From: Candidatus Omnitrophota bacterium
Lineage (GTDB): Bacteria; Omnitrophota; Gorgyraeia; JAUYCX01
Length of the DNA stretch: 24,000 bases
Direction: 5' to 3'
Assembly (NCBI GenBank): GCA_030692045.1
Contig: JAUYCX010000015.1
Coordinates: 60,065-84,064 of the forward strand
Part shown: one piece after another, positions 1 to 24,000 of the stretch
Numbering within the stretch: position 1 is the stretch's first letter
Layout of the letters: each line of letters begins with the position of its first letter
Position numbers and translations under genes: made by a program
Notes under the pieces: generated by a model
What the model was told of the DNA's origin: nothing
Database searches by the model: none
The model's input: only the letters and a program-made list of their open reading frames with translations

Positions 1-1102
1 TTAGTCTTAAATTGGGGTTTGGGTTTAAGTCGCATTTATTTACTAAACAGATAATCTTTTTGCCATTCAAATTTTGAATAATCATGTTATCTTCAAGATT
101 AAATTTAGAGCTTGCGTCTAAAACCAAAAGTACCAAATCAGCAGAATTTATAGATTCATGGCTTTTTTTAACTGCCTCAATCTCAACCAAATCGCGCGGC
201 TCAATTATTCCTGCAGTATCCACGAGCCTTACAGGAATTCCCTTAATATTAGCCGTCTCTTCAATTGTGTCACGAGTTGTGCCGGGGATATCTGTAACTA
301 TTGCTCGAGAATCCCTTAAAAGTATATTTAACAAAGAAGATTTGCCTACATTTGGCTTTCCGGCGATAACTACTCTTATGCCGTTACAGAGAATTTTTCC
401 CTGCGAGCTCGAATCAAGAAGTTTTTTAATTCTAATTTTAATTCTTTCGATTTTATTTGATAATTGAGATGTGTTATATTCTTTAATATCCTCATCGGGA
501 AAATCAATCGTGGCCTCAATTTGCGCATAAATATCCAGAAGAAAATTTCTTATCGCTTCAATCTCCTGAGAAAGTTTTCCTTTAAGCTGATTTAAACCAA
601 TTGCCAAGGCCTTATCAGTCCTAGCTTGGATAATGTTTAATACTGCCTCTGCCTGAATTAAATCAATGCGGCCGTTGATAAGGGCGCGCCTGGTGAATTC
701 TCCAGGCTCTGCCAGACGCGCACCATTCTTTAAAGTTAAATCCAAAATTCTCTTTAGCGGCACAATTCCGCTGTGACAATTAATCTCTGCGATATCTTCT
801 TTGGTGTAAGTCTTAGGTGAGCGCATTATTGTGAGAATTACTTCGTCGATAATTTCAGGCTTTGATATTTTATTGCCACACTCTCGATGCTCGATGCTCG
901 ATGCTCGATGCTCGTCAACAATCCAACCATAATGAATCGTATAAGTTTTAAAACTCGATGGCTTTTTATTATCTGAAGATTTAAAAATTTTATCAGCAAT
1001 TTTCAAGGCATCCTTGCCGCTTAAACGCACAATGCCAATACCTGCCTCGCCAATTGGTGTAGAAATTGCTGAAATTGTATCATCCAAATTCAATTCAGGC
1101 AT
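1..1102 (-). CDS. mnmE: tRNA modification GTPase MnmE/TrmE, partial (C-terminus lies beyond the left window edge)
   Basis: Absent from the ORF track because it has no stop inside the window. My minus-strand translation from the ATG (complement of 1100-1102) reads MPELNLDDTISAISTPIGEAGIGIVRLSG...INCHSGIVPLKRIL...PGEFTRRALINGRIDLIQAEAV...VVIAGKPNVGKSSLLN (G1)...VDTAG (G3)...LVNKCDL (G4) and stays open to position 1. The start overlaps the folC stop by 13 nt. Confidence 0.9.
   Translation of the reverse strand, partial: MPELNLDDTISAISTPIGEAGIGIVRLSGKDALKIADKIFKSSDNKKPSSFKTYTIHYGWIVDEHRASSIEHRECGNKISKPEIIDEVILTIMRSPKTYTKEDIAEINCHSGIVPLKRILDLTLKNGARLAEPGEFTRRALINGRIDLIQAEAVLNIIQARTDKALAIGLNQLKGKLSQEIEAIRNFLLDIYAQIEATIDFPDEDIKEYNTSQLSNKIERIKIRIKKLLDSSSQGKILCNGIRVVIAGKPNVGKSSLLNILLRDSRAIVTDIPGTTRDTIEETANIKGIPVRLVDTAGIIEPRDLVEIEAVKKSHESINSADLVLLVLDASSKFNLEDNMIIQNLNGKKIICLVNKCDLNPNPNLRL
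883..917. repeat. Tandem heptamer array CTCGATG x4 plus degenerate CTCGTCA, inside the mnmE coding sequence
   Basis: Direct reading: ctcgatg ctcgatg ctcgatg ctcgatg ctcgtca. It encodes ..EHRASSIEHRE.. on the minus strand. Confidence 0.95.
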
Positions 1103-2451
1103 AGTTGTCTTACTTCTCCCACCACAAATAAGGAACCGGTAACTAAAATTGTATCCTTTTCCTTAGCTTTCCTCAATGCTAAATTTATCGCCTCTTGAGT
1201 ATTTTGGGTTACGTTTATATTTTTATTTTGCGAAAAAAATTTCTTTAATTCTTCCGGCTCAGCTGCCCGAGGATTATCTGCTTTAGTAAGAATTATGTTT
1301 TCACTTAAGCCCTCAAGCTCTCTAACCACTCCTTGAATATCTTTATCATTAGAAATGCCAAAAACTAGAATCGCCTTAGCTGAATTCATGGCTTCTTTAA
1401 AGGTTTCTCTTAACGCTCTTGCCGAGGCGCTGTTGTGCGCAGAATCAAGAATTATCAATGGAGCATTTCTAATTAATTCAAATCTGCCTGGCCAGCGAGT
1501 TTGTGCTAAACCTTTCTTAATGACCTCTTTAAGAATATTGATATTGTTTAAACGCAGCGCTTCAATGCAAGCAACGGCAGTTGCCGCATTAATTATTTGA
1601 TGCCTGCCTAATAATCTTAACTTTAAATCATCATACCTCTCAAATATTCCTGAAAAGTTAAAGCTTTGGCTGTTAAAATTGCTTTTAACCTTGGAAAAAG
1701 AAAAATCCTTATTAAAGACAAATAATTTTGCCTTCAACTGAAGACAGCGCTCTTCAATTACTTGGAGAGCTTCTTTCTCCTGTTGGCTGACTACTACAAT
1801 TTGTCCATTATTTTTAATTATGCCTGATTTTTCTCCTGCAATTTCTTTTAGGGTATTACCCAATATCTGCGTATGCTCAAGACTAATAGGTGTAATGCAG
1901 GCAACCAAAGGACTGACCACATTTGTAGCATCTAACCTTCCGCCCATGCCAGTTTCTAAAACCGCAAAATCTACATTTTCATTTTTAAAATGCTCAAAAG
2001 CAATTGCAGTATAAACCTCAAAAAAACTTAAAGGTCCAAACTCAGAATTTTTATTGAATTTATCTATTACTGGTCTTAATTTTTCAACCAGATTTGTAAT
2101 CTCTTCCTTAGAAATTAATCCTTCAAAGTCGGTCATTAGTCTTTGGTCTATGGTCTTTGGTCTATGGTCTAATATTCTAATTCTTTCTCTAAAATCCCAC
2201 AAATGCGGCGAGGTATATAAACCCGTTTTAAATCCAGCTGCTCTTAAAATGTAAGCAATAAATGCGCAGGTTGAACCTTTTCCTTTTGAGCCGGCAATAT
2301 GAATAAATTTTAAATCTTTATGAGGATTGCTGATTATCTTCAAAAACTCCTTTATCCGCTCAAACCTAAATGATTCCTTATACGAATAATCGTCTTTATT
2401 TTCGTAGTTAATAAATGAATTTAAATATTTTTGAGTTTCTTTGAAAGTCAT
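1090..2451 (-). CDS. folC: Bifunctional folylpolyglutamate synthase / dihydrofolate synthase
   Basis: 453-aa ORF with an ATG start. Mur-ligase P-loop HIAGSKGKGST, then ETGMGGRLDATNV and a C-terminal Mur-ligase domain (ILDSAHNSASARAL). Confidence 0.9.
   Translation of the reverse strand: MTFKETQKYLNSFINYENKDDYSYKESFRFERIKEFLKIISNPHKDLKFIHIAGSKGKGSTCAFIAYILRAAGFKTGLYTSPHLWDFRERIRILDHRPKTIDQRLMTDFEGLISKEEITNLVEKLRPVIDKFNKNSEFGPLSFFEVYTAIAFEHFKNENVDFAVLETGMGGRLDATNVVSPLVACITPISLEHTQILGNTLKEIAGEKSGIIKNNGQIVVVSQQEKEALQVIEERCLQLKAKLFVFNKDFSFSKVKSNFNSQSFNFSGIFERYDDLKLRLLGRHQIINAATAVACIEALRLNNINILKEVIKKGLAQTRWPGRFELIRNAPLIILDSAHNSASARALRETFKEAMNSAKAILVFGISNDKDIQGVVRELEGLSENIILTKADNPRAAEPEELKKFFSQNKNINVTQNTQEAINLALRKAKEKDTILVTGSLFVVGEVRQLCLN
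2131..2172. repeat. Six tandem heptamers (GGTCATT AGTCTTT GGTCTAT GGTCTTT GGTCTAT GGTCTAA), 42 nt, inside the folC coding sequence
   Basis: Direct reading. 6 x 7 = 42 nt = 14 codons. The array encodes part of ..LDHRPKTIDQRLMTD.., which lies after the conserved ERI motif. Confidence 0.9.
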
Positions 2452-2461
2452 ATGTTTTAGA

Positions 2462-2520
2462 TTATCTGGTAATCTGGTTATCCGGGACTAGGGTATCAGG
2501 ATGTCTGGGCATCCGGGATA
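2462..2520. repeat. 8-nt-period array of ATCYGG-type units (copy A)
   Basis: ttatctgg taatctgg ttatccgg gactaggg tatcagga tgtctggg catccggg ata. Located directly upstream of the folC start. Confidence 0.85.
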
Positions 2521-2569
2521 AATTTAAAACAAAATTAGGACATTTCTTTATTATTCTCTACTTTTCTAT

Positions 2570-2585
2570 TAGGACATATGTCCTA
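2570..2585. promoter_or_regulatory. Perfect 16-bp palindrome TAGGACATATGTCCTA with extra half-sites nearby; candidate operator
   Basis: Palindrome read directly. Related half-sites are TTAGGACAT (2535-2543), TTAGACAA (2599-2606) and GTGTCCTA (2612-2619). All lie 120-170 nt upstream of folC. Confidence 0.4.
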
Positions 2586-2644
2586 TAAACTTATCCGATT
2601 AGACAAGCAATGTGTCCTATTGATATCAAAGGATAAAATAAGCC

Positions 2645-2690
2645 ATCCGGTTATCTGGCAATCTGGGACTAATATATCAGGTAATCCGGA
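2645..2690. repeat. 8-nt-period array of ATCYGG-type units (copy B), a direct repeat of copy A
   Basis: atccggtt atctggca atctggga ctaatat atcaggta atccgga. It aligns with 2462-2520 over about 50 nt in the same orientation, and copy A carries one extra unit. Confidence 0.85.
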
Positions 2691-2818
2691 AAATCATAAT
2701 GTTAACAGATACAAATAATTAGGGAGTTCTGAGGTAGATTCAAGTACCACAATTTCATTCCTTCTTATCCCTTAAAGTATGTATTAGGAGACCGCCAAAT
2801 GATTTTATAAAGTTTTTA

Positions 2819-3442
2819 TTAATTTAGGAGGTTGTTTTCGAGCTTTTTATCTATTAATTCTTTAGCTGAACCAATTAGTTTCATAAACGATAATGCTGAA
2901 CGTTGGAGCGAGACAATAATAATTGCATTGCTATCTCGCCCCAACAAAGAAGCTACTCTTTTGCCAAATTCCCAAAATAGCCAACCCTCCCAACTCTCAT
3001 CTTCGCCTGGACGCTCAAATTTATACTTAACATATTCATTTGTTCTTTGGTTGTATTCACTTATAAACCAATCGAAAGTTAAAACATCCGCCCGTATTTC
3101 TTTTAAGTAATCTGCGAAACTTTCCATAGTAATCTTATTTAATTTGTTTTCTAACGTTATTTCATGCTTCAGCCACATCTTATCTAAAACAAATGCTATT
3201 TCGGTAACAATTTTATCAAAAAGTTTGTTTCTAAACTCATCTCCGTACCAAAGAAAAAACAGTCTATCGCACAAATGTATTTCAAATAATAAAAACTCTT
3301 TCATCATAATATTCCACTCATTCTCATTTAAATCTTTAAAAATAGAGCTTCCTCCTAAAGTGGTTAGGAGAGTCGGTATTTCTGTTAAAATTGTATGCGT
3401 AAAAACTTCTGAATATACCTCTATATTTAAATTATTCATCAC
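2819..3442 (-). CDS. Hypothetical protein, no recognisable domain
   Basis: 207-aa ORF. The track start is GTG at 3442, and an ATG follows one codon later (3439). I recognise no motif. Confidence 0.55.
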   Translation of the reverse strand: MMNNLNIEVYSEVFTHTILTEIPTLLTTLGGSSIFKDLNENEWNIMMKEFLLFEIHLCDRLFFLWYGDEFRNKLFDKIVTEIAFVLDKMWLKHEITLENKLNKITMESFADYLKEIRADVLTFDWFISEYNQRTNEYVKYKFERPGEDESWEGWLFWEFGKRVASLLGRDSNAIIIVSLQRSALSFMKLIGSAKELIDKKLENNLLN

Positions 3443-3573
3443 ATCCCCACGTAACTATTAATTGTTTTTTAGTCATTTTCTTACTCTGCCCAAAACATAT
3501 CTAACCATTCTTGTATTACTATAATCCTGCCCAACAAACAACACGGTATATTCTCCATTTCTTAATAAACTAT

Positions 3574-3717
3574 TTACTTGTCCTGGTTACTTCCCTCGGA
3601 TACCAATGTTTTAACCTCATAAATGTTTCTATTCTTTCCCTTGTTATAAAGAGTAAGCCCTATGTTAATTAAATTGGTCAATGCTCCCAAAATAACTGTT
3701 GTTATCATCATTCCCAT
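3574..3717 (-). CDS. Candidate small membrane peptide (47 aa)
   Basis: Below the track size cutoff. A strong SD plus ATG (GGGGAGGTAAGAAATG) precedes MGMMITTVILGALTNLINIGLTLYNKGKNRNIYEVKTLVSEGSNQDK: one hydrophobic helix and a charged tail. Confidence 0.35.
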   Translation of the reverse strand: MGMMITTVILGALTNLINIGLTLYNKGKNRNIYEVKTLVSEGSNQDK

Positions 3718-3822
3718 TTCTTACCTCCCCTTATCTTCTTCAACATCTTAATATCTATCCAATATCTGTAAACTAAAAAACTTTTTTAAATTTTAGCTCT
3801 TTTCAGCTCCAAATCTGGCTCA

Positions 3823-4534
3823 AGCGAGCTGTTAGGTTCGTACGCACATTAAATTCTTTGGCAAATGTTTACGAGGAATTGCGGCGAAGTGAATGCAGAA
3901 ACTGACCATTTCGTTTAACAAGTTGTGGGAATTTCTGCAATGAACGAGCCGCAAACCGAAGTAAACGGCAAAGAATTTAGTGCGGTAGAATCCTAACAGC
4001 GAGCTAACTTAGCGTCTGCGAGCGAAAAAGAATTGAGTTGCTTAATAGAAATAACGGGTCCTGTCTTGGTTTGTTTTTCGCCGCACCGCTTGTCCTGCCC
4101 CAGCGAGGCAGGACTGCGCTCGAAGAAAATTTTCGCTCTGCCTGACTTCAATTATGACGGGCAACCCTGCCCGCTCAAATTTTCTAACGTGCGGCTCAAA
4201 TCTAAACCAAGCCATCCGTTAATCATTCAATTTTAGCGGGCTTGTTCAAAAACCTTTAGCAGATTTTAAAGGGGACTTTTTATCCGCCTTAGCAGAAGAC
4301 CACGGGTTTACTCCTAGATGGATGCGAAGAAAAAGCTGCTTCGGCGAGATGTCGCCAAAAAGCAAGCCGGAAACTTGTCAGCGGATAACCCCGACGAGTA
4401 TGCCGAAATTGTCGAAGAGAATTTCGGCATTTCTTACGAGTCGGGGTACATTAAGTTACCACGCCTGCGTGCCGCAACGCCGCACTTCAATGTGCAGGCA
4501 CGGGCTTGCCTGCGGGGCTCCATTGTCCCCTTTT
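3823..4534. ncRNA. GC-enriched, densely self-complementary noncoding block: candidate large structured RNA or nested palindromic-repeat cluster
   Basis: Consecutive helices read directly. (1) A 180-nt irregular hairpin at 3823-4005: GCTGTTAGG/CCTAACAGC, CGCAC.TAAATTCTTTG pairing, GTTTAC/GTAAAC, TGCGGC/GCCGCA, TGCAGAAA/TTTCTGCA. (2) A multi-stem domain at 4065-4211 closed by CTTGGTTT/AAACCAAG and GCCGCAC/GTGCGGC, containing GTCCTGCC/GGCAGGAC and CGGGCA/TGCCCG. (3) A domain at 4280-4388 closed by TTATCCGC/GCGGATAA. (4) A hairpin at 4389-4446: CCCCGAC/GTCGGGG and TGCCGAAATT/AATTTCGGCA. (5) Mutually exclusive GCCTGC/GCAGGC and GCAGGCA/TGCCTGC helices, followed by GGGG..CCCCTTTT. The ORFs called here overlap one another in two frames. 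Confidence 0.5.
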
Positions 4535-4542
4535 GCTGAAAA

Positions 4543-4587
4543 TATATTCGCGTATATTCGCGTTAGATTAGCATGAATTAGCGTTAG
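4543..4587. repeat. Short tandem repeats: TATATTCGCG x2, then ATTAGC-based repeats
   Basis: tatattcgcg tatattcgcg ttag attagca tga attagcg ttag. It abuts and overlaps the purH stop codon. Confidence 0.85.
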
Positions 4588-6140
4588 TGTTTAAAATGCC
4601 TCACACCAGTGGTAATCATCGGCACTCTGGATTTATTGCAGACTTTAATGATTTCCTCGTCGGAAATTGAGCCGCCGGGTTGGATTATCGCGGAAATTCC
4701 TGCCTTAATGGCTAATTTAACTGCATCCTCTTTGGGGAAAAAGGCATCTGATGCCAAAATACTGCCTTTAGCATTTTTGCCGGCTTTTCTTATGGCAATA
4801 ATTACACTTTCTACACGGCTGGTTTGTCCTGGACCAATACCCACAGTTTTTGTACCCTTTGCCAAAACAATAGCATTGGATTTGGTATGCTTAACTACCT
4901 TCCAGGCAAAAAGAAGAGAAGCAATTTGTGCTTTTGTAGGTTTTTTATTTGTGACTGTCTTTAAATCTGACTCTGAGATTTGCTTTGTATCCTTATCCTG
5001 CAAGAGCAATCCTCCGAAAACCTTTTTTAAGTCAAATTCTTCTTTATGGCTCGTTTCAAAAGGCATCTCCAATAGCCGGATATTTTTCTTTTGCTTTAAA
5101 ATCTCTAAAGCCTCCTCTTTAAAGCTCGGCGCAATAATGCATTCTAAAAATCCGCTTTTAGAAATCTCCTTAGCCAAATTTTTATCTACAGCCCTATTTA
5201 TTCCTACAATTCCGCCAAAGGCAGAGAGTTTATCGCTGTCCCAAGCATTTTTGTATGCCTTAATAATATCCTTATCTTCAGCCACACCGCAAGGATTATT
5301 ATGCTTGATAAATACAACTGCTGGATTAGAAAACTCTCTGATTAATTCAAATGCCGCATTTAAATCTAAAATGTTATTAAAGGATAACTCTTTACCGTGC
5401 AGTTGTTTTGCCTTAGCTAAACCAAAACCATTATCCTTCTGAGTATAAAATGCCGCCATCTGATGTGGATTTTCGCCGTAACGTAAATCCTGCAGTTTGG
5501 TAAATCTTAAAATCAAATCCTTAGGCAAGGCAGAAATTTCTTTTGCCTTTAATTTATTGCTTAGAAAATCATAAATTACACTGTCGTAGCGCGAGGTTGA
5601 ATTAAACACCTCAATTGCCAAATTTATTAAAATAGAATCTGAAATAATCCCATTATTATTCTCAAGTTCGGTTAAGATATCCTTGTATCTGGCGGGATTA
5701 CAAATAACTGCCACCCCCTTAAAATTCTTAGCACTTGAGCGCAGCATTGATGGCCCCCCGATATCAATATTTTCAATTGCCTCTTCTAATTTGACATCCT
5801 TTTTTTGAATCACCTTTTCAAAGGGGTATAAATTTATTACCGCCATATCAATAAGCCCGATATTATGCTCTTTTAATTGAGCCAAATGCTCCGGGTTTTC
5901 GCGCAAAGCCAGAAGCCCAGCGTGAATCTTAGGGTGCAAAGTCTTTACTCTTCCGTCGAGCATTTCTGGAAAACCCGTATATTCAGAAACCTCTTTAACT
6001 GGAATTCCTGCCTCTTTAATCATTTTGGCAGTGCCGCCAGTTGAAATAATTTCAATGCCTAATTTGTTTAAGCCTCTGGCAAAATCCACAATGCCGCTTT
6101 TATCAGAAACGCTAATCAATGCGCGCTTAACCTTAATCAT
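4584..6140 (-). CDS. purH: Bifunctional AICAR transformylase / IMP cyclohydrolase
   Basis: 518-aa ORF. N-terminal MGS-like domain (RALISVSDKSG...STGGTAK), and C-terminal AICARFT domain (FGGIVGINR, VLAKG..TVGIGPGQTSRV, ASDAFFP, IIQPGGSI.D). Confidence 0.95.
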   Translation of the reverse strand: MIKVKRALISVSDKSGIVDFARGLNKLGIEIISTGGTAKMIKEAGIPVKEVSEYTGFPEMLDGRVKTLHPKIHAGLLALRENPEHLAQLKEHNIGLIDMAVINLYPFEKVIQKKDVKLEEAIENIDIGGPSMLRSSAKNFKGVAVICNPARYKDILTELENNNGIISDSILINLAIEVFNSTSRYDSVIYDFLSNKLKAKEISALPKDLILRFTKLQDLRYGENPHQMAAFYTQKDNGFGLAKAKQLHGKELSFNNILDLNAAFELIREFSNPAVVFIKHNNPCGVAEDKDIIKAYKNAWDSDKLSAFGGIVGINRAVDKNLAKEISKSGFLECIIAPSFKEEALEILKQKKNIRLLEMPFETSHKEEFDLKKVFGGLLLQDKDTKQISESDLKTVTNKKPTKAQIASLLFAWKVVKHTKSNAIVLAKGTKTVGIGPGQTSRVESVIIAIRKAGKNAKGSILASDAFFPKEDAVKLAIKAGISAIIQPGGSISDEEIIKVCNKSRVPMITTGVRHFKH

Positions 6141-6162
6141 TATTTAACCTCCTTCAATGAGA

Positions 6163-6308
6163 CCACAATTTATGGAACGAAGTGAACATAAATTGTTTGG
6201 TCGAATTGAACCCAGCACTTATTTGTTCAGATTCATATCGCTGTCAAATAAGTGCTGGGTGTAATTCAGCCGAGCGACTTATGTCATTTCATTCCATAAG
6301 TCGCGGCT
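6163..6308. repeat. Three-hairpin palindromic module (copy B) filling the spacer between the YchF-like gene and purH
   Basis: HP1 6163-6200: ACAATTTATG/CATAAATTGT with loop GAACGAAGTGAA. HP2 6199-6271: GAATT..CCCAGCACTTATTTG/CAAATAAGTGCTGGG..AATTC. HP3 6268-6308: AGCCG.CGACTTATG/CATAAGTCG..CGGCT, whose loop reads GAATGAAATGA on the minus strand. Confidence 0.85.
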
Positions 6309-6311
6309 TCA

Positions 6312-7007
6312 TTACACATTAAAACGAAAATTTATAATATCTGCATCTTTGACAATATAATCCTTACTTTCTAAATGCATTGCTCTGGTTTTAGCCTGAT
6401 TAAATCCGCCTAGCTCCTCCACATCCTTAAAATTAAATACCTCTGCTTTAATAAAACCTCTCTGGATATCAGAGTGCACAAAGCCTGCTGCATCAAAAGC
6501 AGTCTGGCCTTTTTTAAGCGGCCAGCTTCTTAATTCATTTTGATTAGAAGTAAAAAAACAAATCATATTGCAAAGTTGATAAATATTTTTAATGGCTGAG
6601 GCGCTGTCATGAAAGTTTTCTTCGGTTAAAAATAAAATCGGCTTTAAGGTTATAAAATTTAAATTCTGGGCAAGCCTTATTTCATTATCGGAGAGGTTAA
6701 GTTCGTTTAAGAGGCTTTCCTTCTCCAATTCTGGCTGGATGCGTTGAAGGAATTCTTTTTCTTGGGCATTACAGCACAGTAACCTATTTTCAATTAATTC
6801 TAAATCCAATAAAATCAAATCTAATTTTTTGGCAGCCAAACTAATTATTCCCTGGCCATCTTTAATTGTCTTTTCATCATTAACTTCCAGCTGCGGGTAG
6901 GTTGTTTTAGGCGGGCGGAGTAATTCCTTTAGCTTATCCAAACGTGCATCAGGAATTATCTTTTTCCCCAGAGGGAAATCTGAAATGCCAAAAACCGAAA
7001 TTTTCAT
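6312..7007 (-). CDS. YchF/OLA1-like protein lacking the P-loop (degenerate G-domain, TGS-like C-terminus retained)
   Basis: 231 aa. The C-terminus GFIKAEVFNFKDV...HLESKDYIVKDADIINFRFNV matches the YchF C-terminal signature. The N-terminus MKISVFGISDFPLGKKI has no GxxxxGK[ST]. The start overlaps the upstream EF-G-like stop (ATGA). Confidence 0.65.
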   Translation of the reverse strand: MKISVFGISDFPLGKKIIPDARLDKLKELLRPPKTTYPQLEVNDEKTIKDGQGIISLAAKKLDLILLDLELIENRLLCCNAQEKEFLQRIQPELEKESLLNELNLSDNEIRLAQNLNFITLKPILFLTEENFHDSASAIKNIYQLCNMICFFTSNQNELRSWPLKKGQTAFDAAGFVHSDIQRGFIKAEVFNFKDVEELGGFNQAKTRAMHLESKDYIVKDADIINFRFNV

Positions 7008-8962
7008 TCCTCTTCTCCGAGTTTCTTTGTGGCTTGTACCTTGGCAATAATGGTTTGGGCAATCTTTGTTGGAACCTGCTCTAAATGAGAAAATTTCATA
7101 GAATAAGAAGCCCTGCCACCTGTAAAAGACCTAAGGTCTGTTGCATAAGTAAACATCTCTACCAGAGGCACCTGTGCCTTGACTACCTGAAGTTTACCTT
7201 TAGTATCCATTCCCATAATGCGTCCCCGACGGGAATTTAAATCTCCAGAAATATGTCCCATAAATTCATCGCTAACTACCACATCTACATCCATAATTGG
7301 CTCTAAGAGCACTGGGCCGGCTTCCAGCTCAGCTTTACGTAAAGCCATTCTTCCGGCAATCTGAAAAGCGATATCCGAAGAATCAACTTGATGAAAAGAG
7401 CCGTCAAATAAAATTACCTTAAAGCCTACCAGCGGGTAGCCGGCTAAAATGCCATTTTGCATTGCCTGCCTTACGCCCTTTTCAACTGAAGGAATATAAT
7501 TACGCGGTATTGCTCCGCCAAATATTTTATCTACGAACTCAAAATCGCCGCTGCCTTTAGGCAGGGGTTCAATTTCAATCCAGACATCTCCGTATTGACC
7601 GCGGCCTCCGGATTGTTTTTTATACTTTCCTTGCGCCTTAGCAGATTTGGTAATAGTTTCTTTGTAGGAAACCTTGGGCGTGTCTAACTCAACTTCAACG
7701 TTGAATCTACGTTTCAAACGTTCAACCATTACATTGAGGTGTAAATCGCCAATGCCCGAAATAATTAATTCCTTGGTTTCTTGGTCTCGAGTGGTTTTAA
7801 ATGTGGGGTCTTCGCAAGATAATTTATTGAGGCTGGTGGAAATTTTCTCTTCATCCTGACGGGATTTTGGCTTGACTGAAGAGGAAATTGCTGGTTCAGG
7901 AAAAATTATGGGAGCAAACTCTACAGGGTCTTTCTCGTCGGCCAATGTATCATTGGTTGTTGTATCTTTTAATTTGGATAAAGCAACTATATCGCCGCAG
8001 ACTGCTTCATTAACTGACCTTTGTTCCTTTCCCTGCAACACATAAACTTGTCCAATGCGTTCTTTAGCAGATTTATTGACATTAAATAAGCTGGTATTTG
8101 AAATAAGCCTGCCTCTAAAGATTCTAAACAGCGTCAGTTGGCCTACATATGGGTCGGCTATGGTTTTAAAAACAAAGGCGCAAAATGCTCCATCCTCAGA
8201 TGGTACAATTTCTTTTTCCTCTTTAGAATTGGGATTAAGCCCTTTTAGCTGGGTCCGCTCCACGGGGTTGGGTAGATATTTTACAATTGCATCGAGTAAT
8301 TCTTTTATGCCTTTGTCAGTTGCGCTTGAACCACTTATTATAGGAAAAATTTTTGCCTGAATAACTGCCTGACGAAGTGCAGAAATTACTTCTTCTTCTG
8401 AAAGGCTGCCGGTTTCTAAATATTTCTCCAATAATTTGTCGTCGGTTTCTGCAACAGCTTCAATTAATTGTGGAGAATTTAACGAATCGAGTACAACTGC
8501 CTTCGGGGAGAGATTATCTTTAATCTCTAAAACTAATTTGTTAAAATCTGCTCCCTCCTTATCCATCTTATTTACAAAGAAAATTCTCGGTAGGTTTAAG
8601 TCTTCTAACATATTAAAGACACTTTCAGTGCCTACCTCAATTCCAGAAATAGCATCAATAACTAAAATCGCTGCATCTACTGCCCTAATAGAAGAAATAA
8701 CCTCACCGATAAAATCAGCATATCCGGGTGTGTCAATTATTTGTAACTGGCAACCTTGATATTGAGCTATCAGAATACTTGAACTAATTGAGATTTTTCT
8801 TTCTATCTCGTCTGGACTATAATCACTTAGGGTGTTGCCCTCGGCAATTGTGCCTTTTCGAGAGGTGGTGCCGCTTACAAAAAGAAGGCTTTCTGCTAAT
8901 GAGGTTTTGCCTGATTGGGCATGGCCAACAAGAAAAAAAACGCGCTTTTGTAAGGCAACCAT
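7004..8962 (-). CDS. Elongation factor G paralogue (translational GTPase)
   Basis: 652 aa. G1 GHAQSGKTS, G3 DTPGYADF, G4 NKMD. EF-G domains III-V are present, including VPLVEMFTYATDLRSFTGGRASYSMKFSHLEQVP. The G1 motif differs from the canonical AHIDAGKTT. Confidence 0.85.
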   Translation of the reverse strand: MVALQKRVFFLVGHAQSGKTSLAESLLFVSGTTSRKGTIAEGNTLSDYSPDEIERKISISSSILIAQYQGCQLQIIDTPGYADFIGEVISSIRAVDAAILVIDAISGIEVGTESVFNMLEDLNLPRIFFVNKMDKEGADFNKLVLEIKDNLSPKAVVLDSLNSPQLIEAVAETDDKLLEKYLETGSLSEEEVISALRQAVIQAKIFPIISGSSATDKGIKELLDAIVKYLPNPVERTQLKGLNPNSKEEKEIVPSEDGAFCAFVFKTIADPYVGQLTLFRIFRGRLISNTSLFNVNKSAKERIGQVYVLQGKEQRSVNEAVCGDIVALSKLKDTTTNDTLADEKDPVEFAPIIFPEPAISSSVKPKSRQDEEKISTSLNKLSCEDPTFKTTRDQETKELIISGIGDLHLNVMVERLKRRFNVEVELDTPKVSYKETITKSAKAQGKYKKQSGGRGQYGDVWIEIEPLPKGSGDFEFVDKIFGGAIPRNYIPSVEKGVRQAMQNGILAGYPLVGFKVILFDGSFHQVDSSDIAFQIAGRMALRKAELEAGPVLLEPIMDVDVVVSDEFMGHISGDLNSRRGRIMGMDTKGKLQVVKAQVPLVEMFTYATDLRSFTGGRASYSMKFSHLEQVPTKIAQTIIAKVQATKKLGEEE

Positions 8963-8980
8963 TTAGTTTCCTTTCTTAAA

Positions 8981-9024
8981 TACACAGATAAACACAGATT
9001 AAAAGATACGGATTAACACAGATA
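8981..9024. repeat. About 10-nt-period repeats built on ACACAGAT
   Basis: tacacagata aacacagatt aaaagatacggatt aacacagata. Located in the spacer upstream of the EF-G-like start. Confidence 0.85.
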
Positions 9025-9055
9025 TGAAAATAGACTCTTTCAAAGCTCCCATACA

Positions 9056-9580
9056 CTATTTCTTTAACGCCTTAATAATCTCTTTTAGAAACGCAGGTAA
9101 ATCCTCAGGCTTTCTGGATGTAATAAGATTTGCGTCAACTACAACTTCCTTGTCTATATATTTTGCTCCTGCGTGGATAATATCGTCTTTAATGGCGAAA
9201 AAGCAAGTAGCGGTCTTGCCCTTTAAGATATCTGCAGAGGCCAAAACCCAGCCGCCATGGCAAATTGATGCCACAACCTTTCCAGAATTAAACAAATCTT
9301 GCACAAAATTGATAACCTTCGGATACCGACGTAAAATATCAGGGGCATAACCACCGGGAATAACTACTGCGGAAAAATCTTTAGCATCCACCTCATCAAT
9401 TGAACTATCTACATTAATCTCATATCCTTCCTTGCTTTTATATGAATTTTTTTGCCCTGTACCTAAAGAAACTGCTTTAAAGCCCTCTTCCTTTAATCTT
9501 AAAATAGGATACCACACCTCAAGAACTTGATATTGGTCCTCAACTAAAACAGCAATTTTTTGGGAGTATTTACTTTCCAT
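9056..9580 (-). CDS. DJ-1/PfpI family protein (type 1 glutamine amidotransferase-like)
   Basis: 174 aa. Nucleophile elbow ASICHGGWVLA and a VVIPGG motif, with typical PfpI length. Confidence 0.85.
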   Translation of the reverse strand: MESKYSQKIAVLVEDQYQVLEVWYPILRLKEEGFKAVSLGTGQKNSYKSKEGYEINVDSSIDEVDAKDFSAVVIPGGYAPDILRRYPKVINFVQDLFNSGKVVASICHGGWVLASADILKGKTATCFFAIKDDIIHAGAKYIDKEVVVDANLITSRKPEDLPAFLKEIIKALKK

Positions 9581-9590
9581 AAATCAAGTC

Positions 9591-10085
9591 CTATTTCTTC
9601 AACAAACCTTGCAATTTCAAAAGGTGTTTATTTTCCTCGCCAATAAGCCATCTCAAATCTTTTTTGGTTTGTTGTTCTTTAGTATTTAACAAACAGGCTT
9701 CATAAAAGGAAATAGAATTGTTTTCAATCTTTACACCTAACCTTATTGCTTTTTCTTTATTTGTTAGGGCTTCATTAAGCGAAGCGACAGCATTAAAGGG
9801 ATAAAAAACCTTTGTGTCCACATAATCAAAAATAGAATCTTCCTCAAAGCCATCATCCAAGTTCTGTTTTGCTTCAAGAAGCTTTTCCTCAAATAGCTTA
9901 AGGTGCGCTTTTTCTTCTAAAAGTAAGAATTTCATTATTTCGTTTGTCGCCTCGTCAAAATTCTGTTTTAATAATTTGCCATAAAATTCAATTCCCTCAC
10001 TTTCAATCTTACGCGCAATCTTATAAGCCTCGATGGAATTAAAATCGGTTATCCTGATTTTGCCTTCTAAATAATCTATCTTCAT
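9591..10085 (-). CDS. Ferritin-like / rubrerythrin-type diiron four-helix-bundle protein
   Basis: 164 aa with two E...ExxH half-sites: ESEGIEFY...LEEKAH and IENNSISFY...GEENKH. Confidence 0.65.
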   Translation of the reverse strand: MKIDYLEGKIRITDFNSIEAYKIARKIESEGIEFYGKLLKQNFDEATNEIMKFLLLEEKAHLKLFEEKLLEAKQNLDDGFEEDSIFDYVDTKVFYPFNAVASLNEALTNKEKAIRLGVKIENNSISFYEACLLNTKEQQTKKDLRWLIGEENKHLLKLQGLLKK

Positions 10086-10244
10086 GAATACCCTCCTTAT
10101 GTTTTAGAAGAATTTTAACGAGTGGGATACATTTTGAATAAAACAACCTTCACTCACTCCTTAATAATTATTTCATAAGGGGATTATTTGGGTGGGTTAG
10201 CTTAATTTGAATTAAGGGATTAAAAAAAGTGCTTTTGGCTAAAG

Positions 10245-10442
10245 CTAAACAGGTTTTACGCTTGCAGCTTGAAGTCCTTTGGGTGAATTCTTTACTTCAA
10301 ATTCAACTTCCTGTCCTTCAGTCAAGGCAGTGACATCACCGATTAAAGCTGATTTATGCACAAACACATCTTTACCGTCGTCGGTTGTCAAAAAGCCATA
10401 GTTCTTTTTATCATTGTACCACTTGACCTTACCTCTTACCAC
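10245..10442 (-). CDS. csp: Cold-shock protein, CspA family
   Basis: 65 aa. GKVKWYNDKKNYGFL and DVFVHKSAL nucleic-acid-binding motifs. GTG start 7 nt after AGGAGG. Confidence 0.95.
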   Translation of the reverse strand: MVRGKVKWYNDKKNYGFLTTDDGKDVFVHKSALIGDVTALTEGQEVEFEVKNSPKGLQAASVKPV

Positions 10443-10587
10443 CTCTTCGCCTCCTTTTCTCTGATGGTTTAGAATAATAACGCCTCTCTTTACACTCGTA
10501 AAGAAAACCCTCTTTTTGACATTGGCGTTTAAAGAATCTCATCGCCTTCTCAAAATTGTTTTTATCATGGATTTTTACCTCTGCCAT
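10429..10587 (-). CDS. rpsU: 30S ribosomal protein S21
   Basis: Below the track cutoff. My translation is MAEVKIHDKNNFEKAMRFFKRQCQKEGFLYECKERRYYSKPSEKRRRRGGKR (52 aa), which matches the S21 pattern (..V.V..N..FE.A.R.FKR.C.K.G.L.E...R..Y.KPS.KR..). Its 3' end overlaps the csp GTG start by 14 nt. Confidence 0.85.
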   Translation of the reverse strand: MAEVKIHDKNNFEKAMRFFKRQCQKEGFLYECKERRYYSKPSEKRRRRGGKR

Positions 10588-10645
10588 AGTTTTTAATTTT
10601 CGCCCCCAATCTTGTCTCTTTTTTATTCAGCTGCGTAATTGATTT

Positions 10646-10673
10646 ATTATAACTTACCAAAAAATAATGTAAA
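10646..10673 (-). promoter_or_regulatory. Candidate sigma-70 promoter for rpsU-csp
   Basis: The minus strand reads TTTACA, a 16-nt spacer, then TATAAT, about 60 nt upstream of the rpsU ATG. AT-rich background raises the false-positive risk. Confidence 0.4.
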
Positions 10674-10686
10674 TATATTTTTCAGC

Positions 10687-11034
10687 CTAAATTTCTGCTT
10701 CCTTAATTAACCTGCGGTAATATTCTCTACACTCATGACAAGTATTCTTATCCTTATCCCACTTGGGATGGTCTTTTTTTATTAAGTTAATTATATATTC
10801 CTCACTTTTAATATGGGTTAAAGCAACCCTTTCGTCGATTTCTCTTTCGCATATCTGACAGCGGTATTTTCCCGGCGTGTCAGACTCTATTGCCGAATCT
10901 GTCTCTGTCCTTGAATCAGCGCATTTATTGCAAATATCTGGATTGCCCTCTGAAGTGGATACTTTAAAAACTGTTTTAGCAACCTTGCCTAAAAATCCAT
11001 CAAGAGGCACATTACATCTTGCACAGCGGCGCAT
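10687..11034 (-). CDS. Hypothetical zinc-ribbon protein (four CxxC pairs)
   Basis: 115 aa containing CARC, CNKC, CQIC and CHEC. Confidence 0.6.
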   Translation of the reverse strand: MRRCARCNVPLDGFLGKVAKTVFKVSTSEGNPDICNKCADSRTETDSAIESDTPGKYRCQICEREIDERVALTHIKSEEYIINLIKKDHPKWDKDKNTCHECREYYRRLIKEAEI

Positions 11035-11056
11035 TTATAACCTCCTTAATAAGCAG

Positions 11057-11243
11057 ATAACTTACGGAGCGAATGAAATGAGCGACGTAAGTTATAGCGT
11101 CTATCATTTACTTATCTATCAGCGTCTGCGAATTAATCCCGAAGCCTATCCCGAAAATATCGAAGAGATTTTCGGGATGTTTAGGCGAGGGACAAATTCA
11201 GCCAACAAACTTACGTTCGACTTACGTCTCCGTAAGTTTGGGC
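11057..11243. repeat. Three-hairpin palindromic module (copy C), homologous to 6163-6308
   Basis: HP1 11057-11095: ATAACTTACG/CGTAAGTTAT with a loop containing GAATGAAATGA. HP2 11130-11199: GAATT..ATCCCGAAAAT/ATTTTCGGGAT..AATTC with loop ATCGAAGAG. HP3 11201-11243: CAAACTTACG/CGTAAGTTTG. HP1 and HP3 are inverted copies of each other (both contain AACTTACGGAG....CGTAAGTT). Confidence 0.85.
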
Positions 11244-11248
11244 TTCAT

Positions 11249-11605
11249 TTAACCTAATTTATCAATCTTGGCAGCTAAAATAAAATCATTTTCAGACAAA
11301 CCGCCAATAGCATGCGTGGTAGCTGTAAGCTTCACCTTGTTATAATTAATCAAAATTGTAGGGTGATGGCCTTCTTGCTCGGCAATCTTTGCCACATTAT
11401 TTACAAAATCAAGGGAAGCTGAGAAATTCTTGAATTTAAATTCTTTTCTTATTTTGTTACCTTCTACCAATTCCCAGCCTGAAATCTGTGTTAAGAATTT
11501 ATTTGCCTCATCTAAAGTTAATGGCGGCATACCGCCTTCGCAGGGCTTACATTTTTTAGAAGAAAGGTCTATTTCGCAGGTTTTACCTATGTTTTTATCT
11601 TCCAT
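11249..11605 (-). CDS. Pterin-4-alpha-carbinolamine dehydratase (PCD/DCoH family)
   Basis: 118 aa. The EGHHPTILINYNKVKLTATTH core is typical of PCD, as is GWELVEGNKIRKEFKFKNF. Confidence 0.85.
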   Translation of the reverse strand: MEDKNIGKTCEIDLSSKKCKPCEGGMPPLTLDEANKFLTQISGWELVEGNKIRKEFKFKNFSASLDFVNNVAKIAEQEGHHPTILINYNKVKLTATTHAIGGLSENDFILAAKIDKLG

Positions 11606-11723
11606 TTCTACCTTATTTTGGTTTCTTTTTAGAAAGACTTTTTTAATTGTTTGATTAGCTTCATCATAACATAATAAAAATTAAGCGTCAATAAAAATAC
11701 CTTGCCCTTTAAGGCGAGAATTT

Positions 11724-13121
11724 TCATTCTAATTCGCACTCTTCGTCTTTTTGCGGTAAATAAGCCGCAAATCCTGAATCTTTAAGATTAGCCGTGAACG
11801 CCTCAGACTGATCTAAGTCACCGTGAACAATAAATATTTTCTTAAGATTTCCATTGGAAGACCTAACATAATTCAATAAATCATCTTTATCGGCATGTCC
11901 ACTAAAAGCATTTATTATAGAAACCTCTGCTTTTAATTCATAATCTTCGCCAAATATCCTAACAACTGGCTCTTTCTCTACAATCCTCTTGCCCAAAGTA
12001 TTCTGCGCCATATAACCTACCACCAAAATTGTATTTTTGGGATTGGAAATGTTGTTTTTTAAATGATGTAAAATTCTGCCGGATTCGCACATTCCAGAAC
12101 CAGCAATTATTATCATAGGAGATGCATCCTTATTTAATCTTTTTGATTCCTCAACCTTTTTAATATAGGTAATGCGCTCTTCTGGAAAAGGGTCAATTCC
12201 TTTATTGAATAACCCTTGAGTCTTTTTGTCTAAATAATCTTTGTGATGCCTAAAGACTTCTGTAATATTTATTGCCAAGGGGCTGTCTAAATAAATGGGA
12301 ATAGAGGGGAGTTTATTTTCTTTGATTAATTCATTCAAAAAGAAAAGCACTTCCTGAGTTCTTTCCAAGGCAAAGGATGGGATAATAACTTTACCGCCTC
12401 TGGCAATTGTTTGGTTAACACTAACCATTAACTTTGCTTTTGCCTCCTCAATAGAAGGGTGAAACCTGTTGCCATAAGTGCTTTCAATAACCAGATAATC
12501 CAAATCTTTAAGAATTACGGGGTCATTTAAAAGCGGCAAGTTGGGCCTGCCTAAATCCACAATATAACCCAGTTTTAGTTTTCTTTGTTTTTCTTTTATT
12601 TCTAAAAGCGTAAGTGCCGAGCCTAAAATATGCCCCGCATCAAAAAATGTACACTCTACATCTTTACTCAATCTGATTTTCTCAAAATATGATATGCCGC
12701 GGAAATTCTTTAAAGCGCGAAGGGCCTCTTTTTCTGTATAAAGCGGTTTTCTTGCCGGCAAATTTTTTCTGCGGTTAATCTTGTTTACAAATTCAATATC
12801 CTCTTCTTGAATTTTTCCACTGTCTGAAAGCATCAGCCGGCACAAATCCTTTGTTGCCTTTGTAGTAAATACCTTACAATGTAGGCCCCTTTTTATGAGC
12901 GTTGGGATATTACCAGAGTGATCAATATGGGCATGGGAAAGTACAAGGCCGTTTATCTTTGCAGGATTATAAGAAAACTTGGAATTAACCGCATAATATT
13001 CGTCGCGATGGCCATAGAAAATTCCTGCATCTAAAAGGATTTGGGATTTGTCGGTTTCTACAAGATGGTTAGAGCCAGTAACTGTTCTAACGCCGCCGCA
13101 GAACTTTATACGAATGGACAT
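11724..13121 (-). CDS. MBL-fold beta-CASP family ribonuclease (CPSF/RNase J-like)
   Basis: 465 aa. HAHIDHSG (HxHxDH), then a beta-CASP region and a C-terminal SGHAD...VHGD pattern. Confidence 0.85.
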   Translation of the reverse strand: MSIRIKFCGGVRTVTGSNHLVETDKSQILLDAGIFYGHRDEYYAVNSKFSYNPAKINGLVLSHAHIDHSGNIPTLIKRGLHCKVFTTKATKDLCRLMLSDSGKIQEEDIEFVNKINRRKNLPARKPLYTEKEALRALKNFRGISYFEKIRLSKDVECTFFDAGHILGSALTLLEIKEKQRKLKLGYIVDLGRPNLPLLNDPVILKDLDYLVIESTYGNRFHPSIEEAKAKLMVSVNQTIARGGKVIIPSFALERTQEVLFFLNELIKENKLPSIPIYLDSPLAINITEVFRHHKDYLDKKTQGLFNKGIDPFPEERITYIKKVEESKRLNKDASPMIIIAGSGMCESGRILHHLKNNISNPKNTILVVGYMAQNTLGKRIVEKEPVVRIFGEDYELKAEVSIINAFSGHADKDDLLNYVRSSNGNLKKIFIVHGDLDQSEAFTANLKDSGFAAYLPQKDEECELE

Positions 13122-13127
13122 TATTAA

Positions 13128-13160
13128 GTATCGCGTATCGCGTAACAGGTATCAGGTATC
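13128..13160. repeat. Tandem heptamers GTATCGC GTATCGC GTAACAG GTATCAG GTATC
   Basis: Direct reading. The array fills most of the 42-nt spacer between the kamA stop and the beta-CASP start. Confidence 0.9.
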
Positions 13161-13163
13161 TTT

Positions 13164-14351
13164 TTAAGCTGTCTCAAGGTAGGTGTAAATCTTGCTGCGG
13201 TAGTTTCTTAAGGTGTATTTACCTTTGTCTTGCGAAATAACATAGTTAGGCCCAACTGGAATCTTACCGCCTCCGCCTGGCGCATCAATCACATATGTGG
13301 GTATGGCGTATCCGGTTGTGTGGCCGCGTAACTTTTCAATAATATTTATTCCTACCGCAACAGGGGTTCTGAAATGGCTTGTGCCTTTTGCCGGATCGCA
13401 CTGATAAATATAATACGGCCGAACGCGCATCTTTAAAAGCTCATGCATCAATTTTTTCATTATAAAGGGGCGGTCATTGATGCCTTTTAAAAGCACAGTT
13501 TGGCTGCCTAAAGGCATGCCGTTATCCGAGAGTAAATCACAGGCAAGCTTACACCTTCTGGTAACTTCTTTGGGATGATTAAAATGAATGCTAATCCAAA
13601 GCGGAGAATATTTTTTAAGCATTGCCGCAAATTGCTCGGTAATTCTTTGGGGCAGGGTCACAGGCAAGCGCGTGCCTATTCGTAAGAATTCTACATGGGG
13701 AATTGAACGAATGGTTTTTAAAATATTTTCCAGAACATCGTCTTCTAACATCAAGGGGTCTCCACCAGAAATCAGTACATCGCGAATCTTTTTATTGGAA
13801 CGGATATATTCAAAAGCCGCATCCAGTTTATGAGGCGCCGCGGCTTGCTTTTTTTCTCCGACTAATCTTCGTCTTGTGCAGTGGCGGCAATACATTGCAC
13901 ACTGCTCTGTCACTAAAAGTAAAACCCTGTCAGGATAACGATGCACAAGTCCGGGAGCTGGGGAGTCTCTATCTTCAGCGCAAGGGTCAACTAACTCGTG
14001 GGGGGCATAGATAAATTCTGCCTCTAAGGGAACAGCTTGTCTACGAATAGGGCAATTAAAATCTTCTGGATCAATAAGGCTTGCCCAGTAAGGAGTGATT
14101 GCCATGGAAAGCTTTCCATTGCAACGTCTAATACCCTCTTCCTCTTGAGGGGTTAAGCGGATAATCTTGGAAAGCTCTTCTTTTGTACGAATACGGTTTC
14201 TTATCTGCCAATGCCAATCTTCCCAATCTAAAGTTGAAACATCCTTATAGGCATTCGGCAAATATAAGCTAAATTTTTTCTGCTGGGTACCTAAATTAAC
14301 TGTTGGTGATTGTAACTGTGTCTCTCGCTCCAAGAGTACAGTCTCGTTCAA
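13164..14351 (-). CDS. kamA: Lysine 2,3-aminomutase (radical SAM, PLP-dependent)
   Basis: 395 aa. CAMYCRHCTRRR CxxxCxxC cluster, WEDWHWQIRNR N-terminal motif, SGGDPL, YIYQCD and VIDAPGGGGK. TTG start preceded by AAAGGAG. Overlaps the upstream ATP-grasp gene by 56 nt. Confidence 0.9.
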   Translation of the reverse strand: MNETVLLERETQLQSPTVNLGTQQKKFSLYLPNAYKDVSTLDWEDWHWQIRNRIRTKEELSKIIRLTPQEEEGIRRCNGKLSMAITPYWASLIDPEDFNCPIRRQAVPLEAEFIYAPHELVDPCAEDRDSPAPGLVHRYPDRVLLLVTEQCAMYCRHCTRRRLVGEKKQAAAPHKLDAAFEYIRSNKKIRDVLISGGDPLMLEDDVLENILKTIRSIPHVEFLRIGTRLPVTLPQRITEQFAAMLKKYSPLWISIHFNHPKEVTRRCKLACDLLSDNGMPLGSQTVLLKGINDRPFIMKKLMHELLKMRVRPYYIYQCDPAKGTSHFRTPVAVGINIIEKLRGHTTGYAIPTYVIDAPGGGGKIPVGPNYVISQDKGKYTLRNYRSKIYTYLETA

Positions 14352-15357
14352 GCGTCTTTTCTCCTTTCTTATAGCGCGAAATTGCGCTGGAAATTATATA
14401 ATTAATTACGTCGGGATAATCCATACCCGCAGCCTTTGCCATTAAGGTAAGATTGCTCTCATCCGGGTCTAAACCCGGCAGCGGATTTACCTCCAGAACA
14501 TAAGGCACATTATCACAACTTAAACGAATATCTGTGCGCGACATATCCAGACAGCCTAAGGCGTGATGTGCCTTTAAAGCGACCTCTTTGATTGTCTTTT
14601 CAATCTGTGGCCCCAGCCTGGCCGGACAATAAAAGGTGGGATTTAACCCCATCTCAACATTTCCTTGATATTCCTTCATCCGCCAGGAATAAAAAAACTC
14701 TCCGCTTTTTGCACAATTTGTAAAATCTATCTCTAAGATGGGCAGAATTGAAGTCTTACCATTTTCTAAAATTCCCACGGTTAATTCCTTGCCCTGAATA
14801 AATTCCTCAACCAGAGCCTCTTGTTTATAAAGCTGGAGTATCTTTTCTATCTCTTCATACAATCTTTTTTCGTTATAGACCACATTGGAAACCGAAATGC
14901 CCTTGGCAGAGCCCTCGCGGTTAGGCTTTACAATCAAGGGAAATTTTAAATCGGGATTCAAACTTTCATGTTTTTTATAAAAAAGTTGGAAATTAGGCGT
15001 TAGGATATTTTCTGAAAGCATTATCTTTTTAGTTAGCGCTTTGTTCAAGGCAAGCGCCAGGGTCGTAACTCCCGAACCAGTATAAGGCACATTTAAAATA
15101 TCCAAAATCGCTGGAACATAGGATTCCCTTAAATTTGAGCCTTTGCCTTCAGCGATATTAAAAACAATATCTGTTTTATGGCTCTTAAAATAAGCATACA
15201 AATCCTCATCCGCCTCAACCAGACTTACATTGTGGCCATTCTTCTTAATTGCCTGGGCAATTGAGAAAACTGTTTTTTCCGAGTCAAACTCCGAAAAGTA
15301 ATCCGCGGGCTTATGCATATCCTTCTTTTTTAAATTAAAGACGAGCGTTATATCCAT
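14296..15357 (-). CDS. D-Ala-D-Ala ligase-family ATP-grasp enzyme (non-canonical), paralogue 2
   Basis: 353 aa. FPLIVKPNREGSAKG, LVEEFIQGKELTV and LEVNPLPG ATP-grasp motifs. Lacks the Ddl N-terminal GG.S.E..VS motif. Confidence 0.8.
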   Translation of the reverse strand: MDITLVFNLKKKDMHKPADYFSEFDSEKTVFSIAQAIKKNGHNVSLVEADEDLYAYFKSHKTDIVFNIAEGKGSNLRESYVPAILDILNVPYTGSGVTTLALALNKALTKKIMLSENILTPNFQLFYKKHESLNPDLKFPLIVKPNREGSAKGISVSNVVYNEKRLYEEIEKILQLYKQEALVEEFIQGKELTVGILENGKTSILPILEIDFTNCAKSGEFFYSWRMKEYQGNVEMGLNPTFYCPARLGPQIEKTIKEVALKAHHALGCLDMSRTDIRLSCDNVPYVLEVNPLPGLDPDESNLTLMAKAAGMDYPDVINYIISSAISRYKKGEKTLERDCTLGARDTVTITNS

Positions 15358-16350
15358 TTAATTCAAATGATACCTTTCTAACGCTGAATTTAAAATCCGG
15401 TTTATCAGTTCTTCGTAAGTTTTATCCATTTGTTTGGCAATAGGGTTTAATACATCTGCGCTTGAGAGAGAAGGCAGGGGATTTACCTCTAAAACAAATG
15501 GCCTGCCAGAATTATCTACGCGGAAATCCACACGGCCTAAATCTCTGCACTCTAAAACCTGGTAACTCTTAAGTGCTAATTCCTGAATTATTGTGTTAAG
15601 TTCTTTACTTATACGCGCCGGACAAACATACTCTAATCGTCTAGAGTGGATACGGGCAAAGGTATAGAACCTGTCTTCTAATTTTAGTTTGCCGTCAATC
15701 TTAATCTGTACAACTGGCAAAACCTGGGGTTCTTCATTTCCGATTATGGCAACCGTATACTCAGAGCCGCTGATAAACTCCTCAACCAGCGCTGGCTGAT
15801 GATATGTGTTAACAATAAAATCTACCTGTTTTTTAAAATCATCCATATTCTCAACGCGCGAGGCATCAGAAAGGCCCTTAGAAGAACCCTCGTAGCGCGG
15901 CTTAACTATTAAAGGAAATTTCAAATGGTCTAAATCATCCAAAGTATCTCCATCCTTTGCCTCCATAAAACGAGGAGTGGGAATTTTCTCAGCCAGAAAT
16001 ATTTTTTTAGTAAGTAGTTTATCCAGGGTAAGGGCAAGCGTCAGCCCATCTGAACCAACATAAGGGATTCCTTTCATCTCTAAAATTACAGGGACTTGTG
16101 ATTCACGATTACGGCCATAAAGCCCTTCGGAAATATTAAAAACAATATCGACTTTCAGCTCATCAAGTTTATCCAAAAGATTATGGACATTGCCAATTTT
16201 TATGACTTTGTGTCCCCCTCTTTCTATTGCCTTGGCAATTACCCCAATGGTAGAAGGAGAATCAAATTCAGCATTAGCATCTCGAGGGTCTCCCTGTTTA
16301 AATTTGTAATCCGTTTTTAAATCAAAGGTTAATCCGACTACTTTACCCAT
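15358..16350 (-). CDS. D-Ala-D-Ala ligase-family ATP-grasp enzyme (non-canonical), paralogue 1
   Basis: 330 aa. FPLIVKPRYEGSSKG, LVEEFISGSEYTV and LEVNPLPS. Clearly paralogous to 14296-15357, with zero-nt spacing to it. Confidence 0.8.
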   Translation of the reverse strand: MGKVVGLTFDLKTDYKFKQGDPRDANAEFDSPSTIGVIAKAIERGGHKVIKIGNVHNLLDKLDELKVDIVFNISEGLYGRNRESQVPVILEMKGIPYVGSDGLTLALTLDKLLTKKIFLAEKIPTPRFMEAKDGDTLDDLDHLKFPLIVKPRYEGSSKGLSDASRVENMDDFKKQVDFIVNTYHQPALVEEFISGSEYTVAIIGNEEPQVLPVVQIKIDGKLKLEDRFYTFARIHSRRLEYVCPARISKELNTIIQELALKSYQVLECRDLGRVDFRVDNSGRPFVLEVNPLPSLSSADVLNPIAKQMDKTYEELINRILNSALERYHLN

Positions 16351-16380
16351 TTTAGTTTATAAATATTGAAAGTTTATTAG

Positions 16381-16475
16381 AACACGAATTTATACTAACC
16401 CAACACGAATTCTCACGAATAATCCTATCAAATAATTCGTATAAATTTGTGTGTAATTCGTGTGAATTTGTGTTA
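16381..16475. promoter_or_regulatory. Cluster of about 7 direct and inverted ACACGAATT / AATTCGTGT motifs; candidate operator array
   Basis: aACACGAATTtatac..aACACGAATTctCACGAATAa..tAATTCGTATaAATTTGTGTgtAATTCGTGTgAATTTGTGTt. Located 30-125 nt upstream of the first ATP-grasp gene. Confidence 0.4.
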
Positions 16476-16497
16476 AAAACTTGTTTTCTCATCTCGC

Positions 16498-16534
16498 ATT
16501 AAAATAAAAAAGGACACCCCCCTCCTTGTGTCCT
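16498..16534 (-). terminator. Candidate intrinsic terminator downstream of the NRAMP gene
   Basis: The minus strand reads AGGACAC-aaggagggggg-GTGTCCT followed by TTTTTTATTTT. It lies about 260 nt after the stop codon, which is rather far. Confidence 0.45.
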
Positions 16535-16794
16535 CTTAAAAGCAACCAAATTTTTCCAACTTAACTTATTTAACCCCCTTCGGCGTTAATTGATTTACTT
16601 ATTTTTAATTACAATTTTATTTTTTCATATACAGATATGTTTGTCAAGGTTTTTTAGAAAATTTTTTATTTTTTTATTCTAAGATATCGACGAATAAAAT
16701 AAATCTTTGATTTTCTATATACAAAAATGATTTTTTAAGTTTAATTCTTTCAGAAAGAGATTATTAAAATAATTTTAAAACTTGGAAAGGAATA

Positions 16795-18042
16795 TTAACT
16801 GATAGGAAAAAGGTAAGAAATTATCATAAATGAGGTTAGGATAATCATAATTACAACAGTTAACCAAGAAATAATATTATAGATTTTGGAATTAATATGC
16901 TCTCCCATAATATCCTTATTATTTACTAAAAACAACATAAATATTAGTATAAATGGCAGTAAAATTCCATTTCCAACCTGAGAAATATACATCATATCCA
17001 AAAGTGGAAAGTTGGGTAGCAACACTGAGCCTGCACCAATAATAATTAAGGCAGTGTACAAACCAAAAAACTGTGGCGCCTCTTTAAATCTTTTATCCAC
17101 TCCTGTCTCCCAGCCCATACCCTCGCAGAAGCTATAAGCAGTTGAAAGTGGTAAAATTGAAGCGGCGAATAAAGAGGCATTAAATAAACCAAAGGCAAAA
17201 AGCCACGAGCAATATTTTCCTGCCAGGGGTTTTAAAGCAAGCGCGGCGTCTTTAGCAGTCTCAATTCTTATGCCTGCCTTAAACAATGTGGCAGCGCATG
17301 CCACCACAATAAAAAAAGCAATTACGACTGCCAAGATACAGCCGCCAATTACATCCCAGCGTGCCAACTTATATTCGCGAACCTTTATACCCTTTTCTAC
17401 AATTGAAGACTGCAAATAAAACTGCATCCAGGGAGCAATGGTTGTTCCCGCAATAGCTACAAGCATCACAAAATATGACGGCTTAAATTTGAATTTTGGA
17501 AAAACCACTTCTTTAGTAATTTCTTGCCAAGGAGGTTGAGCTAAAAATCCTGAAACAACATAAGCAATATAAAATACACAGGCAGTTAAAAAAACCTTCT
17601 CTACACTCTTATAAGTTCCTTTTACTACCAGCCACCAAACAAAAATTCCTGCCAGCGGCACAGAAATATATTTACTTACCCCAAAAATCTCTAAACTGGC
17701 TGCAACTCCGGCAAATTCAGCCACGATATTTCCTAAATTTACTGCAAACAGTGCCAGCATCGTATAAAAGGTAACCTTTACGCCAAAATTTTCGCGAATT
17801 AAATCTGCCAAGCCCTTGCCAGTCACAACCCCCATACGCGAGCAAATCTCTTGAATTACTACAAGTGCAAGGGTTATAGGTATCAAAAACCAGATAAGGC
17901 TATAACCAAAGTGTGCGCCTGCCAGAGAATAGGTGGTTATTCCGCCAGCATCATTATCCACATTGGCAGTGATAATTCCCGGCCCCATTACTGCTAAGAA
18001 AATCAGAATATTACGTAATAATTTATTGCGACGGCGTCTCAT
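16795..18042 (-). CDS. NRAMP/SLC11-family transporter with non-canonical metal site (NRMT-like)
   Basis: Multi-TM ORF. The TM1 motif is VDNDAGGITT (DPGN in Mn/Fe NRAMPs) and the TM6 motif is GTTIAPWMQ (GATVMPHN in Mn/Fe NRAMPs). I prefer the ATG at 18042, which forms an ATGA overlap with the upstream stop, over the track's TTG at 18069. Confidence 0.8.
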   Translation of the reverse strand: MRRRRNKLLRNILIFLAVMGPGIITANVDNDAGGITTYSLAGAHFGYSLIWFLIPITLALVVIQEICSRMGVVTGKGLADLIRENFGVKVTFYTMLALFAVNLGNIVAEFAGVAASLEIFGVSKYISVPLAGIFVWWLVVKGTYKSVEKVFLTACVFYIAYVVSGFLAQPPWQEITKEVVFPKFKFKPSYFVMLVAIAGTTIAPWMQFYLQSSIVEKGIKVREYKLARWDVIGGCILAVVIAFFIVVACAATLFKAGIRIETAKDAALALKPLAGKYCSWLFAFGLFNASLFAASILPLSTAYSFCEGMGWETGVDKRFKEAPQFFGLYTALIIIGAGSVLLPNFPLLDMMYISQVGNGILLPFILIFMLFLVNNKDIMGEHINSKIYNIISWLTVVIMIILTSFMIISYLFPIS

Positions 18043-19331
18043 TTTACTTTCTTTCTTAATCTTCTCCAAGCCAAAGGAATAATTCTGGATAAAATATCAT
18101 CTACAGTAATTACGCCCTGCATAATGCCATCTTTATTAACCACAGGTATTGCAGAACATTTATATTTATCCATTAAATAGGTTACCTCTTTAACGCTATC
18201 ATCGGTATGCACAAAGATATATTTGGGAAACCTCGTCTCCAAAATTAAACTGGCAGGATTGGCGGCTATAATCCTCCTTAAAGAGGTTATGGCAATTAAG
18301 CGATTTTGTTCATCTATAATATAAATGTAATAAATTGTTTCGGCTTGGGAGGTGAATTCCTTTAATTTTTCAAGCGCCTGTTGAACAGTGGCATTTTTGT
18401 CGATTGTAATATATTCGGTTGTCATTAGGCCTCCAGCGGAATCGCTGGAATATCCCAAAAGCAAAGATAATTTTTTTGATTTATTTGTTTCCATAAGAAT
18501 CAGCAAATTATCTACCTTTTCTTTGGTTAAACTTAATAAAAAGTCTGCGGCTTCATCTGCAGGCATGCCTTCTAAAATTGAAACTGCTTCTTTGTCGTCT
18601 AACTTATCCAATATCTCTTGTTGAACCTCTAAATTAAATTCGCCAAAAACCCTCTGCTTCAAAGCTGTATCCAGAGACTTAAATAAACTTACCCTCTGTA
18701 GCCTATCCAAATCTAACATTATCTCTTTTAGCTCAGGAGGAGGGATTTGTGAAAGTTTCTGGCGGGCAATATCCAAACGGATAACATTTTTTGTGCGGCC
18801 AATTGAAAGCGGCTGGGTGTGTTTCCAAGAAATTAAATCCTCTCGGGATAAATAATTTGCTTTGGGCTTAATCAAGCGAACAAAAAAGTCTACAATATTT
18901 TCCCAGCCCAAACGACGCACCAAACCGCGCAGTCCCACTTCCACATGCGCAAGATATAATTGATGGTCAACCCTTAAATGATGAATGTCATTTACCCTAA
19001 CTACCTTCTGATTAAAGGTATCTACTACCTGCTGGTCTAAGAAATCTATATTTATAGAAAAATCGTGTTTGGGACAATTTTTTTGAAATTTTAAATTACT
19101 TAAAGGAACCTTCAATCTTATTGTGCCGTCAAATTCCTCTACATTTTCCCAGGGACATTCAGAGAAATTTTTCTTAAAGCCAATTCCCTTTACAATTATT
19201 AACGCAACCACCTTAGGATAAATTTCATCACTCATTTTTAAGATAAGGTCGTAGAGTTTGCCTACATATTTGTTGTTAATATCGATTATATCTTTTTTAA
19301 GCAGTTCCGAATAATAGACGAATATTTTCAT
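18039..19331 (-). CDS. Soluble PRC-barrel / MgtE N-terminal domain / CBS-pair protein (no transmembrane MgtE domain)
   Basis: 430 aa. N-terminal PRC-barrel-like segment (DINNKYVGKLYDLIL...). MgtE-N-like helices (ILDKLDDKEAVSILEGMPADEAADFLLSLTKEKVDNLL). GGLMTTEYITI, then two CBS motifs ending IPVVNKDGIMQGVITVDDIL. Confidence 0.75.
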   Translation of the reverse strand: MKIFVYYSELLKKDIIDINNKYVGKLYDLILKMSDEIYPKVVALIIVKGIGFKKNFSECPWENVEEFDGTIRLKVPLSNLKFQKNCPKHDFSINIDFLDQQVVDTFNQKVVRVNDIHHLRVDHQLYLAHVEVGLRGLVRRLGWENIVDFFVRLIKPKANYLSREDLISWKHTQPLSIGRTKNVIRLDIARQKLSQIPPPELKEIMLDLDRLQRVSLFKSLDTALKQRVFGEFNLEVQQEILDKLDDKEAVSILEGMPADEAADFLLSLTKEKVDNLLILMETNKSKKLSLLLGYSSDSAGGLMTTEYITIDKNATVQQALEKLKEFTSQAETIYYIYIIDEQNRLIAITSLRRIIAANPASLILETRFPKYIFVHTDDSVKEVTYLMDKYKCSAIPVVNKDGIMQGVITVDDILSRIIPLAWRRLRKKVK

Positions 19332-19332
19332 T

Positions 19333-19989
19333 TTATTTGCTTTTTACAACGCTAATCCTTAAACACAACTTATTTATCCTGCAAATACTACATAAAGCCG
19401 TAACTGGCTTACAAATATTCTGTCCCCAGGTAACTAAAAGCGTATTATACTCTTTCCAGAATTTCTTTGGCAATTTTTTTCTTAAAGCCATTTCTGTCTC
19501 AAGGGGGCTATATGTTTTTACAAAACCTAAGCGGTTAGAAATGCGATGCACATGGGTATCCACACAAACGCCCAATTTATTAAAGCCTTCAGTTAAAACC
19601 AAATTTGCAGTTTTTCTCCCTACGCCCTTTAAAGTTAAAAGCGTATCTAAATCATCAGGAACCCTGCCATTAAATTTGTTAACTAAATCACAACAGATGG
19701 AAAGAATATTTCTTGCTTTAACCCTGTAAAACCCCACAGGAAAAATTGCCTTTTCAATTCTTTTGGTTGTAAGATTAAGCATGTCATAGGGATTATCTGC
19801 TAACTTAAACAACCTCTGGCTTGCACCTTTAGTAGTTAAGTCTTTTGTGCGCAAACTTAAAATGCAGGAAATTAAGACACGGGAGGGACTCTGAGTTGCT
19901 TTACTAATATCAGTAACAATTGGCGTAATAAATTTTTTTGTCTCTCGAGAAAGGATTTGGATAATCTTAGTTATGTCTGGTTTTTTCAT
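19333..19989 (-). CDS. nth: Endonuclease III-family DNA glycosylase/AP lyase (HhH-GPD with 4Fe-4S loop)
   Basis: 218 aa. HhH motif LLTLKGVGRKTANLVL, catalytic-region VDTHVHRISNRLG, and C-terminal CxxxxxxCxxCxxxxxC (CKPVTALCSICRINKLC). Confidence 0.85.
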   Translation of the reverse strand: MKKPDITKIIQILSRETKKFITPIVTDISKATQSPSRVLISCILSLRTKDLTTKGASQRLFKLADNPYDMLNLTTKRIEKAIFPVGFYRVKARNILSICCDLVNKFNGRVPDDLDTLLTLKGVGRKTANLVLTEGFNKLGVCVDTHVHRISNRLGFVKTYSPLETEMALRKKLPKKFWKEYNTLLVTWGQNICKPVTALCSICRINKLCLRISVVKSK

Positions 19990-20007
19990 TCATTGGTTTG
20001 ATTTTGT

Positions 20008-20973
20008 TTAATTATCCTTCTTTTCCTTTTTTCTAAACAAATCTAAGAATCTATCTTCATATTCTTTATAGACATTCCAACTGTCTAACTCTTTTTTTAA
20101 ATCAGCCGCTTTAGTAATATCTTTGTGTGACTGGTTAAACAGCTCTTCGATTTTCTTTTTAGCAGACTCTGGAATTCTGCTTTGCGCGGCAAGGGTTTTT
20201 CTTATTTTTTCTATCTCTTCGTCGCTAATTGGCTTTTCATGCTCATCTAAAGGATGCTTTAAATAGTCAATAAGATGCTCTATTTCTTCTTCCATAATTT
20301 TGCCGGCTAATTGAAGTTCGTTTAAATCTATTTCGAGGTTAAGCTCTTTATTTAAAACCTCAACCACAGCCAATGAAGCTTTGGGATTTTCAATCTGAAT
20401 AGTGTATAAAGGGATTTCTCCCAACAGGCAAAACCCAGAAAACTTCTGTTCTTTGGCTAAACCCAAAAATAAACCATTTAATCCGCTAATCATACCGGTA
20501 GTTAAGGGCTTAACATTAAATTTTTTAAACTGTTCCGCTAATCCTTTGTGTGTGGCAGTTACCCAAACCTGTGATTTTTGCAAGTGGTCAATAGGCAATG
20601 GCATAGCTGCAAATGTATAAATCATTCTTACCTTAAACGTAGAAATAAAATCTAAAATCTCTTTTGTGTAAGGCAAAATTTTATCTGGGGAAGGCTGGGC
20701 TTCACTAATAAAAATTATCAAATCATTTTTGCCTTTTTTGTTTTGCCAATAATAAAATTTGGCTTGGGGAAAGGTAGGAACTTTAACTAATGTATCCTCT
20801 ATTAAAATGTCGCTCACATAAAAGAAGTCTTTAGCTTCAAATTCTGCAAAGGGAAATGCCTTTAATTTTTCTTTTAAAAAAATTGCTGCTTTAAGGCTGA
20901 CGCTTCCCATACCCGGCCAAGCGGCAATAAAAATAGGATTTTTGGCTTTAATGTTTCTTTGGATTTTAATCAT
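20008..20973 (-). CDS. PAC2 (proteasome assembly chaperone 2-like) family protein with a charged coiled-coil C-terminal extension
   Basis: 321 aa. The N-terminus PIFIAAWPGMGSVSLKAAIFLKEKLKAFPFAEF resembles the PAC2-family signature (..G.PG.G.VG..A...L...L.A..FAE.). The C-terminal roughly 90 aa are rich in Glu and Lys. Confidence 0.55.
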   Translation of the reverse strand: MIKIQRNIKAKNPIFIAAWPGMGSVSLKAAIFLKEKLKAFPFAEFEAKDFFYVSDILIEDTLVKVPTFPQAKFYYWQNKKGKNDLIIFISEAQPSPDKILPYTKEILDFISTFKVRMIYTFAAMPLPIDHLQKSQVWVTATHKGLAEQFKKFNVKPLTTGMISGLNGLFLGLAKEQKFSGFCLLGEIPLYTIQIENPKASLAVVEVLNKELNLEIDLNELQLAGKIMEEEIEHLIDYLKHPLDEHEKPISDEEIEKIRKTLAAQSRIPESAKKKIEELFNQSHKDITKAADLKKELDSWNVYKEYEDRFLDLFRKKEKKDN

Positions 20974-21059
20974 CTTCTTTTAAGTGAATAATTTTAACAT
21001 AGCCGATGTAAAATTGCAATAAATTGTAAAAGTCCAAAAAATATACTTATTGGGTTTAA

Positions 21060-21087
21060 TTGAAAAAATTAAATTTTATGCTATACT
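21060..21087 (+). promoter_or_regulatory. Candidate sigma-70 promoter (extended -10) for the pilin leader
   Basis: TTGAAA, a 16-nt spacer ending in TGc, then TATACT. AT-rich background makes this tentative. Confidence 0.3.
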
Positions 21088-21094
21088 TTATAAT

Positions 21095-21275
21095 GTAGAT
21101 TTAATATAATACTTGTTGAGGTTAGTCAATTTTTGGCTAACTAAAAAGGTAAACCAATCTTCCTTAAAGATAAAGGAAGACCCCGGAGTATTGTCGGGGG
21201 CCGTAAGGATGGGGCACAAAGCTAAAGGGTCCGCCAAATAAATTTGGCGAGACAGCCAGCTGCCAACAGGATAAT
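21095..21275 (+). promoter_or_regulatory. Structured 5' leader, candidate riboswitch or attenuator sensor domain (class unassigned)
   Basis: Hairpins at 21157-21179 (TCTTCCTT/AAGGAAGA) and 21180-21200 (CCCCGG../..CGGGGG), and an irregular 52-nt hairpin at 21213-21264 with apical stem CGCCAAA-TAAA-TTTGGCG. AUGGG at 21209-21213 can pair with CCCAU in the 5' arm of the terminator. Confidence 0.4.
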
Positions 21276-21316
21276 AAAAAACCCATTCTTTAGGCAAATG
21301 AATGGGTTTTTGTTTT
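21276..21316 (+). terminator. Intrinsic terminator immediately upstream of the pilin SD and start codon (expression platform)
   Basis: AAAAACCCATTC-loop-GAATGGGTTTTTGTTTT, followed directly by the AAAGGAG SD and the ATG at 21329. No upstream plus-strand gene exists for it to terminate. Confidence 0.7.
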
Positions 21317-21328
21317 AAAGGAGTGGCG

Positions 21329-22534
21329 ATGAAAAAAATTGCTATAAGAAACGAGGGTTTCACTTTGGTTGAAGTATTAGTTTCCACAGTGATTGCCGTA
21401 TTTATGGCAATTATTCTGTTGGGTTTGTTTCTGGTGGGCAGAAATTCCTGGTCAACAGGCGCAGTTTATATTGACCTGCAACAACAAGCGCGCCGGGCAA
21501 TGGATGCAATGGTTTGGGAATTAGCGCAAACTGGTATTGACTTAACTCAAGCAGTTGAGGTTAAGATACTTCCTTGCTCAAACAGCGATAACGAACCTCC
21601 AGAAGCCATCTGTTCAGGAGAAATGGTTTCCTTCAGTATACCAATAAGCACACCAGAGGACATTGGTTATACCATCTATAAACCAGATGGCACAATTAAG
21701 TGGGGTGATAAGGAAACTAGCCCTCTCAACCCTCTGGAACAAGCGGGAACAGAGGGCCGCACAATTAATTTTTATGTAGCAAAGCCTCCCTCAACTGATC
21801 CCTCAAAAACACTGGTTAGGCGAAGTTGGATTCAAACAGGCGTTGGCTGTTTCTTAGCCGGAACCACTATTTTGATGGCTGATTCAACACTTAGGCCTAT
21901 TGAACAGCTTAAAACAGGCGATGAGATTATGGCTTTTGATGAAGACTCAAAAGCCCTTGTTAAAGATAGGGTTAGCAAATTTTTTCAACACACGGCAGAT
22001 GAATATTTAATTATTAACCATAAAATTAAGCTTACAGCCAATCACCCTGTTTATTCTAATGGTAAGTGGTTAGAAATAGGCGTATTAAAAAAAGGAGATG
22101 CTTTGTTCAACTCTGAAGGCAAGCCAGAAATAATCAAAGATATAAAGAAGATTCGGGAAAAAGTTAAGGTCTACAATATCGAGGTTAATCCCTATCATAA
22201 TTATTTTGCCGGTGGGATATTGGCGCATAATAAACCTTTGCCTCCAGAAGAAATCCCCCGACCGCCTTGCGAGTGGTGCAAATTATGGGATGATTTTCTG
22301 TTTGTTAAAGAGGCCTTTGCAGTTGGAGGTGGAGGGGGAGCTACTTATGATATTACAAGGAAATATTTAGCATCTGATATTACTGAGGTAAATTTTGCAG
22401 GCTTTACAAGCTCAGGCGGTTCTACTGACACAAACCCAGATTTAATTGAAATTACTGTTACGGCAGAAAAAACAGCCCTTGCGGGAGGCAATATAACTTT
22501 ATCTCTAAAATCCCGAGTGACCTTGAAGAATTAA
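21329..22534 (+). CDS. Type IV pilin-like minor (pseudo)pilin carrying an internal Hint/intein-like domain
   Basis: Prepilin class-III signal MKKIAIRNEG/FTLVEVLVSTVIAVFMAIILLGL. PilW/GspJ-like segments (QQQARRAMDAMVWELAQTG at the N-end, ITLSLKSRVTLKN at the C-end). I chose the ATG at 21329 (SD AAAGGAG) rather than the track start at 21302, which lies inside the terminator hairpin. Confidence 0.85.
   Translation: MKKIAIRNEGFTLVEVLVSTVIAVFMAIILLGLFLVGRNSWSTGAVYIDLQQQARRAMDAMVWELAQTGIDLTQAVEVKILPCSNSDNEPPEAICSGEMVSFSIPISTPEDIGYTIYKPDGTIKWGDKETSPLNPLEQAGTEGRTINFYVAKPPSTDPSKTLVRRSWIQTGVGCFLAGTTILMADSTLRPIEQLKTGDEIMAFDEDSKALVKDRVSKFFQHTADEYLIINHKIKLTANHPVYSNGKWLEIGVLKKGDALFNSEGKPEIIKDIKKIREKVKVYNIEVNPYHNYFAGGILAHNKPLPPEEIPRPPCEWCKLWDDFLFVKEAFAVGGGGGATYDITRKYLASDITEVNFAGFTSSGGSTDTNPDLIEITVTAEKTALAGGNITLSLKSRVTLKN
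21848..22231 (+). other. Mini Hint domain (128 aa; bacterial intein-like) embedded in the pilin
   Basis: CFLAGTTILMADS (Cys1, block A), KLTANHPV (TxxH, block B), VYNIEVNPYHNYFAGGILAHN (blocks F/G, terminal HN). The next residue is Lys. There is no endonuclease insert. Confidence 0.8.
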
Positions 22535-22543
22535 TTTAGCAGT

Positions 22544-22580
22544 GATTACGCAGATTAATAAAAGAGATTACACAGATTTA
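22544..22580. repeat. Direct repeat GATTAC(G/A)CAGATT x2
   Basis: gattacgcagatta (22544-22557) and gattacacagattta (22566-22580). They share the ACACAGAT core with 8981-9024. Confidence 0.85.
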
Positions 22581-22594
22581 AGAAAAGTACTTAA

Positions 22595-24000
22595 ATGAAT
22601 AAGATACTTAAAAATAACCACGGATATGTATTAATTCTCTCATTCTTTATAATTATTTTGCTAATGGGATTATCTGGAGCGTTTTTTCTCAAAGGAGTGA
22701 ATGAAAAACTGAATGCTGAAAAATCCTTAAATGCGCTAAAAGCAGACTATGCCATCCAACAAGGCATAAATCATGCTATTTACGAATTACTAACACAAAA
22801 CAAAATAGATAATAACCCTCTACATGATAATATACCCTGGGCAACCCATACGCTTTTTTGTACTCCAGCTCCAGGAATATGTGCGTATCCATATCTACCA
22901 GATAATCCTTCTGGTAATAACCCTGCGTGGCCCTTTCCTATAACTTCATATTATGAACTTACAGAACAAATCCAAGCTAACACAACACCGGGCTTAGGTG
23001 CAATTGATACTACTGCTGGAAGCCCAACCTATGGTTGTTATGTTAAGCAAGATGCTGATGGCAACACAATTTATGCCGCAAAAATATATATTGATGCTGC
23101 CTCTCCTACTGAAAGGGTTATCTTAGTAAAAGGTTGTAGTGGTAATGTGTGCCGTTTAATAGTTACTAAATTCTCTGGAGAATCATTGTATAATTATTTT
23201 ATCTTCACTCCTTATGAATTTGGTTTTGGCTGGAAGATTTATGATGCCTCTGGAGGAAAAATTCACACTAATGGCGACTTTATTTTTTATGAAAGGGCTA
23301 CGATTAAGAACTTTTCTTCATTATCAGCTTTTGGATTTATGAGGTATGAAGTAAATTCTTATATTCCACCAGGACCTTGTGGACAATATTGTCCGGGCTC
23401 TCCACCTGGCACAACTTGGGAAGACATTTTCTGGAGCTGGCGAAAACCTTACTTTCCTGGCAAAAATCTTGCAGGAATAGATGTTCTTACTGGCCAGTGG
23501 AATGATAATGAAAACTGGTATGTAAATCAAAGTGACGGCCATTTATTCGGAAATAGTGGGAGTCTTTTTATGGAATTTCCTGTTGGCTCAGGAACATATG
23601 AAGAATGGGACCCAGATAAGTTTGGCTGTCCTCCAGAAGGCTGTCCTCCGCTTCTTCCTGATGCTCTTGTAGGCGACCCACTTTATGAACAGCTATATTT
23701 TACTGGTGCATTTCCTGTATTTTTTGATTTTGATAACTGGGGCCCACCGCACCCTCGTTTACCTATACCCAATGTCCTTTATGGCTATAATGGTGAAGCC
23801 TCTCCTCGCCAATGGAATATCTACAACATTGTTGAGGATGAGCCATACAGCTATCCTGAAGTCTTACAACCTAAGTGGTTTACAAACTCTGATTGGTTTC
23901 CTCAACGCTGGCAGGATTTTATTCAAAATAACCCGGTACAAGACCTAAGGGGTATTGTCAAAGAATCGCGTAGTGGCGGCAATTACATTAATCCCCAGCG
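22595..24000 (+). CDS. PilX-N-like pilus/pseudopilus protein, large Cys/Pro/aromatic-rich ectodomain, partial (continues beyond right edge)
   Basis: Absent from the track because it has no stop in the window. I translated it from ATG 22595 and found no stop to position 24000: MNKILKNNHGYVLILSFFIIILLMGLSGAFFLKGVNEKLNAEKSLNALKADYAIQQGINHAIYELL... This is a PilX N-terminal-type anchor. It is followed by CTPAPGICAYPY, KGCSGNVCRL, PGPCGQYCPGSPPG and FGCPPEGCPP. Confidence 0.7.
   Translation, partial: MNKILKNNHGYVLILSFFIIILLMGLSGAFFLKGVNEKLNAEKSLNALKADYAIQQGINHAIYELLTQNKIDNNPLHDNIPWATHTLFCTPAPGICAYPYLPDNPSGNNPAWPFPITSYYELTEQIQANTTPGLGAIDTTAGSPTYGCYVKQDADGNTIYAAKIYIDAASPTERVILVKGCSGNVCRLIVTKFSGESLYNYFIFTPYEFGFGWKIYDASGGKIHTNGDFIFYERATIKNFSSLSAFGFMRYEVNSYIPPGPCGQYCPGSPPGTTWEDIFWSWRKPYFPGKNLAGIDVLTGQWNDNENWYVNQSDGHLFGNSGSLFMEFPVGSGTYEEWDPDKFGCPPEGCPPLLPDALVGDPLYEQLYFTGAFPVFFDFDNWGPPHPRLPIPNVLYGYNGEASPRQWNIYNIVEDEPYSYPEVLQPKWFTNSDWFPQRWQDFIQNNPVQDLRGIVKESRSGGNYINPQ

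Follow-up and report, generated by a model that had tools for sequence, protein, structure and literature searches.

Omnitrophota are an uncultured phylum of small-celled bacteria. MITEs of the ERIC, Correia and BOX type are conserved across species and, as RNA, form long hairpins. HEARO and the IscB omega RNA are multi-copy structured RNAs of mobile elements and have families in Rfam. attC sites form same-orientation arrays beside intI and have RYYYAAC/GTTRRRY cores, and the ends of IS200/IS605 elements are not mutual inverted repeats. REP units are simple palindromes of 20-40 bp. A GTAG or CGTC tetranucleotide stands at one foot of the REP stem (PMC3733652). Our full-text literature search returned no paper on Omnitrophota repeats or non-coding elements.

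We analysed a 24-kb stretch of DNA from a Candidatus Omnitrophota bacterium (the window), which is gene-dense, has a GC content of about 35% and carries nearly all of its genes up to 21 kb on the minus strand. A non-coding block of about 0.7 kb occupies the gap that separates the stop codon of purH (4584-6140, minus) from the start of a small ORF of 47 aa (3574-3717, minus). A 207-aa ORFan comes next, and Pfam has no match for either of these two ORFs. The best relatives of purH belong to Candidatus Omnitrophota MAGs (60-68% identity). The initial annotation took the block for one large structured RNA. From the comparisons described below, we lean towards reading it as a BIME-like mosaic cluster of dispersed structured repeats that belong to new families. 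The parts of the block and two related modules of the window are as follows.

3818-4017, minus strand: D1, an imperfect long hairpin of about 200 nt belonging to a dispersed family (profile nhmmer, E = 3.8e-32).
4006-4049, minus strand: linker, which carries TCGCAGACGCT (4011-4021).
4050-4223, minus strand: D2, a 175-nt three-way-junction element (nhmmer match to locus L029, E = 3.7e-7).
4229-4241, minus strand: GCCCGCTAAAATT, similar to the 3' end of a copy of D2 (ACCCGCTAAAA).
4282-4386, no strand given: D3, a three-stem domain closed by ATCCGC/GCGGAT, recognised in folds.
4387-4448, no strand given: D4, a 60-nt hairpin (match to locus L032, E = 5e-7).
4447-4534, no strand given: D5-D7, three short GC-rich hairpins, of which two are mutually exclusive and the last is terminator-like on the plus strand.
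6141-6311, minus strand: module A, which fills the gap from the stop codon of gene 6312-7007 to the SD of purH.
11035-11248, minus strand: module B, from the stop codon of gene 11249-11605 to the SD of gene 10687-11034, with a central hairpin of the D4 type.

The GC content of positions 3900-4650 is 0.48, against about 0.30-0.37 in the flanks, in agreement with the enrichment noticed earlier. The minimum free energy of 3800-4560 is -280.7 kcal/mol on the plus strand and -280.0 on the minus strand, against about -222 in shuffles, corresponding to z-scores of -8.4 and -9.2, respectively. The predicted series of consecutive helical domains was recovered by inverted repeats and folding as self-closed domains at 3823-4005, ~4040-4245, 4282-4386, 4387-4448 and 4447-4491. 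Near the 3' end, GCCTGC occurs twice (4463-4468 and 4507-4512) and both copies compete for a single GCAGGC (4494-4499). Therefore, the two 3' hairpins are mutually exclusive, as had been proposed. The terminator expected on the plus strand is present at 4514-4534 (GGGGCTCCATTGTCCCCTTTT, a stem with a T-run), but it is a weak terminator-like site with a stem of just 5 pairs. Two tandem copies of a 10-mer, TATATTCGCG, occupy 4543-4563, in the stretch that separates the block from the purH stop codon at 4584. In searches of Rfam 15, whose families include RNase P, tmRNA, SRP, 6S, OLE, GOLLD, ROOL, HEARO, raiA, group I and II introns and riboswitches, c-di-GMP-I at 21138-21267 was the sole match of the window at the gathering score, and the block gave only noise at E<=10. 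A scan for tRNA and tmRNA found no genes. These results agree with the initial annotation, which could not match the block to RNase P, tmRNA, SRP, 6S or group II intron signatures.

A single structured ncRNA gene of ~0.7 kb, transcribed from the plus strand and ending at the GGGG..CCCCTTTT terminator, would account for the high fold z-scores, the GC enrichment in an AT-rich genome, the terminator-like site and the lack of an ORF and of an Rfam match. We regard such a gene as very unlikely. Searches of purH loci, metagenome loci, and phage and plasmid collections yielded no relative of the 0.7-kb unit as a whole, and the domains recur elsewhere separately, in other orders, in either orientation and beside unrelated genes, so that the idea of one large multi-domain RNA had to be abandoned. 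Moreover, no promoter-like site was found upstream of the block on the plus strand, the terminator stem is short, and D1 and D2 lie here on the minus strand by the strand convention of the D2 model. The orthologous position is also empty in most relatives.

The block was searched against 80 purH loci from genomes, to which metagenome loci were added, and its domains matched different places. Around purH in about 55 loci of Omnitrophota, both flanking gaps are mostly 0-30 nt long. Inserts of 70-620 nt with z-scores of -4 to -12.5 occur in a subset of these loci and belong to different families; they include D1 in L030 (upstream of purH), a hairpin of the D4 type in L032, and hairpins of leader type in L020 and L024. 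Because the gaps flanking purH are mostly short and the inserts variable, the 866-nt gap of the window represents an insertion cluster and not an ancestral gene. Exact-protein look-ups with the flanking genes returned only two short contigs of SRR13727536, with ends inside the block at ~3853 and ~4120, and the neighbouring ORFan protein of 207 aa had no relatives in a metagenome scan. The region 2452-2818, considered as a second boundary of an ORFan island, is unstructured (z 0.14), and its CCAGAT repeats do not exceed chance expectation.

Every module has a closing stem of its own, and D1, D2 and D4 occur elsewhere as separate units. A profile nhmmer search of purH and metagenome loci found 16 relatives of D1, with E-values down to 4e-52. 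D1 folds with -79 kcal/mol on the plus strand and -69 on the minus strand, a difference that is not caused by G-U pairs. Of its 29 consensus pairs, 13 show a compensatory change, and its asymmetric internal loops (TTTGCC-GTNNAC / GTNNAC-NTT-TGCC-AAA) are conserved. For the D4 hairpin, the homology proposed between 4389-4446 and 11130-11199 holds, with 78% identity over 55 nt (E = 2.7e-6) and compensatory changes. The D4 family includes the window copy at 11126-11203, which forms the centre of the module at 11035-11248, and a copy in L032 (2186-2256), which is located upstream of purH in the opposite orientation to it. Seven of the 23 pairs of D4 are compensatory. With nhmmer, no relatives of D3 were found in 1.9 Mb of related loci and none of D5-D7 in the related loci.

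The D4 family also bears on a coding origin of the block, namely the remnant of a decayed or foreign protein-coding gene, or else a small gene (the ORF of 73 aa or that of 84 aa), with a GC content owed to horizontal origin. ORFs do exist in the block, one of 73 aa and one of 84 aa that overlap in two frames (4318-4539 and 4322-4576), together with ORFs of 52-67 aa on both strands, and a peptide-like resemblance between NPDEYAEIVEENFG and NPEAYPENIEEIFG links D4 with module B. This resemblance, however, falls within a hairpin whose pairs show compensatory changes, and the copy in L032, which lies in the opposite orientation, has a 1-nt indel in its loop, which argues against coding. Stop codons interrupt all frames across D1-D3, none of the ORFs inside the block has a match in Pfam, and a blastn search with the block found no match in phage or plasmid collections. 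A coding origin is thus extremely unlikely, and the earlier judgement that there is no credible ORF was sound.

Modules A and B share a grammar on the minus strand, in which a stop codon is followed by (T)AAATGAAGCC, a hairpin, GGCTGAATT, a long hairpin, AATTCG(CAGACGCT), an inverted copy of the first hairpin, YTGCTCATTGAAGGAGG, 6-7 nt and an ATG. The ends of the two modules are AATGAAGCC / GGTCTCATT. In module A, the order is TAATGAAGCC, hairpin, GGCTGAATT, long hairpin, AATTCGACC, inverted first hairpin, GGTCTCATTGAAGGAGG and ATG, and the whole folds as one 150-nt near-palindrome (-68 to -76 kcal/mol). Module A was matched by nhmmer to L003 (E = 2.7e-7), and module B to L157 (E = 4.8e-18) and L003 (E = 1.8e-9). 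The 3' half of this type (AATTC, a covarying hairpin, TCATTRA, SD and ATG) precedes genes in L003, L020, L024, L044 and L070, with two near-identical copies in L044. Putative CsrA sites are AYGGA, found in hairpin loops of both modules, and ACAGGA in D2.

In the block, the grammar of modules A and B is present only as fragments, namely TCGCAGACGCT (4011-4021) and the D4 hairpin. Two further homologies had been claimed. The first was an 11-mer shared between 4011-4021 and 11121-11131. Alone, this 11-mer is at the level of chance, since about 8 shared 11-mers are expected between the 712-nt stretch and the 24-kb window (estimate ~700 x 46,600 / 4^11), and the comparison of block and window gave many shared 11-13-mers. 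It is meaningful only because, besides window 11121-11131, the motif is found again as AATTCGCAGACG(CT) in the leader modules of further Omnitrophota loci (L003, L024 and three times in L070). The second was a homology of the block to 6163-6308. No direct match between the two was found, but they are linked indirectly through L003 11648-11841, which is matched by both the 6163-6308 module and 11035-11248.

The most elaborate part of the block is D2. A search pattern of 20 bases from the two copies then known (CGCTGGGGCA-N24-36-GACAGGACCC) matched at least 120 metagenome loci. In a rescan of the collected loci, the gap was exactly 30 in 98 of 123 matches, and 94 of the matches had a 5' GGRTGG motif at the expected distance. 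We aligned 83 distinct copies (alignment A1). The closing stem P1 (TTTAGCGGGT / ACCCGCTAAA) is 94.6% paired and leads through an internal loop (GG / GACAGG) to the coaxial helices P2, P2b and P3. The three-way junction then carries an arm, P4-P5, and a hairpin, P6, with the loop ACGCTGG. GG/GACAGG, GAGCGGGCA and GAGAGCGA are invariant. Altogether, the alignment has about 45 invariant columns, which are mostly unpaired and include five GAGCG-like motifs.

Covariation was counted in alignment A1 on the structure derived in the same analysis. The proportion of paired cells is 91.4%, against 80.8% in shuffles, and both sides have changed in 36 of the 52 pairs. The covariation score is 0.289 against 0.112; it was reached by 0 of 500 shuffles, and slid controls gave 0.04-0.07. 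Covariation exceeds, in strength and complexity, what a simple palindrome would produce. In the window copy, whole stems are replaced and the loops kept (P3 GCCGCAC for GCGGGGC, P4 AGAAAAUUU for GGAACCC, and P6 GUCC for UUUU); this copy scores 154.8 bits against model R1, though it is part of the training set. The downstream GCCCGCTAAAATT (4229-4241) can pair with the invariant GAGCGGGC loop at 4169-4181 (a 13-nt inverted repeat, 92%) and may be the remnant of a second D2 copy. Rfam searches with consensus-like copies of D1 and D2 (L095, L117 and seven other loci) returned only rRNA and tRNA. D2 is a family missing from Rfam, and its covariation is as convincing as that of accepted RNA motifs.

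D2 copies located upstream of orthologous genes in several species are 0.77-0.89 identical, against 0.46-0.58 at third codon positions, which are near saturation. This points to function and not to selfish decay. In one closely related pair the relation is reversed (gene 0.95, D2 0.83), which suggests replacement of D2, or gene conversion, by another subfamily. G-U pairs are few in D2, and there is no overall excess of G-U over A-C (66 against 96). In P2-P3, the best-aligned helix, G-U exceeds A-C (34 against 7), which hints at one functional strand.

These observations bring in the possibility that D1 and above all D2 are functional RNA elements of a new class, either a cis-acting leader, a 3'-UTR structure, a protein-binding scaffold or a ribozyme, with repeat-like spread being secondary. 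The strong covariation in a multi-helix junction, the loop nucleotides invariant across subfamilies with fully replaced stems, the apparent purifying selection at orthologous sites, the G-U bias of P2-P3 and the conserved asymmetric loops of D1 would all fit such a role, as would the strict co-orientation of D1 and D2 and the proximity of many sense copies of D2 to a start codon. The genomic distribution of D2, however, makes this explanation rather unlikely in our judgement. D2 lies beside unrelated genes, including queH, a LOG-like gene, ybaB, lysS, tmk, a xerC-like gene and others. Between co-directional genes, 27 copies are sense and 31 antisense. Half of them run against the genes on either side, with only 1-60 nt left over, which leaves no space for a promoter or a terminator. 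Distances from the 3' end to a gene boundary are usually 1-60 nt, the larger gap being on the 5' side, and copies are often 1-40 nt from both neighbours. In 15 of the 27 sense copies, a start codon lies 9-25 nt from the 3' end. We rejected a riboswitch or leader function for D2 because its neighbours are diverse and its orientation is random. The flanks consist of a T-run on the 5' side and an A-run on the 3' side (TTTTA...TAAAA) that extend the inverted repeat, which is the reverse of a terminator; this arrangement and the tight spacing are not those of a stand-alone sRNA. The overall lack of G-U excess and the arrangement of D2 in inverted pairs are also hard to reconcile with functional RNA.

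On the contigs that carry the seed copies, model R1 revealed about 15 further copies of D2, or roughly one for every 45 kb in addition to the seeds. Neighbouring copies form (-,+) head-to-head pairs in 10 of 12 cases, where 25% would be expected, with their 5' ends facing each other and their 3' ends outward. Such pairs bracket 12 nt to 4 kb, and those more than about 400 nt apart mostly enclose low-GC ORFan genes without Pfam matches. In all 15 loci that have both elements, D1 and D2 share a strand, and in 14 of them D1 is 5' of D2, where it lies inside the D2 pairs, often at a spacing of just 3-60 nt. Only the window departs from this arrangement, as D1 here follows D2, and the order of the modules is therefore not fixed. 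L104 and L132 share just a 455-nt unit composed of D2 and a 77-aa gene, and their similarity stops exactly at the 5' boundary of D2. In the 1.15 Mb of genome loci, D2 has three matches (the window, L029 and, weakly, L056), and the L029 copy (7372-7200) is located between two unrelated genes. The search pattern has only two matches in viral contigs; therefore, the D2 family is not phage-borne. The initial annotation had weighed covariation against what mobile palindromic DNA repeats would give, and here the answer is divided, because covariation is real in D1, D2 and D4 and the distribution of the modules is like that of mobile palindromic repeats.

Compared with the described systems, these modules resemble in distribution the REP and BIME sequences of enterobacteria (PMC3733652), with which they share an intergenic location, a high copy number, both orientations, inverted doublets, mosaic clusters and a possible role as stem-loop barriers in transcripts. 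D2 itself is multi-copy, occurs in either orientation and often in divergent inverted pairs, and the occupancy of the purH flanks varies between genomes. The units differ from REPs in size, being about 60 nt (D4), 175 nt (D2) and 200 nt (D1) instead of 20-40 bp, and D2 is a three-way junction with invariant loops. By inspection, the GTAG/CGTC tag is absent from the termini, which are TTTAGCGGGT in D2, ATTTTGCTGCGGG in D1 and GTACCCCGAC in D4. Maintained complementarity and long vertical persistence recall REPIN-RAYT systems (10.1101/2021.07.10.451892), from which the present case differs in that no RAYT gene was found among the ORFs scanned in the 24-kb window and in fragments of other genomes. 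Likewise, no transposase gene was seen among the scanned ORFs of the window or those between D2 pairs.

Like ERIC/IRU, Correia/NEMIS, BOX and RUP-type MITEs, the modules are imperfect palindromes of 100-200 nt or modular repeats in transcribed intergenic regions; modules A and B recall the A-B-C modularity of BOX. Terminal inverted repeats are present, as stem P1 in D2 and as the ends of modules A and B. Unlike those MITEs, the modules have no sequence relationship to them, no evident target-site duplication and no known autonomous parent, and D2 is not a simple hairpin. For target-site duplication, inspection of the flanks of single D2 copies showed no consistent direct repeat. D2 resembles HEARO and omega RNA in being a complex covarying element with many copies per genome scattered among unrelated genes. 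It differs from them in having no Rfam match, no adjacent nuclease or transposase ORF, complementary termini and inverted pairs. Elements that act as folded single-stranded DNA, such as attC sites and the ends of IS200/IS605, offer a further parallel, with stem structure conserved over sequence, strict Watson-Crick pairing, cassette-like ORFan neighbours and conserved unpaired bases that could be protein contacts. Neither the arrangement of attC arrays nor that of IS200/IS605 ends was seen.

Under the mosaic-cluster reading that we prefer, at least four independently folding repeat modules (D1, D2, D3 and D4, plus the short hairpins D5-D7) would have accumulated between purH and the small ORFan gene, much as in a BIME or a nested-MITE cluster, although the unit families are new and far larger. 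The scarcity of G-U pairs and the equally good folding of the two strands fit this reading. The modules would be non-autonomous elements copied by a trans-acting enzyme that recognises the folded single strand or the terminal inverted repeats. Copying in trans would explain the double substitutions in paired positions, the invariant loops and the vertical persistence, as in REPIN-RAYT systems. In the purH mRNA, the stable stems may act passively as decay barriers or transcript insulators. Against the repeat reading, the complexity of D2 goes well beyond that of known REPs and MITEs, D2 is rare among the sampled genome loci, and D3 and D5-D7 have no relatives so far. It is possible, though in our view doubtful, that D2, usually preceded by D1, constitutes an undescribed class of structured element, either the terminus of a cassette mobilised as a folded strand or a new functional RNA, such as a ribozyme or an RNP scaffold, that was spread through the genome. 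With the same reserve, we picture this class as a 175-nt three-way junction present in tens of copies per Omnitrophota-like genome (extrapolated to a complete genome from one extra copy per ~45 kb) and arranged in divergent pairs around ORFan genes.

The intergenic spaces of Omnitrophota can hold modular and strongly structured repeats. Such clusters mimic large ncRNA genes in screens based on GC content or structure and break short-read assemblies. D2 is abundant in sediment and freshwater metagenomes. If D2 is the terminus of a mobile element, it would point to a system of transposition or recombination not described before, with ORFan cassettes as its cargo. If it is an RNA, it would be a new class that is directly testable.

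Divergent inverted pairs of D2 occur in the metagenome loci, with the 3′ ends of the copies outward and a spacing of 12 nt to 4 kb (L163, L125, L087/L124, L202, L185, L103, L111, L104, L130 and L199). Most of the wider-spaced pairs surround low-GC ORFs without a Pfam match, and the overall layout is cassette-like. D2 is also shared together with a gene. A 455-nt unit composed of D2 and a 77-aa gene (MPYDSSLDEQLFTKDWEDEG...) is common to two contigs, L104 (9311-9759) and L132 (1425-1867), with 86% identity. The flanks of this unit are otherwise unrelated between the two loci, and the similarity stops exactly at the 5′ boundary of D2. As a separate observation, CGCTCGAAAAnCGCCAGATTCATTT or its reverse complement was found 8-35 nt from D2 in about one-fifth of the copies (metagenome loci, e.g. 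L083, L100, L121, L125 and L087). This motif appears to be an arm of another long-hairpin family, with the termini AAATGAAT...ATTCATTT.

Among public contigs, only L001 and L082, two Logan contigs from SRR13727536, contain the genes that flank the block. Both terminate inside the block, in the D1/D2 region, at window positions of about 3853 and 4120. These ends are compatible with assembly breaks caused by repeats or palindromes.

Alternative pairings are available both within D2 and with a sequence beside it:

Window 4229-4241, on the sense strand immediately 5′ of D2: GCCCGCTAAAATT, which resembles the 3′ terminus of D2.

A 13-nt pairing is possible between this sequence and the invariant GAGCGGGC loop of D2 (4169-4181). 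Within the element more generally, the 3′ strand ACCCGCT has two alternative partners, namely the 5′ strand of P1 (AGCGGGT) and the invariant loop (GAGCGGGCA).

Two other structured segments of the window occupy intergenic positions:

Window 6141-6311 and 11035-11248, minus strand: modules A and B, each spanning exactly from the upstream stop codon to the downstream SD.

The stop codon lies within TAAATGAAGCC and the SD within CTCATTGAAGGAGG. Pairing is possible between the AATGA and TCATT ends of the modules and would draw the stop codon and the SD close to each other; the first hairpin loop carries AYGGA, resembling a CsrA site. The same grammar recurs in five compared loci (L003, L020, L024, L044 and L070). 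L070 also contains three 45-nt tandem repeats (8570-8700), each with AATTCGCAGACGGCTAACGCC; a sigma-70-like promoter is present on one side of them, and on the other a hairpin precedes CTGCTCATTAGGAGG and ATG.

Elsewhere in the window, a riboswitch was detected:

Window 21138-21267, plus strand: c-di-GMP-I riboswitch aptamer, scoring 43.5 bits where the gathering score is 35.

A 410-aa ORF (21302-22534) is located directly downstream of this aptamer. A stretch within 10086-10876 matches L002 (9001-9464) with 72% identity across 133 nt; it is probably a small gene that lacks annotation. The 440-nt gap at 16351-16794 has an extremely low GC content (0.19-0.23) and shares partial similarity with intergenic DNA from L015, L025 and L059.

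Finally, a small ORF directly adjoins the block:

Window 3574-3717, minus strand: hydrophobic 47-aa ORF preceded by a strong SD (GGGGAGG).

In L185, a comparable small peptide of membrane type (MKIALVVIIVLAVGLLLCKKFCKSCC...) is encoded between the two copies of a divergent D2 pair (about 1380-1480). Both products may be small peptides, of a toxin-like or membrane kind, that accompany these elements.

Follow-up and report, generated by a model that had tools for sequence, protein, structure and literature searches.

Single-domain GIY-YIG proteins bracketed by hairpin repeats are known from the Ssn/NTS systems, in which enzymes of the Ssn family bind the hairpin repeats exclusively as ssDNA and cut upstream of the repeat (Chenal et al. 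2025, PMC11893778). Here, we describe a palindromic element in the genome of a “Candidatus Omnitrophota” bacterium, built of inverted terminal hairpins (HP-T) and a middle hairpin that can be of several types, one of which, HP-E, is our main subject. Two copies of HP-E are found in the window, by which we mean the whole stretch of 24,000 nucleotides analyzed. As in Ssn/NTS, the published system that comes closest to it, a tiny single-domain GIY-YIG gene is set between hairpin repeats in inverted orientation, gene-less hairpins are scattered by the hundreds between genes, and the repeats have a polarity; even the outer stem ATCCCGCC...GGCGGGAT resembles ATTCCCGCG...CGCGGGAAT. A repeat on both sides of a GIY-YIG gene, which in Ssn/NTS codes for ~90 to 100 aa, is found here for HP-T together with the CCCAGCAC repeat (proteins of 79 to 84 aa), but not for HP-E. 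There are other differences. The ends of this element are compound GA-interrupted HP-T and not CGTC-tagged 20- to 30-mers, a nested extra hairpin such as HP-E is not described for NTS, and the element sits precisely between the stop codon and the SD. The SRM motif (HGTCWY..YYVSBRH..WNVSBRG..RNCYNB) is not enriched in the genome (7 matches vs 5 for the reversed control), and neither HP-E nor HP-T had a match.

Other families of repeats are also comparable. With the REP/BIME and REPIN-RAYT of Proteobacteria, the element shares the short extragenic palindromes, the mosaic arrays, the inverted doublets, the structure-preserving substitutions, and the single-copy enzyme gene flanked by repeats. However, the gene here codes for a GIY-YIG nuclease and not for a Y1 HUH transposase, and there is no GTAG/CGTC tag. 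Like MITEs (Neisseria Correia) and the pneumococcal BOX/RUP, it is non-autonomous, modular, provided with inverted ends, and co-transcribed in operons, but no target-site duplication or DDE transposase parent was found for it. Finally, the recognition of structure over sequence (presumed here) and the conserved unpaired features on one strand are reminiscent of integron attC sites, although HP-E has neither cassette arrays nor the R''/L''-L'/R' organization. Our main reading, to which we give a probability of roughly 0.55, is that HP-E is one interchangeable middle-hairpin module of a modular palindromic repeat element in Omnitrophota and folds as ssDNA within a probably mobile repeat. It is not a stand-alone RNA gene. 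A full-text literature search found no paper describing the element. New here are the anatomy of the HP-E module with its class-wide conserved apex and its free but paired stem, the flip isomers, the GA-punctuated helices, and the negative outcome of the SRM and RAYT tests.

Two copies of one hairpin

The coordinates of both HP-E copies and of the composites that carry them are given in Table 1. They are genuine copies of a short DNA hairpin dispersed in Omnitrophota genomes. In each, an inner hairpin capped by GAA stands on an outer stem that includes a tandem G.A, with a bulge on the 3' side between the two. There is one non-Watson-Crick position per hairpin, G.G in copy 1 and A.G in copy 2, located just below the T-A and C-G pairs that close the GAA triloop. 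The first-pass annotation had pointed out two differences between the stems of both copies (G:C to C:G and T:A to A:T), each matched by a complementary change on the opposite arm, and this can be read directly in the window. It had also described an essentially identical apical loop. The GAA is indeed the same in both copies, but the loop is better described as a triloop closed by C-G and T-A, beside a conserved R.G mismatch, and not as one of 9 nt. The second pair of sequences that it had compared, ACTTACG/CGTAAGT with ACTTATG/CATAAGT, is correctly reported but belongs to HP-T and not to HP-E.

Table 1. Location of the hairpins and composite elements in the window
Feature	Position	Strand	Description
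HP-E copy 1	4389..4446	+	Covariance model, 51.5 bits
Copy 1, inner hairpin	4400-4430		ATGCCGAAATTGTC-GAA-GAGAATTTCGGCAT; 14 bp
Copy 1, outer stem	4389-4399 with 4436-4446		CCCCGACGAGT with ACGAGTCGGGG; pairing CCCCGAC-GA-GT / AC-GA-GTCGGGG
Copy 1, 3' bulge	4431-4435		TTCTT
Type C composite bearing copy 1	4282..4475	+	About 190 nt
HP-E copy 2	11138..11191	+	Covariance model, 48.9 bits
Copy 2, inner hairpin	11148-11178		ATCCCGAAAATATC-GAA-GAGATTTTCGGGAT
Copy 2, outer stem	11138-11147 with 11183-11191		Pairing CCC-GA-A-GCCT / AGGC-GA-GGG
Copy 2, 3' bulge			GTTT
Complete three-hairpin element, HP-E in the middle	11035..11252	-	Fills the gap between two minus-strand genes
A-end HP-T of this element	11241-11252		GGCTTCATTTAA; overlaps the TAA stop of the upstream gene
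B-end HP-T of this element	About 11047-11134		ACTTACG/CGTAAGT at 11060-11066 and 11086-11092; abuts the AAGGAGG SD of the downstream gene
ORF-less sister element	6141..6311	-	Between a ychF-like gene and purH; HP-T ends, ACTTATG/CATAAGT at 6277-6283 and 6295-6301

The type C composite consists of ATCCGCC...GGCGGAT hairpins, HP-E, and a CCACGG...CCGTGG hairpin, in this order. It has three copies in the genome, all of them immediately preceded by a terminator-like hairpin and its T run. Two further families of dispersed repeats are present downstream of purH, in a non-coding stretch of 1.1 kb (positions 3816 to 4011 and 4049 to 4222). One is a long hairpin of ~190 nt with 5 to 7 genomic copies (identity up to 97%) and the other a unit of ~165 nt with about 15 copies (76 to 93% identity). 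Elsewhere in the window, a c-di-GMP-I riboswitch (RF01051, positions 21138 to 21267, 43.5 bits) was the sole Rfam match, and a tRNA/tmRNA scan of the window found none.

Copy number and covariation

The assembly that holds the window has 2.19 Mb in 119 contigs and a GC content of 37%. A search pattern for the HP-E core (AAAWTNTCNNAGAGAWTTT) gave 19 matches in this genome and none in the reversed control. With a covariance model, we recovered 18 matches at 47 to 53 bits, clearly apart from the next best (35.6 bits), and the same loci scored only 24 to 29 bits when read on the reverse strand. Near-identical units were found at unrelated loci of the same genome. The stems are diverse (ATGCCG, ATCCCG, ATCCCA, GTGCCA, GTGTCA, ATGTCA, GCGCCG, and AAGCTA), each one facing its exact complement. 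In the alignment of 15 copies from this genome, all 13 pairs were 100% paired and 7 of them had double changes, a result that was reached by 0 of 500 shuffles. What we say about the outer stems comes from inspection of the copies, since the automatic classifier was poor on those of the CCC-GA-A-GCNT type.

We extended the search to a sample of 401 genomes of the same class; in the collection, the family is represented by this genome alone. The core pattern was present in 86 of them, with about 330 matches vs about 35 in the control. Ninety foreign loci were fetched, and of 113 pattern matches in total, 88 had at least 5 of 6 pairs below the fixed core. These 88 copies have as many as 64 different basal 6-mers. 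Among the 79 distinct sequences, coming from many genomes, all four Watson-Crick types occur at each of the six basal pairs, a variety that is not affected by the way in which the set was selected. Pairing is kept in 98% of the cells of the variable basal stem (6 to 7 bp), a percentage that is partly circular, as is the invariance of the apical arms, because copies with fewer than 5 of 6 basal pairs had been filtered out beforehand and the pattern itself fixed the arms. Double changes amounted to 259 cells, against 84 in the shuffles, and 0 of 500 shuffles matched the real alignment. The first-pass annotation would have had to be abandoned if stem changes had ceased to be preferentially compensatory with more copies aligned. 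Instead, they are overwhelmingly so in the alignments of both 15 and 79 copies. The same appears between orthologous copies of G358, G346, and G333, three congeners in which HP-E is found beside the same tRNA. There, a G-C pair of the inner stem has become A-T and a paired change has taken place in the outer stem.

At the apex, 19 nt follow the consensus AAAWT-R-TC-RNA-GA-G-AWTTT. It should be noted that the pattern fixed the arms (AAAWT) and the pairs that close the loop (TC/GA) but left free the R.G mismatch and the RNA triloop, and both came out conserved. The mismatch is retained in 86 of the 88 copies, and the loop R-N-A is mostly GAA (36 copies), followed by AAA (17), GTA (13), GCA (8), and GGA (7). 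The outer stem, in turn, is broken by the tandem G.A. A viral origin was not borne out, since the 2.9 million viral contigs of IMG/VR gave 16 pattern matches and a single true HP-E copy. This sole genuine copy of the viral set is carried by a contig of 5.2 kb (L143, IMGVR_UViG_3300025669_004029), which may be a misclassified Omnitrophota fragment.

A modular element with a nuclease gene

Inspection of the flanks of all copies placed HP-E after HP-T, on the same strand. HP-T, the inverted terminal hairpin of the element, has the sequence AAT-GA-N4-[ACTTAYG...CRTAAGT]-N4'-GA-ATT, and the genome has some 120 copies of it (135 pattern matches vs 18 in the control). Its N4 helix covaries freely (AGCC, GCAC, GCAG, CGAC, GACC, GCGC, and others), and further hairpins are nested within it, joined again by tandem G.A. 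The hairpins that follow HP-T in the genome are varied. They include the CCCAGCAC repeat, with 58 copies, HP-E itself, ATCCGCC...GGCGGAT, CCCTTGACA...TGTCAAGGG, CCCCTCACC..., and HP-E-like variants. Therefore, the middle position of the element is a variable slot. Gene-less copies carry a bare hairpin there, HP-E being one of at least six hairpin types. Lone half units, made of HP-T plus HP-E, also occur. As a separate observation, HP-T and its nested helices have a tandem G.A every 4 to 8 bp (AAT-GA-N4..., ATG-GA-GTCCGCC...GGCGGAC-GA-CAT) at ~120 sites, for example at positions 11047 to 11134 and 6147 to 6207 of the window, a design that leads to long rods punctuated by purine mismatches on one strand only.

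The sister element at 6141 links the gene-less copies to a gene. In the middle it has the CCCAGCACTTATTTG inverted repeat, whose arms bracket a GIY-YIG gene in full-length, autonomous-looking copies. Of eleven small GIY-YIG ORFs in the genome, four (79 to 84 aa) are found in the arrangement HP-T(A), CCCAGCACTAATTTT, ATG...ORF...TAA, AAAATTAGTGCTGGG, HP-T(B), SD. Two of these four are damaged, one by an internal TGA and the other by a premature stop. The 79- to 84-aa ORFs match PF01541 alone, and NCBIfam has no family for the small GIY-YIG proteins. Three other Omnitrophota MAGs have the same layout, with a protein identity of 56 to 87%. Two of these MAGs have the 15-nt inverted repeat without any change, and in the third its downstream arm differs by one base. 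The gene-bearing element and the gene-less copies have their inverted ends in common, which is the relationship expected of a MITE.

DNA, RNA, or repair

The first-pass annotation left open whether selection acts on the structure in RNA or in hairpin DNA. From the sequences compared here, the evidence leans toward HP-E acting as folded ssDNA. A function in RNA, as a protective or processing hairpin of operon transcripts or small RNAs or as a protein-binding RNA motif, seems unlikely to us, although it has several points in its favor. A role as mRNA stabilizer or RNase barrier has been proposed for REP elements. Such motifs as multi-helix units containing junctions, GNA-like triloops, and tandem G.A are classic in RNA, where these helices would be equally at home; moreover, whole elements lie in operons in a fixed orientation, the A-end being located at the stop codon of the gene upstream and the B-end supplying the SD, and each of the three type C copies comes after a terminator-like hairpin. 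However, the polarity of HP-E is unrelated to transcription. With respect to co-directional flanking genes, we counted 7 sense and 10 antisense copies in this genome and 5 and 6 in the others (12 vs 16 in total). Wobble pairs show neither excess nor asymmetry, since G.T plus T.G (10 of the 528 basal-stem cells) is about as rare as A.C plus C.A (7 cells), and no Rfam family matched HP-E, either at the gathering threshold or up to an E value of 10. Flipped isomers also exist. In about 6 of 77 copies, the asymmetric apex is inverted as compared with the outer stem, and genome G289 has an identical inner hairpin (TGCGGG...CCCGCA) in both apex states (L100 vs L101 and L053), as flip/flop isomers whose outer stem is otherwise reverse-complementary. 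In inverted pairs, one of the copies is always read as the weaker complement. This is the case of composites on contigs C14 and C51, where two inverted HP-E each read TCGNAGAG inwards from their own end, as terminal inverted repeats do. The tandem G.A of one strand is C.T/T.C on the other, and DNA parameters predict a higher stability for the GA strand than for its complement in 83 of 88 HP-E and 113 of 123 HP-T. This strand polarity, together with the results pointing to DNA, makes an ssDNA fold a better fit than an mRNA function.

Selection on the fold is not the only possible source of paired changes. Palindrome-templated repair could produce part of them without selection, and the flip isomers with identical arms within one genome, as well as stems in which nearly all pairs are Watson-Crick and intermediates are scarce in spite of so many different basal 6-mers, are what template switching would leave behind. 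That the paired changes are mainly a matter of DNA mechanics, with hairpin-templated repair copying mutations from arm to arm and occasionally inverting the loop, we find quite improbable, because such repair should erase mismatches and randomize the orientation of the apex. Yet, the R.G mismatch is kept almost without exception, the tandem G.A is conserved in outer stems and in HP-T, and the orientation of the apex is about 71:6 and not 1:1. Besides, the conservation of apical positions left free in the search implies sequence-specific selection. Mobilization of HP-E as a REP/REPIN-type element by a Y1 (RAYT or IS200-like) transposase of the genome is highly improbable. HP-E is a short, extragenic, high-copy palindrome, and the genome does have seven matches to PF01797 (Y1_Tnp), of which five lie in ORFs of 175 to 240 aa. 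Nevertheless, when we inspected the flanks of all seven Y1 genes, none had HP-E or HP-T, the conserved upstream flank of HP-E is GAATTNAYCCC, GTAG is merely one of the loop variants, and the element that has the same ends carries a GIY-YIG gene instead. The idea that the hairpin is coding sequence (e.g., ...YPENIEEIFGM...), left over from a gene or belonging to a small repeated peptide, is hardly credible. Both copies of the window can be read through in one open frame, but the best frame is stop-free in only 47 to 51 of the 88 copies over 85 nt, for which we rejected this reading. The changes compensate each other as nucleotides and are not synonymous, and the copies are found in either orientation in intergenic gaps.

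Candidate nuclease partner and probable mobility

Returning to the ssDNA module, the way in which it might move can be sketched. We infer that the GA strand takes up its fold while single-stranded, for instance in replication, and that a structure-specific protein would need this fold in order to recognize, nick, and copy the element. The chemistry of mobilization is likewise proposed. The leading candidate for this partner would be the Ssn-like GIY-YIG nuclease of the element itself. Copies with a broken stem would fail to propagate, and we propose that this is why surviving lineages show paired changes.

The link to the nuclease is good as far as the element family is concerned but weak for HP-E itself, which rarely adjoins GIY-YIG genes and has no association with them at the genome level. 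In this genome, no HP-E is directly beside a GIY-YIG gene, and in only 2 of 30 foreign 3-kb HP-E loci was there one nearby. In a small sample of five HP-E-rich and five HP-E-free genomes, small GIY-YIG ORFs were equally present. Genome G056 (89% complete) has 15 HP-E copies and UvrC as its sole GIY-YIG protein. On the other hand, an 88-aa GIY-YIG gene beside a tRNA (C14:287487) is flanked by CCC-GA-G...C-GA-GGG hairpins, which are of the same type as the outer stem of HP-E. This hints that HP-E elaborates on a hairpin of this kind, in whose loop it would be nested. A bolder version, which we consider doubtful, would make HP-E a mobile mini-hairpin of its own, about 31 to 35 nt long, with a conserved apex read by a protein and a paired body that evolves freely, inserting either way in Ssn-type CCCG...CGGG loops and forming with the HP-T rods a new class of substrates for minimal ssDNA nucleases. 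If this were true, there would be naturally diversified hairpin/enzyme pairs distinct from NTS/SsnA.

Whatever its partner, the element differs in presence between close relatives, a further result that favors an ssDNA fold in a mobile repeat over a role in RNA. In G056, a unit of HP-T plus HP-E (about 190 nt) occupies a gap between genes that in the congeneric G113 is only 34 nt long. In G358 and G333, the unit begins right at the 5' end of a tRNA (ctctcc|TAAATGA...), and it is absent from G022. In the sites compared between congeners, neither a target-site duplication nor a clean empty site was seen, and the flanking spacers have diverged. We conclude that the element is probably mobile.

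The module of the main reading has consequences beyond this locus. Omnitrophota genomes of ~2 Mb have hundreds of these structured modules exactly between stop codons and ribosome-binding sites, a compact natural system in which to study how selfish DNA sits harmlessly within operons. If the tiny GIY-YIG protein does read the hairpins as ssDNA, the Ssn enzymes would be extended to different and richer recognition structures, and ssDNA cutters that are both sequence- and structure-specific are of interest as tools. There is also a warning for annotation, since strong covariation in Omnitrophota intergenic hairpins should not be taken as evidence of a riboswitch or a small RNA.

Some minor observations concern other repeats and nucleases of the same genome. 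Contig C114 has, at positions 35 to 62, a single near-canonical Neisseria-type NTS/dRS3 hairpin (TGTCATTCCCGCGAAAGCGGGAATCCAT), although the SRM motif shows no enrichment in the rest of the genome. The five Y1_Tnp genes of RAYT-like size (C51:32364, C60, C71:23387, C76, and C30) have flanking repeats of their own, such as ggggacg.../...cgtcccc, that are unrelated to HP-E and HP-T. Small GIY-YIG ORFs of 82 to 90 aa adjoin tRNAs at three loci (L002 to L004; C14:287487-287708, C91:3975-4175, and C51:10767-10967), where a second copy of the tRNA 3' end follows the ORF (e.g., ...caagtcccacctccccga). These three look like insertions in or beside tRNA genes with duplication of the tRNA end.

Follow-up and report, generated by a model that had tools for sequence, protein, structure and literature searches.

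Results

Three hairpins fill the spacer between two minus-strand genes

In the window, the whole 24,000-nucleotide stretch of Candidatus Omnitrophota DNA that was analyzed, the intergenic spacer at positions 11035-11248 (locus C) is filled entirely by a three-hairpin stretch. Both flanking genes are on the minus strand: the upstream gene encodes Pterin_4a (pterin-4a-carbinolamine dehydratase), and the downstream gene is an ORF of 115 aa (Table 1). Read in the mRNA sense, the element that occupies the spacer begins with AATGAAGCC..., overlapping the Pterin_4a stop codon, and ends with ...CTGCTTATT, immediately before the Shine-Dalgarno sequence of the downstream gene. The element's last plus-strand base, the T at 11249, opens the TTA that corresponds in reverse complement to the Pterin_4a TAA stop. 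On the plus strand, the stop-side end module reads AATTCAGCC-AACAAACTTACG..CGTAAGTTT-GGGCTTCATT, and the start-side module carries an insert of ~32 nt (11096-11127) between its hairpin and GCGAATT. The middle palindrome is bracketed by GAATT (11130-11134) and AATTC (11195-11199); a copy 80% identical to it lies at 4386-4430 (family D5), and further copies are found on contigs C9, C14, C117, and C51. A false plus-strand ORF of 126 aa (window 10877-11257) crosses locus C, and naive ORF calling prefers it to the genuine minus-strand gene of 115 aa.

Table 1. Coordinates of locus C, its parts, its neighbors, and related palindromes in the window. C84 is a contig of the host genome.
Feature	Window position	Strand	Basis or remarks
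Pterin_4a gene, upstream of locus C	11249-11605	-	
ORF of 115 aa, downstream of locus C	10687-11034	-	
Locus C, complete ORF-less composite element, 202 nt	11048..11249	-	Pair of end-module matches; equals C84:71112-71313
Stop-side end module (R1) of locus C	11195..11249	-	nhmmer and covariance-model match, C84:71259-71313
Middle palindrome of locus C (second type)	11138..11191	.	Outer stem CCCGAAGCCTA/TAGGCGAGGG, inner hairpin CCCGAAAATATCGAAGAGATTTTCGGG
Start-side end module of locus C (R1, CTGCT[C/T]ATT subfamily)	11048..11134	-	Hairpin TAACTTACG..CGTAAGTTA at 11058-11094
Shine-Dalgarno core GGAGG of the 115-aa ORF, outside the repeat	11041..11045	-	2 nt past the element end
Locus B, second complete element, 158 nt	6156..6313	-	Between YchF-C-like gene and purH
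Solo middle-type palindrome without end modules	4389..4446	.	CCCCGACGAG..CGAGTCGGGG, inner hairpin GCCGAAATTGTCGAAGAGAATTTCGGC; downstream of purH

Locus B fills its spacer (6141-6311) just as locus C does. Its end modules lie at 6156-6207 and 6263-6313, and its middle palindrome (6211-6258) is a shortened form, CCCAGCACTTATTTG..CAAATAAGTGCTGGG, with arms that belong to the CCCAGCACT(A/T)ATTT family, whose long copies bear the nuclease gene described below. Against shuffled sequences, the folding z-scores are -5.2 (RNA) and -5.7 (DNA) for locus C and -8.5 (RNA) for locus B; 0 of 200 shuffles folded as well as the native loci. The solo palindrome downstream of purH has only the middle-type palindrome in common with loci B and C (family D5), and its homologs are on contigs C92, C76, C9, C54, and C91.

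The strings quoted from the window in an earlier sequence-only reading were all recovered in place: the left flanks of the second hairpin, gcGAATTaatCCC at 11128-11140 and tcGAATTgaaCCC at 6201-6213; its right flanks, GGGacaAATTCAGCC at 11189-11203 and GGGtgtAATTCAGCC at 6257-6271; and an 11-nt loop, GAATGAAATGA, at 11071-11081 on the plus strand and as its reverse complement at 6284-6294. That reading had taken the first and third hairpins for inverted copies of one module and the interior of the second for a replaceable part, and both points were borne out, the latter as an exchangeable middle module.

Two other parts of the window deserve mention. Downstream of purH, a 1.1-kb region (3443-4583) that contains the solo palindrome has no convincing gene-strand ORF and many GC hairpins, for example at 4440-4530; a search of the window downstream of purH, from 3400, gave no Rfam match at E <= 5. 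On the plus strand, a c-di-GMP-I riboswitch at 21138-21267 (RF01051; 43.5 bits against a gathering score of 35) precedes a gene on the same strand at 21302-22534.

A modular repeat family in the host genome

The genome to which the window belongs (G000) has 2.19 Mb in 119 contigs and a GC content of 37%, and is 95.7% complete and 7.5% contaminated. BLAST of the three window loci against it gave mosaic matches on many contigs, and an iterated nhmmer profile located 158-163 end modules on more than 15 contigs. Pairing of these modules yielded 52 complete elements and 54 solo ends. The lengths of the 52 elements have their mode at 213-240 nt and a maximum of 426 nt, and the family takes up ~15 kb, or 0.7%, of the genome.

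The end module follows the pattern AATTC-N4-(2-3 nt bulge)-ACAACTTAYG-loop-CRTAAGTTGT-N4'-TCATT. In the mRNA sense, an element opens with a 5' module, in which (TC)AAATGAAGCC is followed by a bulged 14-bp hairpin (core ACTTAYGG...CCRTAAGT) and then by GGCTGAATT; next come an exchangeable middle palindrome, bracketed by GAATT...AATTC, and an inverted 3' module ending in ...CTCATT. The two ends of one element are inverted at the level of the family, yet they are no closer to each other than the ends of different elements. Minimal elements also exist, such as TAAGTGAG-[hairpin]-CTCATT, and small GTCCGCCA-N8-9-TGGCGGAC hairpins (59 copies) are often nested in the loops of end modules.

In 61 copies of the end module, 96.9% of the cells at the 14 paired positions are Watson-Crick, and 11 of the 14 pairs have changed on both sides, which none of 500 shuffles reproduced; G-U accounts for about 4 of 850 cells. 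Covariation of this kind, with hardly any G-U pairs, suggests that pairing counts in either strand or in the DNA itself.

No Rfam family reached its gathering score, and relaxing the threshold to E <= 5 brought up only miRNA and snoRNA hits at chance level. Three other identities were considered and ruled out. Integron attC sites do not fit copies that are dispersed over more than 15 contigs between housekeeping genes (purH, EF-G-like, Pterin_4a) and not arrayed at an integrase; terminators do not fit dispersed copies without a U-tract that are never in a convergent context; and the reading frames opened by the 5' terminal ATG/GTG, at 3-42 codons, are not conserved, as a mini-peptide would require. 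As a separate observation, tandem small hairpins of the TCCGCCA-N8-TGGCGGA type occur outside elements, often at contig ends (C17:71-112, C107:2959-3000, C9:270027, C9:275150, C58:23477, and C91:4190).

Elements lie between stop and start codons in one polarity

By our crude ORF calls, 44 of the 52 complete elements have a co-directional gene context, 7 a divergent one and none a convergent one, and reading of the flanks showed the 7 "divergent" elements to be reversed co-directional cases. In the mRNA sense, the 5' end of an element reads ...(a/g)ggtcA-AATGAAGCC or ...tTA-AGTGAGGAC, and the upstream ORF often stops at the TGA within AATGA (distance -5) or at TAA. After the 3' end, ...CTCATT, comes either AAAGGAGG-N5-9-ATG or, with nothing in between, a start codon; the layout in which CTCATT abuts AAAGGAGG..ATG is found at most copies, locus C included. 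Counted over the host genome, CTCATT/GTCATT termini adjoin 62 starts and 7 stops, and TTCATT/CTCACT termini adjoin 4 starts and 23 stops (stops to starts 14:4 for TTCATT alone). The polarity bias is also present in 120 loci from other MAGs (42/112 vs 3/30, p = 0.004). The elements therefore have one polarity, with one end overlapping the upstream stop and the other abutting the downstream Shine-Dalgarno sequence or start. Shine-Dalgarno-like words precede the 5' terminus of 23/52 elements, compared with 48/446 control spacers, which fits a duplication of the downstream ribosome-binding site.

The end module is found across Omnitrophota

A covariance model of the end module (R1) matched 46 of 61 relatives, corresponding to 45 of 60 genera, nearly all from different families, and, in a phylum-wide sample, 96 of 151 genomes. 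The top scores elsewhere (74 bits) equal those in the host genome, copies per genome range from 0 to at least 95 among related genomes, and the modules in other genomes number in the thousands. An exact-pattern scan of named genomes returned more than 120 stretches, almost all labeled Candidatus Omnitrophota or Omnitrophica and a few Planctomycetia or other, the taxon being that of the record label. These counts uphold the sequence-only reading in its view of a modular, interspersed family like BOX or BIME. Our search of the literature on Omnitrophota repeats and on bacterial GIY-YIG MITEs found none. The family of nuclease-associated hairpin repeats is real and phylum-wide and has apparently not been published.

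A GIY-YIG nuclease gene fills the loop of some middle palindromes

The commonest middle module is CCCAGCACTAATTTT[T/A]...AAAATTAGTGCTGGG. ORF-less middles with these arms are present in ~30 copies of 99-105 nt and in either orientation; their arms are conserved, whereas their interiors drift. Four copies in the host genome are ORF-bearing and 267 nt long, and share 16-nt arms with the ORF-less middles. Their ORF, of 79 codons, fills the loop of the middle palindrome exactly, such that the ATG comes just after the 5' arm and the TAA is formed by the first bases of the 3' arm. Two of the four copies are intact and two contain an in-frame stop.

The 79-aa protein, encoded for example at C9:11310-11546, has PF01541 as its sole domain (38.6 bits, cut-off 22.6). 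Across 31 homologs, the catalytic positions Y7, Y18/Y19-G20, R27/R28, and E56 are invariant or nearly so. An AlphaFold model of the protein has a pLDDT of 92, and its nearest solved folds by Foldseek are UPF0213 (BH0048) and Slx1; among solved relatives the UPF0213 proteins come nearest, with weak E-values (0.04). The dN/dS ratio between nuclease copies is 0.03-0.29. Lengths across genomes are 77-99 aa, mostly 77-85, and a wider collection of homologs comprises 71 clusters of 51-104 aa (most 76-81), in which every source that names an organism is Omnitrophica/Omnitrophota.

The gene is linked to the end modules well beyond the host genome. The ORF lies between R1(-) and R1(+) in the four host copies and in seven other genomes (G042, G058, G007, G053, G012, G031, and G008), and G040 has R1 on one side of it only. 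In genomes of other families, this linkage persists at 37-50% protein identity, and in G014 and G027 an R1 module stands beside a broken or partial nuclease copy. A nuclease homolog is detectable in 19 of the 61 relatives, compared with 46 of 61 for R1, and the high-copy R1 genomes G019 and G056 have none at E <= 1e-5.

Nucleases with the same middle arms are 65-80% identical and those with different arms at most 56%, in a small sample of related genomes in which R1 is constant. Because the nuclease clade varies with the middle arms and R1 does not, the build appears layered, a shared and conserved end-module doublet hosting diverging nuclease-palindrome units at its center. R1 may also be an older, separate layer with another means of movement, which the nuclease unit invaded secondarily. 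One copy in the host genome (C98:20377-20613) is nearer to a copy from another family (G042 C14:19380-19616; dS 0.41) than to the other host copies (dS > 2.6), a pattern that horizontal transfer or contamination of the bin might explain.

Filled and empty sites and direct repeats at the flanks

Two pairs of ORF-less middles, each from separate loci, match at 100% identity, and the end modules around them differ. In a metagenome search with purH, which returned no relative closer than 68% to the host genome, the filled and empty sites come from other lineages. Upstream of purH, most of 80 related contigs are without R1, L028 and L077 carry full elements, and in L061 a 3' module stands alone. 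The site in L053, a contig sharing 91% purH identity with L061, holds a 270-nt palindrome of unrelated sequence. On the downstream side of purH, no insert is present in L061 (CATTAATGAATGG), a solo R1 fits between TAA and ATG in L063 and L043, and L053 and L066 carry other palindromes. In L072 and L073, flanks that are 99% identical differ by a palindrome of ~137 nt. L073 shows a palindrome inserted into the arm of another hairpin. Insertion polymorphism is thus present at these sites. A different family of long palindromes, TATAATTTTGCGNAGGGATTTGTGAGCGTGC...GCACGCGAACAATATCCCGCAGCAAAATTATA, was also noted in the YchF-purH spacer of L053 (2700-3000) and L066 (2760-3000). At locus C, an exact-protein look-up found one other assembly with both flanking proteins (Logan, SRR13727536), and its contigs L240 and L241 each end inside the repeat, so that this locus offers no strain comparison.

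The left and right flanks of the same element share longer words than the flanks of different elements (4.56 vs 3.87, permutation p < 0.0005, host genome), and direct repeats of at least 10 nt are found at 13/158 termini, compared with 27/2000 random positions. The target-site duplications that the sequence-only reading had proposed to look for are present to this extent, as an excess of direct repeats at the flanks; their length is variable (10-20 nt), and most copies have none. One example, in the region C51:22050-22436, is a tRNA-Glu(CTC) (C51:22161-22238) bracketed by two repeat insertions; at the borders of these insertions, 20 and 17 nt of the 5' or 3' end of the tRNA are duplicated, and the tRNA itself is intact. 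Flank repeats of 15 nt border the elements C14:6889-7128 and C91:32637-32889. The identical middles, the filled and empty sites, and these flank repeats all speak for mobility.

Discussion

Taken as a whole, these data are probably best explained by a mobile family of nested palindromes that is driven by the GIY-YIG nuclease and lodges between the genes of operons; locus C would then be a gene-less, non-autonomous copy of this hairpin-rich Omnitrophota repeat. To our knowledge, GIY-YIG enzymes hydrolyze DNA and are not known as transposases, and it is therefore from the linkage of gene and repeats that we infer a part for this protein in their movement. By analogy with the Ssn nucleases discussed below, the protein would bind its cognate hairpin once the DNA is single-stranded and nick nearby, and host replication or repair would then copy the element to a new site, leaving a target duplication of 10-20 nt. 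The insertions that survive lie between a stop codon and the Shine-Dalgarno sequence or start of the next gene, in one polarity. In this position the element would provide or keep the stop codon of the gene before it, as TGA within AATGA or as TAA within TAAGTGAGG, the target duplication would keep the downstream ribosome-binding site intact, and the hairpins would fold the insert away, so that the operon still works.

The Ssn proteins are single-domain GIY-YIG nucleases, of which SsnA has 94 aa and the catalytic residues Y6, Y17, and E64 (Chenal et al., Nat Commun 2025, PMC11893778). Their target is a directional hairpin repeat (NTS/SRM), which they recognize solely in single-stranded form, cutting the DNA a few nt upstream, and their genes are flanked by their own hairpin repeats, in a layout that the authors liken to an insertion sequence (PMC11893778). 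The Omnitrophota family shares with them a single-domain GIY-YIG protein of less than 100 aa, a gene bracketed on both sides by hairpin repeats, and repeats that are directional and present in tens to hundreds of extragenic copies. It differs in several respects. The protein of the host-genome type is shorter (77-79 aa vs 94 for SsnA); its gene also lies inside a separate palindrome whose arms vary with the protein; R1 is a longer, AT-rich, bulged hairpin without the 5' GTC tag of SRM; and placement is strictly from stop to Shine-Dalgarno sequence, in one polarity. The Omnitrophota family also has ORF-less derivatives, filled as well as empty sites, and duplications of 10-20 nt, none of which that paper reports. 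The SRM motif HGTCWYN(0-2)YYVSBRHN(0-5)WNVSBRGN(0-2)RNCYNB has 7 matches in the host genome, compared with 0-8 in shuffled genomes, and 1 of the 7 is in an element. With this difference in motif, we read the Omnitrophota family, by analogy, as one that may work like the Ssn/SRM system. Two tandem hairpins of the canonical Ssn-related type, TGTCATTCCCGCGAAAGCGGGAATCC and TGTCATTGCGAGTCCCGACAAAGTCGGGAC, were observed at a contig end of the host genome (C114:30-110).

A bolder version, which we put forward tentatively and would not be surprised to see fail, is that the composite moves as a transposable element in the full sense, with no gene other than that for a single-domain GIY-YIG nuclease that works on single-stranded DNA. 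Such an element would insert at ribosome-binding sites or starts with fixed polarity and 15-20-nt duplications, and different nuclease-palindrome pairs would home into the center of a shared, phylum-wide hairpin doublet as a form of layered parasitism.

The same hairpins might have been kept by the host as a cis-acting RNA or DNA signal between cistrons, serving mRNA protection, processing, or stop/Shine-Dalgarno translation coupling, conserved through a host factor that binds them and mobile only secondarily. Strict polarity relative to transcription, exact placement from stop to Shine-Dalgarno sequence, conservation of the module sequence across families of the phylum, and very stable folds that juxtapose stop codon and Shine-Dalgarno sequence would all suit such a signal. 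We nevertheless consider it unlikely, as the same junction is empty or holds unrelated palindromes in close relatives, related genomes have anywhere between 0 and more than 95 copies, each element contains the module in both orientations with almost no G-U pairs, nuclease ORFs and pseudogenes are nested inside, and Rfam has no match.

Movement by another enzyme would leave the GIY-YIG unit as an unrelated passenger, the repeats being of the REP/BIME or REPIN type and spread by a RAYT, a Y1 HUH transposase. The family does resemble the REP, BIME, and REPIN repeats of Enterobacteria and Pseudomonas, which are extragenic palindrome mosaics often found after stop codons in operons and form long hairpins as doublets: it, too, is a BIME-like mosaic of extragenic imperfect palindromes in alternating orientation, and the scarcity of G-U pairs in the hairpin fits recognition at the DNA level. 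Genes with the Y1 domain (PF01797) are present as well, 7 in the host genome and in 51 of 61 relatives, and their presence is associated with that of R1 (Fisher p = 0.011). Across these related genomes, which are not independent samples, R1 counts correlate with those of both Y1 (rho 0.44) and the nuclease (rho 0.49), so the correlations do not discriminate. When the flanks of the seven Y1 genes were folded and scanned, none (0/7) had R1 in its immediate flanks, and the only R1 modules within 5 kb of any of them lie ~3.6 kb from the IS200-type gene on C71. The association with RAYT/TnpA genes that the sequence-only reading had proposed to look for was not found, and the gene linked to the repeats is instead the tiny GIY-YIG nuclease. 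One Y1 gene, of 240 aa (C30:4015-4737), has a direct copy of a different hairpin, GGACTTGCGCGGTCCGCAGATTA, on either side and forms with it a candidate RAYT/REP pair unrelated to R1. The R1 consensus also lacks the GTAG head of classical REPs and differs from them in sequence, and the nested GIY-YIG gene sets the family further apart. Finally, duplications of 10-20 nt are seen in the host genome, and RAYT and IS200/IS605 elements are not known to duplicate their target when they move. On this balance we think it quite improbable that a RAYT spreads these repeats.

A local duplication or chance resemblance confined to the window loci, which the proximity of loci B and C (5 kb apart) and nothing else would suggest, and which the sequence-only reading had held to be simpler should no further copies exist, has next to no chance of being right, since the profile scan (nhmmer) of the genome and its relatives found many further copies, with ~160 modules on more than 15 contigs and thousands in other genomes.

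The nuclease-driven mobile family that we favor can also be set beside other short repeats and mobile genes. Like MITEs, its short copies share their middle arms (CCCAGCACTAATTTT) with longer, gene-bearing copies, the gene of the long form being in this case a GIY-YIG nuclease and not a recognized transposase. Compared by description only, it is like Correia/NEMIS of Neisseria and BOX of Streptococcus pneumoniae in being short, non-autonomous, provided with inverted ends, and co-transcribed with its neighbors. BOX elements have a modular A-B-C build. Solo R1 copies are flanked by TA..TA, as in Correia elements, but the duplications seen here are far longer than 2 bp. Free-standing GIY-YIG homing endonuclease genes, such as seg/mob of phage T4 and the mobile ORF at the 3' end of mitochondrial atp6 in Allomyces, are likewise small intergenic insertions that sometimes re-create the end of the upstream gene; the Omnitrophota family differs from them in having no DNA-binding domain, multi-copy non-allelic sites, hairpin modules, and abundant gene-less copies. 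Mycobacterial interspersed repetitive units (MIRUs) also lie between cistrons in gene orientation, touching stop and start codons, but MIRUs are tandem direct repeats with small ORFs and not palindromes.

For practical work, these repeats break assemblies, create false ORFs, and may add codons to gene ends, and they should therefore be masked by annotators of Omnitrophota MAGs. A 79-aa nuclease with a defined hairpin target could also serve as a single-stranded-DNA tool.

Ssn nucleases and their hairpin repeats were first described in 2025, with the mobility of the hairpin-gene-hairpin unit left as a hypothesis and no mention of Omnitrophota, operon junctions, gene-less derivatives, or duplications (PMC11893778). 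The Omnitrophota family makes the mobility of such a unit directly testable. With gene-bearing and gene-less copies, filled and empty sites, long duplications, and a strict landing rule in operons, Omnitrophota appear to be a natural experiment in this respect. If the composite is indeed a transposable element of the kind outlined above, it would represent a class of prokaryotic transposons outside the DDE, HUH, serine, and tyrosine types.

Follow-up and report, generated by a model that had tools for sequence, protein, structure and literature searches.

To our knowledge, beta-lysine has only a few fates: acetylation to an osmolyte, modification of EF-P, fermentation, and incorporation into NRPS antibiotics. 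In the EF-P pathway, EpmB produces (R)-beta-lysine and is partnered by EpmA, a ligase paralogous to lysyl-tRNA synthetase and outside the ATP-grasp class. N-acetylglutaminylglutamine amide, a dipeptide osmolyte, is made by the Ngg/AsnO pathway, reportedly described by Sagot and colleagues in PNAS in 2010. Ngg carries a GNAT and an ATP-grasp ligase in one fused protein, and the outcome is a small charge-masked peptide solute. A precedent for the activation of a beta-amino acid by an ATP-grasp enzyme is provided by carnosine synthase (PMC9235088). We describe here a locus that brings together a lysine 2,3-aminomutase and two ATP-grasp ligases related to D-alanine-D-alanine ligase (Ddl), and in the searchable literature we found no description of a pathway combining KamA with such ligases.

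The window, that is, the whole stretch of 24,000 nucleotides that was analysed (contig JAUYCX010000015.1, assembly GCA_030692045.1), contains a three-gene operon of an uncultivated Omnitrophota bacterium formed by g1, g2 and KamA (Table 1). The first-pass annotation had described twin ATP-grasp genes with zero spacing and a 56-nt overlap of KamA with the upstream gene, and both are found. The TAA of g1 abuts the ATG of g2, which leaves a spacing of 0 nt, and KamA shares 56 nt with g2, its TTG being preceded at 9 nt by an AAAGGAG Shine-Dalgarno sequence. The NCBI gene call for KamA is identical (395 aa, MDP2938628.1). For g2, NCBI places the start 13 codons further in (340 aa, MDP2938629.1); family-wide alignment of the opening beta-strand and of the NLK motif speaks for the longer version. 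The extra N-terminal stretch of KamA is genuine, as a comparable one is present at locus L002, with an ATG start and no overlap.

Table 1. Features of the KamA and ATP-grasp ligase locus, in coordinates of the window
Feature	Coordinates	Strand	Description
Promoter-like site, head of conserved leader	16619..16647	(-)	TTGACA, 17-nt spacer, extended -10 TG-AAAAAT
Conserved 5' leader element	16502..16579	(-)	GGRGG box, TAARTTGRAAAA box, then GC hairpin and T-run
g1, Ddl-like ATP-grasp ligase type B	15358..16350	(-)	330 aa, ATG start; G276 to S, S281 to D
g2, Ddl-like ATP-grasp ligase type A	14296..15357	(-)	353 aa, ATG start; G276 and S281 kept
KamA, short-form lysine 2,3-aminomutase of the KamA/AblA type (radical SAM and PLP)	13164..14351	(-)	395 aa, TTG start

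Residues 34-393 of KamA align without gaps to residues 8-367 of the lysine 2,3-aminomutase (LAM) of C. subterminale (2A5H; E = 1.5e-149). The radical-SAM cluster and the PLP lysine claimed from the first reading are both present: C151/C155/C158 correspond to C125/129/132 in the CxxxCxxC [4Fe-4S] motif, and K363 in GGGGK to the PLP-binding K337. The carboxylate-binding Arg134 is also retained, as R160. The two epsilon-ammonium aspartates, which that reading had likewise recognised, are D319 in YQCD (D293) and D356 in VIDAPGGGGK (D330). Asp293 and Asp330 bind the lysine epsilon-ammonium and tell LAM from glutamate 2,3-aminomutase; in 2A5H they and R134 together secure the substrate by its free epsilon-ammonium and its free carboxylate. 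The family models argue, together with both aspartates, for the lysine-type rather than glutamate-type aminomutase already proposed. In fact, KamA passes the AblA model TIGR03820 at 532.6 bits (cut-off 525.4), the margin being narrow because the model extends over about 57 C-terminal positions that KamA lacks, whereas the glutamate 2,3-aminomutase model (475 bits against 650) and the arginine model both fail their cut-offs; the NCBI product name is lysine 2,3-aminomutase. A feature that the first-pass annotation had not pointed out is that KamA stops at the position matching residue 369, so that the zinc ligands C375/377/380 are missing along with the zinc/tetramerisation segment of the C. subterminale enzyme, and the further ligand C268 is replaced by R294; the inter-subunit zinc site is thus not retained. 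This short C-terminal form is common to all the module-linked KamA proteins aligned. With high confidence, KamA is predicted to convert free L-lysine to beta-lysine.

The two ligases are paralogous (41% identical) and match Pfam PF07478 (Dala_Dala_lig_C) with E-values of 1.5e-36 (g1) and 7.6e-35 (g2). Their best Ddl model scores, 194.5 and 190.2 bits, fall below the cut-off of 243 among those tested (NCBIfam NF002378, TIGR01205 and equivalogs), and both lie far under every cut-off of the remaining Ddl and Van models. The AF2 model of g1 (pLDDT 84), a protein 100% identical to one from a Candidatus Omnitrophota MAG, has DdlB 8evz as its nearest solved structure (Foldseek TM 0.78, 27% identity), and the predicted fold and domain order of the ligases are those of Ddl. 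Residues were compared with a DdlB reference sequence checked against 1IOV in 46 g1, 46 g2, 40 KamA-fused and 70 twin-fusion domains. The equivalents of K97, K144, E180, E187, R255, D257, E270, N272 and E15 are invariant in the aligned domains, and with all ATP/Mg catalytic residues kept both ligases are predicted to be catalytically competent. On the other hand, the D-Ala site is changed: in g1 by Y216 to I or T, G276 to S, S281 to D and L282 to V, and in g2 by Y216 to E and L282 to N, with G276 and S281 kept. The scores and the altered Y216 and S281/L282 positions agree with the initial description of these enzymes as non-canonical members of the Ddl family. The His63 position is alignment-dependent, being Glu in all domain types by MAFFT and paired with Tyr in g1 by HMMER. 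In addition, the g1/g2 family carries a long insertion ahead of the Glu15 equivalent. This Ddl-like subfamily comprises 1,079 cluster representatives at E <= 1e-30.

Conservation of the clustering had been set beforehand as a test of the first-pass annotation, and it is extensive. Among independent metagenomic loci with sufficient sequence on the relevant side, KamA lies 3' of g2 in 54/54 and g1 lies 5' of g2 in 62/62, an arrangement far beyond chance. The trio is constant in about 90 loci of Omnitrophota and Planctomycetia, in the latter set among different neighbours, and every other flanking gene family occurs in at most 35 of 92 loci. Moreover, KamA and the ATP-grasp domain are joined in one polypeptide, in either order, in over 100 protein clusters from Thermoplasmatota, Methanocellales, Woesearchaeota and Nanoarchaeota (DPANN archaea), Spirochaetales and Deltaproteobacteria. 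The fused KamA domains score 409-447 bits, under the AblA cut-off, and retain the equivalents of D293, D330 and K337 with the exception of P0186 (D293 to Q). In a NJ tree g2 clusters with the KamA-fused ATP-grasp domain of archaea, and 37 of the best 150 cluster representatives are twin fusions of the g1-g2 type. A fixed two-step product is not universal, since some Omnitrophota loci (L002 and L003) have g1 and KamA only and one Spirochaetales locus has the fusion alone; nor is the ligase family restricted to beta-lysine, since Myxococcota members occur without KamA nearby. Many loci come from records whose names point to groundwater or freshwater, which fits poorly with a salt-stress osmolyte.

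The surroundings of the cassette depart from those of the known beta-lysine fates, as had been claimed. Among the window ORFs scanned there is no AblB, EpmA or kamDE/kdd and no murB, murC or ftsQ, and those of at least 100 aa include no GNAT, and hence no acetyltransferase of the AblB type. The window likewise contains no tRNA-synthetase-like or EF-P gene of an EpmA/EpmB system. Neither the window genes nor the 92 related loci are flanked by kamA-kamDE-kdd-kce-kal partners, and 5,6-aminomutase, 3,5-diaminohexanoate dehydrogenase and cleavage enzymes are absent from the window and from the 92-locus flanks. The genes linked to the cassette include no transporter, no regulator protein and none that would obviously supply an acceptor. 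Some relatives do have partner genes. Additional Ddl-like ligases and GNAT genes occur at L013, L014, L015 and L017, with a direct pairing of ligase and GNAT in the archaeal L013 and L017; the best matches of the archaeal GNATs are PseH, SpeG and RimI, all under cut-off, and they are not AblB-like. An HDAC-GNAT fusion is found at L101. At L102, an S51 peptidase distantly related to cyanophycinase, with a weak match (45 bits against a cut-off of 126.6), follows immediately 3' of a grasp-KamA fusion. A Peptidase_S58 gene lies immediately 3' of the twin ligase in Anaeromyxobacter, Bacteriovoracia and Myxococcales, and among characterised S58 enzymes, DmpA and BapA cleave beta-alanyl and beta-peptides (PMC9235088). 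These partners suggest that the product is a peptide or an amine that undergoes turnover or capping.

Upstream of g1, the promoter-like site scores 10/12, with TG, in a promoter consensus scan, and the arrangement CTTGACA-17-TGnTAAAAA is kept in 39 aligned leaders. The leader hairpin is terminator-like (GGACAC..GTGTCC-T6), with pairing in 87% of cells. An nhmmer profile of the leader finds a single copy per locus at 49 loci, always on the g1 strand and upstream of g1, and no Rfam family matches it at E <= 1. In the Omnitrophota clade, the cassette is probably expressed from the conserved promoter through a leader ending in this terminator hairpin. The leader may represent a new regulatory RNA, whose ligand would expose the logic of the pathway.

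The pairing of KamA with Ddl-like ligases across bacteria and archaea points to an undescribed pathway to a small beta-lysine-containing peptide. In the model that we consider probable, the three genes constitute one biosynthetic unit. KamA would first turn free L-lysine into beta-lysine by its radical-SAM/PLP 2,3-amino shift; g1 and g2 would then spend ATP to generate acyl-phosphates and close amide bonds, incorporating beta-lysine, as the gene linkage suggests, into a short non-ribosomal peptide or oligomer. The number of bonds would be two here and one to three in relatives, and g2, whose archaeal counterpart is KamA-fused, is the ligase coupled most tightly to KamA. The substrate assignment leans on this linkage and on residue analogies to DdlB. 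In Ddl, the acyl donor's free ammonium is bound by Glu15; its retention in all domain types, with an invariant Glu at the His63 position in the MAFFT alignment, suggests a donor amino acid with a free amine and a second cationic group, probably beta-lysine itself. Likewise, the Asp of g1 at S281, the position at which Ddl holds the acceptor carboxylate, suggests a cationic acceptor. The peptidase and GNAT/HDAC partners and the acidic substrate pockets give hints about the role, which might be that of a turnover-controlled nitrogen-rich solute or reserve, or of a polyamine-like cation. A more ambitious version envisages a widespread cross-domain pathway to a new class of beta-lysine amides (a defined beta-lysyl peptide or an oligo-beta-lysine polycation), with turnover through S58/S51 peptidases or acetylation/deacetylation and, in Omnitrophota, control by a new cis-regulatory leader RNA whose ligand might be lysine or the product; this is tentative, and we lean slightly against its holding in full.

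Among the alternatives, the one that survives best, and still an unlikely one, is that the product is a polymer, a cyanophycin- or streptothricin-like poly- or oligo-beta-lysine serving as nitrogen reserve or polycation; chain extension would fall to one ligase, and priming or branching to its twin. The dedicated S58 peptidase after the twin ligases, the acidic residues lining the putative substrate sites, and GNAT and HDAC partners reminiscent of polyamine acetylation control would all suit such a product. So would the S51 peptidase after the grasp-KamA fusion, but its match is weak; moreover, the Mur-ligase-type second domain of CphA is lacking, primer or polymer binding has left no sign in the sequence, and the one to three distinct ligase paralogues, varying by lineage, fit a defined number of bonds better than iteration. 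It is considerably less probable that the ligases attach beta-lysine to a translation factor or ribosomal protein, like EpmA/EpmB on EF-P or RimK tailing. EpmB does belong to the KamA family, and the cassette is strongly conserved in small-genome lineages and lies near EF-G, YchF and S21 genes in Omnitrophota. However, these translation genes reflect only lineage synteny (at most 29/92 loci) and are absent in Planctomycetian and archaeal contexts; KamA reaches 240 bits on the EpmB model TIGR03821 against a cut-off of 369, yet passes AblA; the ligases are Ddl-like, with marginal RimK and TTL matches; no efp or EpmA-like gene is linked; and archaea use hypusinated aIF5A. Equally improbable is a reversed order of steps, in which the ligases act first and the aminomutase isomerises their lysine-containing or other peptide, or the use of another amino acid by KamA. 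The sub-threshold scores of the fused KamA domains, the D293 to Q change in one fusion and a short C-terminus unlike that of characterised LAM could be read in this way, but free lysine is expected as the substrate, since the residues that hold its free carboxylate and epsilon-ammonium in 2A5H are all retained, and the window KamA passes the lysine equivalog and fails the glutamate and arginine ones. Finally, we practically dismiss the idea that the pair are ordinary cell-wall D-Ala-D-Ala ligases merely adjoining KamA: their nearest sequence and structure relatives are Ddl enzymes and JGI labels homologues D-alanine-D-alanine ligase, but all Ddl family cut-offs are missed, the Y216, S281/L282 and H63 equivalents are changed, mur or ftsQ context is absent, the KamA linkage is invariant, and close relatives are fused to KamA in MAGs of archaea, which lack murein.

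If amide-bonded beta-lysine peptides are indeed the product, an ATP-grasp route would add a new fate for this amino acid. The cassette is kept in Omnitrophota, DPANN archaea and Thermoplasmatota, groups that are rarely or never cultured and whose genomes are often small, and it is also kept in Planctomycetia. Its product therefore probably matters to the physiology of these organisms. That product is currently invisible to annotation, the NCBI labels for cassette genes being generic ('ATP-grasp domain-containing protein', 'KamA family radical SAM protein'). The pathway would require little: three genes plus lysine, SAM, PLP and ATP. The twin, KamA-fused and peptidase-linked Ddl-like forms are, in addition, candidate beta-amino-acid peptide ligases for biocatalysis.

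Among described systems, the cassette resembles AblA/AblB, which makes N-epsilon-acetyl-beta-lysine in methanogens and green sulfur bacteria: both are small operons that begin with a TIGR03820-type lysine 2,3-aminomutase, and in both the next enzyme would mask the beta-lysine charge through an amide bond. In AblA/AblB that enzyme is a GNAT acetyltransferase, whereas here two ATP-dependent ATP-grasp ligases take its place, which argues for a peptide-type amide product instead of an acetamide. With Ddl/Van enzymes, g1 and g2 share the fold, domain order, ATP/Mg2+ and acyl-phosphate residues and the Glu15 equivalent, but they miss the cut-offs, have lost Tyr216 and carry Asp/Val (g1) or Ser/Asn (g2) in place of Ser281/Leu282; twins and KamA fusions, including archaeal ones, occur on the g1/g2 side. 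As in EpmB/EpmA, a KamA-family aminomutase would feed beta-lysine to an ATP-dependent ligase, although EpmB is a distinct subfamily and the cassette has no linked efp. Cyanophycin synthetase and cyanophycinase likewise combine an ATP-grasp-made, nitrogen-rich non-ribosomal amide with a dedicated peptidase, paralleled by the S51 relative adjoining the L102 fusion. CphA, however, makes a polymer with one ATP-grasp and one Mur-ligase domain, and the cassette has two Ddl-type domains; g1, g2, the twin fusions and the KamA fusions contain no Mur-type domain, only Ddl-type ones. The ligase-GNAT pairs of archaeal L013 and L017 recall Ngg/AsnO, which differs in its RimK-like ATP-grasp subfamily and in having neither an aminomutase nor a beta-amino acid. 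The proposed chemistry has a counterpart in carnosine synthase (ATPGD1), an ATP-grasp enzyme that joins a beta-amino acid with another amino acid. Its catabolic side also has a parallel, as S58-family peptidases of the DmpA/BapA type cleave N-terminal beta-aminoacyl peptides (PMC9235088) and an S58 gene lies 3' of the twin ligases in Myxococcota. Carnosine synthase is a eukaryotic enzyme of a separate ATP-grasp lineage, whereas the beta-amino acid used by the cassette would be beta-lysine, which its own radical-SAM enzyme would provide in situ.

Judged from sequence, the g1-g2-KamA cassette encodes a lysine-type 2,3-aminomutase (KamA) and two ATP-grasp ligases that are catalytically complete and distinct from D-alanine-D-alanine ligase (Ddl); the operon linkage of these genes is invariant, and in relatives KamA and ligase are also fused. 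The g1 protein is 100% identical to an NCBI entry from a Candidatus Omnitrophota metagenome-assembled genome (MAG). The stop codon of g1 (TAA) abuts the ATG of g2, and the start codon of KamA lies inside g2, 9 nt past an AAAGGAG motif, so that the zero-nucleotide spacing of the ligase genes and the 56-nt overlap described in the first-pass annotation are both seen. In the NCBI records KamA is named 'lysine 2,3-aminomutase' (MDP2938628.1) and g2 'ATP-grasp domain-containing protein' (MDP2938629.1), the latter with a start 13 codons further downstream. The longer form of g2 has been accepted because the first beta-strand and the NLK motif, common to the whole family, fall inside it. The N-terminal extension of KamA has a counterpart in the related locus L002, which shows an ATG start and no overlap.

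KamA aligns without gaps to the Clostridium subterminale lysine 2,3-aminomutase (2A5H, residue numbers in brackets) over 360 residues (E = 1.5e-149). It keeps the radical-SAM cluster ligands C151, C155 and C158, together with R160 (R134), D319 (D293), D356 (D330) and the PLP lysine K363 (K337); the cluster, both Asp residues and the PLP lysine that the first-pass annotation had recognized are thus all found. In 2A5H, D293 and D330 are taken here to hold the epsilon-ammonium of the substrate and R134 its carboxylate and, because their equivalents are kept, we infer that KamA turns free L-lysine into beta-lysine. KamA passes the NCBIfam equivalog model for AblA, an enzyme of the N-epsilon-acetyl-beta-lysine pathway (532.6 bits, cut-off 525.4), and fails those for glutamate 2,3-aminomutase (475 bits, cut-off 650), arginine 2,3-aminomutase (418 bits, cut-off 600) and EpmB of EF-P beta-lysylation (240 bits, cut-off 369). 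The earlier prediction of beta-lysine rather than beta-glutamate as the product is supported by the AblA and glutamate scores and by both Asp residues. Not noted before is that the protein ends at the equivalent of residue 369 and carries Arg at the C268 position, which leaves it with neither the zinc site between subunits nor the C-terminal domain; this short form is common to all module-linked KamA proteins aligned.

Both ligases match Pfam Dala_Dala_lig_C (E about 1e-35), and their closest solved structures are Ddl and Van ligases. The AlphaFold model of g1 (pLDDT 84, pTM 0.87, with disorder confined to the lid, residues 221-236) superposes best on Pseudomonas aeruginosa DdlB (TM 0.78, 27% identity). 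Nevertheless, a reading as ordinary Ddl enzymes was rejected, as g1 and g2 reach 190-195 bits against the broadest Ddl model (cut-off 243 bits) and have lost Tyr216 of the D-Ala site. A search of 1.84 billion cluster representatives returned 1,079 relatives at E <= 1e-30; every one of the best 150 of these scores above 205 bits, whereas for true Ddl enzymes of the PDB the comparison with g1 gives about 105-112 bits. On these scores g1 and g2 belong to a large subfamily separate from Ddl, and their earlier description as non-canonical Ddl-family ligases is borne out.

Comparison with Escherichia coli DdlB (reference sequence checked as identical to 1IOV) covered 46 g1, 46 g2, 40 KamA-fused and 70 twin-fusion domains, the last coming from proteins with two ATP-grasp domains. 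The ATP/Mg2+ and acyl-phosphate residues K97, K144, E180, E187, R255, D257, E270 and N272 are kept in all four groups, as is the equivalent of Glu15, and Tyr216 is lost from all of them. The role of Glu15 in Ddl is to bind the ammonium group of the D-Ala that is activated. Residue equivalences in two loops are alignment-dependent; the DdlB His63 position is an invariant Glu in MAFFT, with which the strand register of the model agrees, while HMMER instead pairs His63 with Tyr78. Two domain types can be distinguished. Gly276 and Ser281 are both present in type A, which comprises g2, the domain fused to KamA and the C-terminal half of twin fusions. In type B, to which g1 and the N-terminal half of twin fusions belong, position 276 is Ser and position 281 either Asp or Ala. 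The acidic donor pocket and the Asp at the acceptor-carboxylate site of g1 suggest that the ligase substrates are cationic.

The trio is also found in other Omnitrophota and Planctomycetia MAGs of the genome collection, and two Omnitrophota carry g1 and KamA only (taxonomy of related loci follows MAG labels). A metagenome scan with a g2-type profile recovered 80 loci, 52-66% identical. Of these, all 54 that extend 1.3 kb or more downstream of g2 have KamA after it on the same strand, and all 62 that extend 1.1 kb or more upstream have g1 before it. When all flanking ORFs were clustered, no other real gene family occurred in more than 35 of 92 loci. The conservation of gene neighbourhood put forward as a check on the first reading has therefore held, both in this gene order and in the KamA-ligase fusions. 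Synteny with EF-G, YchF, S21, PAC2 and PurH was rejected as a functional link, being limited to at most 35 of the 92 loci and absent from the Planctomycetia and archaeal contexts; the M20 peptidase near some loci is an ArgE/DapE-type deacylase, probably housekeeping.

The genes that flank the cassette in the window are housekeeping ones. Among them are a Mur-ligase-family gene (probably folC) and genes for PurH, YchF, EF-G, PAC2, DJ-1, rubrerythrin, a pterin dehydratase, a beta-CASP metallo-beta-lactamase-fold protein, an HhH-GPD (endonuclease III-like) glycosylase, Nramp and an MgtE_N/CBS protein. The Planctomycetia locus has different flanks, namely cytochrome c, TatC, YqeY, dCTP deaminase and PabB- and PabC-like genes. 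Despite these differing neighbours, Omnitrophota and the Planctomycetia locus both have the glycosylase gene 1-7 kb upstream of the cassette, perhaps as a remnant of synteny, perhaps as something more. In the spacer that separates KamA from the beta-CASP gene, GATAC occurs four times (GATACctGATAC...GATACgcGATAC) and no terminator was found; the beta-CASP gene may be co-transcribed with the cassette, and it is not among the flank families present in at least 10 of the 92 loci. The MgtE_N/CBS protein combines a PRC-barrel, MgtE_N and two CBS domains without the MgtE channel domain, and its gene runs 31 nt into the Nramp gene that follows; the protein could regulate Nramp as a soluble partner. 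Elsewhere in the window, a c-di-GMP-I riboswitch (43.5 bits, gathering score 35) lies directly upstream of a gene for a protein with a Hint/pretoxin-HINT domain, whose N-terminus weakly matches the prokaryotic N-methylation (pilin-like) motif (20.2 bits, cut-off 21.2). In the L009 cassette, similarity fades near the C-termini of both g2 (305 aa) and KamA (339 aa, ending just past YQCD), which points to frameshifts, assembly errors or decay.

Coordinates of features in the window and in related loci (L-handles)
Feature	Sequence	Coordinates	Strand	Remarks
g1	Window	16350..15358	minus	ORF, 330 aa
g2	Window	15357..14296	minus	ORF, 353 aa
KamA	Window	14351..13164	minus	ORF, 395 aa, TTG start
KamA to beta-CASP spacer	Window	13122-13163		42 nt
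Promoter-like site	Window	16647-16619	minus	upstream of g1
Conserved leader element	Window	16579-16502	minus	upstream of g1
AATTCGTG-like array	Window	16383-16472	both	7 copies of an 8-mer, 10-11-nt spacing
MgtE_N/CBS gene and overlapping Nramp gene	Window	16795-19331		MgtE_N/CBS protein 430 aa
c-di-GMP-I riboswitch	Window	21138-21267		
Hint-domain protein gene	Window	21302-22534		410 aa
HhH-GPD glycosylase gene	Window	19333-19989		
HhH-GPD glycosylase gene	L002	3994-4692		
HhH-GPD glycosylase gene	L004	4372-5073		
HhH-GPD glycosylase gene	L009	328-996		
HhH-GPD glycosylase gene	L010	4310-4930		
g2 and KamA	L009	8999-11015		1.19-Mb Omnitrophota contig
Small TM-helix-repeat protein	L005	2230-2916		upstream of g1
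MscS-type channel gene	L019	5577-6665		Bacteriovoracia
Twin Ddl-like ATP-grasp fusion, then Peptidase_S58	L018	8001-11763		Anaeromyxobacter dehalogenans 2CP-1, CP001359
KamA-grasp fusion, ligase, HDAC-GNAT fusion	L101	7001-12872		ENA metagenome contig; HDAC-GNAT fusion 761 aa
Grasp-KamA fusion, then S51 peptidase	L102	1024-5196		JGI metagenome contig; S51 after 3 nt

The operon also has a leader of its own. One copy per locus of a conserved element is found in 49 loci (including L008-L012 and many of L021-L100). In every case it shares the strand of the operon and precedes g1, with its end usually about 5 nt before the g1 ATG. It comprises CTTGACA-17-TGnTAAAAA, a GGRGG box, a TAARTTGRAAAA box and a GGGCTC...GAGCCC terminator; in the window it closes with a hairpin and T-run (GGACAC..GTGTCC-T6). 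An inverted repeat, ATATTGT...ACAATAT, brackets the -10 box; four sequences of a closely related set carry double changes in it, from G:C to A:T, and the hairpin is 87% paired. Since the leader sequences are so closely related, covariation support for the repeat and the terminator hairpin is modest, and these two are the only structures that the data support, modestly; RNAalifold gave no consensus structure on the MAFFT alignment, and no aptamer fold was defined. A known riboswitch was rejected (no Rfam match at E <= 1). The A-run that follows a conserved TTG is 5 to 6 nt long depending on the sequence, and the reading frames beyond it lack conservation, which makes a leader peptide unlikely. 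The leader is thus a candidate new cis-regulatory element, an attenuator, riboswitch or operator complex specific to the g1-g2-KamA operon. Between its terminator and the g1 ATG, the window carries an array of AATTCGTG-like 8-mers, three on the minus strand followed by four on the plus strand, which includes the only three exact copies in the 24 kb. Being absent from 69 related loci, the array was rejected as a conserved operon feature; it could represent an inserted repeat or an operator particular to this lineage.

The strongest evidence for the linkage of KamA and the ligases comes from fusions. Among the best 150 of the 1,079 subfamily representatives there are 37 twin ATP-grasp proteins and three KamA fusions, in both orders, and a homologue search with one fusion recovered more than 100 clusters of KamA-ATP-grasp proteins of roughly 700 aa, labelled by NCBI as Thermoplasmatota, Methanocellales, Woesearchaeota, Nanoarchaeota, Spirochaetales and Deltaproteobacteria. 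The fused KamA domains have AblA as their best model and keep both Asp residues and the PLP Lys, with the single exception of cluster representative P0186 (D293 to Q). A neighbour-joining tree places g2 beside the archaeal domain that is fused to KamA, and g1 beside the domain that precedes KamA in the P0186 fusion.

The fusions keep varied company. In L013 the fusion, 71% identical to the P0233 query and with nearby listed matches labelled Thermoplasmatota, accompanies a ligase-GNAT fusion, and in Methanocellales (L017) it occurs with a ligase and a GNAT. Two more ligases accompany it both in L014 (56% identical to the query, alongside Woesearchaeota-labelled matches) and in Deltaproteobacteria (L015), and in Spirochaetales (L016) it stands alone. 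The partner GNATs resemble amine N-acetyltransferases (PseH, SpeG, RimI) and not AblB, the acetyltransferase of the AblA pathway. The S51 (cyanophycinase/PepE-like) peptidase of L102 is a distant cyanophycinase relative (45 bits, cut-off 126.6); the grasp-KamA fusion of this locus is also flanked by a distant AMP-binding-like protein.

Twin fusions, in the type B-type A order, are common in Myxococcota (including the cultured Anaeromyxobacter dehalogenans) and Bacteriovoracia. No KamA was found near the twin ligases of L018, L019 and L020, and Peptidase_S58 is the next gene in all three. Members of the S58 family include DmpA and BapA, enzymes that cleave beta-alanyl and beta-peptides, carnosine among them (PMC9235088). 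The twin ligase and the S58 peptidase look like a synthetase/hydrolase pair for a peptide, in cultured organisms.

Taken together, the ligases look like a family that makes peptides from beta-amino acids (or diamino acids). Their products would be capped by acetylation or recycled by dedicated peptidases, and in the branch linked to KamA the beta-amino acid would be supplied in cis by KamA itself. For the cassette itself, we consider it reasonably probable that KamA makes beta-lysine and that the ligases build it into a short peptide or oligomer. The type A ligase g2 would take beta-lysine, probably as the acyl-phosphate donor, with the free beta-ammonium on the Glu15 equivalent, and the type B ligase g1, whose acceptor is probably cationic, would make another amide bond, to yield a di- or tripeptide or a short oligo-beta-lysine. 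As to its use, the peptidase partners favour a turnover-controlled solute or reserve, and the GNAT/HDAC partners and acidic pockets a polyamine-like cation. The record names of many loci point to groundwater or freshwater ('nzgw', 'Hain-H..'), which weakens a classical salt-osmolyte role. A small protein with mechanosensitive-channel TM-helix repeats is encoded just upstream of g1 in 11 loci (L005 and 10 others), and the twin ligase of L019 has a gene for an MscS-type channel 1.3 kb upstream; these channel-like neighbours would fit a solute role, as weak evidence.

Roles in EF-P modification and in lysine fermentation were rejected from the model scores and the gene context of the window. No description of a pairing between KamA and ATP-grasp ligases was found in the openly readable literature (an earlier mention behind subscription is possible), and a survey of archaeal fusions does not mention it (PMC11237513). 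The parts of the cassette belong to known families; their combination would be a new fate for beta-lysine.

Follow-up and report, generated by a model that had tools for sequence, protein, structure and literature searches.

The locus considered here raises the question of what an intein-like Hint domain does inside a pilin-like protein of an uncultured Omnitrophota bacterium. The gene lies at positions 21329..22534 (+) of the window, by which we mean the whole analysed stretch of 24,000 nucleotides. It is an uninterrupted frame, and on the basis of its translation, Pfam and nr it encodes a prepilin-type protein of 401 amino acids with an internal Hint domain (P0001 in the following). On re-translation, all coordinates and motifs given for this gene in the initial annotation were found to be correct. 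The start codon at 21329 is preferred over an in-frame ATG at 21302, because a Shine-Dalgarno sequence AGGAG is present 5 nt before it (21319..21323, +), because 21302 falls inside a terminator-like hairpin (see below), and because the NCBI entry of P0001 is likewise 401 aa long.

The protein has an entry in nr (Candidatus Omnitrophota), where its family comprises at least 20 Omnitrophota proteins. It is named only 'polymorphic toxin-type HINT domain-containing protein', a database name that is misleading and that is corrected by the pilin assignment described below.

The pilin parts and the Hint domain

The protein starts with a class-III (prepilin) leader peptide, MKKIAIRNEG (21329..21358, +; sequence and N_methyl), with a predicted prepilin-peptidase cut after Gly10. 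The signal reads MKKIAIRNEG/FTLVEVLV, that is, with Gly at −1, Phe at +1 and Glu at +5 (Phe1 and Glu5 of the mature protein). The N_methyl model scores 20.3 bits on P0001, slightly below the cut-off of 21.2, and it is matched by 14 of the 18 Hint-less family members (best 2.2e-8). The description of the signal as a textbook one thus holds, as NEG/FTLVE can be read directly and most Hint-less relatives match the model.

The N-terminal pilin part spans aa 11-173 (21359..21847, +; AF2 model, alignment, and 50% identity to the Hint-less relative P0055). In the AF2 model of P0001 it consists of the α1 helix (aa 13-67) and β-strands up to aa 168, and the family alignment reveals a near-invariant Cys83/Cys95 pair and an IKWG motif in this part. 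On the other side of the Hint there is a variable linker, aa 303-346 (22235..22366, +), which is modelled with low confidence (pLDDT 36-66) and contains a Pro-rich stretch, a CEWC pair, an amphipathic 'F..F....AFA' motif and a Gly run. The AFA motif is present also in Hint-less family members. The C-terminal β-strands, aa 347-401 (22367..22531, +), end in SRVTLKN, are modelled with pLDDT >93 and are 45% identical to the C-terminus of P0055.

Whether these flanks belong together can be judged from P0055 itself, a natural Hint-less protein of 202 aa. Its identity to P0001 is 50% at aa 6-166 and 45% at aa 347-401, and between the aligned flanks there are 11 unrelated amino acids in P0055 versus 180 in P0001, linkers included. 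In the AF2 model, P0055 adopts one compact pilin fold, which is made up of a helix (aa 8-60) and a sheet (pLDDT 92.4, pTM 0.81). Since P0055 aligns to both flanks, sequence and models, including the full-length model of P0001, show that the flanks form one pilin fold, as had been anticipated, and that the Hint sits within a β-hairpin of it.

A long N-terminal α1 helix on a β-sheet head, as in type IV pilins, is seen in the AF2 models of both P0001 and P0055. PDB pilins were matched by the profile over α1 only, and for the globular domain neither the PilW and T2SSJ HMMs nor Foldseek gave any support to a PilW/GspJ assignment, so that the label 'PilW/GspJ-like' has to be dropped. Only the class-III signal and the α1 helix are recognisable as known pilin parts. 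It should also be mentioned that no prepilin peptidase or assembly machinery was found within the 24,000-nt window.

The Hint domain itself comprises 128 aa, residues 174-301 (21848..22231, +), and is assigned as a type-A-like bacterial intein-like (BIL) mini-Hint from Pfam PT-HINT, PDB matches and the alignment. It begins with CFLAGTT (Cys174 being Cys1), contains TANH (T236-x-x-H239) and ends with GGILAHN (H300-N301), which is followed by the +1 residue Lys302 (22232..22234, +). The match to PT-HINT has an E-value of 2.1e-19 (70.6 bits, cut-off 27.7), and the Intein_splicing HMM gives 40.2 bits (cut-off 35.8). Using phmmer against the PDB, the C. thermocellum BIL domain 2lwy was found at 9.9e-13. 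With the AF2 model, in which the Hint has a pLDDT above 93, Foldseek returned the BIL2 structure 6y75 at E 1.9e-13 and 2lwy at a TM score of 0.85 with an rmsd of 1.7; the PDB matches also include 6tmm, and 1at0 at E 1.7e-6 by Foldseek. The Hint proposed at this position is thus backed by both HMM and structural matches, which lie far above what chance would give. No homing endonuclease insert or remnant is present in the 128 residues.

All 13 full-length members in alignment A1, which share 36-47% identity, have Cys174, Thr236 and His239, and Cys1 is present in essentially all of the ~60 Hint copies. The His-Asn end is kept in at least 90% of the members; the exception is P0022, which reads ..ATD before the Lys, and Asn cyclisation is therefore not kept in every member. 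The Hint is the most conserved segment of the protein, with 56% mean pairwise identity versus 32-34% for the globular pilin parts, which argues for a domain that is probably active and under selection. Its GC content is 35%, versus 42-44% in the flanks, an anomaly that is not convincing as a sign of recent transfer.

The leader and the partner gene

Upstream of the gene, the 5' leader contains a c-di-GMP-I (GEMM-I) riboswitch aptamer (21138..21267, +; Rfam RF01051), which matches the full model (1-87) with 43.5 bits at a gathering threshold of 35 and carries a 47-nt insertion in the loop of the first hairpin. It is followed at 21277..21316 (+) by a terminator-like hairpin, found by RNA folding, with a 12-bp stem, AAAAACCCAUUC/GAAUGGGUUUUU, and then a U-tract. 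The hairpin has a folding energy of −21.7 kcal/mol (z = −3.67 versus shuffles) and was missed by a simple terminator scan because its loop is 11 nt long. It is probably the expression platform of the riboswitch.

The c-di-GMP-I family or its GGC variant is found also upstream of the homologous cassette at L002, L003 (twice), L005 and L006, with 50-56 bits, while at L001 there is no riboswitch at the gathering threshold. The initial annotation had counted the leader as part of an undescribed system. It is indeed conserved in most of the related loci, but as an element it is a known c-di-GMP-I riboswitch.

Riboswitches for c-di-GMP are known to control pilus genes, GEMM-I being found upstream of pilus and motility genes and c-di-GMP-II at pilA1 of C. 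difficile. The present leader resembles these cases in having a c-di-GMP aptamer and a terminator-like platform directly upstream of the pilin gene. It differs from them in the 47-nt hairpin insertion and in that it would control a cassette of two or three genes, made up of a minor-pilin-like gene and one or more large orphan partner genes, away from assembly genes.

The 5' part of this partner gene (468 codons; frame and synteny) occupies 22595..24000 (+) and continues past the end of the window. The full-length protein has 814 aa counted from the ATG at 22595, and 791 aa as called. The partner follows the pilin gene, Hint-containing or Hint-less, at L001, L002, L003, L005, L006 and L009. Neither the single sequence nor a 9-member alignment gave a Pfam, NCBIfam or PDB match, PilX_N included, and the earlier designation of this gene as 'PilX-like' is thus not upheld. 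The sole resemblance to PilX is at the N-terminus, where by eye there is a hydrophobic segment with G-[FY]-x-L-I and no Glu5.

The variable loop and the HNK clade

Among 40 family members, the insert at the Hint site is between 0 and 449 aa long. The contents of the loop vary within this Omnitrophota family: it may contain nothing, Cys-rich repeats, the AFA motif, or one, two or three Hint domains, tandem copies being found in P0002 and P0003-8. About half of the sampled family has no Hint, and the survey of homologues thus confirms that both Hint-less and Hint-containing alleles exist. With so many Hint-less members, the module may add little to the function of the pilin. Its location in a variable loop matches the habit of BIL domains to reside in variable regions of secreted proteins.

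The Lys at +1 is invariant in the family and dominant across the Hint clade (~60 copies). Judging from these copies it is a mark of the clade, here called HNK, and not of the P0001 pilin. Hints of the same clade also form the C-terminal end of other prepilins as well as FG-GAP, LamG, β-helix and GH-like proteins, where they are followed by only 1-19 aa, some of the proteins stopping exactly at ...HNK. There is also a second pilin family with a C-terminal Hint, one member of which is encoded in a T4P/T2SS-like operon (L007). Taken together, these placements suggest that the core activity is N-terminal cleavage or transfer. Because the clade ends other pilins and secreted proteins in this manner, the HNK Hint behaves, as far as sequence can tell, like a BIL/Hog-type autoprocessing module, unlike homing inteins and pretoxin modules.

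All the sequence features of a type-A BIL domain are present in P0001, namely the Hint fold, Cys1, TxxH, HN, a non-nucleophilic +1 residue, a variable region as the site and no endonuclease. The proposed classification as a type-A mini-Hint with neither a +1 Cys, Ser or Thr nor an endonuclease is thus in line with these features, and the closest solved relatives are BIL domains. The likeness to type-A BILs, such as BIL4 of C. thermocellum (2lwy, 32% identical to the P0001 Hint), covers the size of ~130 aa, the motifs including His-Asn, the location in variable regions of secreted or surface proteins, and the proposed chemistry of thioester formation and Asn cyclisation, in which cleavage dominates and amine-mediated splicing is possible (PMC4031507). 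Unlike in type-A BILs, the host of the P0001 Hint is type-IV-pilin-like, the domain lies in a β-hairpin, the +1 residue is always Lys, and the family has arrays of up to three copies; the chemistry of P0001 is a prediction.

To Hedgehog/Hog proteins the relation is one of the Hint fold (1at0) and of the C-terminal placement of the HNK sister copies with their trivial tails, which implies N-terminal release or transfer. The P0001 Hint differs in having a terminal His-Asn, in being internal, and in having no sterol- or adduct-recognition region.

Proposed processing of the Hint and its alternatives

The best explanation of the locus as a whole, to which we assign a probability of about 0.6, is that the gene encodes a minor pilin-like subunit whose Hint excises itself from a loop and whose expression level is set by the riboswitch. 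The product would be a type-IV-pilin-like minor subunit with a class-III signal peptide, in which an exposed β-hairpin, from the strand end at ~aa 168 to the strand start at ~aa 343, would have acquired a type-A-BIL-like Hint. After Sec/SRP insertion, the Hint would fold on the periplasmic side. An N-S acyl shift at Gly173-Cys174 would then give a thioester, Asn301 would cyclise, and the Hint would leave the pilin loop with no +1 side-chain nucleophile being involved. The thioester could react with water to yield a two-chain pilin, the halves of which would be held together by their shared β-sheet. Alternatively, an amine of Lys302 could attack the thioester and re-join the halves, this amine being either the α-amine freed by the Asn cyclisation, as in type-A BILs, or the ε-amine, as in BIL2 of the BUBL locus. 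Through the leader riboswitch, c-di-GMP would set the expression of the pilin together with its ~800-aa partner or partners. The Hint would be an optional but selectively maintained module, neither a homing intein nor a toxin-releasing one.

It is important to consider what the +1 lysine permits. Type-A BILs with no +1 nucleophile can splice via the freed α-amine, although cleavage dominates (PMC4031507), and BIL2 makes isopeptide bonds with Lys, by which it joins its N-extein to other proteins without ATP (PMC8616854). Lys302 is not the +1 nucleophile of a canonical intein, but the statement of the initial annotation that clean splicing would not take place is too strong. For the present Hint, cleavage, amine-mediated splicing and transfer are each possible on the basis of its motifs, and the ratio of cleavage to ligation is not predictable from sequence. 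Release of the C-terminal 100 aa, which had also been suggested, is unlikely as the purpose of the processing, since the last 55 aa are integral pilin β-strands that are conserved in Hint-less homologues. Two further points bear on the mechanism. Cys1 has to remain reduced in the same compartment in which disulfides are presumably formed by Cys83/Cys95 and by the Cys-rich inserts of relatives, and the invariance of the +1 Lys is explained neither by the type-A BIL model, in which any residue suffices, nor by simple hydrolysis.

The concept of a reactive pilus subunit has a precedent in Gram-positive pili, which have sortase-made isopeptide links and tip adhesins with thioester domains. The fold, machinery and chemistry there are unrelated to those of P0001, and what is shared is the concept of a thioester- or isopeptide-forming subunit, that is, an analogy only. 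The first alternative to consider, which we hold to be rather unlikely, is that the Hint serves covalent transfer. In this case an external nucleophile, an amine/Lys or a hydroxyl, would attack the Hint thioester, and the N-terminal, helix-anchored pilin part would without ATP become joined to a partner protein, to the envelope, or to the surface of a host or prey, in a manner resembling cholesterolysis by Hedgehog or the conjugation by BUBL BIL2. The BIL2 domain of the BUBL1 polyubiquitin-like locus of Tetrahymena thermophila (6y75/6tmm), which is the best structural match and the closest solved relative (30% identity), does conjugate its N-extein to lysines of other proteins, a lysine ε-amine resolving the thioester into an isopeptide (PMC8616854). 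However, it is eukaryotic and cytoplasmic with ubiquitin-like flanks, while those of P0001 are the halves of one envelope pilin, and Lys302 is a candidate nucleophile only. Strict conservation of the catalytic residues would also agree with transfer, as would the HNK Hints that end adhesin-like secreted proteins and pilins, where the C-exteins are negligible and splicing would be senseless but release or transfer sensible. Omnitrophota have moreover been inferred to attach to hosts, with type IV pili implicated in the attachment (PMC10066038). On the other hand, the Hint is internal in the P0001 family, so that on transfer the pilin would be cut off from the strands of its C-terminus; Hint-less alleles retain the same partner gene and riboswitch; the acceptor is hypothetical only; and a pure N-terminal transfer does not need the conserved terminal Asn.

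In a broader form, the HNK thioester would endow type IV pilus-like filaments with a covalent chemistry that does not depend on ATP, by which a pilin or another surface protein is moved onto an amine, an idea that we put forward as no better than doubtful. The acceptor could be the +1 Lys itself, giving an isopeptide 'splice', or a lysine, lipid or glycan belonging to a partner, to the envelope or to a host cell. If true, tip complexes would be locked by covalent bonds, or cells fastened to their prey by such bonds. This would amount to a counterpart of covalent pili that operates in Gram-negative cells and needs no sortase, and to a prokaryotic analogue of the transfer reactions of BUBL and Hedgehog.

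Next, the Hint could be a selfish mini-intein, a parasite that serves no purpose for its host and whose clean splicing yields an ordinary pilin. Compatible with this are the Hint fold and its Cys1, TxxH and HN, the Intein_splicing score above threshold and the Hint-less alleles. Nevertheless, we consider it unlikely: the +1 residue is always Lys, whereas inteins from the same search (helicase inserts P0051 and P0053) have a +1 Cys, the site is a hypervariable loop and not a conserved functional site, neither an endonuclease nor the remains of one are present, the Hint is conserved above its host, and the empty site in P0055 is imprecise (11 aa versus the 180 aa that include linkers). The homing-intein reading was rejected on account of the Lys at +1, the variability of the insertion site, the tandem copies (P0002, P0003-8) and the sister copies at C-termini with their tails of 1-19 aa, the last two of which also speak against a selfish element.

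We give equally little credence to a catalytically silent Hint that would merely decorate the pilin as a structural or binding domain and not undergo any processing. It would be a stable small β-domain in a loop that tolerates unrelated inserts such as Cys-rich repeats, an oxidising periplasm may block Cys1, and P0022 has lost its HN. Yet at Hint identities of 43-91%, Cys1 and the block B T/H are invariant and the His-Asn end is kept in at least 90%, which is the pattern that would be expected of catalysis and not of a scaffold. A structural role would also hardly account for the tandem arrays or for Hints placed at the C-terminus with trivial tails.

Finally, it is highly improbable that the domain is the pretoxin-HINT (PF07591; MafB, Rhs, CdiA-type) of a polymorphic toxin, freeing a ~100-aa C-terminal toxin delivered by the pilus: PT-HINT is the best Pfam model, the nr name agrees, and such HINT peptidases are extracytoplasmic, autoproteolytic and located just upstream of adjoining toxin domains in secreted proteins (PMC3482391), but the C-terminal 55 aa of P0001 are 45% identical to Hint-less pilin strands and modelled in the pilin sheet, a homology on which the toxin reading was rejected, the remainder of the tail is a linker of low complexity, P0001 has no match to any toxin family HMM, the next gene is the conserved ~800-aa partner, which follows Hint-less alleles too, and not a small immunity gene, the polymorphic-toxin survey makes no mention of a pilin or pilus, and the actinobacterial PT-HINT matches have a +1 Cys and tails >100 aa in place of the Lys of the P0001 family.

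Returning to the locus as a whole, one has to ask what is new. Known components are the Hint, BIL and pretoxin domains and the c-di-GMP riboswitch in front of pilus genes. In the literature we found no account of type IV pilin-like proteins that contain a Hint or end in one, which agrees with the earlier view that no pilin of such architecture has been characterised. The term 'undescribed system' thus applies to the architecture, but the protein is already in nr and the leader is of a known class. From the sequences collected here, the Hint-in-pilin architecture is not a one-off, as it is seen in an Omnitrophota family in which one, two or three Hints occupy a single loop, and a second pilin family ends in Hints.

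The Hint-plus and Hint-minus alleles constitute a clean natural set for experiments, and a possible yield is a set of compact Hints that work in the periplasm with no +1 Cys, Ser or Thr and would be useful for protein ligation. If the Hint is active, pilus subunits of host-associated Omnitrophota nanobacteria would mature, break or ligate themselves outside the cytoplasm, which would represent a new layer of pilus biogenesis or adhesion.

The Hint domain and the pilin fold around it

The gene at 21329-22534 (+) is an intact ORF for a 401-aa prepilin-type protein (P0001), in which residues 174-301 (21848-22231, +) form a 128-aa Hint domain that starts with CFLAGTT, contains TANH, ends in GGILAHN and is followed by Lys. 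These coordinates and motifs, including the Lys at +1, were proposed in the initial annotation and were found to be correct on translation. The HMM searches bear out the Hint assignment, with a signal far above chance: the Pfam model PT-HINT matches with an E-value of 2.1e-19 (70.6 bits, cut-off 27.7), Intein_splicing with 40.2 bits (cut-off 35.8), and the cut-off of NCBIfam intein_Cterm is also exceeded. Among PDB sequences, phmmer finds the bacterial intein-like (BIL) domain of C. thermocellum (2lwy, 9.9e-13) and Tetrahymena BIL2 (6tmm/6y75, about 1.5e-11). In the Foldseek ranking for the P0001 model, the top match is BIL2 from the BUBL1 locus of Tetrahymena (E 1.9e-13, 30% identity), and the C. 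thermocellum BIL domain comes next (32% identity, TM 0.85, rmsd 1.7 Å); the DnaB, gp41-1 and RecA mini-inteins and Hedgehog rank below these two. The domain is a new BIL/PT-HINT member.

Thirteen full-length relatives with 36-47% overall identity all share Cys1, the block B Thr and His, the penultimate His and the Lys at +1; for the terminal Asn, conservation is at least 90%. The Hint is the best-conserved segment of these proteins, with a mean pairwise identity of 0.56; the alpha1 helix reaches 0.44, and the globular parts of the pilin 0.32-0.34.

The N-terminus carries a class-III (prepilin) signal, MKKIAIRNEG/FTLVEVLV, with Gly-1, Phe+1 and Glu+5. The Pfam N_methyl model scores 20.3 bits, slightly under its cut-off of 21.2, and is matched by 14 of 18 Hint-less relatives (best E 2.2e-8). 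Translation more likely begins at 21329 than at the in-frame ATG at 21302, because AGGAG lies 5 nt upstream of the former, the latter falls within a hairpin and the nr entry is the 401-aa form. One assembly's gene caller took the upstream ATG (21302-21328), giving a 410-aa protein; this is probably a mis-call, since that ATG has no Shine-Dalgarno sequence and is embedded in the terminator-like hairpin.

A query with the Hint removed (aa 1-173 joined to 302-401) retrieved P0055, a 202-aa protein without a Hint, named 'PilW' by JGI. It is 50% identical to the window protein over aa 6-166 and 45% over aa 347-401, and has only 11 residues at the insertion site compared to 180. Its AlphaFold2 model (pLDDT 92.4, pTM 0.81) is one compact pilin-like fold, a helix (aa 8-60) followed by a beta-sheet, and the insertion point falls in the turn joining strand 131-139 to strand 142-150. 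In the full-length P0001 model (mean pLDDT 85.6), a helix (aa 13-67) and strands up to aa 168 precede the Hint at aa 174-301 (pLDDT >93); then come a linker of poor definition (aa 302-341) and, at the C-terminus, four strands modelled with confidence (aa 343-398). By the alignment to both flanks and the models, the flanks therefore form a single pilin fold. Release of the C-terminal 100 aa, as proposed, becomes an unlikely purpose, as the last 55 aa are modelled as integral strands and not as cargo.

A variable hairpin and a Hint clade ending in His-Asn-Lys

An exhaustive phmmer search with the segment before the Hint (aa 1-173) gave 310 representatives at E ≤ 1e-3, 19 of them at E ≤ 1e-10. 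From the sequences themselves and from separate scores for the N-half, Hint and C-half, we found Hint-less and Hint-containing alleles at the same hairpin, with inserts of 0-449 aa. The hairpin is empty in P0055, P0066 and P0088 among others, holds only an amphipathic F..F....AFA motif in P0064, P0067 and P0074, carries Cys-rich CGDGxC repeats in P0063, P0065, P0073 and P0078, and contains one Hint in 19 sequences, two in P0007 and P0008, and three in P0002 (662 aa). When one genome per species was scanned, a single further full-length relative came up, again from Omnitrophota. The label 'PilW/GspJ-like' is not supported: the PilW and T2SSJ models match neither P0001, P0055 nor 18 relatives, a PDB search by Foldseek with the P0055 model yields no match (best E 0.25), and profile searches with the family reach PilA and geopilins over the alpha1 helix only.

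The Cys-rich repeats (CGDGxC...C..DC) share the loop corresponding to window aa 167-346 with or without a Hint (P0063, P0065, P0069, P0073, P0078), and also precede the Hint in the non-pilin proteins P0031, P0036 and P0045, which suggests that Cys-repeat, Hint and AFA motif are a shuffled set of modules.

An HMM built from the Hints of this family was run on the retrieved proteins and identified about 60 Hint copies, nearly all ending in His-Asn followed by Lys (HNK). The genuine inteins among the matches (helicase inserts P0051 and P0053) have Cys at +1, distant PT-HINT matches from other phyla are mixed (K, C, T, S, A and others), and actinobacterial copies have Cys and tails of more than 100 aa. 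On sequence evidence, this distribution marks the +1 Lys as the hallmark of one Hint clade rather than a peculiarity of this pilin. Outside the P0001 family the copies mostly lie at the extreme C-terminus of the host, with tails of 1-19 aa, and HNK is the exact C-terminus of three proteins; the clade would thus behave like a C-terminal autoprocessing (BIL/Hog-type) module. It also terminates two other prepilin-type families, one with one or two C-terminal Hints (P0003-6 and P0027) and one that is major-pilin-like (P0032 and P0025), and FG-GAP, LamG, beta-helix and glycosidase-like secreted proteins. The minor-pilin-like P0005, which ends in two tandem Hints, is encoded in a T4P/T2SS-like operon of another Omnitrophota genome (L007:1-10601) together with an MshEN-T2SSE ATPase, T2SSF, N_methyl pilin or pilins, a TPR protein and PilM. 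Because of this operon, Hint-bearing pilins in Omnitrophota are associated with real assembly machinery.

Two further features of these Hints can be mentioned. A Cys pair (C-x2-5-C, often CPPxC) occurs 10-20 residues past the His-Asn in unrelated hosts of the clade, including P0002, P0007, P0009, P0024, P0031, P0032 and P0062; in the window protein it is CEWC at aa 314-317 (nucleotides 22265-22276 encode aa 313-316, P-C-E-W). It could be a disulfide knot, a metal site or an auxiliary thiol. In a Thermoplasmata archaeon MAG (L016, JAGGZU010000116.1), nine tandem copies lie in one long ORF on the + strand, mostly with Thr at +1 and the next Cys1 close behind, an extreme form of the tandem Hints in P0002 (three copies) and P0003-8 (two copies).

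The riboswitch-led cassette

Upstream of the pilin gene, a c-di-GMP-I riboswitch aptamer (21138-21267; 43.5 bits, gathering threshold 35, full model) with a 47-nt insertion in its first hairpin is followed by a 12-bp hairpin and U-tract (21277-21316; -21.7 kcal/mol, z = -3.67) directly before the Shine-Dalgarno sequence. Matches also precede homologous cassettes at L002:94-181, a Hint-less allele, at L003:3430-3520 and 5835-5918, and at L006:4450-4532, while L005:5818-5902 is the variant c-di-GMP-I-GGC (RF03167; 59.6 bits, gathering threshold 59); L001 has no riboswitch match at the gathering threshold. The predicted riboswitch is conserved upstream of the cassette, whether the Hint is present or not. 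One copy in L003 stands ahead of a 732-aa ORF that resembles the partner, and no pilin gene is called there.

The cassette consists of the pilin, with or without Hint, and a 720-830-aa partner with an N-terminal hydrophobic segment; it is often in tandem duplicate, and a PAC2-family gene is divergent from it in all loci recovered. The genome to which the window belongs has two paralogous partners in tandem after the pilin, of 791/814 and 781 aa (L009:6473-11249; the 5' part of the first at window 22595-24000). Only the look of the N-terminus speaks for the name 'PilX-like', and the partners have no Pfam, NCBIfam or PDB match. By sequence they form an orphan family (40% mean column identity over 9 members, hydrophobic N-terminus G-[FY]-x-L-I). 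The remaining window genes are housekeeping (Mur ligase, PurH, YchF, EF-G, DJ-1, rubrerythrin, beta-CASP, Ddl, Nramp, MgtE, Nth), and pilus assembly genes are absent from the 24,000 nt. In two syntenic genomes (L009:16383-16917, L001:20215-21182) the cassette is followed, a few genes later, by genes for a large protein with a PilZ domain, a second c-di-GMP link there, and for an Omp85/peptidase-M1 fusion.

Possible chemistry and its alternatives

With the architecture, conservation pattern and context of the Hint pilin established, its chemistry can be considered. The prepilin would insert bitopically, the Hint would fold on the periplasmic side, and a thioester at Gly173-Cys174 and cyclisation of Asn301 would follow. 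Type-A BILs, which have no +1 nucleophile, give mostly cleavage products, but splicing is still possible by attack on the thioester of the alpha-amine that Asn cyclisation frees (PMC4031507). The initial interpretation keeps its core, while 'cannot splice', its family labels and the C-terminal release have to be revised. We favour, with a probability of about 0.6, self-excision of the Hint that leaves either a two-chain pilin with its halves held by the shared sheet, or a pilin re-ligated via the alpha- or epsilon-amine of Lys302.

In a third outcome, which we consider unlikely, the helix-anchored N-part would be passed to an external nucleophile. The sister copies at C-termini speak for it, as does the closest relative in structure, BIL2, in which a lysine epsilon-amine resolves the thioester to an isopeptide and the N-extein is conjugated to other proteins (PMC8616854). 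A selfish mini-intein with clean splicing is quite improbable; insertion into a variable loop is the habit of BILs, found in variable regions of surface proteins, and the opposite of that of inteins, which occupy conserved functional sites. Doubtful to a similar degree is that the Hint is silent decoration; because it is more conserved than the alpha1 helix and the globular pilin parts, its conservation suits an active, selected domain better than a decaying passenger. A pretoxin module is very improbable, given the one-fold flanks with integral last 55 aa, the traits of the Hint clade and the host family.

In nr, P0001 is named merely 'polymorphic toxin-type HINT domain-containing protein'. 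Searches of open-access full text returned nothing relevant linking pilin or prepilin with Hint, intein, intein-like or PT-HINT, and the open-access text of a polymorphic-toxin survey and of an Omnitrophota genome paper does not mention the architecture. What is new is the repeated placement of Hint domains in type IV pilin-like proteins, with their invariant HNK end and their tandem arrays.
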